NCBI GenBank assembly: GCA_963738405.1
Contig: CAVTWJ010000023.1
Location: 224,001-288,000 of the forward strand
Length of the DNA: 64,000 nt
DNA from: a candidate division FCPU426 bacterium
GTDB lineage: Bacteria > Oederibacteriota > Muellerivitia > Muellerivitales > Muellerivitaceae
Reading direction: 5' to 3'
This document shows, piece by piece, positions 1-64,000 of the stretch. The notes below the pieces were generated by a model that was given only the letters and a program-made list of their open reading frames with translations, did not search any database and was not told the origin of the DNA. The position numbers were made by a program, and so were the translations under genes. The number at the start of each line of letters is the position of its first letter. Positions within the stretch are counted from its first letter, which is position 1.

Positions 1-84
1 ATTAGGTCCGATCCCATAAATATAGGTCAAACCCACTTCGACTCTTTTTTCTTTTGGCAAATCCACTCCAGCTATACGTGCCAT
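1..84 (-). CDS. rpsM: 30S ribosomal protein S13 (5' part; runs off window)
   Basis: Manual translation [35 protein letters not shown]; position after rpmJ. Confidence 0.97.
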
Positions 85-96
85 AATTCTCCTCGA

Positions 97-210
97 TTAA
101 CCTTGGCGTTGCTTGTGCTTGGGATTAATGCAAATCACCCTTACGACGCCCTTACGGCGGATCACCTTGCATTTATCACAGATCGGTTTTACCGACGATC
201 GAACCTTCAT
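97..210 (-). CDS. rpmJ: 50S ribosomal protein L36 (Zn-binding type)
   Basis: Manual translation [37 protein letters not shown]; below ORF-track cutoff. Confidence 0.98.
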
Positions 211-247
211 TCGCAACCTTCTTTCAGTCTCTGTGGTTTTCAGTATC

Positions 248-466
248 TCACTTGAACCGGTAAGTAATCCTGCCCCGATTCAAATCATATGGAGACAATT
301 CCACCGTGACTCTGTCACCGGGTAGAATACGTATAAAGTTCATCCGCATCTTTCCCGATACATGAGCCAGAACTACATGCTTATTTTCCAGTTCCACGCG
401 GAAACTAGCGTTAGGAAGGGCCTCAATGACCGTTCCTTCAACCGAAATCGCTTCTTCCTTGGCCAT
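248..466 (-). CDS. infA: Translation initiation factor IF-1
   Basis: [35 protein letters not shown]. Confidence 0.98.
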
Positions 467-484
467 AAGCCTCCACCCCGAGGA

Positions 485-1234
485 TTATCCAACTCGGGTC
501 AGGTTTTGAGGCCCCTCGGCCAAGACTGCGATGGTGTCCTCAAAATGGGCGGAGAATTTACCATCTTTCGTTACAACTGTCCAGCCATCCTCTAGAACCT
601 TCACCTCATCTACCCCTAGGTTCACCATGGGTTCCAACGCTAAACACATACCCGCTATGATTCTGGCACCCTGGTTCGGACGCCCATAGTTGGGAACTTG
701 CGGTTCTTCATGCATTGCCTGGCCAATACCATGGCCAACATAATCCTTCACCACGGAATAACCTTCATTTTCAACAAAAGTTTGAATCGCATGACCAATA
801 TCGGAAATTCGATTCCCAACCTTTATCTGGTCGATTCCTAAATCTAAAGCCCTGCGCGTCACTTCGAGCAGCTTGGTTATTTCAGGGCTAACCCTGCCGA
901 CTGCAAAAGTTCTTGCCGAATCCCCGCAATATCCCTTGTAAAAAGCCCCTAAATCGACCCCAACAATATCCCCTTCTTCCAACACCCTTTTATTGGGGAT
1001 GCCATGAACCACTTGTTCATTGATGGAGGCGCAAATGGTGGCCGGATATCCGTGGTAACCTAGAAAAGCCGGAACACAATCGTTCTTTTTTAAATAATCT
1101 GCGGCAAAACGATCTAATTCTCGAGTCGAAATGCCCGGCCTTATTTTTTGGCCGATTTCCAAGAGCGCTTCCCCAACCACCTTCCCGCTCACCCGCATCA
1201 GTTTTAATTCCGATTCGGTCTTAATCGTTATCAC
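485..1234 (-). CDS. map: Methionine aminopeptidase type I
   Basis: VVHGIP, GD(S)ART, GHGIG, EPM, SAHFE motifs; GTG start overlapping adk stop. Confidence 0.96.
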   Translation of the reverse strand: MITIKTESELKLMRVSGKVVGEALLEIGQKIRPGISTRELDRFAADYLKKNDCVPAFLGYHGYPATICASINEQVVHGIPNKRVLEEGDIVGVDLGAFYKGYCGDSARTFAVGRVSPEITKLLEVTRRALDLGIDQIKVGNRISDIGHAIQTFVENEGYSVVKDYVGHGIGQAMHEEPQVPNYGRPNQGARIIAGMCLALEPMVNLGVDEVKVLEDGWTVVTKDGKFSAHFEDTIAVLAEGPQNLTRVG

Positions 1235-1890
1235 AACCCTTGAGCCACCTTTTCCAGCACATCAATGATCCTGGGAAAGGAAAGAGAAAAAACATCCTCA
1301 CAGGAAACCCGTTTCAAAAGTCTCTGTTGATCATAAAAAGCGATTAAAGGTTCTGTATCCTTTTGATAGACAGCGAGTCGATTTTCAATGGTTTCCGGTT
1401 TATCGTCTGTCCGTTGAATCAATTCTTTTCCACACTTGTCGCAAACACCATCGCGGAGAGGTTTCATGGTTTCAATGTTATAGGTTGCGCCGCAATTCGG
1501 ACAAACCCGTCTTCCCGTGAGTCGGCGAATTAAGACCTGATGCCCAACCTCAATCTTTAAAACGCAATTTAACTTGATCTTCATCTCCTTCAACATTTCT
1601 TCCAAACTCTCCGCTTGGGGAACCGTTCTTGGAAAGCCATCCAGAATAAAACCCTTCTGAGCATCTTCCAGTTTTATTCTTTCTCGTATTAAACCAATCA
1701 CCACTGAATCGGGTACAAGTTCGCCCCGTTTCATAAATTCCTGGGCTTTCAACCCTAACTCGGTACCGGCCTTGACCGCGAAACGGAGCATATCACCCGT
1801 TGATATCTGCGGTATTAAATACTTTTTCACTAATTCCGCGGAATAAGTTCCTTTGCCCGCGCCCGGTTCACCTAAAAGAATAATTCTCAT
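1231..1890 (-). CDS. adk: Adenylate kinase (Zn-lid)
   Basis: GEPGAGKGT, STGDMLR, LDGFPRT, CPNC..CDKC. Confidence 0.97.
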   Translation of the reverse strand: MRIILLGEPGAGKGTYSAELVKKYLIPQISTGDMLRFAVKAGTELGLKAQEFMKRGELVPDSVVIGLIRERIKLEDAQKGFILDGFPRTVPQAESLEEMLKEMKIKLNCVLKIEVGHQVLIRRLTGRRVCPNCGATYNIETMKPLRDGVCDKCGKELIQRTDDKPETIENRLAVYQKDTEPLIAFYDQQRLLKRVSCEDVFSLSFPRIIDVLEKVAQGL

Positions 1891-3230
1891 CAGAATGCGC
1901 TCCGTCCCTTCAATCGACCTTTTTTCATAAAACCATCGTAGTGGCGCATTAAGAGATGTGATTCAATTTGTTTCATCGTATCCAAAGCAACGCCAACAAT
2001 GATGAGAAGTGATGTTCCGCCAAAATAAATGGGAATATTCAGATTACGCGTGATCAATTCTGGGATAACCGCAACCACACAAACCGCCAAGGCCCCCCAA
2101 ATCGTAATCCGGGTTAATGTCCGATCAATAAATTCAGCCGTTTGCTGGCCAGGCCTGATTCCAGGAATGAACCCGCCATATTTTTTCATGTTTTCGGAAA
2201 GATCCGTCGGGTTAAAAGCAATGGCGGTGTAAAAATAACAAAAGAAAACAATCAAAAGAGAATAAAGACCGTAATAAATCACCGCACCTGGGGCAAAATT
2301 ACGCGTAATAAAATCCATTGCTTCATATGCCCAGCTTTGATCTAAACCTCTTTCAGAAAGAACGCCTTGAACATAACGTGCTATTTGCGCCGGAAAAACC
2401 AGTATGGAGGAAGCAAAAATGACGGCGATCACACCCGAATAATCCACTTTAAGAGGTAGTTGAGTTGATTGTCCTTTAAAAACCTGCCGACCTACTACTC
2501 GGGTGGCATATTGAACAGGTATTTTACGGGCACCCTGCTGAAGAATAACAATGAATGCGATGCTTGCGATTAGAAACGCGATGAAGAAGATAACTGAAAA
2601 TAAACTAACCGAACCAATTCGCACCAATCGGTAAGTAGCATTTAACTCACTCGGAAGTCCTGCCACTATCCCGGCAAATATGATTAAAGAAATCCCATTA
2701 CCAACCCCATATTCGGTAATCTGTTCCCCTAGCCACATAATAAAGATGGTCCCTGTTGTAAGCGCTAGTACCGTCATCATTTGAAATCCGATTCCCCAAT
2801 GATAAACGGCGTTATCACCAAAGGATTTTAAGAGGTAGGTGGTACCAGTTCCCTGAACAATGCAAAGACCAACAGTACCATAACGGGTATATTGGGTGAT
2901 TTTTCTACGGCCCATCTCCCCTTCTTTAGAAAGTTTTTCCAAAGTAGGAATAACAGCCGTCAATAATTGAAGAATAATAGACATGCTGATGTAAGGCATT
3001 ACGCCCAAAGCAAAAACGGAGGATTGTTTGAGGGCTCCACCCGAGAAGAGGTTAAGAAAACCTAAAATACCTCCCCCTTGACCTGAGAAATACTGGTTCA
3101 AGAAGGAAATGTTGATTCCTGGAATCGGAATATGAATGCCGACTCGATAAACAAGAAGAATCAAAAAGGTAAAAATAACCCTATTCTTAAGTTCAGGCAC
3201 CCGAAAGATATTGGCAAAAGCCGAAAACAC
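1890..3230 (-). CDS. secY: Preprotein translocase SecY
   Basis: ALGVMPYI, GEQITEYGVGNGISLII, FIPGIRPG, GGTSLLIIVGV. Confidence 0.98.
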   Translation of the reverse strand: MFSAFANIFRVPELKNRVIFTFLILLVYRVGIHIPIPGINISFLNQYFSGQGGGILGFLNLFSGGALKQSSVFALGVMPYISMSIILQLLTAVIPTLEKLSKEGEMGRRKITQYTRYGTVGLCIVQGTGTTYLLKSFGDNAVYHWGIGFQMMTVLALTTGTIFIMWLGEQITEYGVGNGISLIIFAGIVAGLPSELNATYRLVRIGSVSLFSVIFFIAFLIASIAFIVILQQGARKIPVQYATRVVGRQVFKGQSTQLPLKVDYSGVIAVIFASSILVFPAQIARYVQGVLSERGLDQSWAYEAMDFITRNFAPGAVIYYGLYSLLIVFFCYFYTAIAFNPTDLSENMKKYGGFIPGIRPGQQTAEFIDRTLTRITIWGALAVCVVAVIPELITRNLNIPIYFGGTSLLIIVGVALDTMKQIESHLLMRHYDGFMKKGRLKGRSAF

Positions 3231-3668
3231 TTACAAAACCTCCGGAGTTCCGCCAGCAGCTTTTATCTTTTGTGCCGCTGAAGCGCTGAAAGCATGGGCC
3301 TTGACGGTTAAAGAAACCTTTAATTCGCCCTCTCCCAAGACTTTCACCTGTTTTCCCGTTTTGATCAGACCTTTTTCCTTAAGTTCCTGTGGCGTTACCA
3401 AACTCGTGGCAGGAAAAATAGAAAGGGAACCTATATTTACGACTTCAAAGTAAACTTTATCTAAACTTTTAAAACCCCGAATCGGGAGTCTTCGATAAAT
3501 TGGAGTTTGTCCGCCTTCAAAGCCAGGGCGAACGCCCCCGCCAGTTCTAGAATTTTGACCTTTATTTCCACGAGTCGCCGTTTTTCCATGTCCGGAACCC
3601 GGGCCTTTTCCCACTATCTTTCTGCGTTTAACGGAGCCCTTTTTGGGCTTTAATTCTGTGATTTTCAT
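3231..3668 (-). CDS. rplO: 50S ribosomal protein L15
   Basis: GSGHGKT, GFEGGQTP. Confidence 0.97.
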   Translation of the reverse strand: MKITELKPKKGSVKRRKIVGKGPGSGHGKTATRGNKGQNSRTGGGVRPGFEGGQTPIYRRLPIRGFKSLDKVYFEVVNIGSLSIFPATSLVTPQELKEKGLIKTGKQVKVLGEGELKVSLTVKAHAFSASAAQKIKAAGGTPEVL

Positions 3669-3679
3669 AACAACGCCTT

Positions 3680-3856
3680 TTATTTTTGTATTTGTATGAG
3701 GTAATCGATTTTGGCCAGCATCCCGCGGATTACAGGCGTATCTGGTTTTTGAACGATTTGACGGATTTTTCGTAAACCTAGAGCTTCTGCAATCCGGACA
3801 TGTTGGGGTTGCCGGCCATTGAGGCTTTTAACCAGTTTAATTTTTAATTCGGTCAT
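3680..3856 (-). CDS. rpmD: 50S ribosomal protein L30
   Basis: Manual translation [40 protein letters not shown] (58 aa); canonical slot between rpsE and rplO. Confidence 0.95.
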
Positions 3857-4365
3857 GATTTCACCGATCCGATAAGACTTTCAACGGTTTTGCCACGAAG
3901 GGCTGCAACCGTTTCGGGCGAACGAACCTCGCTCAAACCCTTTAAAGCCGCTTGAACAACATTAAAAACATTATCTGACCGAATTGATTTGGTTAAAACA
4001 TCGTGGATTCCAGCCAATTCGCAAACAGCCCTCACGCCCCCGCCGGCAATGATGCCAGTTCCTGGAGCAGCGGGCTTTAGAAGTACTCGAGAAGCCTTAA
4101 ACACCCCAACAACCTCGTGATATATGGTTCCTCCCTTAAGAGGGACCTGAATCAAATTTTTCTTAGAATCGTCCACAGCTTTACGAATGGCGTCTGGAAC
4201 TTCACTTGCTTTTCCTGTTCCGATTCCAACAAAACCATGGCCATCACCAACGACCACTAGAACAGAAAAACTAAATCGACGCCCGCCCTTTACGACTTTG
4301 GCGACGCGGTTGATATGGACCACTTTTTCTTTCAAATCAAGTTTGGATGAGTCTATTCGAGCCAT
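3853..4365 (-). CDS. rpsE: 30S ribosomal protein S5
   Basis: [28 protein letters not shown]. Confidence 0.98.
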
Positions 4366-4377
4366 GGTATTCCTTCT

Positions 4378-4743
4378 TTAAAATTTCAAGCCGTTGGCAC
4401 GGGCCGCTTCAGCTAGAGCTTTAATTCGCCCGTGGAAAATGTAACCACCCCTATCAAAAACGACCAGAGCAATGGATTTGGCCTTGGCCAATTTTGCGAT
4501 TTGCTCTCCAACTATTTTTGCGGCTTGTATATTGCCGCCATTTTTCAATTGACCCCGTAACTGCTGGTCAAAACTTGCAGCCGCCACTAGGGTCACCCCC
4601 TTGGAATCATCAATGATTTGGGCTGTAATATTTTTTGCGCCTCGATGAACAACCAAACGAGGCCTTTCGGATGTTCCAGAAAGCTTTTTCCGTATCCGTT
4701 CGTGACGGTGTTTACGTTTATGATGTTGCAATTGCGACTGCAT
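4378..4743 (-). CDS. rplR: 50S ribosomal protein L18
   Basis: [27 protein letters not shown]. Confidence 0.97.
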
Positions 4744-4758
4744 TCAGTTGCTCCTCTA

Positions 4759-5328
4759 TTATTTAGCGCCGGCTTTGCCGGTTGCGCCGGTTTTACCGAC
4801 CTTTTTGCGTACCCTCTCACCTAGATAACGAATTCCTGTTCCCTTATAAACCTCAGGGGGTTTTACCCTGCGAATTTTCGATGCGGTTTCGCCCACCAAA
4901 TACTTGTCAATTCCCTTCACTGTCAGAAGAGTTTGTTTTTCTATATCGACAACGATTCCCTTAGGCAATTCCATCACGACCGGGTGGCTAAACCCGAGGG
5001 TCATAGTTAATTTCCCTTTTTCCAATGACGCACGATAACCCACACCCTGGATTTCTAGTTTCTTTTCAAAACCTGCCGAAACTCCCACGACCATGTTTTT
5101 AACCAGCGCATGGATTAATCCGTGACGAGCTCCGGCTTCTTTCGTTTCACCTTGCAGTCCCTCAACCAAGGATACCTTTAATTGCTTGTCCTCGGTCTCC
5201 ACCTTTAATCCGGGAAGAATTTCCTGGGACAGGGAACCCTTGGGGCCATCCACTGTCACCCGATTTCCTTCAACCTTCACCTTTACCCCCGGGGGCAGAT
5301 CCATCGGTTTTTGGGCAATACGAGCCAT
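4759..5328 (-). CDS. rplF: 50S ribosomal protein L6
   Basis: GPKG, GVGYRA, LGFSHP, PPEVYKGTGIRY. Confidence 0.97.
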   Translation of the reverse strand: MARIAQKPMDLPPGVKVKVEGNRVTVDGPKGSLSQEILPGLKVETEDKQLKVSLVEGLQGETKEAGARHGLIHALVKNMVVGVSAGFEKKLEIQGVGYRASLEKGKLTMTLGFSHPVVMELPKGIVVDIEKQTLLTVKGIDKYLVGETASKIRRVKPPEVYKGTGIRYLGERVRKKVGKTGATGKAGAK

Positions 5329-5352
5329 GACTTCTCCTAATTGATTAGCTTA

Positions 5353-5754
5353 TTAATGTACGAGGCAAAGGACTTCCCCGCCAACACCTTGTTGGCGAGC
5401 CTGTCGGTCAGTTAAAAGCCCCTTGGAAGTAGAAACAATCGCTATCCCCAAACCACCTATCACCTTTGGGACTGAAGATTTACCAGCGTAGTGGCGGCGT
5501 CCTGAACGGCTAACCCTGTCAATCCTCGAAATAACTCGTTCCCTTTTATCCCCGTATTTCATTGAAATACGAATGACGGAAGACTTTCCTTTTTCATCTA
5601 CCACTTTATAGTTCTTGATAAATCCCTCTTCCGAAAGAATTCGAGCGATTTCCAATTTTAATTTAGAAAGAGGTACATCAACCTTTTCTTTATACATATG
5701 GTTCGCGTTGCGAATGCGCGTCAACATATCCGCAATAGGGTCCGACATTGCCAT
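5353..5754 (-). CDS. rpsH: 30S ribosomal protein S8
   Basis: [29 protein letters not shown]. Confidence 0.98.
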
Positions 5755-5768
5755 GATAATTTCTCCTC

Positions 5769-5954
5769 TTACCAGCTTGCTTTAACCACGCCGGGAATTT
5801 TCCCTTCACCGGCAAGGTTGCGAAAACAAATACGACACATTCCAAACTTTCGAAGATAGGCCCTGGGGCGACCACAAAGGTTACAACGGTTATAGGCCCT
5901 CACCTTGAATTTGGGTTTCAACTTTTGTTTGTTTATCAAACACTTTTTTGCCAT
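5769..5954 (-). CDS. rpsN: 30S ribosomal protein S14, type Z (Zn-binding)
   Basis: 61 aa, RCNLCGR..CRICFR..GVVKASW. Confidence 0.97.
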
Positions 5955-5962
5955 TGAATCTC

Positions 5963-6523
5963 CTAGTTTCTGAACGGCATTCCCATAAGTTTCAACAATT
6001 CTTTAGCCCTCTCGTCATCCTTCGCCGAGGTTGCAAAAGTGATATCCATCCCATGAATAGACTGAACGCTATCAAAATTAATTTCGGGAAAGATAATTTG
6101 TTCTTTCAAACCCAAGGTGTAATTTCCCCGTCCATCAAAGGATCGAGTGGGCACACCGCGAAAATCCCGGATGCGAGGAAGGGCTATCATAAAGAGCCGT
6201 TCCATGAACTGATACATTCGATCTCCGCGAAGAGTCACCTTCGCTCCGAGGGGTTGATTGGCCCTGAGTTTAAAATTCGAAATGGCTTTCTTTGACCGCG
6301 TGATAGAAGGTTTTTGGCCGCTAATCAACGTCAGCTCATCCACTGCCATATCTAGCAATTTAATGTTATTTTCCGAAGCCGCCTTCCCAACACAAACGTT
6401 AATCACGATCTTCTCTACCTTCGGAACCTGCATGATGTTCCCAATGCCAAACTTATTCATCAAAGCCGGAACGACTTCCTTGAAATACTTCTCTTTTAGG
6501 ATTGTACTTGTCATCGTGGCCAT
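5963..6523 (-). CDS. rplE: 50S ribosomal protein L5
   Basis: [21 protein letters not shown]. Confidence 0.98.
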
Positions 6524-6525
6524 CT

Positions 6526-6846
6526 TTACTTTTCCTTATCCAATATTTCACCGCATTTTTTACAAGCACGCACCTTTTGTCTACTTGCTAAGGCTTTATG
6601 AGCAACCCGTGTGGCTTTAGCGCATTTACCACAGACAACTTGAAGATTCGAAACATGAATCGGCGCTTCTTTTTCAAGAATCCCTCCCTGCGGAAGCTGT
6701 TGGTTGGGTCTTGTATGACGCTTCACTAAATTAATTTTTTCAACCAAAGCGGTTTCTGTTTTCGGGAAAAGCCGAATCACTCTCCCCTTTTTTCCACGGT
6801 CTTTTCCCGTAAGAACCATCACTGTGTCTTCCCGATGAACATGCAT
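6526..6846 (-). CDS. rplX: 50S ribosomal protein L24
   Basis: [11 protein letters not shown] motif, [16 protein letters not shown]. Confidence 0.96.
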
Positions 6847-6849
6847 GTC

Positions 6850-7218
6850 TTAAAGAACCTCCGGTGCCAGGGAAATAATTTTCATGAAATTCTTTTCGCG
6901 TAATTCGCGGGTCACAGGGCCAAAAATTCGAGTACCGCGAGGTGCCATCTGGTCATTAATGATGACAGCGGCATTCTCATCAAATCGGATATTGGAACCA
7001 TCGGGACGGGAAAGAATCCTCTTTTGCCTTACGACGACCGCCTTCACCACTTCGCTTTTTTTTACACCCGCACCCGGAATGGCCTCCTTGACAGTCGCCA
7101 CGATAATATCCCCTATCGCAGCATAGCGTCGCCTAGTGCCCCCTAGAACGTGAATGCACATAATTTTAGTTGCGCCACTGTTATCGGCCACATTCAACAT
7201 GGTTTGAGGCATGATCAT
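6850..7218 (-). CDS. rplN: 50S ribosomal protein L14
   Basis: [29 protein letters not shown]. Confidence 0.98.
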
Positions 7219-7502
7219 ACTTTGGCCTCCTCAATCTCGACAGCCTTTTTAACTATCTTGAGAAGCCTCCAGTGTTTGTCAGCGCTGATGGGCCTTGTTT
7301 CCACTATTAAAACCACATCCCCTTTTTTGGTTTCGTTTTTAGGATCATGGATTTTAAATTTGCTCCGCTTGCGGATGAGTTTACGGTAGAGGGGATGTTT
7401 CACCACTCTTTCAATTGAAACCACAGCCGTCTTATCCATTTTTCGGCTTAATACGACCGCCGTTTTAACCCTATTTTCTTTTCGCTTCACATCCGTCTCC
7501 AT
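7215..7502 (-). CDS. rpsQ: 30S ribosomal protein S17
   Basis: KMDKT, HPLY, ETRPIS. Confidence 0.96.
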
Positions 7503-7519
7503 GATTGTCCCTTCCTTTG

Positions 7520-7723
7520 TTAAGCCCTCGGGCCCTTCTCATTTTCCCGAAGAATCGTCTTTAACCGGGCCACCTGGCGTCGGGCTTCCCGAATCTTCAT
7601 TGGGTTCTCCAATTGTTTCGTTGACAGTTGAATTTTGAGATTAAAAAGCTCTTCTTCTTTACTTATGATCTGTTGTCTAAGCTGTTCGACGCTTAAATCC
7701 CGTATTTCTTTGGATTTCATCAT
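7520..7723 (-). CDS. rpmC: 50S ribosomal protein L29
   Basis: ELFNL..QLENP..VARLKT. Confidence 0.95.
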
Positions 7724-8139
7724 GCGCCTCCCTGAGAGCGGGAAATATACTTAGTTTTCACCGGAAGTTTATGAGAAGCCAAAACAAAGGCTTCCTTGGC
7801 GATAGGTTCAGGACATCCACTGACTTCAAAAAGAATACGTCCAGGTTTCACTACGGCAGCCCAATGATCAGGGGCTCCTTTTCCACCACCCATACGAACC
7901 TCAGCGGGTTTACGCGTAATCGGCTTGTCAGGAAAAATACGAACCCAAAGCTTACCCACCCTTTTCATATGACGGTTAATAGCAACCCGTGCCGCCTCAA
8001 TTTGCCGATCGGTTACATAACTCGCTTCAAGCGATTTCAAACCATATTCCCCAAAGGCAAAAGCTGCCCCATTTTTAGTTTTTCCCCGCATACGGCCCTT
8101 CATGGTCTTGCGGTATTTGACACGCTTTGGCATTAACAT
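7720..8139 (-). CDS. rplP: 50S ribosomal protein L16
   Basis: [28 protein letters not shown]. Confidence 0.98.
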
Positions 8140-8154
8140 TTCGAATTCCTCGTT

Positions 8155-8892
8155 TTAAACCCTAGTTTGGGGCTTGGGTGATTTATTTTCAGTTTGACGG
8201 CGTTCACGATGGGGAGGCCTGGGTTTTGGCGCCGGTGTTTCTTCAACCATTTTGTCCTTAGCACCAAATATTTCCTTTTTAAAAACCCAACATTTGATTC
8301 CGATAATTCCATAGGTTGTTGTTGCCACGGCAACACCAAAGTCAATATCTGCCCGCAATGTATGAAGAGGAACCCTGCCCTCTCGATACCATTCGGTTCG
8401 AGCTATTTCGGCTCCTGCCAATCTTCCAGAACACATAATTTTGATGCCCTTAGCCCCTCCATCGAGTGCGCTTTGAATACATTTCTTCATAGCCCGGCGA
8501 AAGGCCACCCGTTTCTCCAACTGTCCCGCAACGTTTTCAGCGATCAATGTAGCATTAGTTTCAGGATGCTTTTCCTCGTTAATATTGATACGAACTTCTT
8601 TTTTCGTAAACTTTTGAAGTTCTTCTTTTAACTTATCAACTTCCGATCCTTTTTTGCCAATAACAATTCCAGGGCGGGAAGCAAAGATATCAACTTCGAC
8701 CGTTTCACCTTTCCGTTTCAAAACAACCTTTGCAATTCCGGCGTGTTTCAATCGCAATTTCACAAATTTACGTATTTCAATGTCTTCCAATAAAGTTTGT
8801 GTGTAGGTTGCCTTTCTAGCATTGAACCATACTGAATCCCAATCGCGGATGATTCCAACCCTCAATCCGATAGGGTTAATTTTTTGTCCCAA
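8155..8892 (-). CDS. rpsC: 30S ribosomal protein S3
   Basis: GQKINPIGLR, RPGIVIG, GRVPLHTLRADID; start moved to TTG at 8892 (GGAGG upstream). Confidence 0.97.
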   Translation of the reverse strand: MGQKINPIGLRVGIIRDWDSVWFNARKATYTQTLLEDIEIRKFVKLRLKHAGIAKVVLKRKGETVEVDIFASRPGIVIGKKGSEVDKLKEELQKFTKKEVRININEEKHPETNATLIAENVAGQLEKRVAFRRAMKKCIQSALDGGAKGIKIMCSGRLAGAEIARTEWYREGRVPLHTLRADIDFGVAVATTTYGIIGIKCWVFKKEIFGAKDKMVEETPAPKPRPPHRERRQTENKSPKPQTRV

Positions 8893-8920
8893 AAGATCCT
8901 CCAAAAGCGTTTATTAAGAT

Positions 8921-9268
8921 TTATTTTCCTTCATCCGTAACCACTACCTTGATGTGGCTGGTTCGATGATGTAAAGCGCTGGCTCTTCCCATGGCCCGGG
9001 GAATAAACCGTTTTGTGTTTTTCATCATGGGCCCTCCATCTACTTGGATGGAATGAACACGAAGTTTTTCCAAATCCACCCTTGTATTTTGACCCGCGTT
9101 CGCTACCGCCGCTTTTAATATTTTAGAAAGTTCTCCGGCGGCCCTTTTTTTGGTGAACGCCAAGATATTCAAAGCTTCAACAACAGGTTTGCGACGGATC
9201 AACCCCACCACTTGGCGGGCTTTACGCGGGGTTACCCTTGTGTATCGAGAAACGGCTTGTGCTTGCAT
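8921..9268 (-). CDS. rplV: 50S ribosomal protein L22
   Basis: PRKAR, AVANA, PRAMGRA, RTSHI. Confidence 0.96.
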   Translation of the reverse strand: MQAQAVSRYTRVTPRKARQVVGLIRRKPVVEALNILAFTKKRAAGELSKILKAAVANAGQNTRVDLEKLRVHSIQVDGGPMMKNTKRFIPRAMGRASALHHRTSHIKVVVTDEGK

Positions 9269-9282
9269 GTTTTCTCCTTGAC

Positions 9283-9570
9283 TTACTTCAAAGCCACGGC
9301 TTTTTCACTTTTAACCTGTCCATGATTCTTAAAGGTGCGCGTAGGAGAAAATTCTCCTAATTTGTGCCCCACCATATTTTCAGTGATAAACACGGGTATA
9401 AATTTCTTTCCATTGTGGATGGCAAAGGTATGGCCAACCATTTCAGGATGGACAGAACAACGCCTTACATAGGTTTTAATAACCTTTTTTTCATTACCCC
9501 GGTTCATTTTCTGAACAAGCTTCATCAGCTTTGCATCCACATAGGGCCCTTTTTTTAACGATCGGCTCAT
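9283..9570 (-). CDS. rpsS: 30S ribosomal protein S19
   Basis: [20 protein letters not shown]. Confidence 0.98.
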
Positions 9571-9605
9571 AGTTCCTTTTCCCTCGCCCCTTCAGTTTCC
9601 TGCTT

Positions 9606-10430
9606 CTATTTACGCCGCTTCACAATGAATTTATCGGTTAATTTATTCTGCCGAGTTTTATAGCCCTTGGTGGGTTTTCCCCAAGGAGTCGTCGGATGAC
9701 GGCCCCCCGACGATTTACCCTCGCCACCTCCCATTGGATGTCCGTCTCCAGGACGAGTCACCACACCTCGAGATTGAGGTCTTTCGCCCATCCAACGCAT
9801 GCGACCAGCTTTACCGATGGTGATGTTGTTATGATCCAAATTGCCTACCTGACCTACAGAGGCCATACACTCCACCAAAATCAAGCGCATTTCGCCCGAC
9901 GGAAGCTTAATAGTTGCATATTCTCCCTCCCGAGCCATCAATTGAGCCACCGCTCCGGCAGAGCGAACCAATTGAGCGCCTTTTCCTGGACGGATTTCAA
10001 CGTTATGAATCATCGATCCCAAGGGAATATCTTTTAATTTCATTGCGTGACCAGGTTTCACATCTGCACCCGGCCCGGAAATAACTTGATCACCCACATG
10101 CAAACCATCCGGGGCGAGAATGTATCTCTTATCTCCGTCAAGATATTGAAGCAAAGCAATTCGAGAAGAACGATTTGGATCGTATTCGAGAGCCACTACT
10201 TTTGCCGCCATACCAGGTTTATCCCGCTTCATATCAATAATTCGAAATTGACGCTTGTGACCGGCCCCGCGATGGCGACTGGTGATTCGGCCGTACATAT
10301 TCCGTCCGCCGGTACCCTTCAAAGGCTCAACCAAGGATTTCTCGGGCGCCTTCTTTGTCAGGTTTTCACCAGAAAGAGCCGTCATTCCACGTCGGCCAGG
10401 GGAAGTTGGTTTATAGGCTTTGATGGCCAT
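9606..10430 (-). CDS. rplB: 50S ribosomal protein L2
   Basis: PTSPGRR, EYDPNR, RSAG, LPSGE, GKAGR, GGGEG. Confidence 0.98.
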
Positions 10431-10432
10431 AA

Positions 10433-10729
10433 TTACGCTCCCTCGAAGAATTCAATTTTTTGTCCAGGCTTCAACGTAACAATAGCTTTTTTCCAACGAT
10501 AACCTTTTGACAAAAAACGTCCAAAACGGCGAACCTTCGCGGGAACATTGGCGGTATTAACCTTTAACACCTCTACCTTTTCTTTCTTAAAAATTTGCTC
10601 CACCGCGTTTTTTATTTCCTGTTTTGTTGCATCCGAATGCACCTCAAAAGAATATTTGCCCTTTTCTTTCATTAAAGTGCTTCGTTCGGTTACGAGAGGA
10701 CGAACAATGACCGTTTGAATTTTTTTCAT
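10433..10729 (-). CDS. rplW: 50S ribosomal protein L23
   Basis: [20 protein letters not shown]. Confidence 0.96.
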
Positions 10730-11376
10730 TGAGCCTTCTCCTTTACTTGTGCAGAACTAGGAGCAGACAACAATTTCAAGGCTTCTTGCGTTAAAACCAA
10801 AATTTCATGATTTACAATTTCGTAGGTGTTTAGGTTTTCTCGAAACAAAACTTTTGTCTTAGGAAGATTTCTAAAGCTTTTTATCGTCGGAATGTGATTA
10901 TTATCCAGAACCAAAAGGCACTTTTTCCCTTCAATTCCCAATCCCTTTAAAAAGCCTAAAGCCAATTTTGTTTTCGGTGTTTCAAATTGAATTTTATCAA
11001 CCACCAAAATCTTACCCTGCTGAGCTTTATCCGACAGAGACTCAGCTAAGGCTTGACGCCTCATTTTTTTGGGAAGTTCCTTTGAATAATCACGCGGTTT
11101 AGGTCCATGCGCAATTCCACCACCCACAAATTGAACAGCTCTAATAGATCCTTGACGCGCATTGCCCGTCCCCTTTTGTTTAAAGGGTTTTTTTCCTCCG
11201 CCAGACACTTCGCCCTTGCGTTTGGTTTTGACGGTACCCAAACGTTGATTCGAAAGATGGGTTGTAATACTGCGCCACAAATGATGTTCGCGAGGCTTTA
11301 ATCCAAACACAGTTTCAGGAAGATCCACTTGGCCTGTGGTTTGGCCATTTGCATTGTAAACATTTGCTTTAGGCAT
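10726..11376 (-). CDS. rplD: 50S ribosomal protein L4
   Basis: VSGGGKKP.KQKGTGNARQGS, GPKPR. Confidence 0.97.
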   Translation of the reverse strand: MPKANVYNANGQTTGQVDLPETVFGLKPREHHLWRSITTHLSNQRLGTVKTKRKGEVSGGGKKPFKQKGTGNARQGSIRAVQFVGGGIAHGPKPRDYSKELPKKMRRQALAESLSDKAQQGKILVVDKIQFETPKTKLALGFLKGLGIEGKKCLLVLDNNHIPTIKSFRNLPKTKVLFRENLNTYEIVNHEILVLTQEALKLLSAPSSAQVKEKAQ

Positions 11377-12031
11377 TTGATTTCACCTTATGTTGCTTCT
11401 TGACGCTTGGACGAACCGTAATAAGACCACCATCAGCCCCTGGAACGGCGCCTTTAACGAAAAGGAGGTTATTATCCGAATCCACTTTTATGACCCTAAG
11501 ATTCAATATCGTATTTCTATCAGTTCCCATATGTCCCGGCATGCGGGTTCCGGGATAGACGCGCGAGGGATCGGACGAAGCGCCAATACCCCCCGGCGCA
11601 CGATGAAACATGCTGCCATGAGAATTTCTTCCCCCTCTGAACCCATGCCGCCTAACCGCTCCCTGAAATCCCTTGCCCTTCGTGACACCCGTAACATCTA
11701 CCCATTGGACGTTTTTAAATATTTCTAGCGTTAACGCCTGTCCAACTTGAAAAGGAGAAACATCTTCAACTCGTATTTCTTGCAAAACAGCCTTCGGAGT
11801 TGCCCCCGATTTTTTAAAATGCGCCATTAAAGATTTAGTAGTGTGTTTTTCCTTTTTCTCGCCGTAACCCAACTGGAGGGCGTTATACCCCTCCTTTTCC
11901 TGACTTTTCTTTTGAATAATGACGCAAGGGCCCACCTCTAACACCGTTACATGTGTGGCTTTGCCATTTTCTTCAAAAAAGGTGGTCTGGCCCAACTTCT
12001 TTCCAATTAGGGGTTGAACGCTCTCACTCAT
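11369..12031 (-). CDS. rplC: 50S ribosomal protein L3
   Basis: GY.ALQ, KGKGFQG, HRAPG, MPGHMG, KGAVPG; start moved to ATG 12031. Confidence 0.97.
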   Translation of the reverse strand: MSESVQPLIGKKLGQTTFFEENGKATHVTVLEVGPCVIIQKKSQEKEGYNALQLGYGEKKEKHTTKSLMAHFKKSGATPKAVLQEIRVEDVSPFQVGQALTLEIFKNVQWVDVTGVTKGKGFQGAVRRHGFRGGRNSHGSMFHRAPGGIGASSDPSRVYPGTRMPGHMGTDRNTILNLRVIKVDSDNNLLFVKGAVPGADGGLITVRPSVKKQHKVKSNA

Positions 12032-12041
12032 GTTTTTTTCC

Positions 12042-12359
12042 TTACAGCTTGATCTCGACATCTACCCCTGCGGGCAGGTCGAGTTTCATTAGAGAATCTA
12101 TCGTTCTCTGATTTGGGTTTACGATATCAACTAATCTCTTGTGGGTTCTAACTTCAAACTGTTCCCTTGATTTTTTATCAACGTGCGGGCTACGTAAAAC
12201 CGTATACCGGTTAATTTCAGTCGGCAGGGGAACGGGCCCCAATACAATGGCGCCGGTTCGTCTGACCGTTTCTATGATTTCCACCGTCGACCTATCCAAC
12301 AACCGATGGTCGTAGGCTTTCAACTTAATGCGAATTTTTTGACTCGTGGCCGTGGCCAT
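12042..12359 (-). CDS. rpsJ: 30S ribosomal protein S10
   Basis: [29 protein letters not shown]. Confidence 0.98.
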
Positions 12360-12386
12360 TCTTCCCTCGCCTTTTCTTGGGTATCG

Positions 12387-13577
12387 TTATTCTATGATTT
12401 CGGTTACAACTCCGGCGCCCACGGTGTGTCCGCCTTCCCGGATGGCAAACCGTAGTTCTTTCTCCATCGCCACCGGTACGATCAACTCAATCTCCATCGT
12501 GATATTGTCGCCTGGCATGCACATTTCCGTCCCGCCCGGCAACTGCACACTCCCCGTCACGTCCGTCGTACGGAAGAAGAATTGCGGCTTGTACCCGTTG
12601 AAAAATGGCGTGTGCCGGCCACCCTCTTCCTTCGTCAAGACGTACACTTCGCCCTTGAACTTCTTGTGCGGATTAATCGACTTCGGCTTCGCCAGCACCT
12701 GGCCCCGCTCGATGTCTTTCTTGTCCACGCCACGGAGCAGGGCTCCGATGTTGTCTCCCGCCTGCGCGTCATCCAGCAGTTTCCGGAACATTTCCACGCC
12801 CGTCACCACTGACTCACGCGTCGGCTTAATTCCCACGATTTCAACCGCGTCCCCGACCTTCACCTTTCCGCGTTCCACGCGGCCTGTCGCCACGGTTCCA
12901 CGGCCAGTGATCAAGAACACGTCCTCGACCGCCATCAAAAAGTCCTTGTCCACATCACGCTTCGGCTCCGGTACATAGCTGTCCACCGCATCCATCAACT
13001 GAAAGATGGCCTTTTCACCCATATCGCTCGTATCGCCATCCAAGGCTTTCGTCGCCGATCCCTTGATCACAGGCGTCTTGTCCCCGGGGAATCCGTACTT
13101 GGTCAGGAGATCCCTGACTTCCACTTCCACCAGTTCCAACAGTTCCGCGTCGTCCACCATGTCGCACTTGTTCAAAAACACCACGATATAGGGCACACCC
13201 ACTTGGCGGGCCAACAGAATATGCTCTCTCGTCTGGGGCATGGGGCCGTCGGCCGCCGATACCACCAATATCGCTCCGTCCATCTGCGCCGCGCCGGTGA
13301 CCATGTTCTTGATATAGTCCGCGTGACCCGGGCAGTCCACGTGAGCGTAATGCCTCTTCTCGGTCTGGTATTCCACGTGCGACGTATTGATCGTCACACC
13401 GCGTTCCCTTTCCTCGGGGGCGTTGTCGATATCTGCGTATCCCTTAGCCGTTGCCCAGCCCTTCTTCGACAGCACCGTCGTGATGGCCGCCGTCAAGGTC
13501 GTCTTTCCGTGGTCCACGTGTCCGATCGTTCCGATATTCACATGCGGCTTCGACCTTACGAATTTTTCCTTCGACAT
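12387..13577 (-). CDS. tuf: Elongation factor Tu
   Basis: [29 protein letters not shown]; start taken as ATG 13577 for RBS spacing. Confidence 0.99.
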
Positions 13578-13619
13578 AGACACTCCTCCTCATCCACCTT
13601 TTACCAGGTGGGTTTAAAA

Positions 13620-15698
13620 TCAACCCTTCACTTTTGCAATAATTTCTTGCTGAACCGACTTAGGCGTTTCCGCATAATGAGCGAACTGCATCGTATAAGT
13701 GGCCCTACCCTGGGTCATCGAACGCAGGTTCGTGGAGTATCCAAACATATCGGAAAGGGGAACTTTTGAACGAATGGTTTGCATGGTTCCACGAAGTTCC
13801 ATTCCCTCTATTTTTCCGCGCTTTGATTGGAGATCCCCCATCACCGGCCCCATGAAATCATCGGGCGTCACGACTTCCACATCCATAACCGGTTCAAGGA
13901 TAATAGGATCTGCTTTTTTCATCGCTTCCTTAAAGGCCATGGAAGCCGCAATTTTAAAAGCCATTTCGTTCGAATCGACTTCATGATAAGAACCATCGGT
14001 CAAGGTAACCTTAAAATCCACCACCGGATAACCGGCAAGAACACCCGTATCCTTTGCTTCATTAATACCTTTTTCAACTGCGGGGATATATTCACGAGGA
14101 ACAGTACCGCCCACAACGGCGTTAACGAATTCAATTCCTTTACCAGGGGCTTGAGGTTCCATAGTGATGTAAACATGTCCATACTGACCGCGACCGCCGG
14201 TTTGACGAATATATTTCCCTTCGGCTTCCACACTCTTGCGGATGGTTTCGCGGTAAGCGACCTGGGGTTTACCTACATTTGCCTGAACATTAAACTCTCT
14301 CATCATACGATCAACGATGATTTCTAAATGAAGTTCACCCATACCAGCAATGATCGTCTGGCTTGTTTCTTCGTCTGTTTTTACCCTGAAAGAAGGATCT
14401 TCCTCCGCCAACTTGCTCAAAGCCATTCCCATTTTTTCCTGGTCGGCCTTTGTTTTAGGTTCTATGGCAATAAAAATGACAGGATCCGGAAACACCATCC
14501 GCTCCAAGATGATGGGATGATCTTCGGAACAAAGAGTGTCCCCCGTTGTAATAGCCTTGATGCCTACCGTCGCAGCGATATCACCAGAATGAACTTCTTT
14601 AATTTCTTCCCGCTTATTGGCATGCATTTGAAGGAGTCGTCCAACACGTTCCCGACTCCCTTTGGTTGAATTGTAAACATAGGAACCGGTCGATAAAGTG
14701 CCTGAATAAACCCGGAAATAAACCAATTTTCCCACATGGGGATCGGTCATGATTTTGAATGCAAGGGCAGAGAAAGGCGCTTCATCGCTCGTTTCACGGG
14801 TTTCTTCTTCATTGGTATCTGCGTTATGCCCCTTCACCGGCGGAATATCGATCGGAGAGGGTAGGTAATTAACCACCGCATCCAACAAAGGCTGAACGCC
14901 TTTATTTTTAAAAGCGGATCCACAAAAGACAGGATTAAATTTGTTAGAAATGGTCCCGATACGAATACACTTGTTGATTTCTTCCGAGGTTATTTCATGC
15001 CCGTCCAAGTACTTTTGCATGACCACATCATCATATTCAGCAACGGCTTCAACCAATTCATGCCGATATCTTTTGGCCTGTTCCAAATACTCGGCGGGTA
15101 TTTCTTCAATCTCAAACTTAGCGCCTAATGAATCGTCCAGCCAGCGATAACGCTTCATTTCAACCAAATGAATAATTCCGTCAAATTTATCTTCTTCTCC
15201 AACGGGTATTGCCACAGGATGGGCATTAGCGTTCAGTCTTTTACGCATGGCTTCAATGGCCCCAAAATAATCTCCGCCAATACGATCCATTTTGTTGACA
15301 AAGGCAATGCGCGGAACGCCATAACGAGTCGCTTGGCGCCAAACGGTCTCCGACTGAGGCTCAACCCCTTCTACCGCTCCAAACACGCCGATAGCGCCGT
15401 CCAAAACCCGCAAAGACCGTTCAACCTCAATGGTGAAATCAACGTGGCCTGGAGTATCAATAATATTGATCCGGTTATTTTGCCAAAAACAGGTCGTAGC
15501 AGCGGACGTAATGGTGATCCCGCGCTCTTGTTCTTGAGGCATCCAATCCATGGTAGCGGTTCCGTCATGGACTTCGCCAATTTTATGGGTGCGTCCCGTG
15601 TAATAAAGAATACGCTCGGTCAAGGTTGTCTTGCCGGCGTCAATGTGGGCCATGATCCCGATGTTTCGGGTCTTCGCCAGGGGAATAGGTCTTGCCAC
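13620..15698 (-). CDS. fusA: Elongation factor G
   Basis: [35 protein letters not shown]. Confidence 0.99.
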
Positions 15699-15713
15699 GG
15701 AATTACCTCGAAA

Positions 15714-16184
15714 TTACCAGCGGTAGTGGGCAAAAGCCTGGTTAGCTTCCGCCATCTTATGCGTGTCTTCTTTTTTCTTGATTGCCGTACCTTGATTTTT
15801 AAAAGCGTCAGCAAATTCCGCAGCCAATTTTTCGGCAACGGTCTTTTCTTTTCTTGCCCGAGCAGCCGTTAATAGCCAACGGATCGCCAAAGAGGTTCGT
15901 CTTTCCGGCCTAATCTCAACAGGCACCTGATAAGTAGCTCCGCCCACCCTTCGGGATTTGACTTCTAAAACAGGCTTCACGTTATCAATAGCTGTTTTGA
16001 AAACATTCAATGCGCCTTCGCCATGTTTCTGCCCCAAAACGTCCATGGCGCCATAAAAGCTACGAGCCGCCACCATTTTTTGGCCATGGTACATCATTGA
16101 ATTTATAAATTTTGTTACCAGTTTGTTGTTATAGCGGGAATCAGCTTCAACTTCCCGTCTAGCAGCAACTTTTCTGCGGGGCAT
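15714..16184 (-). CDS. rpsG: 30S ribosomal protein S7
   Basis: EVKSRRVGGATYQVP, MAEAN.AFAHYRW. Confidence 0.99.
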   Translation of the reverse strand: MPRRKVAARREVEADSRYNNKLVTKFINSMMYHGQKMVAARSFYGAMDVLGQKHGEGALNVFKTAIDNVKPVLEVKSRRVGGATYQVPVEIRPERRTSLAIRWLLTAARARKEKTVAEKLAAEFADAFKNQGTAIKKKEDTHKMAEANQAFAHYRW

Positions 16185-16194
16185 TTATCTCTCC

Positions 16195-16596
16195 TTAAAC
16201 TTTCGCGGTCTTAGCGGCCGCGTCTTTTTTGGGACGTTTCATTCCATATTTGGAACGACCTTGTTTTCGATCCGTCACGCCAGCCGCATCCAAGGTTCCG
16301 CGCACAATATGGTAACGAACACCCGGCAGATCCTTAACGCGGCCACCCCTTATGAGAACAATGGAATGTTCCTGCAGATTGTGGCCGACACCAGGGATAT
16401 AACAGGTCACTTCCATGCCATTGGTTAAGCGAACGCGAGCAATTTTACGAAGAGCCGAATTAGGCTTTTTGGGGGTCATCGTGGCGACCTTAACGCAAAC
16501 TCCCCTTTTCTGGGGACAAGCCTTGAGGGCCGGCGATTTGGTCTTATGTTTGCTTTTAGCCCGTCCAAACCGGACCAACTGATTGAGGGTCGGCAA
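16195..16596 (-). CDS. rpsL: 30S ribosomal protein S12
   Basis: [20 protein letters not shown]; start moved to TTG 16596 after GGAGG. Confidence 0.99.
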
Positions 16597-16616
16597 GTCT
16601 TCCTCCAAGTCTCTCT

Positions 16617-16658
16617 AAAAAATAAAAAAGGCAAAGACAGTGAGCTCCGCCTTTGCCT
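16617..16658 (-). terminator. Intrinsic terminator/attenuator-like hairpin just upstream of rpsL
   Basis: AGGCAAAGGCGG-AGCUCA-CUGUCUUUGCCU (12 bp incl. G-U) followed by UUUUUAUUUUUU. Confidence 0.7.
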
Positions 16659-16824
16659 CGGGAACGACACGAAACTGTCCGGAATAAATTATCCGGTGAA
16701 TCGTTAAGCAAAGCCCTCCTCTTGCTCACCATTTGAAGGGCCTAAAACCCCTTCAAAAGGAGGAAATTCTTCACTTTTCAGCCCAAAAGCTGTTCAAACG
16801 CGGACGGCTAAGATACCTAAAGGC

Positions 16825-19800
16825 CTATGCCTGGTCAAGGCTTTTTTTATCCGAAAGCTCAGAATCACCTTTGAATTCAGGCTCGTCCAAAATCAATTCT
16901 GCTACCGGTGGAGCCGATGCAATCCCTGCAGGCAAAACTTCTTCCGGCTCGTCCACATCAATGGTCAATGTTCTATAGCTTGGACTGCCCGTTCCAGCCG
17001 GAATCAAATGCCCCATGATCACATTTTCTTTTAATCCACGCAGGTTATCTATTTTCCCTGAAACAGCCGCCTCAGTAAGCACCTTGGTGGTTTCTTGGAA
17101 ACTTGCAGCAGAAATGAAACTTTCTGTCCCCAAGGAAGCTTTTGTTATACCTAGGAGAATCGGACGAGCAGTAGCCAGTTTTTGATCTTTATCCAAAACT
17201 CTTTCATTTTCCTTCTTGAACTTCCCCTTATCTACCTGTTGTTTGGGAAGAAATTCTGTATCTCCAGGCTCTTGAATAACGACCTTCCTCATCATTTGAC
17301 GAACGATCACTTCAATATGCTTGTCATTAATACGAACACCTTGCAGACGGTAAACTTCCTGAACCTTAGCCAAAAGATACTCTTGAACAGCAGCTTCTCC
17401 CTGAACTTCTAGAATATCATGGGGATCGACCGCTCCATCTGTCAAAGCATCCCCCGCGCGAACGAAGTCACCCTCGTGTGTGTTCATATGCTTACCGTAT
17501 GGAATGGAATATTCTTCCTCTAAAGATTTCTTTCCTTCCACGTTGGTCAAAACAATTTTTTGATACCCCTTGGAGGCAGTACCATAAGTCACCGTGCCGC
17601 TAATTTTAGCAATCACGGCGTTATTTTTGGGACGTCTCGCCTCAAACAGTTCAGCGACCCGCGGCAGACCACCGGTAATATCACGAGTTTTCGAAATTTC
17701 CCTGGGAATCTTCGCCAACACATCTCCCGCCATGATTTTATCGCCATCCATAACGTTAATCAGAGACCCGGTGGGAAGTCGATAGCTTTTAATTGCTTCC
17801 CCAGTGGCAGGATTAAGTATCACACAACGGGGCGAAAGATTTTCATCTTTGTATTCCATAACAGCGCGTTCCATTAATCCGGTGGACTCGTCAATTTCCT
17901 CGCGAACCGTAACACCGCGAACCACATCTTGAAGTTTAATGGTTCCGCTAACTTCAGTGAAAATGGGAACTTTGTAAAGATCCCAATGGGCCAAGAGTTG
18001 CCCTTCCTTCACAGTGTCGTCTTCTTTCACCTTTAAAGTGGATCCGAAAGGCACCACGAAATTCTCCATGGCCCGGCCCTTTTCGTCATACACGGATATT
18101 TCACCGTTCCGGTTAAGGACGATGTATTCATTGTTACGATTTTCAACCAATTTCAAATTGTGGAATCGGACACGTCCATTTTTGGTTGATTCGGTTTTAG
18201 ATTGTTCCAAAGCGCGGCTTGCTGCGCCACCCACGTGGAAAGTACGAAGGGTCAACTGAGTGCCAGGCTCACCGATGGATTGGGCGGCAATAATGCCGAC
18301 GGCTTCACCAATTTGAACCAACCGGCCATTCGCCATGTTGACGCCATAACACTTGGCACAAACTCCCAGTTCCAATTCGCAGGTGAGGACGGATCGAACT
18401 CGGATTTGCTCGATTCCCGCCTCTTCCAATTTTTCGCCGATTTCCTCGGTGATTACTTGCCCCGACTTTACGATCACTTCGCTCGTTAGAAGATTCGCAA
18501 CGTTATCAACCGCGATGCGTCCCGCGATGCGATCTTTCAAAGGTTCTATGATTTCTATTCCTTCTTTGATCGCCCCGACCCGAATTCCATTAACGGTTCC
18601 ACAATCCTCTGCGTTGATAATGACTTCTTGAGCCACATCCACCAAACGACGTGTCAGATAACCGGCGTCGGCGGTTTTCAAAGCCGTATCCGCCAAACCC
18701 TTTCTGGCGCCATGGGTGGAAATGAAGTATTCCAAAACGGTTAAGCCCTCGCGGAAATTCGCAGTAATAGGCGATTCGATAATTTCACCGATGGATCCAG
18801 TGATTTTTTGAAGCGGTTTGGCCATCAATCCGCGCATCCCAGCCAACTGACGAATCTGCATCTTGGAACCGCGGGCGCCAGAATCAGCCATCATGTAAAT
18901 AGGATTGAATCCAAAAGCATCCCGCTTAAGGTTTTCAAACATAACTTCCGCAATTTCATCAGTGGTATGGGTCCAGATATCAATAACCTTGTTGTATCTT
19001 TCACCAGCGGTGATGATTCCTTTTTTATACTGGTTTTCGATTTCAGCGACTTCCTTGTAGGAACGCTTCAAGATTTCCGGCTTATCCTTCGGGATTTTCA
19101 TGTCCTCAATGGAAACCGTAATGCCAGCCCGTGTAGCAAAACGGAAGCCCGTGTCCTTGATGTCATCCAAGAGCTTTACGGTTATATCTTGCCCTAATTT
19201 TTCATAGCAAAGGGCAACCAGGTCACCCAATTCTTTCTTGGTCATAACCCGGTTCACGTAAGGCAGACCCTCGGGAATGATTTGATTGAAAATAACTCGG
19301 CCCACAGTGGTATCAATCAATTTGCCCTTGCGACGAACCTTGATCTTTGCGTGGATTCCGACCTTTTTTTCCTCAAAAGCAATAATCACTTCTTGAGCGT
19401 TGGAAAAAACTTTGCCTTCGCCTACATCGCCCGGCTTTTCTTTTGTCAGATAATAGGAACCAAGAACAATATCCTGAGTAGGGGTAACAATAGGACGTCC
19501 ATTTGACGTGGAATTAATGTTATTGGTAGACAACATCAAGTACCGGGCTTCCATCTGGGCTTCGCTTGAAAGAGGAACGTGGACAGCCATTTGATCCCCG
19601 TCAAAATCCGCGTTAAAAGCGGTACAAACCAACGGATGGATTTGAATAGCCCTTCCCTCAATAAGAACCGGCTGGAAAGCTTGAATGCCTTGACGATGCA
19701 GGGTCGGAGCGCGGTTTAACAGAACATGGTGATCTTTAATCACCTCCGCCAAAATATCCCAAACTTCAGGTTTTACCCTTTCAACCATCTTACGAGCGCT

Positions 19801-21069
19801 CTTTATCGTGTGAACATAACCTCGATCCTCAAGCTTTTTAATGATGAAAGGCTTGAACAGTTCCAAAGCCATTTTCTTCGGAAGCCCGCACTGATGCATT
19901 TTTAACTCCGGCCCTACAACGATCACTGAACGGCCGGAATAATCGACGCGCTTTCCCAATAGATTTTGGCGGAATCGTCCCTGTTTACCTTTTAACATAT
20001 CGGACAAGGATTTTAAGGGTCGGTTTCCCGGGCCTCGGACAGCGTGACCACGGCGGCCGTTATCTAATAAAGCATCCACCGCTTCTTGTAACATGCGTTT
20101 TTCGTTGCGAACAATAACCTCAGGAGCGTGCAATTCCAGAAGTTTTTTCAATCGGTTATTGCGGTTAATAACACGCCTGTAAAGGTCATTTAAGTCAGAG
20201 GTAGCAAATCTTCCCCCATCCAACGGAACGAGTGGCCGAAGCTCAGGTGGAATGACTGGCAAAACCTCAAGGAACATCCACTCCGGCTTATTGTCGCTCT
20301 TTCGGAAACTTTCAATGACCTTCAAGCGCTTAATAAGAGTTTTTCGCTTTTGTTCACTTGTCGTTTGCTTCATTTGGACCCGTAGCTTCTTGTCAAGATC
20401 CTCTAAATCAACAGCTCGGATCAAATCACGAACCGCCTCAGCACCCATTTTGGCTTTTAGCGAAGCCCCGTATTCAACCCGTAGCTTCTGATACTCATCC
20501 TCACTTAACAATTGCCCAATTTCCGCTGGAGCTTTACCGGGGTCAATGACCACATAGGATTCATAGTAAATAACTCGTTCTAGATTGCGAGTGGACATTT
20601 CCAATAAATACCCCATTCGCGAAGGCACACCTTTTAGATACCATATATGAGACACCAAACAAGCGAGTTCGATGTGACCCATGCGTTCCCTGCGTACTTT
20701 AGCCTGGGTAACTTCCACACCACAACGATCACAAATGACATCCTTATATTTAATCCGTTTGTATTTTCCGCAAGCGCATTCCCAATCCTTTGTAGGACCG
20801 AAAATCTTCTCACAAAACAAACCATTCTTTTCCGGCTTAAAGGTACGATAATTAATCGTTTCTGGTTTTTTCACTTCTCCATGCGACCAGGAACGAATCG
20901 TCTCAGGCGAAGCAAGGCCAATCTTGATGGCATCAAACCTTTGGGTTTCCCTCATCAAACTCTCTAATGCGGTTTTTTTCTCTGCAACCGGTAAAATGGC
21001 AGCTTCTATAGCTTCAACGGCCGCCACTTCGTTTTTTTCCTCAGGGGCTGTGGATTTTACTTGGCTCAT
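16825..21069 (-). CDS. rpoC: RNA polymerase beta' subunit
   Basis: [31 protein letters not shown]; start moved to ATG 21069 (GGAGGGG RBS). Confidence 0.99.
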
Positions 21070-21080
21070 TTGTCCCCTCC

Positions 21081-24000
21081 TTAATTGGAACTTTTTAACA
21101 ATTTGACATCTAAGCAAAGACCTTGCAGTTCCTTAACCAAAACATTAAACGATTCAGGCACACCCGGCTCAGGGGAGTTTTTGCCCTTCACGATCGATTC
21201 ATAAACTTTGGTTCGACCCTGAACATCATCCGATTTAACCGTCAATAATTCCTGCAAAGTGTAAGCGGCCCCATAGGCCTCCAATGCCCATACTTCCATC
21301 TCTCCAAATCGCTGACCACCAAACTGTGCTTTACCGCCCAAGGGCTGTTGAGTGATAAGGGAATAGGGCCCGATAGACCGAGCGTGAATCTTGTCATCAA
21401 CCAAGTGAGCCAATTTAAGGATGTAAATGTAACCCACGGTCACTTCTTGGTCGAACGCCTCTCCCGACATGCCATCAAAAAGAGTGATTTTTCCAGTTTC
21501 AGGAAGAGACTGCTCCTTCAAAGCTTTACGGATTTCATCTTCCCGCGCCCCGTCAAAAACGGGTGAAGAAACATGGTAACCACCCTCTGCAGCGGCCCAA
21601 CCTAAATGCGTTTCCAAAATCTGGCCCACATTCATACGGGAAGGAACGCCCAAGGGATTCAGAATGATATCAACCGGCCTTCCGTTGGGTAGATAGGGCA
21701 TATCCTCTACAGGCACAATTTTCGAAACTACTCCCTTGTTGCCATGGCGGCCCGCCATTTTGTCGCCCACTGAAAGCTTGCGTTTCTTGGCGATGTAAAC
21801 TTTGACCAATTTAATAACACCCGGGGGAAGTTCATCTCCCTTTTTGACCTTATCGATTTCGTTGTTTTTCTCACGTTCAATATCACGCACTCGACTATCA
21901 AGAACTTCCTTCAATCGCTTGGTCTCTTCATCAAATTTTTCTTCCAACCCGGCTTTTTCAGTTTTGTTCAAACCTTGGATTTTTTCATCCAACTGTTTTT
22001 TAAGAGACTCGATCCGGTTTTCGGTTTCCTTTTCGAGCTGGCGAACTTGGTGAGCCGAATCTTTTTCAATGGCTTTTAGTAGGGACGCATCCCTGCCCTT
22101 GATCTTTTCGTCTTTTTCTTTGCGTTTGAACACCTTAACATCAATGACCTTGCCCTCAACCCCCGGCGGCACCCTCAATGATGCATCTCGAACATCTCCA
22201 GCTTTTTCTCCAAAAATGGCTCTCAATAATTTTTCTTCAGGGGTTAGTTCGGTTTCACCTTTGGGAGTCACCTTTCCTACCAAAATATCTCCCGGAACCA
22301 CCTCGGCTCCAATCCTGACGATACCTTCCTCATCAAGATCTTTTAGGGCCTCATCGCCCACGTTAGGGATATCTCGAGTTATTTCTTCTTTACCCAATTT
22401 AGTGTCCCGCGCTTCCAGCTCGAACTCCTCAACATGAACCGATGTAAAGTAATCTTCCCGGACGAGTTTTTCAGAAACGATGATCGCATCTTCAAAGTTA
22501 AAGCCTCTCCATGGCATAAAAGCTACCAAGAGATTGCGACCAAGCGCCAATTCACCTTGATCAGTAGAGGGACCGTCTGCTACGACATCTCCCTTTTTAA
22601 CCTTTTCGCCTTTTTTGACGATAGGCCGCTGATTGATGCAGGTATCCTGATTCGACCGTTTGTACTTGGTTAGTTTGTAAATATCGACTGATCCTGTCGA
22701 ATCTTCATCATCTGCAAAAATGATAATTTCATCGGATGAAACCCCAGCTACAACGCCATCGCGTTTGGCAATGACCAACACACCCGAGTCATAGGCAGCC
22801 TTATATTCCATGCCCGTGCCAACAAAGGGTGCCTCGGTTCGGATCAAGGGCACGGCCTGGCGCTGCATGTTGGAACCCATGAGCGCACGGTTGGCGTCAT
22901 CATGTTCCAGGAAGGGAATCAGCGAAGTGGCTACGGAAAAAAGTTGGCGGGGTGAAACATCCATATAGTGAATGTCATTGGCGGTCACTAAGGGGAAATC
23001 GTCTTTTGATCGAGCCGCGATAATATCGCCCGTGAACTTATTATTGTCATCCAACGGCGTGTTGGCTTGAGCAATGATGTACTTATCGGCATCATCCGCA
23101 GGTAAAAATTCGATCTTTTTGGATACCTTTCCACTTTCGACTTTACGAAGAGGAGTTGTAACGAATCCGTATTCGTTAATTTGTGCGTAGGTGGAAAGGG
23201 ATGCGATCAAACCAATATTCGGCCCTTCGGGCGTTTCAATCGGACAAACCCGGCCATAATGCGTGTGGTGAACGTCACGCACCTCAAAACCTGCTCTTTC
23301 CCGGTTTAGGCCACCGGGGCCAAGCGCAGATAAGCGCCGTTTATGAGTTAATTCAGCCAAAGGATTAGTTTGGTCCATAAACTGCGACAGCTGGGAAGTT
23401 CCAAAAAATTCCTTTACTGCGGCAGTTATGGGTTTAGTGGAAATTAACTGGCTGGGCATGGGATTCATGTCCATGTCAACGATCGACATGCGCTCCCGAA
23501 CCGCGCGCTCCATACGGGTAAAGCCGAGTCGCAGTTTATTTTCTAACAATTCCCCAGCCGTACGCACCCTGCGATTTCCCAAGTGATCAATATCATCCTT
23601 TTCGCCTTTGCCATTGCACAGTTCAAAAAGATAACGAATGATCGAAACCAGATCCTCTTTAGAGATAGTGCGCTGATCCATAGGCGTTTTAAGGCCCAAC
23701 TTTTTGTTCATCTTGTATCGGCCAACCCGAGCCAAATCGTAACGGCGTTTGTTAAAGAAAAGGTTGTCCATTAAATTCTTGGCGTTTTCAAGCGTCGGGG
23801 GATCGCCCGGACGCATTTTTTTGTACACTTCCACCAGAGCCGTTTCCGTAGAATGGGTGTTGTCTTTGCGGATAGTGTTGAGAATAGAAACATCGCCAGG
23901 GTTCGAGGGCACCGCTTTCACTGACTTCACGTTAAGTTTTTTCAAAACAGCTATCACTTCAGGCGCGAAGTCCGCCCCAGCTTCAACAACCACTTCTCCC

Positions 24001-24770
24001 GTTTCCGGATTCGCAACATCTTGAGCTGCGGCTTTTCCAGAAAGCTTTTTCTCCGAGACTTCACAATTTTCCACTTCGAAGAAAATTTTCAGGATGTCCT
24101 CGTCAGAGGAAAAACCCCAAGCCCGAAGAAGGGTTGATGCAACAAATTTACGCTTTCGGTCAATGCGCGCGAAAAGAATACCATTGAGGTCAAATTCAAA
24201 TTCCAACCAGCTTCCATGGTATGGAATAACGCTGGTCATGTACATTTTCTTGCCGGAGCTGGATAACTTTCCGTCATCCTCATCGAAGGTTACGCCTGGA
24301 GAACGATGCAATTGGGAAACAATGACACGCTCAGCGCCATTGATCATAAAGGTTCCACGGTCAGTCATCATTGGAAGGTCGCAAAAGAAGACCTCCTGTT
24401 CACGAATGTCTTTCACCTTTTTGGTACCAGTTTCCAAATCCTCTTCTCGAATGACGAGGCGGAGGGTGACTTTCATCGGGACCGAATAAGTCATACCCCT
24501 TTCTTGACATTCCCGTACGTTGTACTTGGGTTCTAGAAGGGCAAAGGAAACAAATTCCAAGGATGAGACTTCATTAAAATCCCAAATTGGAAATACGCTG
24601 GAGAAAACCGATTGCAGGCCCACATCTTGTCGACTATCTACCGAACTATCCTTTTGAAGAAAAGCTTCATAGGATTTGCGCTGAAAATCAATCAAGTCCG
24701 GCATTTCCATAATGCCTGGAATGCGACTGAAATCGATGCGTTCGCGACGACCATATTTCATTTTTTTCAC
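21081..24770 (-). CDS. rpoB: RNA polymerase beta subunit
   Basis: [43 protein letters not shown]. Confidence 0.99.
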
Positions 24771-24805
24771 TTAAAAGCCCTCCGGAGACAAAAGGGGATG
24801 AACCC

Positions 24806-24840
24806 AAAAAAGAAAAACGAGAAAGGGGGTTTCTCGTTTT
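24806..24840 (-). terminator. Terminator/attenuator-like hairpin in rpoB leader
   Basis: AAAACGAGAAA-CCCCC-UUUCUCGUUUU then UCUUUUUU. Confidence 0.55.
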
Positions 24841-24855
24841 GGGCAAAGAGGGGTG

Positions 24856-24885
24856 ATTATACAGAGGTGATTTTCAATTAGTCAA
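24856..24885 (-). promoter_or_regulatory. Putative sigma70 promoter for rpoB
   Basis: TTGACT-18 nt-TATAAT; -35 overlaps prmC stop codon. Confidence 0.65.
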
Positions 24886-25760
24886 CAAATTGTTGGACTT
24901 TCTAGACTTAATATCCTTGGTAGTCCTTGCAAATCAGGTAGAACCGATTTGTATCCAGGGAAGTCCGCAAAGGTCTTTTGTATATTTTCTGCGTTGTTGG
25001 AATGTATCTCTAATAGTGCTATTCCCCCTGGCAAAAGCCTTTTAAAAAGGGTCAAGCTTATTTCATGATAAGCTGTTAAACCATCTTCACCTGCAAAAAG
25101 GGCCTCTTTTGGCTCAAAAAGCCTTATTTCATCTTGTAACTCATTTTTCTCTTTTTCTGGAATGTAAGGGGGATTACTGACAATGACATGATATTGTTCT
25201 GGATCTTCGGGAGTCAAAGCATCAAACCAATTTCCTAAACGCCAATGATAGGACCCGTCCGGATCAATCGTAACGGCGTTATTAGCGGCTAAATCCAGGG
25301 CCTTTTGCGATTGATCCACTCCCCAAAATTCAGCCGAAAAAGCTTTCGAAATTGAAATAGCAATACACCCACTTCCAGTTCCAAGGTCTAATACTTTAGG
25401 GGATTTCCAGTTATTTTTTTTCAGTTGTTCCACGGCCCTTTCAACCAAGTGCTCGGTTTCCGGGCGCGGGATCAATACACCGGGCTTAACTTTAAAAGAA
25501 TGACCATAAAACTCCCTGCATCCCAAAATATACTGAAGGGGTTCACGGTTTGCCCTTCTTTTCATGAATTCCCGCAATCGATCCAGTTCATCCGCATTTA
25601 AGGGCCGATCAAATTGGAGATAAACCTTCAAGCGGTCAATACCGAGGGAACAAGCAATTAAGCATTCGGCATCTAAGCGGGCTGTTTTTATCCCTTTCTG
25701 GGTTAAATAAGGCACTGCCCATTGGAGGATTTTGAGCGGAGTCCAAATTCCCTGATTCAC
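24882..25760 (-). CDS. prmC: Release factor glutamine methyltransferase
   Basis: EPLQYILG, LIPRPETE, DLGTGSG, SNPPY; follows prfA. Confidence 0.96.
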   Translation of the reverse strand: MNQGIWTPLKILQWAVPYLTQKGIKTARLDAECLIACSLGIDRLKVYLQFDRPLNADELDRLREFMKRRANREPLQYILGCREFYGHSFKVKPGVLIPRPETEHLVERAVEQLKKNNWKSPKVLDLGTGSGCIAISISKAFSAEFWGVDQSQKALDLAANNAVTIDPDGSYHWRLGNWFDALTPEDPEQYHVIVSNPPYIPEKEKNELQDEIRLFEPKEALFAGEDGLTAYHEISLTLFKRLLPGGIALLEIHSNNAENIQKTFADFPGYKSVLPDLQGLPRILSLESPTIC

Positions 25761-25839
25761 GCCTCCCCTTTCCCAATCCTCGAAGAATTCTCGATGCTGA
25801 TTTGCTACTGTACGACAAAATCGGTTACATTTTTTTGTT

Positions 25840-26913
25840 TTACAAAACTTCTTTAAGTTTCTCTTCCTGGTCCGCCAGGGAAAGGGCTTCTATAAACTCT
25901 TCAATTTCCCCATCCATAACCCTGTCGAGCTTATAAAGGGTTAGTCCGATTCGGTGGTCTGTGACACGATTTTGGGGGAAATTGTAAGTTCTAATTTTCT
26001 CGCTTCGATCCCCGCTCCCCACCAAACTCTTGCGAGTAGCGGACACCTTGGCCCGTGATTCCTCCTCGGCCTTCTCTTGTAATCGAGCGGCCAGAACCTT
26101 CATGGCTTTAGCTTTATTCTTTAGTTGAGAACGCTCGTCTTGGCATTGCACCACCAACCCCGATGGGAGATGGGTGATCCGAACCGCCGAATAGGTTGTA
26201 TTGACACTTTGCCCGCCCGCACCAGAGGAACAAAAAGTGTCAATTTTTAGGTCCGCATCCTTGATCTGGACTTCCACCTCATCCACTTCAGGCAAAACCG
26301 CGACCGTTGCCGCTGACGTATGGATTCGCCCGGATGCTTCGGTACGCGGCACACGCTGAACCCGATGGGTCCCGCTTTCATATCGCAACTTTCCAAAAGC
26401 ACCCTTTCCAAGGACATTAAAGACGATTTCCTTGAACCCGCCAATTTCCGTAGGCGTCGTGGAGATCAGTTCCATTTTAAACCCCGATCTTTCCAAATAT
26501 CGGGTATACATACGCAAAAGATCAGAGGCAAATAATGCCGCTTCTTCACCCCCAGTTCCAGCGCGGATCTCAAGAAAAACGTTTCGGCCTTGATGTGGGT
26601 CCTTGGGAATCAGAAGAAGACGAATTTCCTTTTCCAAGACTCGAAGTCTTTCTTCCAATTTAGGTCCTTCCGAGGCGGCCAGATTCCTCATCTCCGGGTC
26701 CCCGTCGTTCAAAAGTGTTTTAACTTCGGCTCTTTCCTTTTGGCATTGAAAATATTCACCTGCCTTGATTGCCAACGATTCTAAATCCGAACGTTCTTTC
26801 GTGAGTTTTTGTAGTTCCGCCGACCCAGAAAGGGTATCTGGACGCATGAGTCGCTCAGAAAGCTCTTGAAAGCGTTTTTGGGCAAGGAGAATTTTGGCCT
26901 CTATCATGATCAA
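25840..26913 (-). CDS. prfA: Peptide chain release factor 1
   Basis: [17 protein letters not shown] anticodon-mimic, [15 protein letters not shown]. Confidence 0.98.
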
Positions 26914-26937
26914 CCCGTTTACTCAGTATGGAGTCGT

Positions 26938-26973
26938 AAAAAAAGAAAACGCCCTTGGACAATCCAAGGGCGT
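26938..26973 (-). terminator. Intrinsic terminator after rpmE
   Basis: Perfect 11-bp stem ACGCCCTTGGA/TCCAAGGGCGT then U-tract on minus strand. Confidence 0.8.
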
Positions 26974-26993
26974 AAAAAGATAAGGCTTAAAAG

Positions 26994-27311
26994 CTAATTG
27001 GCAGATTTATCGACTGGGGGCGGAACGGCTGCTCGTTTTGCCTTCTTTGCTGCCGCGGCAACCGCTTTGGCTTCCAATCGGGCTTGGTTTTCAGCCTGGG
27101 CCGTTGCGGCTGTCGCTGATTTCTTTTGAAACTTCTCAACCCGGCCAGCCATGTCCAAAAGCTTAATTTTGCCAGTAAAGAAAGGATGGCATGCGGAGCA
27201 AACCTCTACCGAGTACCCTTCTCCTTTGGTCGAGGCTGTTTCAATCACATTCCCGCAGGCGCATGTAACGCGGGTTTTAACATATTTAGGATGGATTCCG
27301 GTCTTCATCAC
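26994..27311 (-). CDS. rpmE: 50S ribosomal protein L31 (Zn type) with Ala/Lys-rich C-terminal tail
   Basis: [29 protein letters not shown]. Confidence 0.96.
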
Positions 27312-27458
27312 AACTCTCCATTTAATCGTCTTTACCTATACCCGAAGGATATCCTCGGTTCAGGGTGGGTTAGTTTAGGCGAAAATTGCAAAAAATCAAT
27401 ATTTATACTTTTATCAATAGGAAAGAAGGCCCCAAATAGCAACCTGCGCCCAAATAAA

Positions 27459-28409
27459 CTACTGAACCAAATAGATCAAGGGGTTTTGTGGCTTACCATT
27501 GACTCGAATCTCGAAATGAAGATGCGGTCCCGTCACTTTGCCTGATTCCCCGACTTTGCCGATTAAATCGCCCCTTTTAACCCAACTTCCCATCTTTACT
27601 AAAATTTTGTCCAAATGGGCGTAATAAGACGTGATCCCCTGACTATGGTCTAAAATAATCAAGCGTCCATAACCGGCATCCAATCCCGCGAAAATCACTT
27701 TACCATCTTGCGAAGCAACCACTCGAGCTCCCAAACCGGGGGCCAAATCAAGCCCGGAATGAAAAACCACCTTATGGGTGATGGGATGAACCCTGTTTCC
27801 AAAACCGTCCGCAAAACGCCCGGTCGTGGGTTTTAAAAAACCTCTTTTTAACTGCAAGGACATTAACGTCAGCCACCGGGGATCTTTGGCGGAAAGATAG
27901 GGTGCCCCTGGAAGCAAAAGAACCTCGCCGGTCTGCACGTCCCCGTCCCCCCTTTTACGATTGGCCCGAAGAACCCCCTTCAAGGAAACACCGTAGGTTC
28001 GCGCGATATCCGAAAGACTTTGGCCCAATAAAACAACATGGAAAATTCCATCTTGCGAGGGAATCAGCAAATCGTTACCAGAAGGAGGCGGGCTGTTGTC
28101 ATTGACCTGGTTGAGACTGCGAAGGGCTGTTTCAGAAATACCAAATCTGGAAGCGATGGATCGAAAGGTATCGCCAGCTACAGGGTGATAAAAAGAAAAA
28201 TTAAGTCCTGGAACACTGGTAGGGGGCGGGGCTTGGGCAAATACCGTTTCGGGAGCATTGCCGGCGGGGGATAATATCAGGTCCTTGAACCTGGGGTTCT
28301 CATCATAAGCCAACCCAAATAACATCCCCATCCACAAGGAAAGAAGGACCGCCGCAATAATAGCAAATACGGTTACGTCGCTCAGTCCCTTTCGCCGGGG
28401 AGAATCCAT
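27459..28409 (-). CDS. Membrane-anchored LysM x2 + M23 metallopeptidase
   Basis: N-terminal TM; GDT..SIA.RFG and GQSLSDIA LysM repeats; HSGLD, YAHL, TGPHLHFE. Confidence 0.92.
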   Translation of the reverse strand: MDSPRRKGLSDVTVFAIIAAVLLSLWMGMLFGLAYDENPRFKDLILSPAGNAPETVFAQAPPPTSVPGLNFSFYHPVAGDTFRSIASRFGISETALRSLNQVNDNSPPPSGNDLLIPSQDGIFHVVLLGQSLSDIARTYGVSLKGVLRANRKRGDGDVQTGEVLLLPGAPYLSAKDPRWLTLMSLQLKRGFLKPTTGRFADGFGNRVHPITHKVVFHSGLDLAPGLGARVVASQDGKVIFAGLDAGYGRLIILDHSQGITSYYAHLDKILVKMGSWVKRGDLIGKVGESGKVTGPHLHFEIRVNGKPQNPLIYLVQ

Positions 28410-28412
28410 GCT

Positions 28413-29672
28413 CTAATCGTTAAGGGTTCCCTTCATAGATTCCAGGAAAGCCTTATTGGTCTTGGCTCGACGCATCTTGTCCAGCAAAAACTCCATTGCT
28501 TCGACCGGGTTATTAGGGTTTAGAATTTTCCGAAGAATCCAAACCTTGTTCAATTCCTCTTCCGTCATCAGGAGTTCCTCTCGACGGGTCCCGGAACGGG
28601 TAATGTCGAAGGCGGGAAAGACACGGCGATCGGCCAATTTTCGGTCTAGGATAATTTCCATATTTCCCGTTCCCTTGAATTCTTCGAAAATGACTTCATC
28701 CATACGGCTTCCAGTGTCAATGAGAGCAGTTGCGATGATCGTTAAGCTTCCACCTTCCTCCAAATCTCGAGCCGCTCCAAAAAACCGCTTGGGACGTTGC
28801 AACGCGTTTGAATCCACCCCGCCCGAGAGGACTTTTCCCGATGATGGAACAATGGTGTTGTAGGCGCGGCCTAAGCGGGTGATGGAATCGAGCAGGATTA
28901 CTACGTCTCTCTTATGCTCCACCAGCCGTTTAGCCTTTTCAATGATGATCTCCGCGACGGTCACATGGCGTTCCGGTGGTTCATCGAATGTGGAGGATAC
29001 CACCTCGCCCTTAACCGAACGCTGCATATCGGTAACTTCTTCGGGCCGTTCGTCAATTAAAAGGACAATCAGGTAAACCTCGGGATGGTTTTTGGTGATA
29101 CTGTTGGCGATCTTTTGCAGGAGAATGGTTTTTCCAGTCCGGGGCGGGGCTACCACCAAGCCGCGTTGTCCCTTACCTAAAGGGATCAACAGATCCATGA
29201 CGCGGGTCGAAAGATCATCGGGGGTAGTTTCAAGCCAAATCCGTTTATTGGGATAAACCGGGGTCATATTGTCAAAAAGAACCTTCTGCTTGACGGCTTC
29301 GGGAGGGTCAAAATTAATCGTATCGACTTTTAAAAGAGCAAAATATCGTTCCCCTTCCTTAGGCGGGCGGACCTGCCCCGTAACCGTGTCGCCTGTGCGA
29401 AGGTTGAAACGCCTGATTTGAGAGGGCGATACGTAAATATCATCGGGACCAGGCAAATAATTGTAATTGGCGGACCGAAGAAATCCGAAACCATCAGGTA
29501 ATATTTCCAATACTCCTTCGGCGTTAATAACGCCGTTGCGTTGAGTCTGGGTCTCAAGGAGCTTGAAGATCAAATCTTGTTTCTTCATGGCGCTGATTCC
29601 CTCAAGGTTCAGCTCACCCGCCATTTCAGTCAGCTCAGCGATTGTCTTTTTCTTCAAGTCTGCGATATCCAT
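28413..29672 (-). CDS. rho: Transcription termination factor Rho
   Basis: [42 protein letters not shown]. Confidence 0.99.
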
Positions 29673-29920
29673 AAAAACGTCTTTCCTTTCAAATCAAATT
29701 CGGATGATTCCAGTTTCGGAAGCCCTTTCAAAAAACTGGTACTGGTATTAAAAATATTCCTTTAGTTGTGGGTTTAGCCTTAGCCTAAGAAACAAGGGGA
29801 TTTTAAAGGGTTGAAAAGAATCGGATTAACCACTCGTTCAAGATTTAATATTCGGGTTTGGGAAGCGAACCGCCGGGAGTTCTTCAAAAGGCTGAAACGG
29901 CATTTCTGTGAAGACAAGGC

Positions 29921-29950
29921 ATCCTATTCCAATTTCTTTAAAAGTGTCAA
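29921..29950 (-). promoter_or_regulatory. Putative sigma70 promoter for rho
   Basis: TTGACA-18 nt-TAGGAT ~250 nt upstream of the start codon. Confidence 0.55.
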
Positions 29951-29969
29951 TCTTTTTTATCCATAAAAT

Positions 29970-31364
29970 TTACAAGGGGAAAGCAACCACTTGGTTCCGT
30001 CCGCGACCCTTAGCCGCATAGAGGGCCTTGTCCGCTTTCGCAATCAAATCAAGCATAGAGGATGAATCCTGCGGAAAGGTCGCCACACCCACCGAAACCG
30101 TAACTTGCGTTGAATCCTTTCCTACAAGGAAGACGTGGCTTTCCACCGCCCGGCGTAATTTCTCCGCAAGTTCCATGGCCTGGCCCTTGGATGTTTCCGC
30201 CGCGACCAACACCATCTCTTCCCCGCCGTAGCGGGCCGCCAAATGGGTTATTTCAGATTGTTCCCTTAAAATTTTAGCCACATCCATCAAAACGTGGTCT
30301 CCCGCCACATGTCCGTAATGGTCGTTGTAATGCTTGAAATGATCGATGTCGAGTATCAAAAGACTCAACTCAGAAGAATAACGAGTGGCTAGGACGATTT
30401 CCTCCTCTAGGCGAAGTTTGAAATATCTGTGGGAAAAAAGCTTTGTCAATCCATCGGTAATCGAGAGTTTTTGAACCTTCTCATAAAGAAGAGACTTCTG
30501 AAGCCCAATGGAAATTTGATTGCAAAAGACCTGCAAGTTAGAAAATTTTTCCTCGTCCAAAAAATCCTCTTTGTTCGAGAAGGAACATAGAAAACCGATC
30601 ACACGTTCTTGAACCAAAAAAGGCAGGAACATAAAGGACCGAATGGGAAGATGTTTCCACTTCGAAAATTGGGGATCCGACGCCAACGATTTGACCCAAC
30701 GGGGTTTGGATTCCTTAGCTAATCTAGCTCCCAACTGACTGGAATCCGGTTCGATCTCCAGCGTCTTGAGAAAGGCCTCATCACATCCCGAGGCGATACG
30801 AATCTCAAAACTACGCCCATCGTTTGATAAAGCCCCAAGGATAAAATGAGGAAGATCGAACATACGCTCAGTAAAATCTTTTGCCAACTCGATCATTTCC
30901 TGAACATTTAAAGTGCTTCCGGCTTCTTTAATGACGTCATAAAGATGCTCAACTTGGCGAAGTCGTTTTTCGATGAGAGAATTCTGTTGTCTCAACCTAT
31001 CAGCTTCAAGCTTCTTGATATCCAACTCTTTTTTCAGCCGTTCATATTCCTCATCAAATCTTTGCTTGGCGCGGTCTTGGTAAGCCTGAATAAAATCAGG
31101 CGTCAACAGAAGAAAAAAAACCGCCAGCAACTCGGGAAAAACTAAATTAGAAGCAAGGCCCCCGGCCACCACCTTGATAACCGCAGTACCTAGGGCATAA
31201 ACCAAAAAAAACCAACGTGCTCCGTTGGGAAATTGAAGCCGTCCCGGAACGATAAAAAGGATCGGAGAAGCTATAGCATAGGGACCCAAAGTCGGCAAAC
31301 AGCATAATCCCAAAACAATAATTCCAAGCAATATGCCGCATACCATTTCAACCCTGTCGGTCAT
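29970..31364 (-). CDS. Membrane GAF-GGDEF diguanylate cyclase (no RxxD I-site)
   Basis: N-terminal TMs, coiled coil, GAF-like region, TDGLT, DIDHFK, RYGGEEM, ADKALY. Confidence 0.92.
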   Translation of the reverse strand: MTDRVEMVCGILLGIIVLGLCCLPTLGPYAIASPILFIVPGRLQFPNGARWFFLVYALGTAVIKVVAGGLASNLVFPELLAVFFLLLTPDFIQAYQDRAKQRFDEEYERLKKELDIKKLEADRLRQQNSLIEKRLRQVEHLYDVIKEAGSTLNVQEMIELAKDFTERMFDLPHFILGALSNDGRSFEIRIASGCDEAFLKTLEIEPDSSQLGARLAKESKPRWVKSLASDPQFSKWKHLPIRSFMFLPFLVQERVIGFLCSFSNKEDFLDEEKFSNLQVFCNQISIGLQKSLLYEKVQKLSITDGLTKLFSHRYFKLRLEEEIVLATRYSSELSLLILDIDHFKHYNDHYGHVAGDHVLMDVAKILREQSEITHLAARYGGEEMVLVAAETSKGQAMELAEKLRRAVESHVFLVGKDSTQVTVSVGVATFPQDSSSMLDLIAKADKALYAAKGRGRNQVVAFPL

Positions 31365-32833
31365 GAAAGACTCCCAGTTCTCGCTAAACGAACACAGTTT
31401 TTGCCCTCACCCTTAGCGCGATAAAGCGCCTGGTCTGCGGCATCAATGAATTTTTCCACTTCTCTATATTCGATAGCGAGTTCGGCTACCCCAATCGAAA
31501 CAGTTACATGGGTTGTTTCTTGGGACGCGATAATTTCTTGTTCTTCAACTTTTTGGCGTATTCTTTCAGCCACCGTTTGAGCGCCTAGCCATGGAGTTTT
31601 TAGAAGAAGCACAGAAAATTCCTCACCCCCGTACCTTGCGACCAAATCGACAGTTCGAACAGATTCTTTTAATACCTGCGCCACCACCTTTAAAACCCTA
31701 TCCCCTACCAGGTGACCGTAACGGTCGTTATAGGTTTTGAAATTATCAACGTCGATCATGAGCAGACTTAATGGAAGCTTGTGCTCTTGGGCTCGAAACA
31801 CCTCGTCTCGAAGCCTTTCCTTGTAATATCGTTGGACATAAAGGCCTGTAAGGCCATCAGTTATGGCTAATTCTATCGTCTGGCGGTAGAGGGCAACATG
31901 TTCCAGCGCAACAGTTCCTAGGTCGGCAAAATTGGAAAGAAGACGCGCATCTTCTTGCCTGAAAGCCCCGGGAAAACCTGATTCCATTCGGATCAATCCC
32001 AATATTTCAGCCCCCGCCATAAGAGGGGCGGAGACAAGGCTTTTCACTCCTGTTTGAGCTCCTAAGGTCTGAAACCTAAAGTCTTTCAGCGCATCGCCTA
32101 CCACCAAGGGCTTCGTTTGGCCCGCGACCCATGCGTTAAACGGTTCTTGCGGATTCAAACGCTCCCGATTCAAACGCACGTCCATTTCAGTGTCGGGGCT
32201 GTACCGTACAGCGTGGAGAGCTTTTCCAATACTGCTGTCGAATAAGAGGAGAGAATAAACCCCTCCAGGAACCAGAAACGTTTTCGAAATCGTTTCTATC
32301 AAAAGCGCCACTACGTCCTGCGTCTTAAAAGTCATGGCTAAACTTCGGGCAAGTTCATTCAGGGCGATATAGCGCTGGATTTTGATTTGGTTGGCTTGAT
32401 AGGCAGCCTTATCTTTTTCAAGGGACAACCTAATGTCATTGGCAGTTAATTCGGTTTCTTCCAGTGTGTTATTAAACGTAAACTCCCTGCGTTCTTTTTC
32501 TTCATTCCACCTTTGCCAAAAATAAAGGTTAGAGGCAAGGGAAACCAAAAATAATAAATAGGGAGTCCATGTGTAACCGGATAATAAAAAGTCAAACAAA
32601 CCCATCAGAACGGTCGCGCCGGATAGAAATAAGGTTAATGCCGAATTAAGAAATATCGTCGAAATGGCGATAGGAATGAAGAACAAAAATAGCGCCGAAC
32701 TTAAGTTTTGATCGTGAAGCGCCATCCAATAACAATAGGTCAGGGAAACAATAAACGTTACAAGAACCAATCCCCATTTTTTCATCATCGAATAGGACTG
32801 AATCATTTCAATTATTTTTTTCCGAAATATCAT
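31361..32833 (-). CDS. Membrane GAF-GGDEF diguanylate cyclase (RxxD I-site present)
   Basis: TMs, GAF, TDGLTGL, DVDNFK, RTVD..RYGGEEF, ADQALY. Confidence 0.93.
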   Translation of the reverse strand: MIFRKKIIEMIQSYSMMKKWGLVLVTFIVSLTYCYWMALHDQNLSSALFLFFIPIAISTIFLNSALTLFLSGATVLMGLFDFLLSGYTWTPYLLFLVSLASNLYFWQRWNEEKERREFTFNNTLEETELTANDIRLSLEKDKAAYQANQIKIQRYIALNELARSLAMTFKTQDVVALLIETISKTFLVPGGVYSLLLFDSSIGKALHAVRYSPDTEMDVRLNRERLNPQEPFNAWVAGQTKPLVVGDALKDFRFQTLGAQTGVKSLVSAPLMAGAEILGLIRMESGFPGAFRQEDARLLSNFADLGTVALEHVALYRQTIELAITDGLTGLYVQRYYKERLRDEVFRAQEHKLPLSLLMIDVDNFKTYNDRYGHLVGDRVLKVVAQVLKESVRTVDLVARYGGEEFSVLLLKTPWLGAQTVAERIRQKVEEQEIIASQETTHVTVSIGVAELAIEYREVEKFIDAADQALYRAKGEGKNCVRLARTGSLS

Positions 32834-33516
32834 AGTTTTCCGAAATACTTAATTTGCCGTGAATTTCCATTCACGTCCATTGTGGTCAGCCACACGCGCA
32901 ATGCTTTTTGGAGGCTTTCTAAGCTTCCATTATTTCGCACGACCCAGTCAGAAAACGCCTCTTTTCTTTTATTAGGCCATTGAAGTTTTTCTCGACGGCG
33001 TGCTTCCGAAATGGTCCAACCCCTTTTAGTCAAAAACCGATGCCGCCTTTTTGTTTTGGCTGATATGCACAATACGCCATCAAACGACCGATGGTACCCC
33101 CCCTCGAAAATAAGGGGAACTTCTACCACCATCAAAGGGGGCGGATTGGTTCTTTTCAATAGTTTTTTCACCCAAAGATTTACGCGCCTTCGAATTTCGG
33201 GATGAACTATGGCGTTTAAGCGTTTTTGCTGACGAGAATCACTAAAAACAATCGCACCCAATTTCACCCTATCCACTTCATTTCCCGCTCCCAGGATGTC
33301 CCTCCCGAAGCGGGATACTAGCCGATCACGGAACAGTTTTTCCTTCAAGAGCTTGTGGCCCAACTGATCTGTTTGCAATGTTGGGATTCCGTGAGATTCC
33401 AGAAATTGAAGTGCCTCGCTTTTCCCAGCCCCCAGTGAGCCGGTCAATCCAATGATTCGATGATTTTTAATTGGGGTTACTGGCACTTTAGCTATGGGTT
33501 TGCTGCTGAAAAGCAT
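32830..33516 (-). CDS. coaE: Dephospho-CoA kinase (start uncertain)
   Basis: IGLTGSLGAGKS, DR.KLG.IVF, IVHP, EVPLIFE. Confidence 0.92.
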   Translation of the reverse strand: MLFSSKPIAKVPVTPIKNHRIIGLTGSLGAGKSEALQFLESHGIPTLQTDQLGHKLLKEKLFRDRLVSRFGRDILGAGNEVDRVKLGAIVFSDSRQQKRLNAIVHPEIRRRVNLWVKKLLKRTNPPPLMVVEVPLIFEGGYHRSFDGVLCISAKTKRRHRFLTKRGWTISEARRREKLQWPNKRKEAFSDWVVRNNGSLESLQKALRVWLTTMDVNGNSRQIKYFGKL

Positions 33517-34339
33517 CGTAGGTGTTCTGCATCAACATAGCGATCGTCATCAACCCTACACCGCCCGGCACGGGTGAAATGGCGGATGCCACCCGAGAGA
33601 CCGAATCAAAGTCCACATCACCGCAAAGTTTTTCTCCCGGTGGACGGTTCGTTCCCACATCCACCACCACGGCGCCCGGCTTGACCATGTCCGCTGTGAT
33701 GAACCTCGGTTTTCCTATCGCCGCCACCAAAAGATCGGCACGGCGGGTTTCAGCCGCTAAATCACGGGTACGGCTATGGCACATTGTCACCGTGGCGTTT
33801 TCAGCCAAAAGCATCTGGGCCATGGGCTTTCCTACCATGTTGCTTCGGCCCACCACAACCGCAATGCACCCTTGAACTGAGATTTTATAGTACCGCAACA
33901 TCTCCATCACGCCATAGGGAGTACAGGATTTGGGCCCTGGCAAACCCGCGACCAAGCGACCTAAATTATCAGGATGGAGTCCATCCACATCCTTTTGAGG
34001 GTCAATGGCCAAAAGAATCTTATGGGAATCAATCGTTTTCGGGAGAGGCAGTTGCACCAGAAGGCCATGCAAAGCGGAATCTTCGTTAAAACGGCGAACC
34101 CAATCCAGGAGTTCCTCCTGGGTGGTTGTTGCGGGCAGCCGCTTCACAACCGAATGAAATCCAATTTCTTGACAGGATTTTTCCTTGTTGGCGACGTAAA
34201 TTTTTGAACCAGGATCCTCGCCTACCAAAACCACAGCCAACCCGGGCCGAGGTGCCCCAACCGGCAAAGCGGATACCAGGGCTTTTAACCGGTCCTTGAC
34301 CACCGCCGAAACGACTTTTCCGTCTAAAAGGGTCGCCAT
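33488..34339 (-). CDS. folD: Methylenetetrahydrofolate dehydrogenase/cyclohydrolase
   Basis: VQLPLP, KDVDG, GRSNMVGKP, PVPGGVG; start moved to ATG 34339 after AGGAGG. Confidence 0.97.
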   Translation of the reverse strand: MATLLDGKVVSAVVKDRLKALVSALPVGAPRPGLAVVLVGEDPGSKIYVANKEKSCQEIGFHSVVKRLPATTTQEELLDWVRRFNEDSALHGLLVQLPLPKTIDSHKILLAIDPQKDVDGLHPDNLGRLVAGLPGPKSCTPYGVMEMLRYYKISVQGCIAVVVGRSNMVGKPMAQMLLAENATVTMCHSRTRDLAAETRRADLLVAAIGKPRFITADMVKPGAVVVDVGTNRPPGEKLCGDVDFDSVSRVASAISPVPGGVGLMTIAMLMQNTYDAFQQQTHS

Positions 34340-34453
34340 TCCCGCCCTCCTTAGGACAAGAAAATTTTCAGGCATTTTAGCGTTGGTCTGAGCGGAATTC
34401 CACGGCTTTACCGTTACTCACCGTCCGCAGCCGGCCACATCAATTGTTCTGAT

Positions 34454-35002
34454 TTATCGGGTTGTCATAAGGGCCAGCGATTCGACTGAACGCTGGATTT
34501 CAGAAAGATCGAATGGTTTCAAAACGACCGTCAAAGGCCCTAATTTCATGGCTTCTACCAACATTTCGCTGTCGGGATAGGCCGTGACGATGACGACCAA
34601 GGATCTCAAATTCAGTTTTTTGATTTCCTTGAAAACCTCGACGCCGTTCATACCCGGCATCTTTAGATCCAGAAAGATAAAATCATAAAAGGTTTTGGAT
34701 ACGGCATCCAAACCCTCGGCTCCAGTATGAACCGCTTCGACACTATACTTGCGTTTATCGAGCGCCTTTGAAAAAAGATTACAAATAGATTCCTCATCAT
34801 CAACCACTAATATTTTTTTCTGAACGGAAGCAGATCCCTTTTCCAGCCATTTATCGATTAACTCTTTTTTGAAACGCCATTCACTCGCGACCTTAAACGA
34901 AGGCAAATCTCCTTGCTGGGCGAGTTTATAGATGGTTGTTGTAGTTATTTTTAAATAGGTCGACAGCTCTTGGGCTGTCATAATTTCGTCGTTTTGGATC
35001 AT
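34454..35002 (-). CDS. Excisionase-like HTH (HTH_17) fused to response-regulator receiver domain
   Basis: N-term MTAQELSTYLK..TIYKL..LPSFKV..WRF; REC with VDDE, DLKMP, TAY, KPF. Confidence 0.88.
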   Translation of the reverse strand: MIQNDEIMTAQELSTYLKITTTTIYKLAQQGDLPSFKVASEWRFKKELIDKWLEKGSASVQKKILVVDDEESICNLFSKALDKRKYSVEAVHTGAEGLDAVSKTFYDFIFLDLKMPGMNGVEVFKEIKKLNLRSLVVIVTAYPDSEMLVEAMKLGPLTVVLKPFDLSEIQRSVESLALMTTR

Positions 35003-35229
35003 ATCAACCAGATATTCCTTCGTGGTTTAGTCAAATCTTTATTGAATGCAATTATTATATCGTATATTTATTTTTACGGCTCCATGTCTTTAACTCAAGT
35101 GAAGTGCTTCGGAATATGGTCGACGACAAATTTCTCAAAAAAGCAAAGGGATTTTAATAACTTGATGTTTATCAAGTACCATTTTTAAAACGGGTTGAAT
35201 TTCCGCCATCTTGATCGCACATCACGGGG

Positions 35230-35541
35230 TCAAGACTGTTTTTGGATAGTTTCGACATAGGAACGTTCAATTTCTATTTTTGTATTTTCAGCAATCTTCA
35301 AGATAATTATCTGTTCTTTAATATCCGCGACAATACCATAAACACCCCCGCGGGTTAATACCCGGTCGCCCCTTTGGATGGAATTTAGTAATTCTTCGCG
35401 CTTTTTCCGTTCCTTAGTTTGGGGAACGATCATAATGAAATAAAACAGCCCTACGATTAAGATCATCGGCAAAAATGAGATGATTCCGGCTAAGGGGGAT
35501 GCCCCAGCGGCGGTTGCGGTTTGAGCAAAAGCTGTGTCCAT
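35230..35541 (-). CDS. yajC: Preprotein translocase subunit YajC
   Basis: FYFIMIVPQ, GDRVLTRGGVYG. Confidence 0.92.
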   Translation of the reverse strand: MDTAFAQTATAAGASPLAGIISFLPMILIVGLFYFIMIVPQTKERKKREELLNSIQRGDRVLTRGGVYGIVADIKEQIIILKIAENTKIEIERSYVETIQKQS

Positions 35542-35640
35542 TTTTTCTCCTAAGAATGACCTGTTATTTTCAGTACATTCAGAAAGTTTTCAGCGAATCT
35601 CTTTAAAAACGCCTACAAATCAAAACCGGATTTAAGACCC

Positions 35641-36459
35641 TTATTTTTCGTCAAGTACTCCATAACGAATGGCTTTGATTTTACCTTCTTTATCAATCAA
35701 TATTTCAATCTTGTCCGAGAAGCTCAAGCCCCTTCCGTGCGCGTAATGAATCACTTTTAGGCCATCCCTATCCTCTTGGCCGTCGTAATTGTAATAAATA
35801 TTCTGAAATGCGTTTCGCACATCTCCCACGGAAGAATCAAAGGTAACCCCATCGGGAGTCATGATCTTAAGATCACCGTCTTTTTGAGGCGGATCAAATT
35901 CTAGGATTCCTCTGTCCCTATCCTCATAACGCAACAGAGAGAAGTTCTTGATGTGGTACAAATTACGGGCAACGCCTGAGGGTTTCCGCCCATCCACCTT
36001 TTTGGTTAAAGGCCATTTCTGGTCTTCGGCTAGGCTGTAAAGATCATGAAGGTTGTATCGAACGTCCTTGTACCATCCCTCGGCGTTGACGAGATCCAAA
36101 ACCAGTAAATCAGCGGCATCTTTATTTTTCTCAGCCAAGTCTTGGGCTTTTTTCGAAGCATCCTTCAAGAAAAAGTCTTCTTGCTTCTCCTTGCTCGCGC
36201 CATCTCCCTGATCCCCGGATAACCTTGCAGGCTCGGGTGTGGAGGATGATTCCAACTTCATTTTTTCCATTTCCAGTTTCAATTTGTCGTTTTCGAGTTG
36301 AAGCCTCTCAACTTCCAGCTGCTTTTTTTCCATTTCCAAGTCGGAAGCCGTTGCTTGCGGCGCGGGGCTTGGAGGCATAGTGTTTTGCGCTTTAATTTTC
36401 GGCGCCAAAAACAAGGACATCACTGCCGCAAGCACAAACATTTTTTCGTTCAATTTCAT
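35641..36459 (-). CDS. Hypothetical secreted protein with N-terminal coiled coil
   Basis: ATG 36459 with AGGAG RBS; signal-peptide-like N-term ending IKA; heptad-rich LEMEKKQLEVERLQLE. Confidence 0.75.
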   Translation of the reverse strand: MKLNEKMFVLAAVMSLFLAPKIKAQNTMPPSPAPQATASDLEMEKKQLEVERLQLENDKLKLEMEKMKLESSSTPEPARLSGDQGDGASKEKQEDFFLKDASKKAQDLAEKNKDAADLLVLDLVNAEGWYKDVRYNLHDLYSLAEDQKWPLTKKVDGRKPSGVARNLYHIKNFSLLRYEDRDRGILEFDPPQKDGDLKIMTPDGVTFDSSVGDVRNAFQNIYYNYDGQEDRDGLKVIHYAHGRGLSFSDKIEILIDKEGKIKAIRYGVLDEK

Positions 36460-36520
36460 CTTGTATCTCCTGGTTATTTTAAACTTTCGGGGCATCTCAT
36501 TTGAGGTTGTCACTTCGCGC

Positions 36521-36558
36521 AAAAACAAAAAACCCCGCCCCACTTCTGCGGGACGGGC
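36521..36558 (-). terminator. Intrinsic terminator after OMP paralog 3
   Basis: CCCGUCCCGC-AGAA-GUGGGGCGGG + UUUUUUGUUUUU. Confidence 0.8.
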
Positions 36559-36573
36559 GGCATTATGCGTTTC

Positions 36574-37809
36574 TTAGAATCGATACCTCAGATTCATTTC
36601 AGTAATGGTCAATAAGTTGCCGTTGCCAAACAGTAAGCCGTTACCCGGCGCGGCGTTGTTGATGGACTGCTCCAACGAACTAGCCGCCGCCTCGCCATCC
36701 CAAACCCAATTTTCCACGTTGACGGCATAGCCAACGGAAAACTGATACCCCGTTTGATAATTATTTTGTGTGTAGGTTGGGGCGGCATTCGAGGAATAAT
36801 CCCTGGAAGTCATAATCCCCTCCAAACCGGCACGAAGGGTAAGCCAGTCCGCTACTTCATGTTCTATCGCGCCGTTCCAAAGAAGAACCCATCCATCCTC
36901 GTTATAGCTATTCTTTACGGAAGCTCCGACATATTCCCCTACCAAACCGGTCGCGATCAATCCTTTCCCTTCGCTAACCTTTTGATCCCAAGAGCCTCCC
37001 ACAAGCAACGTGGTATCGCTGAAATTATAGCCATTTAAGTCCGTTAAGTTATCCTGGTTCATGCTGGTATCGGCGAAAACTTTAAAATAGTTGGTGTCAT
37101 TGACGTCCAACCGTCCCAAGCCGCCCAATTTAACGCTATTGGTTCCATTGTCGTGATTTTTTGCCGCCAAACCAATCTGAGTAGTGAAATTCGTTCCATA
37201 ATCCGCATGGAGATCCAGCTGGCTGAAGGGGCCAACCGTGCCAAGCCCTAACCCCAACGACAAAAAGTACTGTTCCACTTCCCAATTCCCAACGGCTTGA
37301 ATTCCGTTATCCCCATAATTGAAATGGATGCCGAAATCAGCTCCGCCGACACTTTGGGCCCAGAATAGGTCGATCGTATTATTAATGACCGGCTGTCCCA
37401 GGTAGTGATCATTTCCAGGATTACTGTATAAACCTTCAATTGGGTCGTTTGCGTTTTGAAAATAATTCGTGACGTAATAGGCAGGTGTACGAACCAAGTA
37501 AGGACGATTCACATAGACCCCAACCACCCCTCCCAAGGCGCTTTCTTCAGCTATGACCCCCCCCCACTCATTTACCCCATTTCCAAAACCGCTGGTATTA
37601 CCAAAGCCAATACTTCCGACATTGTTTAAACGAAAATCGGCCGTGTTTTTGTATTGCATAATTTGGTTGGGATAAAGCCATATTAGATCAATGTCATCCA
37701 CTTGCCGAACATCCAGAGAAAGCGAATCCAATCTGGAACTGGCTTGGGATTGAATCGTGATGCCAAAAGCGATAAATAAAACTGAAAGAAGCAAAAGACT
37801 TTTTTTCAC
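36574..37809 (-). CDS. Putative outer-membrane beta-barrel protein, paralog 3
   Basis: GTG start after GGAGG, signal peptide, alternating beta pattern, C-terminal NLRYRF; homologous to two upstream genes. Confidence 0.82.
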   Translation of the reverse strand: MKKSLLLLSVLFIAFGITIQSQASSRLDSLSLDVRQVDDIDLIWLYPNQIMQYKNTADFRLNNVGSIGFGNTSGFGNGVNEWGGVIAEESALGGVVGVYVNRPYLVRTPAYYVTNYFQNANDPIEGLYSNPGNDHYLGQPVINNTIDLFWAQSVGGADFGIHFNYGDNGIQAVGNWEVEQYFLSLGLGLGTVGPFSQLDLHADYGTNFTTQIGLAAKNHDNGTNSVKLGGLGRLDVNDTNYFKVFADTSMNQDNLTDLNGYNFSDTTLLVGGSWDQKVSEGKGLIATGLVGEYVGASVKNSYNEDGWVLLWNGAIEHEVADWLTLRAGLEGIMTSRDYSSNAAPTYTQNNYQTGYQFSVGYAVNVENWVWDGEAAASSLEQSINNAAPGNGLLFGNGNLLTITEMNLRYRF

Positions 37810-37907
37810 GCTGCCCTCCAAAAGCATCTTAAAAAATTGGCGATTATCGCTGAAATCGGCATCATTCAAACAGAATGCCTTAGTTAAAATCAACCTTTGC
37901 CTTTTAT

Positions 37908-37948
37908 AAAAAAAGCCCTGTTCCGCCATATGGGGAGCAGGGCTTTTT
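37908..37948 (-). terminator. Intrinsic terminator after OMP paralog 2
   Basis: AGCCCTGTTCC..GGAGCAGGGCT stem with A/T runs. Confidence 0.8.
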
Positions 37949-37959
37949 CCGAATACTCA

Positions 37960-39270
37960 TTAGAACTTATAGCGAAGATCAGCCTCAGTCACATAAACAA
38001 TGGGGTTGCCGGTGAAGAACAAACCATTCCCAGGCGCAACATTGTTGATACTGCGTTCGAGTTCCGAAACGTCGATCACGCCATCTAATGTAAAGTTTTG
38101 CCAGTTGATCCCAAAGCCACCCGTAAAATTCACGGAGTTGTTGGTATTTGTAAGGTAAGTCGGCGAATTAGTTCCGACATAGGATCTGCTGACGATGGGG
38201 GCTGAAATCCCGAACCGAGCTGTCAACCAGTCGGCCAATTCGGATTCAACAGAACCATTCCAAACCAAATCCCATTGCGCGGCGGTATCACTCGGAATGC
38301 CATCGTGAGGATCTTTAAGGGTTGCTTGTTGCCAGGCAAAATTAATTCCTGTCAACACCAACCCCTTCCCTCCGTTTACTTTATGATTGCAAGAGGTACC
38401 CAACACAAGGGTCGTATCGTTATTTTTATATTGCTCTAAGTCTGTAATGTCAAACTGGTCAATGGAAGCGTCCGCGAAAACCCTCATGTAGTTATCCGCA
38501 GACAGATCAGCTTGACCCAAAGCTCCCAGCTTGATGGAATAAATCCCATTGTCCTTGTTTTTATTAGTGTTATTGTTCAAATCAGTGATTGATTCAATAT
38601 CGTAATCGGCATGCAGGTTCAGTTCCTGAAACGGACCCACACCCGTGAAACCCAATCCGAGCGCCAAACCCGCGACCGCTTGCTCAGGAGGATTCGGGCT
38701 TCCGCCCACCCCATTGTCACCATAGTTGATGTGAACGCCCAAATCGGCTCCGCCCAGGCTTTGCGCCCAGAACAAATCAAAAATGTTTTGAACGTCATAA
38801 TAATAATTTGCGGTGTTATAGCTGTTGCTTCCAGGTCCGCCAAAGTAATAGCGAAGTGGATTAAGGGTTCCTTCATATCCGTTACTGATATTCCAAAAAT
38901 CTTGAATCGTATTGGCACTCGGTTGATACAAATAGCTGGGACGGTTTACATACACACCCACCACGCCGCCGAGAGAAGATTCTTCCGCAATCACCCCACC
39001 CCATTCACCCGTTCCTAAACCAAAAGCACCGTTGTTTGGATAACTATTGTTATAGTGTGCAGGGGTACCGTTATCTCCACCGGCGTTAAGACGAAAGTCT
39101 ACAGTATTTTTGTATTGAATAACCTTGTTCGGATAGAGCCAGATAAGGTCCAAATCTTCAACTTCCCGAATGTCGGTTCCCAAGGCATCCACCCGGGCAC
39201 TGGCATGGGATTTTGTTGTTAAACAAAACGCAGCTAAAACAGTTAGAACTAACAGTATTGTTTTTTTCAC
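37960..39270 (-). CDS. Putative outer-membrane beta-barrel protein, paralog 2
   Basis: GTG start (MKKTILL..SHA), ARVDALGTDIREVEDLDLIWLYPN, C-terminal DLRYKF. Confidence 0.85.
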   Translation of the reverse strand: MKKTILLVLTVLAAFCLTTKSHASARVDALGTDIREVEDLDLIWLYPNKVIQYKNTVDFRLNAGGDNGTPAHYNNSYPNNGAFGLGTGEWGGVIAEESSLGGVVGVYVNRPSYLYQPSANTIQDFWNISNGYEGTLNPLRYYFGGPGSNSYNTANYYYDVQNIFDLFWAQSLGGADLGVHINYGDNGVGGSPNPPEQAVAGLALGLGFTGVGPFQELNLHADYDIESITDLNNNTNKNKDNGIYSIKLGALGQADLSADNYMRVFADASIDQFDITDLEQYKNNDTTLVLGTSCNHKVNGGKGLVLTGINFAWQQATLKDPHDGIPSDTAAQWDLVWNGSVESELADWLTARFGISAPIVSRSYVGTNSPTYLTNTNNSVNFTGGFGINWQNFTLDGVIDVSELERSINNVAPGNGLFFTGNPIVYVTEADLRYKF

Positions 39271-39337
39271 GGTCACTCCCCTTTGCACTTGAACCTAGTC
39301 CCTTTTTTCAAAAAGGGCTGAACATTTAAATCAAAAG

Positions 39338-39373
39338 AAAAAAGCCCTGTTCCCCCAACTGGGAAACAGGGCC
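39338..39373 (-). terminator. Intrinsic terminator after OMP paralog 1
   Basis: GCCCTGTT..AACAGGGC stem + U-tract; homologous to the 37908 terminator. Confidence 0.8.
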
Positions 39374-39393
39374 TTTTCAAAGTCTACCTAAAA

Positions 39394-40680
39394 TTAGAAC
39401 TTGTAGCGAAGGTCAGCCTCGGTCACCGTCACGATGCTGCCACCGTTGTTGCTTCCCGCAAACAACAACCCGTTGCCAGGCTGAATGTTCGAGAGCGTGT
39501 TTTCCAACGAGGTCATGCTCACAACACCATCCAAGGTGAAGTTTTGGAAATTGACTCCAAAACCGCCGGTAAACGACACGTTGGCGTGGGTGTTGCTGAA
39601 GTAAGTGGGGTTGTTGGTGGAGTCATAGGCCCTGGCCACAATGGCCTTGGAAATTCCGAACCGACCAGTTAACCAGCTGGCCAATTCCGATTCCACTGAA
39701 CCGTTCCACATCAAATTCCAATTGGTCTCGTTTTCGATACCATTCGGAGTGGGGCTAGTATTGTAAGTTGTGGCAGTACCATTGATCCAATCAAAGGCCA
39801 AACCAGTCACCACCAAGCCTTTGCCGCCATTCACCTTGTGGCTGCAGGAAGTACCCAACACCAAAGTGGTATCGGAAGTTCCAAAGCTTTGAAGGTCTTT
39901 CAGGTCTTGCTGATCGATCGTCAAATCGGCGAAAGTCTTGACGAAGTTGTCGGTGGAGACATTGATCTGTCCCAAGGCACCCAACTTGATATCGCTGATT
40001 CCGTTATCTTTGTTCTTGGAAGTGTTGTTGTTCAGGTCCGTGATGGATTCCATGTCGTAGTCAGCATGAACATTCAACTCATCAAAGGGACCCACTCCGG
40101 TAAAGCCCAAGCCCAAGGCCAAGCCCACATTGGCAGCCTCAGGGGGAGTCGGGCTATTACCAACGCCGTTATCTCCGTAGTTCAAGTGAACGCCCAAATC
40201 GGCGCCACCAATTCCCTGACCCCAGAAGATGTCAACGATGTTGCGAACACGGTAAGCAGTAAAATCATAGGTGCCGCCAACCGGGTTAAAATAAGCGCGC
40301 AATGGATCGCGGAAGTCGTTCGAGCCGTATAGGTTGGTGTAACCCGCGGCATTGTTCAAATAAGACGGGCGATTGACATACACGCCAACCACACCACCCA
40401 GGGAAGTCTCATCAGCAATCACTCCACCCCATTCGCCAGTGCCGCCGCCGAAGCTTCCGTTATAGGAAGGTTGGCTGCCGCCCCACGGTCCTTGGTTCAG
40501 ACGGAAATCGACCGTATTCTTGTATTGCAAAACCTTGTTTGGATACAGCCAGATGAGGTCCAGATCCTCAACTTCCCGGATGTCGGTTCCCAAAGCATCA
40601 ACCCTGGCATCGGCATAAACCTTCACCGAAGCGCCTAGGGCCATCAGACCCATCAGAAGCATCAAAAGACCTTTCTTCAT
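39394..40680 (-). CDS. Putative major outer-membrane beta-barrel protein, paralog 1
   Basis: Signal peptide MKKGLLM..VYA; C-terminal DLRYKF; many C-ending codons; strong promoter upstream. Confidence 0.85.
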   Translation of the reverse strand: MKKGLLMLLMGLMALGASVKVYADARVDALGTDIREVEDLDLIWLYPNKVLQYKNTVDFRLNQGPWGGSQPSYNGSFGGGTGEWGGVIADETSLGGVVGVYVNRPSYLNNAAGYTNLYGSNDFRDPLRAYFNPVGGTYDFTAYRVRNIVDIFWGQGIGGADLGVHLNYGDNGVGNSPTPPEAANVGLALGLGFTGVGPFDELNVHADYDMESITDLNNNTSKNKDNGISDIKLGALGQINVSTDNFVKTFADLTIDQQDLKDLQSFGTSDTTLVLGTSCSHKVNGGKGLVVTGLAFDWINGTATTYNTSPTPNGIENETNWNLMWNGSVESELASWLTGRFGISKAIVARAYDSTNNPTYFSNTHANVSFTGGFGVNFQNFTLDGVVSMTSLENTLSNIQPGNGLLFAGSNNGGSIVTVTEADLRYKF

Positions 40681-40945
40681 TCTCTCTCTCCTTGAAACTT
40701 TAAATTAGGGTCACACTCCTCAGGGGCGAGTGTGTGTCCCTACCCAACCTGCCCAACCAGCCCCTTAGGGGCCTCCAACACTTAGATCGTCCAAGGTTAA
40801 GGCTTTAACCTTTTTCAATCTTCTGCTTTTTGAGGATGGTCCGGGTTTGACCCGTTCTCACCCAAAACACGGACCTCCTCAGGGAGAAGCCCGAAAACCA
40901 GCAAAAAAGGCATCGGCCAAACCTATGCCTATAGCAAACGGCAAA

Positions 40946-40974
40946 ACTATAAGTGCGTATTTAAAGCCTGTCAA
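40946..40974 (-). promoter_or_regulatory. Near-consensus sigma70 promoter for OMP array
   Basis: TTGACA-17 nt-TATAGT. Confidence 0.8.
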
Positions 40975-41082
40975 GAGTGAAAAGGGTGCCGAATTGACGA
41001 AATCCACCCCCTAATGGAGCCAAACTTACCTTACCAACTAAATATAGTGGTTAAAAAGACAAAAAACGCCAAAATAAGCCCT

Positions 41083-42933
41083 TTATTCAACTGTCACACT
41101 TTTGGCTAAATTTCGGGGTTGGTCGATCTCGCGATGCTTATTCTTTGCTATTTCGTAAGCTAATAATTGTAGGGGTAAAACCGAGATAAGAGGCGCAAAG
41201 TCCTCCCCCAATGAAGGGATTTCGATGACATGGTCGGCTTTTCTTGATGCTTCCTTATCACCCTTTTCAACCAGGGCGATCAATCGGCCCGACCGGGCCT
41301 TTACCTCTTCCATGTTATTAAGAATTTTCTCGTAAGAACCCGAGGATTTCAGGGCAATGGCCACCACTGGCATCTTAGGATCGATCAGAGCGATAGGCCC
41401 ATGTTTCATTTCTCCACCTGGATAGCCTTCAGCATGGATATATGAAATTTCCTTTAACTTCAAAGCTCCCTCTAAGGCGATTGGATACTCGATGCCGCGT
41501 CCAATGTAGAGGAAATTGAAGTAGGTAGAGTAAATCCTGGCAATCTTCTCAATGGCTTTACGTTGTTTCAAAACCACCCCCATAAGCCTGGGCACTTGGG
41601 AAAGCTTTTCGGACAATTGCAGCAAGGTTTTGGGCGAAAGGGTCTTGCGAACCTTGGCTAAATAGAGGGTTACAAGCCAAAGAGCTCCCAGTTGAGTGGT
41701 AAAGGCCTTAGTCGAAGCCACCCCAATTTCTGGTCCCGCGCGGGTTAACAGCACGCAGTCCGCCTCCCTGGTAGCGGAACTGCCCATGACGTTACATATG
41801 GTAACCACCTTGGCGCCCTTGGCTTTGGCCTCTCTCAAGGCAACCAAGGTATCCACCGTTTCCCCGCTTTGGGTAATCACAACTACCAAGCTGTCAGGTC
41901 CTAACACGGGATTGCGATAACGAAATTCAGAAGCGTTATCTACCTCCACCGGCACCCTCAAGTACTTTTCGAGCAAAAACTTGCCCACTAAACCGGCGTA
42001 GTAAGAGGTTCCCATGGCTAAAATAGTTATCTTTTTGAATTTCTTAAGAAAAGGCGATTCCCAAAACTTGCCTTCCAAGGCCACTTCCCCGGTTCCGGGG
42101 TTCAGGCGACTGGTGAAGGTGTCTACTAAGGCCCTGGGCTGTTCCATGATCTCCTTGAGCATGAAATGGGGGTAGCCCCCCTTTTCCGCCTGTTCGGAAG
42201 ACCATTCGATGTCCGAAGGCCTCTTCTCCACCCCTTCCCCATCTCCAACGCCTAGTATTTTTACTTCGTTGGAGGTGACTACCGCCATTTCGTTGTCATC
42301 CAGATAAATCACCTTGCGGGTATGGGCCAAAAGGGCGGGCACATCCGAAGCCAAAAAGTTCTCACCCTTGCCTAACCCAACAACCAGGGACCCTCCCCCA
42401 TAGCGGGCGCCGATCAAGCAATCAGGTTCGGCCTCATTGACCGCCACCACCGAATAGGGACCCTTGATCTTCTTAAGGGCGAAGCGGACAGCCTCCACCC
42501 AGGGTTTGTGATGCAGTTCTTCCTCAATCAAATGGGCCAAAACTTCCGAATCGGTCTGGGATTTGAACCGGTGACCCCTAGATTGGAGCTGTTTCTTCAA
42601 AAGTTGGTAGTTTTCGATGATTCCGTTATGAACCACCGCCACCCTTTGGGTGCAATCAGTATGGGGATGGGCGTTTTGGTCTGTAGGGTGGCCGTGAGTG
42701 GCCCAGCGAGTATGGCCAATACCTGCGGTGAGAGCGGAAGGGAGCTTGGCAGCCTTAACAGCCGCGAAAAGGTTGCCGATCTTGCCGGCTTTTTTAACGA
42801 TCTTCAGGCGGGTTTGAGGGGTCACCAAGGCCAAACCGGCGGAATCGTACCCCCGATATTCCAGCTTGGCCAACCCGTTTAAAAGAATAGGGGCGGCGGG
42901 CTTGGGGCCGGTATACCCAACGATTCCACACAT
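41083..42933 (-). CDS. glmS: Glutamine--fructose-6-phosphate transaminase
   Basis: MCGIVG start (ATG 42933), LEYRGYDSAG, GHTRWATHG, PRNLAKSVTVE. Confidence 0.98.
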   Translation of the reverse strand: MCGIVGYTGPKPAAPILLNGLAKLEYRGYDSAGLALVTPQTRLKIVKKAGKIGNLFAAVKAAKLPSALTAGIGHTRWATHGHPTDQNAHPHTDCTQRVAVVHNGIIENYQLLKKQLQSRGHRFKSQTDSEVLAHLIEEELHHKPWVEAVRFALKKIKGPYSVVAVNEAEPDCLIGARYGGGSLVVGLGKGENFLASDVPALLAHTRKVIYLDDNEMAVVTSNEVKILGVGDGEGVEKRPSDIEWSSEQAEKGGYPHFMLKEIMEQPRALVDTFTSRLNPGTGEVALEGKFWESPFLKKFKKITILAMGTSYYAGLVGKFLLEKYLRVPVEVDNASEFRYRNPVLGPDSLVVVITQSGETVDTLVALREAKAKGAKVVTICNVMGSSATREADCVLLTRAGPEIGVASTKAFTTQLGALWLVTLYLAKVRKTLSPKTLLQLSEKLSQVPRLMGVVLKQRKAIEKIARIYSTYFNFLYIGRGIEYPIALEGALKLKEISYIHAEGYPGGEMKHGPIALIDPKMPVVAIALKSSGSYEKILNNMEEVKARSGRLIALVEKGDKEASRKADHVIEIPSLGEDFAPLISVLPLQLLAYEIAKNKHREIDQPRNLAKSVTVE

Positions 42934-42997
42934 GTTTCTTGCCTTTATTGGGAGATTGAAGCGATTGCCGGGCATGGTAACACGCCCACTTGAGGCC

Positions 42998-43840
42998 TTA
43001 CAACGACACCTCGGCCTCCAAGGCCTTAGATAGTTCCATCAACTTTTCAATTCCAAGCTTCTCGCCCCTAATTTGGGGATCAAGCCCGGTTTTATTCAAG
43101 GCCGATAAAACTTGTTCTGGGGATTTCCCCAAGCTTTTGAGGGAATTGGTAATTACTTTCCGGCGGCTCTGAAAGATGGCCCGAACCACATTAAAAAAGG
43201 CTTTCTCCGAATCCTTTTCCAGCGGCAACTGAGGCTTCAAAACTAGCTCGACAAAAGCTGAATCCACCTTGGGGCGGGGCTTGAAACACCGGGCGGGCAC
43301 TTCCACCACCCTTTTGACCTGGGAATAGTATTGGGCGCAAAGGGTTAAGGCGCTGTAATCCTTGGTGCCGGGTTTGGCTTCCAACCGGTCAGCCACTTCT
43401 TTTTGAACCATCAGGTAGATACGGCGGACGATGGGCTGGTACTGGGTCAAAAGTTTGGTGATCAGGGGGGTTGTCAGGTAGTAGGGGATATTTCCTGCCA
43501 CGGTCAGCTTGGCAGGAGGGGGCGGGGCCAGGGGGGCCAGGTCGGTTTTTAAAATGTCACCCTTGATCAGCCTTAGATTAGGCGAAGACCCGAACTTCTT
43601 CTCAAGCATAGCGAAAAGCTTGTGGTCCACTTCCACCACCGTCAGAGGCTTTTCTTTCTTCAAAAGCCTTTCAGTGAGGGCGCCATAGCCTCCCCCAACC
43701 TCCAAAAGGATGTCCCCGGGAGGGCAGTTGATGGCCTTTTCAATCTTATCGAGAATGGAATGATCGGTCAGAAAGTTCTGGCCCGCAGACTTGCGGGGAC
43801 GGTAGGAGTATTCTTCAAACAGCTCCCGAATGGTCGTCAT
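42998..43840 (-). CDS. rsmA: 16S rRNA m6,2A dimethyltransferase
   Basis: GQNFL, GNIPYY, MVQKEVA, PKVDSA. Confidence 0.96.
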   Translation of the reverse strand: MTTIRELFEEYSYRPRKSAGQNFLTDHSILDKIEKAINCPPGDILLEVGGGYGALTERLLKKEKPLTVVEVDHKLFAMLEKKFGSSPNLRLIKGDILKTDLAPLAPPPPAKLTVAGNIPYYLTTPLITKLLTQYQPIVRRIYLMVQKEVADRLEAKPGTKDYSALTLCAQYYSQVKRVVEVPARCFKPRPKVDSAFVELVLKPQLPLEKDSEKAFFNVVRAIFQSRRKVITNSLKSLGKSPEQVLSALNKTGLDPQIRGEKLGIEKLMELSKALEAEVSL

Positions 43841-44841
43841 AACGCCTTTTCGGCGAGCTGACCGGCCAGGCGGATAGCCGCCATCATGCTGGAGGGGCCG
43901 GCTTTGCCCTTGCCCGCGATGTCAAAAGCGGTACCGTGGTCCGGCGAAGTGCGGATAAAAGGAAGCCCCAGAGTCATGTTGACTCCTTGGTCAAAGGCCG
44001 CAAGTTTTAGGGGGATCAGCCCCTGGTCGTGGTACATGCAAAGCACGGCGTCATAGCGGCCTTTGGAGGCCCAGTAGAAAAGGGTATCGGGGGGGTGGGG
44101 CCCGGTCACGGCCCAGCCCAGCTTGCGGGCCTTCGCTACCACAGGGTTCAAAATGGTTTTTTCTTCTTTTCCAAAGGCCCCGTTCTCTCCCGCGTGGGGG
44201 TTCACCCCCGCCACCGCGATACGGGGGTTCTTGATCCCAAACCACCTTTGAAGGCTCTTATGGGCCAGTTCCAGTTTTTCCCAAACCTTGGGCCGGGTGA
44301 TTTCTTTTAGTGCGTCCTTGAGAGAAAGGTGGATCGATTGAAGCACGATCTTAAAGGGGCCTCCCACCATCATCATCGCAAAGTCTTTACGGTCTGAAAG
44401 GTGGGCCAAAAGCTCAGTATGTCCGGGAAAAATGCATCCTGCCTTATGGATAGCTTCTTTGCTGATCGGGGCAGTTACCAAAGCGGATGCCTTACCTTCC
44501 AAGGCCAGCTGGGCGCCCTTAATGATGTAATGCACAGCGGCAGTGCCGGAAGAAGCAGATATCTTTCCCCATTGGGATTTTTCTGCCCCGCCTAAATCCA
44601 AGACCCCAATCCTTCCCCGCCCTACCAGGGCCGGGCCTTGGGAATCCAGTTTTTCGAGGGGCAGTTTGATCTTGAATCGCTTAGCGCAGGCGGTGAGGTA
44701 GGCAAAATCCCCGACCAGGCAATAGAGGTGTTTGGAACCCGGAATCAGTTTGGCCAGTGCCTTTAGCGTGACTTCCGCACCAATACCAGAAGGGTCTCCG
44801 GTCGAGATGGCGATGGGGGGCTTAAATTCGGATGATTTCAT
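43837..44841 (-). CDS. pdxA: 4-hydroxythreonine-4-phosphate dehydrogenase
   Basis: GDPSGIG, GHTE, NPHAGE, MYHDQG, RTSPDHGTAFDIAG. Confidence 0.96.
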   Translation of the reverse strand: MKSSEFKPPIAISTGDPSGIGAEVTLKALAKLIPGSKHLYCLVGDFAYLTACAKRFKIKLPLEKLDSQGPALVGRGRIGVLDLGGAEKSQWGKISASSGTAAVHYIIKGAQLALEGKASALVTAPISKEAIHKAGCIFPGHTELLAHLSDRKDFAMMMVGGPFKIVLQSIHLSLKDALKEITRPKVWEKLELAHKSLQRWFGIKNPRIAVAGVNPHAGENGAFGKEEKTILNPVVAKARKLGWAVTGPHPPDTLFYWASKGRYDAVLCMYHDQGLIPLKLAAFDQGVNMTLGLPFIRTSPDHGTAFDIAGKGKAGPSSMMAAIRLAGQLAEKAL

Positions 44842-44858
44842 GAACTTCCTAATGAATT

Positions 44859-46184
44859 CTAAAGAACCTTCGCGGCCAAGGCGGCCAACTGGGACCTTTC
44901 ACTCTTGGACAGGGTGATATGGCCAAACATTTCATTACCCTTGAACCTTTCGGCCAGGTACACGATGCCGTTGGAAGAGGCATCCAAATAGGGATTGTCG
45001 ATTTGGTAGGGGTCCCCGGTCATGACAACCTTGGTACCCACCCCTGCCCTCGAAACGATGGTTTTGATCTCATGCGGAGTCAAGTTTTGGGCTTCATCCA
45101 CGATCAGGAACTGTTTGGGAATCGAACGGCCCCGGATATAGGTCAAGGCTTCCAGTTCCAGTTTGTGCGAATCAAGCAGGTACTGCACCTTGTCGTCCAC
45201 TTCTTCGGCGTCATTCTGCAGGTGGCCCTTATCCAATATGAATTCCAGGTTGTCGAAAATGGGCTGCATCCAGTTCATTAACTTTTCGTCTTTACTGCCG
45301 GGCAGATAGCCGATGTCTTTTCCCAACGGCACGATAGGACGGGAAACCAGCACTCTGCGGTATTTTTTCTCATCCAGGCTCTTCAACAGCCCTGCAGCTA
45401 AGGCCAAGAGGGTCTTACCCGTTCCCGCTGAACCCACAAGGGTCACCATGCTAATGCGGTCATTCAATAGAAGGTTCAGAGCAAAATATTGTTCAAGGTT
45501 CAGAGCTTTGATGCCCCAGGCTTCAGGATCTTTGAACCAGAGGGTCTGAGCTTCCTTCAATCCATCTTTGTAAATCCCCCGGGCGGTTTTGGATTCGTGA
45601 ATATCGCTTTTCAAAAGCAGGAACTCGTTCTCATAAAACTGGTTCGTTTCCAGGTAGGGCGTCATTGAAATTTTTCCGGATTTGTAAAACTCGTCTATTT
45701 CCGCGTCCTTGACGGTCACGGTGGCCCAACCCGCGTAAAGCTCGTCGATATTGACCTTGTTGGTTTCGAAGTCTTCCGATTCCACACCCAGGGCGTCCGC
45801 TTTGACACGCACGTTGATATCTTTTGTCACGAAATGGACATCTTCGCCCTTTTGTTTCAGGGACAAGGCGATGCCGATAATATTGTTGTCGATCTTCATG
45901 TGCGAAAGGGAGGCGGGCAGATGTCCGTTGGGGGTAGAGATTTCTACCTTTAAAATCCCCCCGTTAGGAAGCGGCACCCCATTCGGCAAGTTGCCCTTTT
46001 TGCGAAGTTCATCAAGCTTGCGGGCCACTTCCCGGGCGTTGCGGCCCCTTTCATCCTGATACTTTTTGAAAGTATCAAGTTCCTCAATGACCCCCAGGGG
46101 AATTACTACGATGTTGTCCGCAAAGGACTCGATCGCGTGCGGATTGTGAATCAATACGTTGGTATCCAGAACGAAAGTTTTCAT
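44859..46184 (-). CDS. PIN domain + PhoH-like ATPase (PhoH2 type)
   Basis: FVLDTNVL PIN start; GSAGTGKT, GYLPG, RGRS, DEAQN, TGD..QID. Confidence 0.93.
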   Translation of the reverse strand: MKTFVLDTNVLIHNPHAIESFADNIVVIPLGVIEELDTFKKYQDERGRNAREVARKLDELRKKGNLPNGVPLPNGGILKVEISTPNGHLPASLSHMKIDNNIIGIALSLKQKGEDVHFVTKDINVRVKADALGVESEDFETNKVNIDELYAGWATVTVKDAEIDEFYKSGKISMTPYLETNQFYENEFLLLKSDIHESKTARGIYKDGLKEAQTLWFKDPEAWGIKALNLEQYFALNLLLNDRISMVTLVGSAGTGKTLLALAAGLLKSLDEKKYRRVLVSRPIVPLGKDIGYLPGSKDEKLMNWMQPIFDNLEFILDKGHLQNDAEEVDDKVQYLLDSHKLELEALTYIRGRSIPKQFLIVDEAQNLTPHEIKTIVSRAGVGTKVVMTGDPYQIDNPYLDASSNGIVYLAERFKGNEMFGHITLSKSERSQLAALAAKVL

Positions 46185-46266
46185 ACCGACCCTCCATTCC
46201 CAAAAAATGATAAAGAGGTCGGCATAGAGCCGATTTCATTTAATTTTATGAATAACGTGAATCGGT

Positions 46267-46995
46267 TCATGGGGTTGGGGCCTCCGGGTGAGATAGATGG
46301 GGTTTCACCAAAAAAAAGCACATCCGGGCCAGCTCAAGGGCCCGGTGGTACGTCTCTGAAAAGGCGGCGGATAAAGGCAGAACTTGCGGCCAAAGGAAGG
46401 AAGTAAGAAGCATTAAGCCAATCATATTTCCCGCGAAAATGAAAATCAAGGAAAAGGCCACCCCGCCGTCTTTTAAGTCCGTCTGGGGATGGGAAAGCGA
46501 GTAAACCGTCAGCGCCACGTGAAAGGCGTAAGTAAACCCGATAAGCCCCACGAGATAAATCTTGAAAGGTTCAGCCGCGATGAGATAAAGGCCGAGCGTA
46601 ACAACCGTGTAAAAGGGGAAGATATAGGGCGCCAAACTGATGAAGACGTGCGATTTATTTACCATCGTGGATCCGCCGGTTTTCGTGGCATGAACCGCCG
46701 TCACTTTGCCACCCATTAAGATGGCGGCCAGTGCGTGGGTGAGTTCGTGGGCCAAAACATGGGTCAAGATGGGCTTATAGAAGGCGAAATGAATAATGAG
46801 GTAGAGGACAAAGCCCGACAAGAAAACAATCGTGGTCTTGCTGGCCCAGGGTATTCCGGCCCAAGCAGGTCCCAAAACCCAACCCATAGCCAACGACAGC
46901 CAAATTAATAGAATGGCGAAAAACCATTTCAAGAAAAACCCAGCGATGGATTTATGCAGAGCCAAAATTACCTTCTTTAAATTTGTTTCACGCAT
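46267..46995 (-). CDS. Membrane protein with HExxH motif (M50-like metallopeptidase)
   Basis: Multiple TMs; AHELTH, ISLAPY, TDL. Confidence 0.75.
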   Translation of the reverse strand: MRETNLKKVILALHKSIAGFFLKWFFAILLIWLSLAMGWVLGPAWAGIPWASKTTIVFLSGFVLYLIIHFAFYKPILTHVLAHELTHALAAILMGGKVTAVHATKTGGSTMVNKSHVFISLAPYIFPFYTVVTLGLYLIAAEPFKIYLVGLIGFTYAFHVALTVYSLSHPQTDLKDGGVAFSLIFIFAGNMIGLMLLTSFLWPQVLPLSAAFSETYHRALELARMCFFLVKPHLSHPEAPTP

Positions 46996-47009
46996 ACTAA
47001 CAAAGAGGC

Positions 47010-47951
47010 TTATTCTTCTGTTTCTTCCTCGGAATCCGCCACCGCTTCCCCTAAGGGAATTTCAGTCGCGATCTTATATACCACTTCCCGGGGCAATCCC
47101 CGCATGCGGGAAACGGCCTTGACCGCCTCGGTCTTGGAAAGGCCCTGGTCGCGCATGAATTCCATCAATTGGTCAGCGATGGAGACCCCAACCCACTTTT
47201 CCTGGTCCGTGTGGTCTACCCTCTCACCGCCCTCGACCACGATCACAAATTCCCCGATGGGTTCGTTCGTTTTGAAATGCTTCCAAAGGTCCTGCAGGGT
47301 GCCGCGCACGAATTCCTCATGCAATTTGGTTAATTCCCTTCCCGCCATGGCTTGGCGGTTGCCGAACACGTTCATCATGTCCTTGAGACTGTTTCGAAGC
47401 CTATGGGGGGATTCAAAGAAAACCAAAGTTCTTTCTTCTGACCTTAACCCTAGAAGTGCGCTTCGGCGCTCGGAGGGTTTAGAGGGCAAGAACCCCAAAA
47501 AGGTGAATGGCGTCGTAACAAAACCCGATACGGGCAAGGAAGCGAGGATCGAAGATGCTCCGGGTATCGGAACCACACGGAAGCCCCTTTGAACCACCTC
47601 TTTAACCACCTTGTCGCCCGGGTCAGAGATACCGGGCATTCCAGCGTCTGTTACCAAAGCTACCGATTTGCCTTCTTCCAAGGCTTTCAAGATTTCGCCC
47701 ACCCTCTTGGTCTCGTTGTGCTCGAAGCAGGAAATCATCTTGGGTGACGGAATCTTGAAATGGTTGAGAAGCCTTAAAGTGTTTCTTGTATCTTCCGCGG
47801 CGATCAATTGGACTTCTTCCAGCACCTTGATGGCCCGAAAGGTCATGTCTTCCAAATTGCCGATGGGTGTGGCCACCAGGTAAAGGGTGGAAGGCAGGAT
47901 GGCGTTTTTTTCAGCGTTTTTTTCGGACACGACGTTTGACCTTTCTGCCAT
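47010..47951 (-). CDS. rsmI: 16S rRNA C1402 2'-O-methyltransferase
   Basis: LYLVATPIGNLED, AEDTR, DAGMPGISDPG, ESPHR, RELTKLHEE. Confidence 0.96.
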   Translation of the reverse strand: MAERSNVVSEKNAEKNAILPSTLYLVATPIGNLEDMTFRAIKVLEEVQLIAAEDTRNTLRLLNHFKIPSPKMISCFEHNETKRVGEILKALEEGKSVALVTDAGMPGISDPGDKVVKEVVQRGFRVVPIPGASSILASLPVSGFVTTPFTFLGFLPSKPSERRSALLGLRSEERTLVFFESPHRLRNSLKDMMNVFGNRQAMAGRELTKLHEEFVRGTLQDLWKHFKTNEPIGEFVIVVEGGERVDHTDQEKWVGVSIADQLMEFMRDQGLSKTEAVKAVSRMRGLPREVVYKIATEIPLGEAVADSEEETEE

Positions 47952-48561
47952 GTTTCGACTTAATAAAACGCACTGGCCTCGGGATGATTTCAGAAACAGG
48001 TATGGGCTTGGGTTGAAAGTAAGTTTTCAGCCTTTCCAAGCCTTCCCAAACCATCCAGCCAATCCCAACCCCGAAAAGATAACCGCCTAAAACATCCGAT
48101 GGGTAATGGAGCCCTAGGTAAATACGGGAAAGACCCACCAGAATGGCAATCGTAATAAAAAGACCTTTAAAAGTAGGAAAGGTCCTTGCCAACAAAAACA
48201 TGGAGGAACCCATGTTGGCCGCGTGGCTGGATGGAAAGGAATAGGCATCGCTCCCCCCCGCCGGGGTCAAAACTCCGGGCAATGCGTTACAGGGCCGGAC
48301 CCGCTGAATCCAATTTTTAAGAACATGGCTTGCCCCCTGATCCGAAAGGGTTACCCCAACCGCAATCCCGAAGACCAGCCAGCGGCCCTTGGCCCCGCCC
48401 CAAATCAACTGATAAAGAATAAAAAGAACAATGACCAGCAAAATGCCCGTGTGGTGAAAATCGGTGATGTATGAAAAAAAACCATTCAGCAGGGGGCAAG
48501 ACCAGCCTTCGTTAACCCATCGAAAAACCGCCACGTCGATGGAATAGAGAAAATCCCCCAA
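47911..48561 (-). CDS. PAP2-family membrane phosphatase
   Basis: K....R.RP, SFPSSH, SRIYLGLHYPSD. Confidence 0.92.
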   Translation of the reverse strand: MGDFLYSIDVAVFRWVNEGWSCPLLNGFFSYITDFHHTGILLVIVLFILYQLIWGGAKGRWLVFGIAVGVTLSDQGASHVLKNWIQRVRPCNALPGVLTPAGGSDAYSFPSSHAANMGSSMFLLARTFPTFKGLFITIAILVGLSRIYLGLHYPSDVLGGYLFGVGIGWMVWEGLERLKTYFQPKPIPVSEIIPRPVRFIKSKHGRKVKRRVRKKR

Positions 48562-48564
48562 GGG

Positions 48565-49674
48565 CTAGACCGCCAAGGGAACAGGGTCAAGTTCCGGCAG
48601 GGACTGGTGAATCTCTTCCAAAGTCTTTAAGACCCAATCGTCGTCGTCGGAAGTCAAAAGCTTCTGACGCATTTCCTTCGCCCCCTCGAAACCTTTGATG
48701 TAATGGCTCAAGTGCTTTTTCATCTCCATCAAGCCCAATCGGGGTCCCTTCACCTCGATGGAAACTCGCAGTTGTTCCGCCGCCACGCCCAGTCTGAACT
48801 TGAGCGAGGGCCGGGGCATGGCCTTGCCGGTCTCCAGGAAATGATTAATCTCAGCGAAGATCCAGGGGGCCCCCATGCTTCCCCGGCCGATCATAATGCC
48901 GTCACAGCCTGTTTCGATAAACAGCTTGTAGGCGTCCAAGGCGGTCTTCACGTCTCCGTTGCCGATAATAGGAATTTTCGCCTTTTCCTTAAGGCGTTTG
49001 ATGACCTGCCAGTCGGCCTTGCCGTCAAACATTTGGTTTCGGGTACGGGCATGTACCGCTAACGCCGCCGCCCCCGCCGATTGAACCGCGTCCAAAAGCT
49101 CAAACACCGCGTTATCCATGGCGTCGTAGCCCGCGCGGGTCTTTACCGTAATGGGCACCTTGCCTCCCGTGGCCTTGACCATAGCCTCCACGATCCAGCC
49201 CGCCCTTTGGGGCTCTTTCAAAACCGCCGCTCCCGAATCGCACTTGAGTATCTTCCCCACGGGACAGCCGAAGTTGATATCGATGATGTCGGGATGAACT
49301 TCCTCCATCACCCGCGCGGCCGCTTCCCCCATGATGGCCGGGTCTCCGCCAAACAGCTGAACCCCCACAGGGCGCTCGGGCTCGGTGAAGGCCATCAGGT
49401 CTTCTGTCTTGTCGCTTCCATGCAGCAGGGCCCGGGAACTGACCATCTCGGTCACCACCATGGCGGCGCCATAGCGCCGTGCCAAACGGCGGAAAGCCGT
49501 GTCGGTGTAACCCGCCATGGGGGCCAAAATGACCCGGCCGTTAAGGGTTAAAGGTCCCAATTGGAATTCACGGGCGTTCTTGCCCAGGGATTCTAGGGTC
49601 GGGCCGTTCATTTCCGACTCGAGCGGAAGGGGCTCCACCTGGTCGGGGTTAGGATTTCTAGGCATGACGCTCAT
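48565..49674 (-). CDS. dusB: tRNA dihydrouridine synthase B
   Basis: LAPMAG, DINFGCP, HARTR, GNGD, MIGRG. Confidence 0.93.
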   Translation of the reverse strand: MSVMPRNPNPDQVEPLPLESEMNGPTLESLGKNAREFQLGPLTLNGRVILAPMAGYTDTAFRRLARRYGAAMVVTEMVSSRALLHGSDKTEDLMAFTEPERPVGVQLFGGDPAIMGEAAARVMEEVHPDIIDINFGCPVGKILKCDSGAAVLKEPQRAGWIVEAMVKATGGKVPITVKTRAGYDAMDNAVFELLDAVQSAGAAALAVHARTRNQMFDGKADWQVIKRLKEKAKIPIIGNGDVKTALDAYKLFIETGCDGIMIGRGSMGAPWIFAEINHFLETGKAMPRPSLKFRLGVAAEQLRVSIEVKGPRLGLMEMKKHLSHYIKGFEGAKEMRQKLLTSDDDDWVLKTLEEIHQSLPELDPVPLAV

Positions 49675-49711
49675 TTAAATTCCTCTTCAAAAAGTCCAAA
49701 AAGACATTATC

Positions 49712-49812
49712 CACCACCAAGACACAAAGACACCAAGAACACCTTAAGATAATAAAAAAACCAGAAACAATATTGTTTTGGCATTTCTTGGTGCCTTGGT
49801 GCCTTGGTGGTG
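49712..49812. repeat. Palindromic intergenic repeat, 9-mer family, copy 1
   Basis: CACCACCAAGACACAAAGACACCAAGAA .. TTCTTGGTGCCTTGGTGCCTTGGTGGTG. Confidence 0.9.
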
Positions 49813-49839
49813 ATCAGATTTTTTTAGATTATCAGTTGG

Positions 49840-50868
49840 TCATTCTAACAAGAAGGGTTGGTGGCCGAAAGGGGAGGCATTTGCCGTAGCCGACAGGGCC
49901 GCTGTTTTACCCTGTGAAAGCTGATAGGCGCCCAGCCCCGCGATCATGGCGGCGTTGTCCGAGCAAAACTTCGGAGGCGGCACCCGCAAAGCAATTCCCC
50001 GAGGATCGGTTTCCGATTTCAACACCCTGCGCAAAGCCGAATTGCAGGCCACCCCTCCCCCCACGACCAAACTTTTGGGGTGATGCTCATCCAAGATTTT
50101 CCGAACCCGGTAAAGAATTTCTTCCAGTACCGTGTTCTGGAAACGTGCCGCCAGCAATATCTTGTCCTTTTCCTCTTTGGGCGGGTGGTGTTTGATTTCC
50201 AGCCCTACGGCGGTCTTAAGGCCGCTAAAGGAAAAATCGAGGGTTTTGTCTTTCATCCGCGAAGCGGGAAAGGTCATCTTCACTTCCGGCGCCTGCGCCG
50301 CCAGTTTTTCTATCATCGGCCCGCCGGGATAAGCCAGACCCATCAGCTTGGCCACCTTATCGAAAGCCTCTCCGGCCGCGTCGTCCCGGGTGGAACATAG
50401 GAGCCGGTAGGACCCCCAATTTTCAATGTGGTAGAGCTCCGTATGGCCTCCCGAAACCACCAGGCCGATGGCGGGAAAAAGAATAGGTTCGTCATCCAAC
50501 CTGGCCGCGTAAAGATGGGCCTCGATATGGTGGATGGCCACGAAGGGGATCTTGAGCCGAAAGGCCATTCCCTTGGCGGCTGAAACCCCCACCAAAAGGG
50601 CCCCGATCAAGCCGGGAGCTGCGGTCACGGCAATGCCTGTCAAATCGTCCCAGCCCACCTGGGCCTGTTTTAAAACTTCCCGTGTCAAAAAGGGAAGACT
50701 TTCTAAATGCTGGCGGGAAGCCACCTCAGGCACCACCCCGCCGTAGGGGGCATGCATCAGGGTTTGGCTGGCCACCTCATTGGCGAGTACGCGGTAGCCG
50801 TCTTCCACGATGGCCGTGGAGGTCTCGTCGCAGGAGGATTCGATTCCCAGCACCAAGCTTTTCGACAT
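49840..50868 (-). CDS. tsaD: tRNA t6A37 threonylcarbamoyltransferase
   Basis: LGIESSCDETS, GGVVPEVASR, HIEAH, SGGHT, DDAAGEAFDK, DNAAMI. Confidence 0.97.
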   Translation of the reverse strand: MSKSLVLGIESSCDETSTAIVEDGYRVLANEVASQTLMHAPYGGVVPEVASRQHLESLPFLTREVLKQAQVGWDDLTGIAVTAAPGLIGALLVGVSAAKGMAFRLKIPFVAIHHIEAHLYAARLDDEPILFPAIGLVVSGGHTELYHIENWGSYRLLCSTRDDAAGEAFDKVAKLMGLAYPGGPMIEKLAAQAPEVKMTFPASRMKDKTLDFSFSGLKTAVGLEIKHHPPKEEKDKILLAARFQNTVLEEILYRVRKILDEHHPKSLVVGGGVACNSALRRVLKSETDPRGIALRVPPPKFCSDNAAMIAGLGAYQLSQGKTAALSATANASPFGHQPFLLE

Positions 50869-50895
50869 TTAAAATCCTTAAAAACAATAATTTTT

Positions 50896-51005
50896 CACCA
50901 CCAAGACACGAAGACACCAAGAAGATCAAAGTTCATAAACATGTTTAAAGTCTTTTTCCTTCTTTCGATTCACGTTGTTCTTGGCGACTTGGTGCCTTGG
51001 TGGTA
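50896..51005. repeat. Palindromic intergenic repeat, 9-mer family, copy 2
   Basis: CACCACCAAGACACGAAGACACCAAGAA .. TTCTTGGCGACTTGGTGCCTTGGTGGTA. Confidence 0.9.
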
Positions 51006-51009
51006 AATC

Positions 51010-52146
51010 CTACTCACCCACAACCTCGGACAGGTAAACCAATTCGACGCCCTCTTCTTGAATTTTCGGAATGGCCTTCAAAAGGGTCGCCAGCGTCACG
51101 GCTTTGAAATGGCCGATGGCCACGGCATAACCCTGCTTTTTAGCCAGGTTCATGGCCTTCTCCAATTGCTTTCTAATCGCCCTGGGTTCCACCTCATCAT
51201 CCAAAAAAATATCCCTTTTGGCATGGGGTACTTTTAAAAGCCCAGCTTCCCTTTCCCCAACCGTTTTGGGAGAGGTTCTGGAATCGAGGAAGAAGAGACC
51301 TTTCTTTCCTAAGAAACCACAAACCTCATCCATCAATGCCTTGTTCTCGCTGGCCAAACTTCCCATGTGGTTGTTCAAACCCTCCGCACCCGGGAGCAGG
51401 TCAAAGGCCGCGGCGAGGTTGCTTGCCACAACTTCCGGGTCCATGCCTCTCTTGAGATATTCGGGATAGGCGCCCTTGGGGAATTTCTCATGTCCCTCCA
51501 TGGGCATGTGGCAAATGATTTCAACCCCGTGGCCGGGGGCTTCCTGCGCCAATTCTTTTCCGAACTCAGTGGATGGAATCAGGGCCATGGTTACCGGCAC
51601 CTTGAAGCCGTAGAGGTTATTCAAGGCTTCGCCCTTTTGGTATCCGCCGTCATCGATCACCAGGCTTAAACGGGGCTTGTGGGTCTGGAGGAAGGTGACC
51701 GTCATCGGGGTCCATTGGCCGTCATAGGCGAAAACGTAACTGTAGAAGGTAGCCTGGCCGTCCGGGGATTCCCCTGTTTCCGAGTGGCCCTCGAAGGCGC
51801 CCACAGATTCGGCGGCCTGCCTCAACTGATCCGCCAGCTGTTCGGGCGTATAGCGCCGGGGCAGGCGAAAGCTTTCTTGGTAGGTGGGAAGGGTTAAATC
51901 CTGGTAGGTGAAATCCCTTTGGAGGATTCCCCCTTCCCGCAGTTTCAGGATATCCAGGGAGCGAAGTTTTTCTTCCACGGCCTCGCGCAGGTTTTCGCCG
52001 TCCTGGGGGCTGCGCCGGACCACGGGGACGCTCTGGGGTTTCAGGCTGGTTTCTCGCTCCTGCCTCCAGGAATAATAAAGGGCCAAACCGATCAACCCCA
52101 AGCCCAAACCGATTAGGATCTTGGGAACCAGCCCCATCTTATTCAT
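51010..52146 (-). CDS. Divergent polysaccharide deacetylase (YibQ-like)
   Basis: VIDDGG, HMPME, NNHMGS, FLDSRT, RDIFLD, AIGH; downstream of ctpA. Confidence 0.9.
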   Translation of the reverse strand: MNKMGLVPKILIGLGLGLIGLALYYSWRQERETSLKPQSVPVVRRSPQDGENLREAVEEKLRSLDILKLREGGILQRDFTYQDLTLPTYQESFRLPRRYTPEQLADQLRQAAESVGAFEGHSETGESPDGQATFYSYVFAYDGQWTPMTVTFLQTHKPRLSLVIDDGGYQKGEALNNLYGFKVPVTMALIPSTEFGKELAQEAPGHGVEIICHMPMEGHEKFPKGAYPEYLKRGMDPEVVASNLAAAFDLLPGAEGLNNHMGSLASENKALMDEVCGFLGKKGLFFLDSRTSPKTVGEREAGLLKVPHAKRDIFLDDEVEPRAIRKQLEKAMNLAKKQGYAVAIGHFKAVTLATLLKAIPKIQEEGVELVYLSEVVGE

Positions 52147-52168
52147 GCCGACGGACCCCGTTTTAAAA

Positions 52169-53722
52169 CTACTCTTTATCCTTCAATTTGTTCCGCTCTT
52201 CCTCAAGTTTCTTTTCACCGGCCTTTTCGTTGGGCTCGGCTTTCTTGGGATACTGGGCGAAAAGGGCTTTGCTGATCTTGCCGCCGTCATTAATAATTTG
52301 TTCGGCGACCAGAACTTGGCTATCGTCCACCACCGCTTCCTGGCGGGCATCTTTTTCACCCAGTTTGGCGCGGACCAATTCAACCTTCAGGCTGGTCTTC
52401 AGGTACTTTTCATCTTTTTTCAATTCGACTTTGTCGATCTTCTTCCCGTTTTTGACGCAGTAGTCGTAAAAACCATCCATCGTCGCGGGCGTAAGGGTCA
52501 TCCCCGCGGTGACGTCCATTCCGCCATCGATAAACTGCTTGGCGTATTTTTCCGCCAACTGCTGGCTGTAAACCTTGATGGTGGACTCGGAGGCGTCGGG
52601 CTCCTTCAGATTCAAGTCCGGATCGATGCCGATGCCGTGGATGCAGACTCCCGAAGGCGTGTAGTACTTGGCCATCGTCAGGCGCAGAGCCGCCCCGTCG
52701 CTGTTATCCAAGGGCAGAATGGTTTGGACCGAGCCCTTCCCGAAGGACTTGGACCCGATCAGTACGGCTCTTTTCCAGTCTTTCAACGCCCCCGCCACGA
52801 TCTCAGCACCCGAGGCGCTTCCCTCGTTGATCATGGCCACAACGGGCAATTTGGAATCGAACTTTTCATCGTCCTGGGCCTTGAAAAGCTGGTTCTGGTT
52901 CTCGCTTCGGCCCTTGGTGGAAACGATCGTATCCCCCGGATGGCCGAAATAATTGGAAACCCCAACCGCCTCGTTTAACAGGCCTCCCGGGTCGTTGCGC
53001 AGGTCCACGATCAGCCCCTTGAGGGGTTTATCTTTCTCTAAGTCCTTCACAGCGGCCACGAAATCGTCGGTGGTGTTGTCGATGAATTCTGAAATCCGAA
53101 CATAGCCGATGGCGCCGGGCAAGCGGTAAGAATGGATGCTCTCGATTTTGATGGCTTCCCGGACCAGAGTCACGTCAAAGGGTTCGGTGAGGCTTCCCCG
53201 CAGGATGGAAATGGTGACCTTGGTGCCGATTTGCCCCCGAAGGCGCTTCACGGCGTCGTTAATGCCCATCCCGTCCGTTTTATCGTCGCCGATCTTCACG
53301 ATCTCGTCCCCGGCCTTGATCCCGGCCTTGTCCGCGGGGGTTCCCTCGATCGGAGAAATCACCGTCAAGTGTTCGTCCTTAACCGCGATCTCGATTCCCA
53401 ATCCTCCGAAAGAGCCGGAGGTCTCGGTCTGCATTTCCTTGTAATCCTCGGGGGGCATGAACTGGCTGAAGGGGTCCAGGGTGTTCACCATGCCTTGGAT
53501 GGCCCCATAAATGAGGTCCTTGGGATTGGTCTTGTCCACATCCACATACTTCTCTCGGATGATGGTCAAGGCGTCCACGAAAGGATTGAGGTACTTATAG
53601 ACATCTTCCGAGGTGTCTTTGGGCTTGCCGGAAGACTGGGCCATGGCTCCCGCGGCAAAGCTTAATCCCGATAAAAGCATAATCAGGGCGGCGATGGTAT
53701 AGAGACTGGGGCGGCGGTTCAT
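52169..53722 (-). CDS. ctpA: S41 carboxy-terminal processing protease (PDZ)
   Basis: LDPFS, GLGIE, DLRNDPGGLL, SASGAEI, FGKGSVQ, KYYTPSG. Confidence 0.93.
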   Translation of the reverse strand: MNRRPSLYTIAALIMLLSGLSFAAGAMAQSSGKPKDTSEDVYKYLNPFVDALTIIREKYVDVDKTNPKDLIYGAIQGMVNTLDPFSQFMPPEDYKEMQTETSGSFGGLGIEIAVKDEHLTVISPIEGTPADKAGIKAGDEIVKIGDDKTDGMGINDAVKRLRGQIGTKVTISILRGSLTEPFDVTLVREAIKIESIHSYRLPGAIGYVRISEFIDNTTDDFVAAVKDLEKDKPLKGLIVDLRNDPGGLLNEAVGVSNYFGHPGDTIVSTKGRSENQNQLFKAQDDEKFDSKLPVVAMINEGSASGAEIVAGALKDWKRAVLIGSKSFGKGSVQTILPLDNSDGAALRLTMAKYYTPSGVCIHGIGIDPDLNLKEPDASESTIKVYSQQLAEKYAKQFIDGGMDVTAGMTLTPATMDGFYDYCVKNGKKIDKVELKKDEKYLKTSLKVELVRAKLGEKDARQEAVVDDSQVLVAEQIINDGGKISKALFAQYPKKAEPNEKAGEKKLEEERNKLKDKE

Positions 53723-53819
53723 GCAATCCTCCGAAATGGGTTATCAATTTCAAATGTCACGGTAAAAACAACAGGCGGGGAAACCAAGAAAGACACCCTT
53801 GAGCCTAAAGGATGTCTTG

Positions 53820-55073
53820 TTAACGCTGGCGCTTCAGCCAGCGTACCGGATCCTGGGGAATGCCGTTTTGGCGGATCTCGAAATAAAGACTGCTTCCCCA
53901 CTGGTCGGCGTAAAGCGAGCCGGTGTCTCCCACGGTACCCAAGATCTGCCCCTGGGCGACCTCCGTGCCTTCGGCCACACTGAGTTCGGCGGCCTGAGCG
54001 TAGAGGGAATAATACCCTTTGCCATGGTCCAAAATCACCAGTTTTCCATAGCCTTTGAACCAGTCGGCGTAACGGACCTTGCCTTTCGCCACCGCCCGAA
54101 AGGGCGTTCCTTGGGCGGCGGCGATCTGGATGCCGGTATTTTCAACCATTTCGTTGAATTCTTTATTCCGGGTTTTCCCGAAGGCCATCATGATCTTTCC
54201 CGACACGGGCCAGGGAATCCTGCCCCGAACCACCTTCAAACCCGATCCTGCCGCCGGCTGGTGGTCCGCGGCTTCCACCTGGGTGGCCGTTTGGGCCTGG
54301 CTTAACAACAGGGAAACCTTTTGCTGCAGCTCACCCGCCGCGTCATTAAGTTCCGCCAACAGCTGTTCCTGGCTTTCCTTTTGACGCTTCAAGGAGTCCA
54401 AAAACACCGCGCGGTTCTTTTTTTTGCGTTCGAACTCCAGTTCCTTCTTTTCCTGAACCGTGAGGATCTTTTCCTTGCGCTGCTCTTCTCCCACCCATTC
54501 GGACGAGGCGTTTTCCAAGGCCTGTTCGTTTTCCAAGGTCTTATCCATCAGCCTTTCGTTGCTCAGGGCCAGGAGGGTCTCAAACTTGAGTTTTCGGGAC
54601 AAATCGGAGGGGTTTTCGCTGGAGAGCACGCCCCCCAGCAGGGGCTGGCGGAAGGACATTCGGTAAAGGTCCCGGAGCCGTTGTTGAAGAAGGGTCCGGT
54701 CCTGCTGAAGTAAAAGACTGTTTTGAACCTTGTTGGACTGGAGCCGGTCCAGCCGGTCTCGGGTTTCATCCAGCTCTTCCTTGTTGGCTTCCTTTTCCCG
54801 GCGCAATTTCCCAAGGGCCTGGTCCACCTGCTGGAGATGGGAAAGGACGTTTTTCTCCTTGGCCTCGGTTTGCTTTTTTATTTTTTTATGCTCGGCGATT
54901 TGTTTTTGAATTTCGGCGAGGTTTTTTTTGTTCTGGTGAAGATCATGTTTAAGGGTCTTCAGGTCGGCGGGGGTGAAGGCGGGTGCGGGATTATCGGAAG
55001 CGGGCGCATCCTGGGCGAGGGACGGTGAAACAACCGCTAAAAATGCCGCAAGCAGGAAAAACCGTAAAGACAA
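53820..55073 (-). CDS. envC: EnvC-like murein hydrolase activator (coiled coil + degenerate M23); start uncertain
   Basis: Signal peptide, long coiled coil, WPVSG, GYGK, SLYA, LYFEIR lacking Zn His ligands; follows ftsX; TTG 55073 chosen. Confidence 0.85.
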   Translation of the reverse strand: MSLRFFLLAAFLAVVSPSLAQDAPASDNPAPAFTPADLKTLKHDLHQNKKNLAEIQKQIAEHKKIKKQTEAKEKNVLSHLQQVDQALGKLRREKEANKEELDETRDRLDRLQSNKVQNSLLLQQDRTLLQQRLRDLYRMSFRQPLLGGVLSSENPSDLSRKLKFETLLALSNERLMDKTLENEQALENASSEWVGEEQRKEKILTVQEKKELEFERKKKNRAVFLDSLKRQKESQEQLLAELNDAAGELQQKVSLLLSQAQTATQVEAADHQPAAGSGLKVVRGRIPWPVSGKIMMAFGKTRNKEFNEMVENTGIQIAAAQGTPFRAVAKGKVRYADWFKGYGKLVILDHGKGYYSLYAQAAELSVAEGTEVAQGQILGTVGDTGSLYADQWGSSLYFEIRQNGIPQDPVRWLKRQR

Positions 55074-55078
55074 TTTTT

Positions 55079-55171
55079 CACCACCAAGGCACCAAGGCAC
55101 CAAGTAATTTCTAAGTTTTAAATCCAAATCTTTGATTTTGCTTTCCTTGGAGTCTTGGTGTCTTGGTGGTG
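55079..55171. repeat. Palindromic intergenic repeat, 9-mer family, copy 3
   Basis: CACCACCAAGGCACCAAGGCACCAAG .. CTTGGAGTCTTGGTGTCTTGGTGGTG. Confidence 0.9.
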
Positions 55172-55188
55172 AATCATTTGAATTTCCT

Positions 55189-56091
55189 TTAATGCAGTTC
55201 CCGGACCCATTTCTTTTGAACGGCCCATAGGGCCCCAGCCAAACCCAGCAAGCCGCCCAGGAGGATGAGGGTCAAGTAAAGGCTCCACCAGTTGATATCC
55301 GGAAGATTAAGGAAAATCTCCGCCCCTCCCGACTTGGGGAGTGCCCAGCTCAGGACACTTTTGAAAACTTCCAGAACCAAGATGCCGCCCCCGGCCCCCA
55401 GAAGGCCTTTGAGCGTTCCTTCCCATAGATAGGGACCCCATCGCATCCAGGCGGGCGCTCCCAAGCGGGAAAGCAAAACCCATTCTTCTCTTCTGGCCCA
55501 AAGGGCCAGGGTGAGGGCGTTGGAAACAATGAAAAGCGCGGTGATGAAAACAAAACTACCCAGGAACCAGCCGACCCATCGCGCCAGACGGCTCAAGTTG
55601 GATACTGTCTCCCATTCTCCCTTTCCATAATCGACCTCCTCGACCGACGGATCTTTTTTCAAGTCCTCGGCCAGATCGTCGATCTTGTCGGATACGTCTT
55701 TTTTCAGGATGACGCTGAGGGTATCGGTCAGGGGGTTCTCGCCCAGGGCCTGAACCATGCGGTCCACATCCGGGTCCTTCCTGAAATCCTTCAAGGCCTC
55801 GTCCTTACCTATGATCCGAACCGAGGCCACCCGTGGGTCGTTGGTGAGACGGGTTTGGAGGCGTTGGATGTCCACCGGCCCTGTGGCCGGGGCCAAGAAA
55901 ACCGCCATCTCAAATTTTTGACGGGCTGAAAGCAGGGCGTTGTCTAAAACTCTCGAAAGACCGAGGAAAACCGAAAGCTGGATAATCGCCGCGCCCACGA
56001 TAACCACCACAGCCATCGAAAGGCCAGGAAACCGGATCATGTTGTTCAAACCTTCTTTGAATACGTAAACCAGTTTTTGGAAAGGGTTCAT
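55189..56091 (-). CDS. ftsX: Cell division permease-like protein FtsX
   Basis: TM1, KDEALKDF, ENPL, IVSN..L..RREE..LGA..P..EG; ATG 56091 overlaps ftsE stop. Confidence 0.88.
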   Translation of the reverse strand: MNPFQKLVYVFKEGLNNMIRFPGLSMAVVVIVGAAIIQLSVFLGLSRVLDNALLSARQKFEMAVFLAPATGPVDIQRLQTRLTNDPRVASVRIIGKDEALKDFRKDPDVDRMVQALGENPLTDTLSVILKKDVSDKIDDLAEDLKKDPSVEEVDYGKGEWETVSNLSRLARWVGWFLGSFVFITALFIVSNALTLALWARREEWVLLSRLGAPAWMRWGPYLWEGTLKGLLGAGGGILVLEVFKSVLSWALPKSGGAEIFLNLPDINWWSLYLTLILLGGLLGLAGALWAVQKKWVRELH

Positions 56092-56783
56092 GCCGCTGGT
56101 CCTTCCCAAGGAACCAGCTTCCCATCCGTCAACCGGTGCCAATGGATAAATCCCCTCAAGACAGGAAGTTCTTGCTCGGCCTCAGAAAAGGCATGTCGGG
56201 ATGTCAAAACTACAGTGGCCCCGGTCTTTCGTAATTCCCCCAACAGACGCAGCACCACAAGGGCGGCATGGGGGTCTAGGCCTTGTAGAGGCTCATCGGC
56301 TAAATAGAGCTTGGGACGGAAGATCATGGCTCTTAAGCAAAGAACCATCCTCTGCTGGCCTGCGGAAAGGTCGGCGGGTTTGGCGTCTTTTTTCTCTGCT
56401 AATCCCGCGTGTTCCAAGAGCTTAAGGATGGCGTCCTTCTGCCCCTCGGGATGGATGCCCTTGAGTTGAAGGGTAAAGAGGATGTTTTCTTCCACCGTTC
56501 TGTCGGGGAAGAGGGTGAGGTCCGAAAAAACCATCCCCACCTCATTGAGCCATGCCTTTTTTTCGGAAGAAGAAAAGGAAAAGGGGTCCCCAGGGCCAAC
56601 TTTTAAAACACCGGATGTGGGTTTTTCCTCACCTGCCAGGATTTTTAAAAAGGTGCTTTTACCGCTGTTGTTTTCGCCAAGAATGACGTTGAAGGAAGCT
56701 TCGGGGAACGAAAAGAAGGCGTCGTCGAGCACCTTGGCGCCCGATGGATGGACCTTGGTGAGGTGGAAAGCCTGGATAATCAT
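56088..56783 (-). CDS. ftsE: FtsE-like ABC ATPase with degenerate motifs
   Basis: GENNSGKS, LSAGQQ, LADEP; synteny with ftsX-envC. Confidence 0.82.
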   Translation of the reverse strand: MIIQAFHLTKVHPSGAKVLDDAFFSFPEASFNVILGENNSGKSTFLKILAGEEKPTSGVLKVGPGDPFSFSSSEKKAWLNEVGMVFSDLTLFPDRTVEENILFTLQLKGIHPEGQKDAILKLLEHAGLAEKKDAKPADLSAGQQRMVLCLRAMIFRPKLYLADEPLQGLDPHAALVVLRLLGELRKTGATVVLTSRHAFSEAEQELPVLRGFIHWHRLTDGKLVPWEGPAA

Positions 56784-56853
56784 ATTAAAGATTAAATTAC
56801 GGCAGTAGCGCCGGAGGCGCAAGGAAAAACCCGGACGACCTACAAACCTTTTT

Positions 56854-56962
56854 CACCGCCAAGACGCTAAGACGCCAAGAAAATCTTAAAAAAGATTTGG
56901 ACTTACACCGTTTTTCCCAACTTGTCTAACGTAGTTCTTGGTGACTTGGTGTCTTGGTGGTG
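56854..56962. repeat. Palindromic intergenic repeat, 9-mer family, copy 4
   Basis: CACCGCCAAGACGCTAAGACGCCAAGAA .. TTCTTGGTGACTTGGTGTCTTGGTGGTG. Confidence 0.9.
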
Positions 56963-56997
56963 AAAACTTTGAGTTTTTCAGAAGTTATAGGTTTTGA

Positions 56998-57897
56998 TTA
57001 CCGGTAATCTTCCGGCTTGGCGGGTTCGGTATGAACGAACACCTCATCCACTCCCGAAATGGACTTCTTCACCGTCGCGATCACCTGATGGGTGAGGGCG
57101 TGGGATTGTTGAATCGTCATGGCGGGGTCCACCTGAATATGCAGGTCCACATGGATATGGCCTGGCATACCGTGGCTTCGAATCTTGTGGCAGGCCAGGA
57201 TGCCGGGAACTGACCGGGCCGCCGCCACCACCTGGGCGGGATCAAGCATGATCCGGTCCGAAAGAACGTTGAGGGATTGGTTAACGATATGAAAAGCCGC
57301 CCGGGCCACGATCACCACCACAATCAAAGAAGCCAGCCAATCTACCCAGGCAAAACCAAAATGGGCCCCGGCGAGAGCAACGAAAACCGCAGCGCAGGAA
57401 AGGGTGTCTGTCCCTGTGTGGGCGCTATCAGCTAAAAGAAGCGAACTGCCCAAAGACTTTGCTTTTTTCGCCTCGAACCATGAAATCCATGCGCTGATCG
57501 CCATGGCACAGCCCATCACCACAAAGGAAAGAATATTGGGATCGGGGGGGGGAGTATGGGAGAAAAAATGGCCCACGGCCCTTTCCAGAATCTCCACGCA
57601 GGCCACGCCCATCAGGATGGCGATGACCAGGGAGGCTACCACCTCAAACTTTTGATGGCCATAGGGGTGGTCCTCGTCGGCGGGCTTGGAAGCCACCGAC
57701 ACGCTGAGAAGCCCCACCACATTGGCCGCCGCATCCAGGAGCGAGTGGACCCCGTCCGCCACCATGGAAAGCGAGTTCACGGCGATGCCTACCGCGATTT
57801 TCCCGAAAGAAACCAAAAGATTGGAAACCAACGTAATCCCAAGAACTTTTAATACTTCGCGGTAAGGGGGAGCGGCTGGGGCGAGAGATGAGTTCAT
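56998..57897 (-). CDS. Cation diffusion facilitator (FieF-like)
   Basis: ADGVHSLLD, PADEDHPYGH.K.E, ADSAH..D, HVDLHI, VHTEP. Confidence 0.93.
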   Translation of the reverse strand: MNSSLAPAAPPYREVLKVLGITLVSNLLVSFGKIAVGIAVNSLSMVADGVHSLLDAAANVVGLLSVSVASKPADEDHPYGHQKFEVVASLVIAILMGVACVEILERAVGHFFSHTPPPDPNILSFVVMGCAMAISAWISWFEAKKAKSLGSSLLLADSAHTGTDTLSCAAVFVALAGAHFGFAWVDWLASLIVVVIVARAAFHIVNQSLNVLSDRIMLDPAQVVAAARSVPGILACHKIRSHGMPGHIHVDLHIQVDPAMTIQQSHALTHQVIATVKKSISGVDEVFVHTEPAKPEDYR

Positions 57898-58074
57898 GTA
57901 TTCATTTTACCGGCTACCCGGGACTCCCCAAGGGAAAAGGAGAAAAACAAAAATGAATATTCAGGTATTTGTTGAAAGAATATCCCAGCACACATAAAAC
58001 TCTTCAAGAGGCAAAAAACGGGGATTAACTTTCATTTCGAACGTTAGGTGTTTGGAAAATGTCATGATCCCGCA

Positions 58075-59112
58075 TCAGGGCATCGCTTGATCGGGCGAAT
58101 CAATCTTCGTAACAGTCTTTCCGTCTAGTGAGAAAGCCCTTAATTCAACTGTCATGACTGTTTTTGTATCACCTAAAACACTGGTGTAGCTTTTTGTCCC
58201 TATAACTCTTACACCGACATATACATTTTGATTGTCGACAGCATCAAATTTTGCTGCATTGGTCAAATAGAACGTTCTTTGAAAACCATCTCCAGGTTCA
58301 AAAGAAATGAGGTATTCCGAATCGTTCACTTTTTGGAGAATCTTTACCATCCCAACTACTTTTTTGCCGACTAAATTTGTCCCCTGGGTGCAAAGATCAA
58401 GAAAATCATATCGTTTATCTGACGGATTTGGAGTGGGGGGTGGATACCAAACATTGGTTTCGTTAGGAGACACGACATTTAATTTTATAAAATCTTTGGA
58501 TTTATCCCCGTCTTGATATTCGAAAAATCCATTTACCATTACAACAGCGTTCACCATCTCCCCTTCCTTCAAATCGCGGAATATAGAAGAACCACTTTCG
58601 CTCGTTAAACAATAAATATTAGATTTATCGTCCCCAAATATACCGCCTAAATCAATTTGACCTGGTTGAGAATATTTCCACTTTTCATTTTCCGGAATAG
58701 GAAGTTTTACTAAATATGAATTTTTATCAACTTTTTTAAAAAGTTTAAATTCTTCAAAAAACGCACTCCCTTTTTCCGGGTTGTTTCCTTTGCCCCATAA
58801 CGTTCCAAATCCATATACGTTGTAAATTGTTTTTACAGACTGATTTTTATCAACCATTTCCAAGTTTAAGATTTTGTTGGCTCCAAAATACTTTAAATAA
58901 CTCCTCTTTTGATTCGAGGAAAGAACCATTCCCTCGCCTCCACTTAAACCATAGTTACAACCGAAACAATACATTTGAAAAGGCGGTTCCAACTGTGGGT
59001 CATTGAGGTTTGTGGATTCCAATATCAAAAAAGGTTCAGGCGTTGGAGTTGGAAGTTGCGCCGAAACATTTGACCCAATAAGAAGCAGCAATATCCAAAT
59101 CAAACTTTTCAT
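58075..59112 (-). CDS. Hypothetical secreted protein with two related beta-rich domains
   Basis: ATG 59112 overlapping upstream TGA, GGAGG RBS, signal peptide MKSLIWILLLLIGSNVSA, PTPTP linkers; AT-rich. Confidence 0.75.
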   Translation of the reverse strand: MKSLIWILLLLIGSNVSAQLPTPTPEPFLILESTNLNDPQLEPPFQMYCFGCNYGLSGGEGMVLSSNQKRSYLKYFGANKILNLEMVDKNQSVKTIYNVYGFGTLWGKGNNPEKGSAFFEEFKLFKKVDKNSYLVKLPIPENEKWKYSQPGQIDLGGIFGDDKSNIYCLTSESGSSIFRDLKEGEMVNAVVMVNGFFEYQDGDKSKDFIKLNVVSPNETNVWYPPPTPNPSDKRYDFLDLCTQGTNLVGKKVVGMVKILQKVNDSEYLISFEPGDGFQRTFYLTNAAKFDAVDNQNVYVGVRVIGTKSYTSVLGDTKTVMTVELRAFSLDGKTVTKIDSPDQAMP

Positions 59113-59879
59113 TCCGCCTCCTTTTTTATCCAATCGCCAATAGCCTTTTTGATTTTATTAGTAATTCCATGACTTCGCTGAATATTGTGGTTAAACCCAA
59201 GAACAAGTAAATCTCGGTTCAATTCAACTCCAGATATTTTTTTAATGATTCCCTTATAAGAGCGGCCTACTCCACCTTTTCTGGCAAGGAACCAATCAGG
59301 CATTATTTTTTCTTTAAAATCCACATCGAATACCTTTTTTAATACTCTTACAACACCATTCCCGTTGATTATTAAAAGTCGAATTGGAGATTCGCGGAGA
59401 AGTATTCCAAGCGTGTCTTTGCATGTTTCTAAAAGCAGTTTTTGTTGTTCAGCGTTGAGCTTAGACCATTTACATTCCGTCGCATAGGGAACCAGGTCCA
59501 AATGACAGGCTTGATTTGTTTTATCGAAATAGGAACTTTTGGTCCCTTTGATCAATTCATCCAATGGATTGAACCATTGTACATATGGATTTCCGAAGAA
59601 ATATTTTCGACATGAGTCTTGAATTAATTGTAAATGTTTTTCTTTTATCGCTTCCCAATTGATAATTCCAAGCGATTTCAAGGTGTGAAAACGCCTTTCT
59701 CGTCCATCGAGCTCTTTTTTATTTTTAACAAACTCAAGATTACTAGGATTCAATCCAAGAGTAGCAACCTTAGATTGCGTATGATCTCCAAAGGAAATAA
59801 CCGGAGCAGCCCAAGAAAATATATTTGCTTTTGATAGTCTTGGAATACTTTCAATCAGATTTAATAAGATTTTGCTCAT
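59109..59879 (-). CDS. Hypothetical protein, probable uracil-DNA-glycosylase-superfamily fold
   Basis: PVISFGD..VATLGLNPS, HLDLVPYAT, P.RLLIING, late H (FNHNI); AT-rich; ATG 59879 chosen. Confidence 0.6.
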   Translation of the reverse strand: MSKILLNLIESIPRLSKANIFSWAAPVISFGDHTQSKVATLGLNPSNLEFVKNKKELDGRERRFHTLKSLGIINWEAIKEKHLQLIQDSCRKYFFGNPYVQWFNPLDELIKGTKSSYFDKTNQACHLDLVPYATECKWSKLNAEQQKLLLETCKDTLGILLRESPIRLLIINGNGVVRVLKKVFDVDFKEKIMPDWFLARKGGVGRSYKGIIKKISGVELNRDLLVLGFNHNIQRSHGITNKIKKAIGDWIKKEAE

Positions 59880-60152
59880 TGTTTTTCGAATTATAGTTTT
59901 ATTGTTCGCAATTGATCCCCGTCCTGGACAACCCATTTCAAACAACATTATCGCGCCCGGACACCCATCCACCTTATCAAACTTTTGCACTTTTTTTGTC
60001 AGGCTCGCATACAGATAAACCCATTTTTTTAATTGCCTCTAATAAGGGTCTGAATTATTTTCGGGTTATATCAAACAGCCAATAAGCCGTTGGCTTTCAT
60101 TTAGCTCAAGGCCAATAGCTAAAATCCAATGGCTGTTATTTGGAGGTTCAAT

Positions 60153-61217
60153 ATGTCTCAAAATCTAGATTTTAAAAAAATCCCCCTTTCCAAAATCATG
60201 CCGAACTTTGATCAGCCCCGGCGGATGTTCAAACCTGGGTCTACCCAATCCATGGCCGAATCCCTACTGGCCGTAGGCCAGCAAACCCTCGCCAAGGTGC
60301 GCCGCCTGACGGATGAGGAAAAAGCCTCTTACTCTTACTTTGACTACGAATGGCCCGTGGGTACGACCGCACCTAAAAAATCGAATGGTGAGTTCGGCTT
60401 CGAATACATGATGATCGGGGGTCACCGGCGCTTGGCAGGTGCCAAATTGGCGGCCTTTGAGACCCTAGATTGCGTCATTATGGATGTCGCCCCTGAAGAC
60501 ACCCACCTCGCCTCCCTAATGGACAATAGCAATGTCGAGATGAGCTGGTGGGACTGGGATTTAGCCATTGAAAAGGAACACCTTCTTCACCCAAATCTGT
60601 CCCAAAGGGAGCTGGCTAAGCGTTTAGGCGTATCCAAAAGCAAGGTGAATAATGCCTTAAAGATATTAGCGGTTCTAAATAAGCTTAGCCGAGGTTCGAT
60701 TGATATGAACTTGGACAAAGTCCCACTCGATGGGGATTTCCATCCCCCAACCTCTGACCAACCCCAGGATGTAGAGGGTGACCCTGTCCAGACTCTGGAC
60801 AAAACCAAGCCCGATTATGAGATTACCGAATATGTTTTACTGGCTTTAGCCGACCTTGAAGATCCGGCTTATGTGAGTGATACCTTGGACATCATAATCG
60901 ACAATAAAATGAATCTCGGATTAGCCAAAAAATTGATCGAATTCGTAATGAACGGGGGTGAGCCCGAAGCTTTTGATCCCAAAAAGGCTTCTACTGGCAA
61001 AGAGAAAGAAGAGGACCCCTTCGCGGAAGACTGGAAGGGTTTAGGGAAGGACATAAAGGTCAAACACAAGGGCGGTGAGGATTACGAGATCAAACTGGCC
61101 GTGACTGGGGGAGAAAAGGCCTTTGAGATTGTTCAGGCCGCCCAAAGGACACTAGAGGGGGGCCTAGTCGAAAGGTTATCCAAAATCTTCACTGGTATGG
61201 ACAACCCTAAATCATAG
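60153..61217 (+). CDS. Orphan ParB/Spo0J/KorB-like protein (CTPase N-domain + HTH)
   Basis: IPLSKIMPN..QPRR.F, GGHRRL, SLMDN, SQRELAKRLGVSKSKVNNAL; ATG 60153 after GGAGG; no parA nearby. Confidence 0.88.
   Translation: MSQNLDFKKIPLSKIMPNFDQPRRMFKPGSTQSMAESLLAVGQQTLAKVRRLTDEEKASYSYFDYEWPVGTTAPKKSNGEFGFEYMMIGGHRRLAGAKLAAFETLDCVIMDVAPEDTHLASLMDNSNVEMSWWDWDLAIEKEHLLHPNLSQRELAKRLGVSKSKVNNALKILAVLNKLSRGSIDMNLDKVPLDGDFHPPTSDQPQDVEGDPVQTLDKTKPDYEITEYVLLALADLEDPAYVSDTLDIIIDNKMNLGLAKKLIEFVMNGGEPEAFDPKKASTGKEKEEDPFAEDWKGLGKDIKVKHKGGEDYEIKLAVTGGEKAFEIVQAAQRTLEGGLVERLSKIFTGMDNPKS
60785..60808. promoter_or_regulatory. Putative parS-like palindrome inside the ParB-like gene
   Basis: TGTCCAGACTCTGGACA perfect inverted repeat; 24 bp identical to 61358-61381. 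Confidence 0.6.
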
Positions 61218-61234
61218 GCCTAACGCAGCTAACG

Positions 61235-61325
61235 CTCTCCCCTTGAGGGAGAGGGCCAGGGTGAGGGACGTCGTATGTCGCAATATCACCCTCATCCCAT
61301 CCTTCTCCCCTCAAGGGAGAAGGAG
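61235..61325. repeat. REP/REPIN-like palindromic element
   Basis: CTCTCCCCTTGAGGGAGAGGGCCAGGGTGAGGG .. CCCTCATCCCATCCTTCTCCCCTCAAGGGAGAAGG; two self-palindromic arms in inverted orientation. Confidence 0.8.
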
Positions 61326-61356
61326 TTATGCGCGTAAACAAACATTCGCTCAGTCC

Positions 61357-61381
61357 TTGTCCAGACTCTGGACAAAACCAA
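61357..61381. promoter_or_regulatory. Second parS-like palindrome, upstream of TA promoter
   Basis: TTGTCCAGA-C-TCTGGACAA perfect 19-bp inverted repeat + AACCAA. Confidence 0.6.
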
Positions 61382-61388
61382 AGTGGCC

Positions 61389-61417
61389 TTGATTAGTATT
61401 ATCTAAAGTAATATATT
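61389..61417 (+). promoter_or_regulatory. Putative sigma70 promoter of the TA operon with overlapping GTAATA/TATTAC-type operator repeats
   Basis: TTGATT-17 nt-TATATT; GTAATATATTTAC, TACAATACATTTTGTA and TGTATTACA nearby. Confidence 0.55.
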
Positions 61418-61448
61418 TACAATACATTTTGTAGTAGGAGTGTATTAC

Positions 61449-61721
61449 ATGAGTGTCATTACAATCCGACTGGATGAGAAGCTAGAAAGCCTGCTGAACC
61501 AGGAAATTCAACTCGCAGATAAATCCAGGTCCGACCTGGTTCGTGAGGCCCTGGAACAATACTTGGCTTACCGCAACCAGGAACGCCTCAAGCAATCCAT
61601 CGTCCAGGAAATGAAAAACCTGCCGGAGGATGCCAGGCGGGAAGGCCTGTCTGTGGCTGAGGACTTCCTTCCCTATTCCGCTGTGGACTCGCATGAAAAG
61701 GGCGGCCCATGGTGGAAATAA
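61449..61721 (+). CDS. Ribbon-helix-helix (CopG-type) antitoxin
   Basis: ITIRLDE..L..SRSDLVREALEQYL; AGGAG RBS; overlaps toxin start. Confidence 0.88.
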   Translation: MSVITIRLDEKLESLLNQEIQLADKSRSDLVREALEQYLAYRNQERLKQSIVQEMKNLPEDARREGLSVAEDFLPYSAVDSHEKGGPWWK

Positions 61722-62068
61722 ACAGGGGTGAGGTTTGGGTAGCCAACCTAAGCCCCGCCCAAGGCGGTGAAGTGGGTAAGACCCGGCCGGTGCTGGTTCT
61801 TCAAGATAACGCCCTAACCCGTGAAGGGGCTGAAACCATCGTCATCCTTCCTCTGACCTCGCAGGTCCGGCCCGAAATTCAGCACCTGCGGATGACCCTG
61901 CCTGCCCGGGGCCGCCTCTTACGGGACAGCCAAGTGATCGTGGAAAAGCCCATGACCCTGGACCGGCTCCGCCTGGTGGAAGGCCCCCTGGCCAGTTTGA
62001 CCACGGGTGAAATGGCGGCGGTGGAACGAACTCTCTTGGTGGTCTTAGGCCTGGCCCGGCTGACTTAG
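61709..62068 (+). CDS. PemK/MazF-family endoribonuclease toxin
   Basis: RGEVWVANL.P..G.E.GKTRPVLVLQ, PLTS, RL..PL. Confidence 0.92.
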   Translation: MVEINRGEVWVANLSPAQGGEVGKTRPVLVLQDNALTREGAETIVILPLTSQVRPEIQHLRMTLPARGRLLRDSQVIVEKPMTLDRLRLVEGPLASLTTGEMAAVERTLLVVLGLARLT

Positions 62069-62081
62069 AACTAGGGCAAGT

Positions 62082-63089
62082 TTATTTGGCCTGTTGCCAT
62101 TTTTTGACCCGAAGGATATGTTTCGCGATCTGGATATTCTTGTCATGTTCCTCAAGGGTCGTAGCGAACAGATGGGAACCATCTCCCTTGGCAACATAGT
62201 AGAGATAGGGTACCTGGGCAGGTTGAGCCACGGCTTCAAGGGAGGCGAAGCCTGGGTTGCAGATGGGCGTGGGGGGAAGTCCCCGTTTGAGATAAGTATT
62301 GTAGGGCGTCTTAACATCCAATTGTTTCTGGCTGAACCAGGGGTTCTTGCTGTTCAAGACATAGTTAAGGGTGGCATTCACCTGAAGCCGCATCTTTTGC
62401 CGGAGCCGGTTATACATCACCCCCGCAATGATCGGCCGTTCGGTATCAAGTTTCGCTTCCTTCTCGACAATCGAAGCCAAAATCACCCCCTGGTAAAGGG
62501 TCAGCCCCTGGGCCTTTAACTGGGCCTCGTAATCATCCCCCACTTCCTGCTGAAACTGGCGCACCAAAAGCCCCAAAAGATCCGGGATACTCGCACCCAC
62601 CGGAATGCGGTAGGTTTCGGGATATAGAAAACCCTCCAGGCTGAGGCCCTTGATCCCAAAACTTTTTAGGACGGCCGGGTCCTTGGCTCCGTTTAAAAAA
62701 TCGGCGGCTTTCGCGACTTTCAATCGTTCCAGCTCCATTCCAATCTGCTCGGCGGTATAGCCCTCGGGAATCTTGAGGGCCTGAAGTTCGCTTTTTCCCT
62801 CGGTCAAAACATTCAGCACTTCCCAAAAACTCATCCGGGGGTTCAAGCGGTAAAGACCCGCCTTGAGCTTGCGGTCCGCGCCGGTCAGTTTGGCGGCCAA
62901 GCGGAAGGGAGTTGAAAAGGCTAAGATTCCTTTTTCTTGAAGAAGGTCTGCAATTCCCCGCGCGGTCGATTTGGAATAAACCGCGATATCCATATCGGCT
63001 CCGGATCGGTAAAAGGGAGGAATAAAAAACAAGGTCCCGGCCAGGGCTAAAGCCGCAAAAAATATTCCGTACCATTTGAGGATTTTCAT
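62082..63089 (-). CDS. mltG: Endolytic transglycosylase MltG
   Basis: KAGLY, IPEG, LEGFLYPETY, LASIVEKE, PYNTY, GLPPTPI.NPG. Confidence 0.95.
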   Translation of the reverse strand: MKILKWYGIFFAALALAGTLFFIPPFYRSGADMDIAVYSKSTARGIADLLQEKGILAFSTPFRLAAKLTGADRKLKAGLYRLNPRMSFWEVLNVLTEGKSELQALKIPEGYTAEQIGMELERLKVAKAADFLNGAKDPAVLKSFGIKGLSLEGFLYPETYRIPVGASIPDLLGLLVRQFQQEVGDDYEAQLKAQGLTLYQGVILASIVEKEAKLDTERPIIAGVMYNRLRQKMRLQVNATLNYVLNSKNPWFSQKQLDVKTPYNTYLKRGLPPTPICNPGFASLEAVAQPAQVPYLYYVAKGDGSHLFATTLEEHDKNIQIAKHILRVKKWQQAK

Positions 63090-63520
63090 TTTTCCTCCAG
63101 GGGAGTCAGCGGGGCGCCCGCGAGAGCCGATTGCAAAAGCAGGGCTGCCGCCACCTTGTCGACTTTCCCTTTGCGATTCTCCCTGCGCACATCCCCCTCA
63201 ATCAAGGCCCTCTCGGCCTGCTTGCTGGAGAGGCGTTCATCGATGAAAACAACCGGAATGGTCAATCTTTGGGAGAGCTTATAGGCAAAATGCCGGACCA
63301 GTTCAGTGGTGGAGCTTTCGGTGCCGTTCATATTAAGGGGAAGACCCACAATGACCTGTGTCACCGCGTGCTCATTGACCAATGTCCCGATGGCCGCGAC
63401 ATCCTTTGAGGTTCCCGCGGATTTCAAAACCGCCAGGGGTTGGGCGGTATAACCTAGCGGGTCGGACAGGGCCAAGCCGATCCGGGCCTTTCCCCAATCA
63501 ATCGCGATCCATCGTTTCAA
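63086..63520 (-). CDS. ruvX: YqgF/RuvX pre-16S rRNA nuclease
   Basis: IDWG..RIGLALSD, VGLPLNM, DERLSS, VDKVAA; TTG start overlapping alaS stop. Confidence 0.95.
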   Translation of the reverse strand: MKRWIAIDWGKARIGLALSDPLGYTAQPLAVLKSAGTSKDVAAIGTLVNEHAVTQVIVGLPLNMNGTESSTTELVRHFAYKLSQRLTIPVVFIDERLSSKQAERALIEGDVRRENRKGKVDKVAAALLLQSALAGAPLTPLEEK

Positions 63521-64000
63521 GGAAGGGTCTTCTCAAGAAACAAAGCGGCTTGGCTCAAGGCCTCATCGACCTTGGAGGCATCTTTGCCGCCCGCCTGGGC
63601 GAAATCGGGCCTGCCGCCCCCGCCGCCGCCGGCCACTTTGGCTACTTCTTTCACCAGGTCCCCGGCCTTCACTTTAGAGATTAAATCCTTGGTAACACCA
63701 GCCACGAACCCCACGAAAGAGGGCGTTCCGCTTCCTAAAACGATAACGCCGCTTCCCAACTTGTCCTTGAGTTTATCCGCCAGTTCCCTCAAGCCGTCCG
63801 AATCCTGGTCGGCTCGAAACACTACCACCGGAACGCCCTTGATTTGCTTCTTTTGGGCCAAGGCTTCATCCACAAGGCCTCCGGCCAGCTTGGACTTCAA
63901 GGCGGTGATTTCCCGATCCTTTGATTTGATTTCATCCAGCAAGGACTGAATCTTCGGCTTTAGTTCGGTATCCGAGCTTTTCAAAAGGTGGGCGATTTCT
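63517..64000 (-). CDS. alaS: Alanyl-tRNA synthetase, C-terminal DHHA1 part (runs off window)
   Basis: KAGDLVK..GGGGGGRPDFAQAGG; frame open to window edge; alaS-ruvX-mltG synteny. Confidence 0.95.
   Translation of the reverse strand, partial: EIAHLLKSSDTELKPKIQSLLDEIKSKDREITALKSKLAGGLVDEALAQKKQIKGVPVVVFRADQDSDGLRELADKLKDKLGSGVIVLGSGTPSFVGFVAGVTKDLISKVKAGDLVKEVAKVAGGGGGGRPDFAQAGGKDASKVDEALSQAALFLEKTLP

Follow-up and report, generated by a model that had tools for sequence, protein, structure and literature searches.

The window (the whole 64,000-nucleotide stretch of DNA analyzed here) contains a 4.1-kb island at positions 57966–62081, between a cation-efflux gene and yceG, as delimited by homology breakpoints. 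In same-genus genomes, yceG adjoins the cation-efflux gene directly (3/3), and none of the five island genes was found at this place in any of six relatives. The left part of the island is AT-rich (35–37% GC), and the right part is a cassette of a ParB-like gene and a toxin–antitoxin pair. Neither an integrase nor a relaxase or replication gene was found in the island, and no tRNA lies beside it in the 50–64 kb segment.

The AT-rich part carries two minus-strand ORFs (58075–59990) to which no family was assigned: one at 58075–59133, starting with a hydrophobic leader-like stretch, and one at 59109–59879, or up to 59990 if the longer ORF is taken. The latter had been labeled UDG-like in an earlier model-made reading of this DNA (hereafter, the sequence-only reading). 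This label is little supported: the ORF at 59109–59879 had no Pfam or NCBIfam match, and its nearest Atlas cluster with a family scored 0.92, with UDG on 29% of the members, leaving the UDG identity as a weak lead. The same reading had noted a half-site at position 59923 (8 of 9 positions matching one half of the palindrome described below), upstream of this gene, and had suggested that the “glycosylase” might perhaps be controlled as well. With up to one mismatch allowed, the window has 18 matches to the half-site where 15.1 would be expected, a count attained in 30 of 100 shuffles; a third local site at 59923 was therefore rejected as chance, and control of the “glycosylase” is not supported.

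Downstream of the ParB-like gene, on the plus strand, lie an RHH (CopG-type) antitoxin gene (61449–61721; Pfam RHH_1, E = 2.2e-8) and a PemK/MazF-type toxin gene (61709–62068; Pfam PemK_toxin, E = 3e-21). With both domains present, small genes that overlap at 61709–61721, and the antitoxin first, the pair is a type II toxin–antitoxin system. A promoter-like site precedes it on the same strand (61389–61417), with hexamers at 61389–61394 and 61412–61417, a 17-nt spacer, and 9/12 consensus matches; this region is A+T-rich and contains short repeats. No RNA dataset was listed for 59900–62100, and one soil-metagenome DNA run shared a small fraction of its words.

The ParB-like protein

The gene at 60153–61217 (plus strand) encodes a ParB/Noc-type protein of 354 amino acids, in which an N-terminal ParB fold with an insertion is followed by a helix–turn–helix (HTH) DNA-binding domain split by a disordered loop and by a C-terminal dimerization domain. 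Pfam ParB_N was matched at 27.1 bits (cut-off: 26.3), split by the insertion, along with HTH families. A family profile searched against PDB chains matched Spo0J, ParB, and Noc, with the best E of 4.2e-15 for Spo0J, and Foldseek placed Noc first (2.9e-11), followed by ParB and KorB (8qa9, E = 5.6e-8). By sequence and fold, the protein is therefore a member of the ParB/Spo0J/Noc superfamily. KorB is a fold match only: up to E = 1, the PDB sequence search gave no KorB chain. The protein scored far below the NCBIfam cut-offs of both parB_part (44.4 vs 58.45) and the Noc equivalog TIGR04285 (52.8 vs 315 bits). PADLOC defense models gave two matches to it of about 19 bits, both weak and over the HTH region, and none to the other eight proteins.

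In the profile alignment, QPR and G-G-H-R-R...A fall on Box I and Box II of ParB, respectively, and across 19 aligned homologs neither QPR nor residues G89, G90, H91, R92, R93, and A97 vary. Of Box III, in the CTP pocket, only a part is kept in the same 19 homologs: D124-N125, aligned to E-N, is invariant and the arginine is absent. According to the accessible part of a survey preprint, orphan ParBs often have a divergent Box III, and nucleotide specificity is not yet readable from sequence (10.1101/2025.10.10.680097). The insertion ahead of GHRR, already noticed in the sequence-only reading, is real; about 30 Spo0J profile positions are skipped in the alignment, and the insertion is shorter in 3 of the 19 aligned homologs.

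Residues 191–219, encoded by 60723–60809 (plus strand) within the DNA-binding domain, are disordered in the AlphaFold2 model (pLDDT <50), and past the loop the alignment with the DNA-binding domain of Noc/ParB continues through the helices (chain 6y93, query 226–292). Residues 286–354 were predicted to form a homodimer with a score of 0.48 (best control: 0.00). Of 30 known pairs, 20 attained this mark, as did 1 of 23 single chains; contacts agreed to at least 95% among the three runs, and the partner pLDDT was at least 67. The model thus predicts the C-terminal dimerization characteristic of the ParB superfamily.

No parA was found among the ORFs scanned between 47 and 64 kb, all of which belong to other families, in agreement with the sequence-only reading. 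ParA was likewise absent from 14/14 related-locus neighborhoods scanned, and no ParA-binding motif was visible at the N-termini in the homolog alignment. A canonical ParB is encoded elsewhere in the window’s genome, on contig C14 (108.8 bits), and contig C18 has two parS-like sites of the canonical type. The dyad in the window is odd and, as had also been proposed, different in sequence, and so does not represent the conserved parS. Lacking ParA, the ParA-binding motif, and a 16-bp parS, the ParB-like protein is not a canonical partition ParB (ParABS). Its family, which counts 783 representatives at E up to 1e-10, has at least 11 chromosomal paralogs in the window’s genome, and in ten long paralogs Pfam shows only ParB_N and HTH.

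Palindromes within and outside the gene

A perfect palindrome with a 1-nt center (8+1+8; 60785–60801), the proposed cognate site 1, lies in the loop-coding stretch. The sequence-only reading had pointed to an identical 24-mer in the ParB-like ORF and before the toxin–antitoxin promoter; this is confirmed at 60785–60808 and 61358–61381 with no mismatches, and 0 of 100 dinucleotide-preserving shuffles reached a 24-mer present twice. The identity of the copies spans 27 nt with one mismatch (60782–60808 vs 61355–61381). Within the gene, the dyad codes for residues 211–217 of the disordered segment, and of 2000 synonymous recodings, 0.1% preserved an arm of the observed length. The second copy forms a perfect 9+1+9 palindrome (61357–61375), the proposed operator or loading site (site 2), whose core ends 13 nt ahead of the −35 hexamer (61389–61394), again as had been noted. 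Two G+C-rich hairpin repeats lie between the gene and site 2 (61236–61323; repeat family D3), with related copies on contigs C18 (33-nt match, 97%) and C9 (35-nt match, 89%).

The genome scan that the earlier reading had suggested located the 17-nt palindrome at three places in the 3.18-Mb genome, with none for the reversed-pattern control. The third exact copy (G000:C23:415254-415270), about 130 kb away, sits in a non-coding array of related palindromes, and its flanks match locally only, so that a dispersed repeat family around it was rejected. Such non-coding arrays hold many different odd palindromes, and the flank of their unit resembles the post-loop coding sequence. Decayed ParB-like genes do not account for the arrays (best E = 0.002 over 15 residues when 8 array loci were searched with 30 family proteins by tblastn). 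The idea of the arrays as a “hub” with one exact site per paralog was not borne out either, as the arrays of genomes G068 and G053 contain near-cognates only of the long paralogs’ sites. Exact extra copies of intragenic palindromes were found elsewhere in four genomes (reversed-pattern controls: 0), for the short subfamily only; for most long paralogs in the window’s genome, the intragenic palindrome is the sole exact copy.

Perfect odd palindromes with arms of at least 7 nt were found in the loop-coding stretch of 33 of 48 non-duplicate related loci, at a density of 8.84 per kb compared with 0.155 per kb over 315 kb of flanks. Eight of eight further paralogs also carried a palindrome (two are identical copies, and one has a 3-nt center). 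The palindrome sequence varies by locus and is often repeated every 42 bp, and these repeats are translated as 14-residue repeats of the disordered loop. Selection acts at the DNA level: at 26 of 46 loci, no more than 1% of synonymous recodings gave an arm as long (p ≤ 0.01). In 26 of 27 cases, the palindrome is centered on the second codon position, and 257 of 264 pairs at positions 2–7 are Watson–Crick, with three to four pair types per position, in a census that, like the Mantel sets below, leaves out ten paralog sites. The loop-coding stretch of 15 of the 48 loci is without a perfect palindrome that has a 1-nt center and arms of at least 7 nt; in several, the center measures 3 or 5 nt, one (L072) has a degenerate repeated dyad only, and in three (L057, L059, and L048) no dyad was seen in the loop. 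Of the two things expected of homologs in the sequence-only reading, co-varying intragenic palindromes at the same position were thus found, whereas toxin–antitoxin neighbors were found in only 1 of 14 related neighborhoods scanned, so that the downstream pair is known from the window and locus L007 only and is not supported as a trait of the family.

The L007 cassette has flanks that differ from those of the window, and its antitoxin and toxin are 85.6% and 92.4% identical to the window’s. A perfect palindrome of the same class lies 13 nt before the −35 hexamer in L007, with its center 83 nt from the antitoxin ATG, exactly as in the window, and aligning the two loci shows the promoter hexamers to be conserved. 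Nucleotide homology between the loci has a second block that starts at 61356, exactly at site 2, and the spacing of site 2 is identical while the rest of the spacer has diverged; the L007 spacer is hairpin-rich too, but different. This pattern supports the view that the second copy is functional, as the earlier reading had supposed, and not a duplication scar. In L007, the two intragenic copies have decayed at the inner two pairs and the extragenic copy is perfect, indicating that the best copy need not be the intragenic one.

Half-site divergence was correlated with the divergence of HTH residues 148–172 (r = 0.553; partial r = 0.505 given the N-domain, 0/3000 permutations) in Mantel tests from which shared ancestry was not removed. 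It did not track segments nearer to the palindrome, namely the helix at 173–187 (r = 0.12) and the post-loop segment at 224–266 (r = 0.126). The HTH columns most strongly associated with the half-site were 152, 161, 162, and 157, and residues 152, 157, 161, 162, and 164 are candidate recognition-code positions. Given its fixed place in the gene, DNA-level conservation, pair covariation, and tracking of the HTH, the palindrome is most likely the predicted binding or loading site of the ParB-like protein itself. The homolog palindromes and their co-evolution with the HTH strongly support the earlier proposal that the gene carries what would be its own cognate palindrome.

Proposed mechanism and alternatives

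The best explanation overall, which we consider rather probable, is that the protein is a ParA-less, dimeric DNA binder of the ParB/Noc/KorB kind, with a site in its own gene and an input to the toxin–antitoxin promoter. Its HTH would very probably recognize the 17–19-bp dyad coded in its own disordered loop, so that gene and site would be inherited as one unit. We infer the binding, its regulatory sign, and nucleotide use; binding or loading would take place at the gene itself, 13 nt before the −35 hexamer of the RHH–PemK operon, and in the non-coding array 130 kb away. Binding inside the gene might result in self-control or in a local nucleoprotein complex. At the toxin–antitoxin promoter, the protein might act together with the RHH antitoxin in a KorB–KorA-like layout, an analogy on which we are close to evenly divided. 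Closure into an NTP-gated sliding clamp, suggested by the fold and motifs only, is a more tentative step, and CTP binding, promoter silencing, and release of the toxin when CTP runs low, as envisaged in the sequence-only reading, are likewise hypothetical.

The tandem 42-bp duplications inside genes, the arrays with many different odd palindromes and a flank like post-loop coding sequence, and the 27 nt shared by the window copies, whose asymmetric flank indicates copying, would fit palindromes that are selfish or recombinogenic units (REP/BIME-like or in-frame palindromic elements), carried by slippage or copying into positions that tolerate them (disordered-loop coding stretches and non-coding arrays) and unbound by the ParB-like protein. 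We nevertheless regard this as unlikely: each paralog lineage has a palindrome of its own, mostly present as a single exact copy in the window’s genome, place and codon phase of the palindromes are kept in 26/27, the repeats of the third locus show no genome-wide dispersal, and the half-site covaries with the HTH and not with adjacent segments, which copying alone would not give. Complementarity kept by compensatory changes is also a feature of structured RNAs, and the conserved position within the ORF and the innermost pair, which is the least conserved (32/44) and fits a loop that must open, are in line with an mRNA hairpin or DNA cruciform that controls the ParB-like transcript (its translation pausing, stability, or processing) and does not depend on DNA binding by the protein. 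However, an RNA loop is impossible with a 1-nt center, G:T pairs are not in excess (5 of 38 mismatched pairs vs about one in six by chance), and exact copies occur outside the gene, before a promoter and in arrays. Co-evolution with the HTH would be unexpected for an RNA hairpin as well, and no Rfam family was matched in 59.8–62.2 kb at E up to 0.1, which leaves this explanation very improbable.

ParB together with a toxin–antitoxin system is a common plasmid pairing, and tandem repeats of about four turns with inverted repeats recall sopC of the F plasmid. The cassette could accordingly be the remnant of a plasmid or integrative element, consisting of a former partition centromere and a PemK addiction module, neither of which now regulates the other; its position in a 4.1-kb island absent from 3/3 congeners and its other flanks in L007 agree with such an origin. 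ParA is, however, missing from the window and the 14 neighborhoods scanned, as is any visible ParA-binding motif from the aligned N-termini, and the island has no integrase, relaxase, or replication gene. In addition, the family has expanded to at least 11 chromosomal paralogs in the window’s genome, and the site-to-promoter spacing is conserved exactly. The remnant explanation therefore appears quite unlikely to us.

A broader extension of the ParA-less binder with its own site, possible although doubtful as a whole, is that of a large, fast-diversifying “self-addressed” ParB-like family in an uncultured lineage, in which each protein would keep a private palindrome in its own loop, often in 42-bp repeats. 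With the palindrome written into the gene, protein and site could duplicate, move, and diverge together as orthogonal pairs; the arrays, by gathering cognate and near-cognate palindromes, would act as landing pads or hubs, and the toxin–antitoxin promoter site would be a captured output.

Relation to known systems and significance

ParB-type proteins with private sites are already known (parS, NBS, OB, and bisS), and we rate the cassette as belonging to the ParB–parS, KorB–OB, and BisD–bisS kind, as a variant. To our knowledge, korB is not known to carry an operator where it codes for a disordered loop. SopB/sopC of the F plasmid resembles the family in its tandem repeats of about four turns, each with an inverted repeat bound by a ParB-type protein; sopC is non-coding and located downstream of sopB, whereas the 42-bp repeats here are translated. 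The toxin–antitoxin operon is like other RHH–PemK/MazF type II systems in its Pfam domains (RHH_1 and PemK_toxin), overlapping genes, and A+T-rich promoter with short repeats, but has an extra palindrome upstream of −35 that matches the internal site of the neighboring ParB-like gene.

ParB–parS and Noc–NBS are the best sequence and fold relatives, and B. subtilis parB itself contains a parS site, parS-359, according to the accessible text (PMC4442127); canonical parS, however, is an even 16-bp palindrome conserved across phyla, whereas here an odd palindrome differs by paralog and occupies a fixed place, without ParA. KorB–OB/KorA of RK2 likewise combines a ParB fold and HTH with a palindromic operator; in the accessible part of the source, KorB operators lie 4–10 bp upstream of promoters, where they can stand a few bp before the −35, and the operator of KorA, a small second repressor, is at −10 (PMC11790492). 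KorB differs in being plasmid-encoded and in belonging to a partition system, and the sites of the family described here are private to each paralog. BisD of ICEclc (Pseudomonas), compared by its published description as far as accessible, is a ParB-like protein without a partition role, and bisS is odd and intragenic, an 11-bp inverted repeat with one central nucleotide in two copies 2 kb apart (PMC12409273); bisS differs in lying in inrR and ssb, not in bisD, and BisD carries an activator domain and has BisC as its partner. A Caulobacter RNA structure “within the parB gene” was rejected as a precedent, as in the accessible text it concerns the mRNA 5′ end (10.64898/2026.07.07.737113).

In the open-access literature, we came across no account of an entire family whose site lies in its own coding sequence, in a freely varying loop; the accessible main text of the orphan-ParB survey contains none of the terms “intragenic,” “own gene,” and “coding sequence” (10.1101/2025.10.10.680097). 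If our interpretation is correct, the window provides a testable case of a toxin–antitoxin promoter with a second, ParB-type input. The family would offer more than 40 natural matched protein–site pairs for reading the recognition code of ParB-type HTHs, and these would be a source of orthogonal ParB/site pairs to label DNA loci. With the site coded inside its gene, a DNA-binding protein would have a simple means of staying joined to that site when duplicated or transferred horizontally, and a “self-addressed” family, if real, would represent a previously undescribed build of chromosomal address-tag or regulatory networks.

The ParB-like protein and its island

The ParB-like ORF at 60153–61217 lies in a 4.1-kb island (57966–62081) that is absent from three congeners, with homology breaking at about 57966 and at 62081–62094. 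yceG is directly followed by a cation-efflux gene and ftsEX in all three same-genus genomes, and none of the five genes separating yceG from the cation-efflux gene here was found at this place in six relatives. The left half of the island has a G+C content of 35–37%, against approximately 55% around the island, and carries two minus-strand ORFs (58075–59990) without family assignment. For the second ORF, the closest Atlas clusters comprise hypothetical proteins, and their few members of known phylum are mostly phage (Uroviricota). There is no integrase inside the island and no tRNA nearby.

The ORF has GGAGG seven nt 5' of its ATG, a start position common to its homologs. It barely passed Pfam ParB_N (27.1 bits; cut-off, 26.3), the domain being split by an insertion, and also matched helix-turn-helix (HTH) families. 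With E-values from 4e-15 to 2e-7, a 19-homolog profile matched chains of Spo0J, ParB, and Noc in two segments, one on either side of the insertion. The motifs QPR and G-G-H-R-R...A align to boxes I and II of ParB and do not vary across the family; box III is D-N, the arginine being missing. The AlphaFold2 model (mean pLDDT 76) comprises an N-terminal ParB-like domain, helices including the HTH (residues 132–187), a disordered loop (191–219), post-loop helices (226–266) that, despite the loop, align with the DNA-binding domain of Noc/ParB, and a small C-terminal beta-beta-alpha-alpha domain; Foldseek ranked Noc top (2.9e-11), followed by ParB and KorB. Two copies of residues 286–354 were predicted to pair via an antiparallel strand with a score of 0.48 (best control, 0.00), which 20 of 30 known pairs attained, compared with 1 of 23 single chains; three runs shared at least 95% of contacts, with partner pLDDT of at least 67. 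The prediction supports a putative C-terminal dimer.

Homologs are few: a word-indexed search gave 30 clusters, and an exhaustive search gave 110 representatives at E ≤ 1e-30 and 783 at E ≤ 1e-10. They are concentrated in the taxonomic family of the window, being found in 16 of its 30 other genomes and in 3 of 68 from elsewhere in the phylum. The window's genome encodes a canonical ParB on contig C14 and has two canonical parS-like sites on C18. It also encodes at least 10 further ParB-like paralogs of 539–822 aa (L090–L099; contigs C19, C6, C5, C14, C22, C23, C16, and C1), which share the N-domain, HTH, and post-loop helices with the window protein; no Pfam domain was found in their long C-terminal parts.

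Palindromes in the loop-coding DNA

The 24-mer that the sequence-only reading saw twice is indeed present at 60785–60808 and 61358–61381, a recurrence reached by 0 of 100 shuffles, and the two copies match over 27 nt apart from one mismatch. The copy within the ORF (site 1) holds a perfect dyad of 8+1+8 nt encoding residues 211–217, within the disordered loop, and the second (site 2, 61357–61375) a perfect dyad of 9+1+9 nt. In the whole genome (3.18 Mb, 23 contigs, 90.7% complete), the 17-nt palindrome has exactly one more copy, 130 kb off (C23:415254–415270), and its reversed-pattern control gave no match; perfect odd palindromes with arms of at least 8 nt number 101, approximately one per 31 kb. 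The 8-of-9 half-site read at 59923 proved to be at chance level (18 matches versus 15.1 expected).

We investigated whether homologs carry co-varying intragenic palindromes at the same position, as had been proposed, and found that they do. Related-locus DNA was taken from genomes and metagenomes, and the loop was located by tblastn with query residues 186–224; removal of 13 loci fetched twice left 48, a count retaining two identical or near-identical pairs (L075/L076 and L046/L062). In 33 of the 48 loci, the loop-coding stretch held one or more perfect palindromes centred on a single nt, with arms of at least 7 nt. Such palindromes occurred at 8.84 per kb in the loop-coding DNA (48 in 5,429 nt), against 0.155 per kb in the flanks (49 in 315,406 nt). 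In most of the remaining 15 loci, there was a dyad whose centre spanned 3 or 5 nt; L072 had a repeated, degenerate dyad, and the loop-coding stretches of L048, L057, and L059 contained none. All eight further paralogs had a palindrome at residues 164–226, two being identical copies and one having a 3-nt centre. The palindrome sequence varies between loci. Where one gene holds several, they are spaced by 42 bp, equivalent to 14 codons or four turns of the helix (L008, L013, L014, L016, relatives' genomes G053, G049, and G051, as well as two of the long paralogs in the window's genome, on C16 and at C23:146116, each with its palindrome twice). One G051 gene has five units in this register, one of them degenerate (L071:6378–6618; G051:C3:264833–265017), translated as a 14-residue repeat.

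Several loci showed further features. In a paralog of MAG G068 (L006:7911–9334), the frame changes exactly at the palindrome, giving two ORFs. The gene may be a pseudogene, the shift may be programmed, or sequencing may have slipped at the palindrome. The same paralog and palindrome occur in identical or near-identical form on two contigs of one genome in L075/L076 (G054:C2, C4) and L100/L101 (G068:C10, C22), which suggests that the paralog was recently duplicated or lies in a mobile context. A 15-nt odd palindrome resembling the KorB operator consensus lies approximately 630 bp upstream of the ORF of an 857-aa homolog (L017:594–608 and L018:595–609); another, small dyad is found at residue 261 of this homolog.

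When each loop was recoded 2000 times with synonymous codons (46 loci, L076 and L062 also being left out), no more than 1% of recodings attained the observed arm length in 26 loci, and no more than 0.1% did so in 18; the value for the window locus was 0.1%. In addition, the palindrome centre is the second codon base in 26 of 27 cases, the exception being the frameshifted L006. Therefore, the peptide follows the DNA, and not the reverse. Dyads with 8 or 9 of 9 pairs occurred in 34 of 46 loops versus 2 of 46 equal-length upstream windows of the same ORFs. The best odd-centred dyad per locus gave 45 distinct sites, 44 with at least 6 of 9 pairs; pairing weakens past position 9, so the site is 17–19 bp long.

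Half-site divergence was correlated with divergence of HTH residues 148–172 (38 loci, r = 0.553), as it was given the N-domain (partial r = 0.505) or either neighbouring segment (0.544), all uncorrected for phylogeny; none of these values was attained in 3000 permutations. The pre-HTH segment given the HTH (partial r = 0.051), helix 173–187 (r = 0.12), and the post-loop helices 224–266 (r = 0.126) were uncorrelated with it in the same 38 loci. The latter two segments are nearer to the palindrome in the gene than the HTH; therefore, linkage or conversion tracts do not explain the HTH signal. Most of the signal came from columns 152, 161, 162, 157, 143, and 164, among which are the beginnings of both HTH helices. 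Ten more paralog sites stand outside the pair census and these divergence tests.

Sites outside the gene

As the sequence-only reading had measured, 13 nt separate site 2 from the −35 of a promoter-like site (hexamers 61389–61394 and 61412–61417, 17-nt spacer), which is followed by genes for a ribbon-helix-helix antitoxin (61449–61721) and a PemK/MazF toxin (61709–62068). The layout resembles KorB/KorA at RK2 promoters in having a putative ParB-type operator just 5' of the −35 and the small repressor's repeats over the −10; in RK2 the KorB operator can lie just upstream of the −35 with the small repressor KorA at the −10 region (PMC11790492).

The metagenome contig L007 has the same three genes in different surroundings, with amino-acid identities of 68.8% (ParB-like), 85.6% (antitoxin), and 92.4% (toxin). 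Nucleotide homology forms two blocks (window 60139–61170 and 61356–62062), the second starting with the palindrome and finishing at the toxin's end, and the hairpin-rich spacer between them differs in the two loci. Both have a perfect 9+1+9 dyad 13 nt before the −35, centred 83 nt before the antitoxin ATG, and the dyads differ by one compensated pair adjoining the centre; the two intragenic copies of L007 have lost the two inner pairs. The window's spacer holds two G+C-rich hairpin repeats (61236–61323), with related copies on C18 and C9.

An extragenic copy within 6–8 kb of the gene was found in the window and L007 only. Among 14 related loci scanned with Pfam, L007 alone shared with the window a toxin-antitoxin pair downstream of the gene, and the other 13 had unrelated neighbours, some mobile or defence-like (transposase, Mrr, HEPN, PIN). 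A transposase (rve), an Mrr-type restriction endonuclease, or a HEPN protein adjoins some homologs (L070:7948–9000; L004:10170–11063; L071:4211–4621), which hints that part of the family resides in mobile or defence-rich surroundings.

Genome-wide searches for three other members of the short subfamily found two intragenic and two distant exact copies in G053; three intragenic, one distant exact, and two distant one-mismatch copies in G049; and three exact and one one-mismatch intragenic with three distant exact copies in G051 (controls, 0 each). All six distant short-subfamily sites inspected, including the third copy in the window's genome (array at L003:1431–1665; G000:C23:415184–415420), lie in non-coding arrays, in which perfect odd palindromes of several different sequences are spaced by 40–65 bp, many of them sharing the half-site class of the cognate site. 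Further non-coding arrays are L108:1263–1931, L109:2116–2292, L110:2116–2433, L111:2691–2744, L082, L085, and L086, and the window's genome has eleven such clusters. Array units have a short A-rich/GGG/T-rich flank, like the coding sequence after the loop in genes; the arrays themselves were not recognisable as pseudogenes. Nor did they contain exact sites for the same genome's long paralogs; several of these paralogs carry, at the loop position, a palindrome of their own that has a single exact copy in the genome.

Interpretation of the palindrome

The sequence comparisons make it probable that the palindrome is the ParB-like protein's own binding or loading site. Three weaker readings were weighed. 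As mobile palindromic units, the palindromes might be expected in non-coding arrays such as those observed; the correlation of half-sites with the HTH speaks against this reading. As an RNA hairpin, the dyad would owe its pairing to the transcript; positions 2–7 are Watson–Crick in 257 of 264 pairs, each position with three or four pair types, but G:T makes up only 5 of the 38 mismatches at positions 1–9, which speaks against a hairpin. A plasmid partition remnant would accord with the cassette's place in an island that congeners lack; against it, and as the sequence-only reading had stated, there is no parA, none being present among the ORFs of 47–64 kb, and the Pfam scan of the 14 related neighbourhoods found no ParA.

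Sites within genes have precedents: bisS within inrR and ssb (PMC12409273) and parS-359 within B. subtilis parB (PMC4442127). In the literature searched, no site was described that is self-encoded and co-varies across a whole family, and the terms 'intragenic', 'own gene', and 'coding sequence' are absent from the main text of an orphan-ParB survey (10.1101/2025.10.10.680097).

Control of the toxin-antitoxin promoter by the ParB-like protein is conceivable at somewhat below even chances, an NTP-gated clamp is a slightly more tentative proposal, and toxin release upon CTP shortage seems improbable. The simplest account is that the family would hold its own binding or loading site in a part of the gene where the peptide is unconstrained, and that the window's lineage may have put an additional copy before a toxin-antitoxin promoter.
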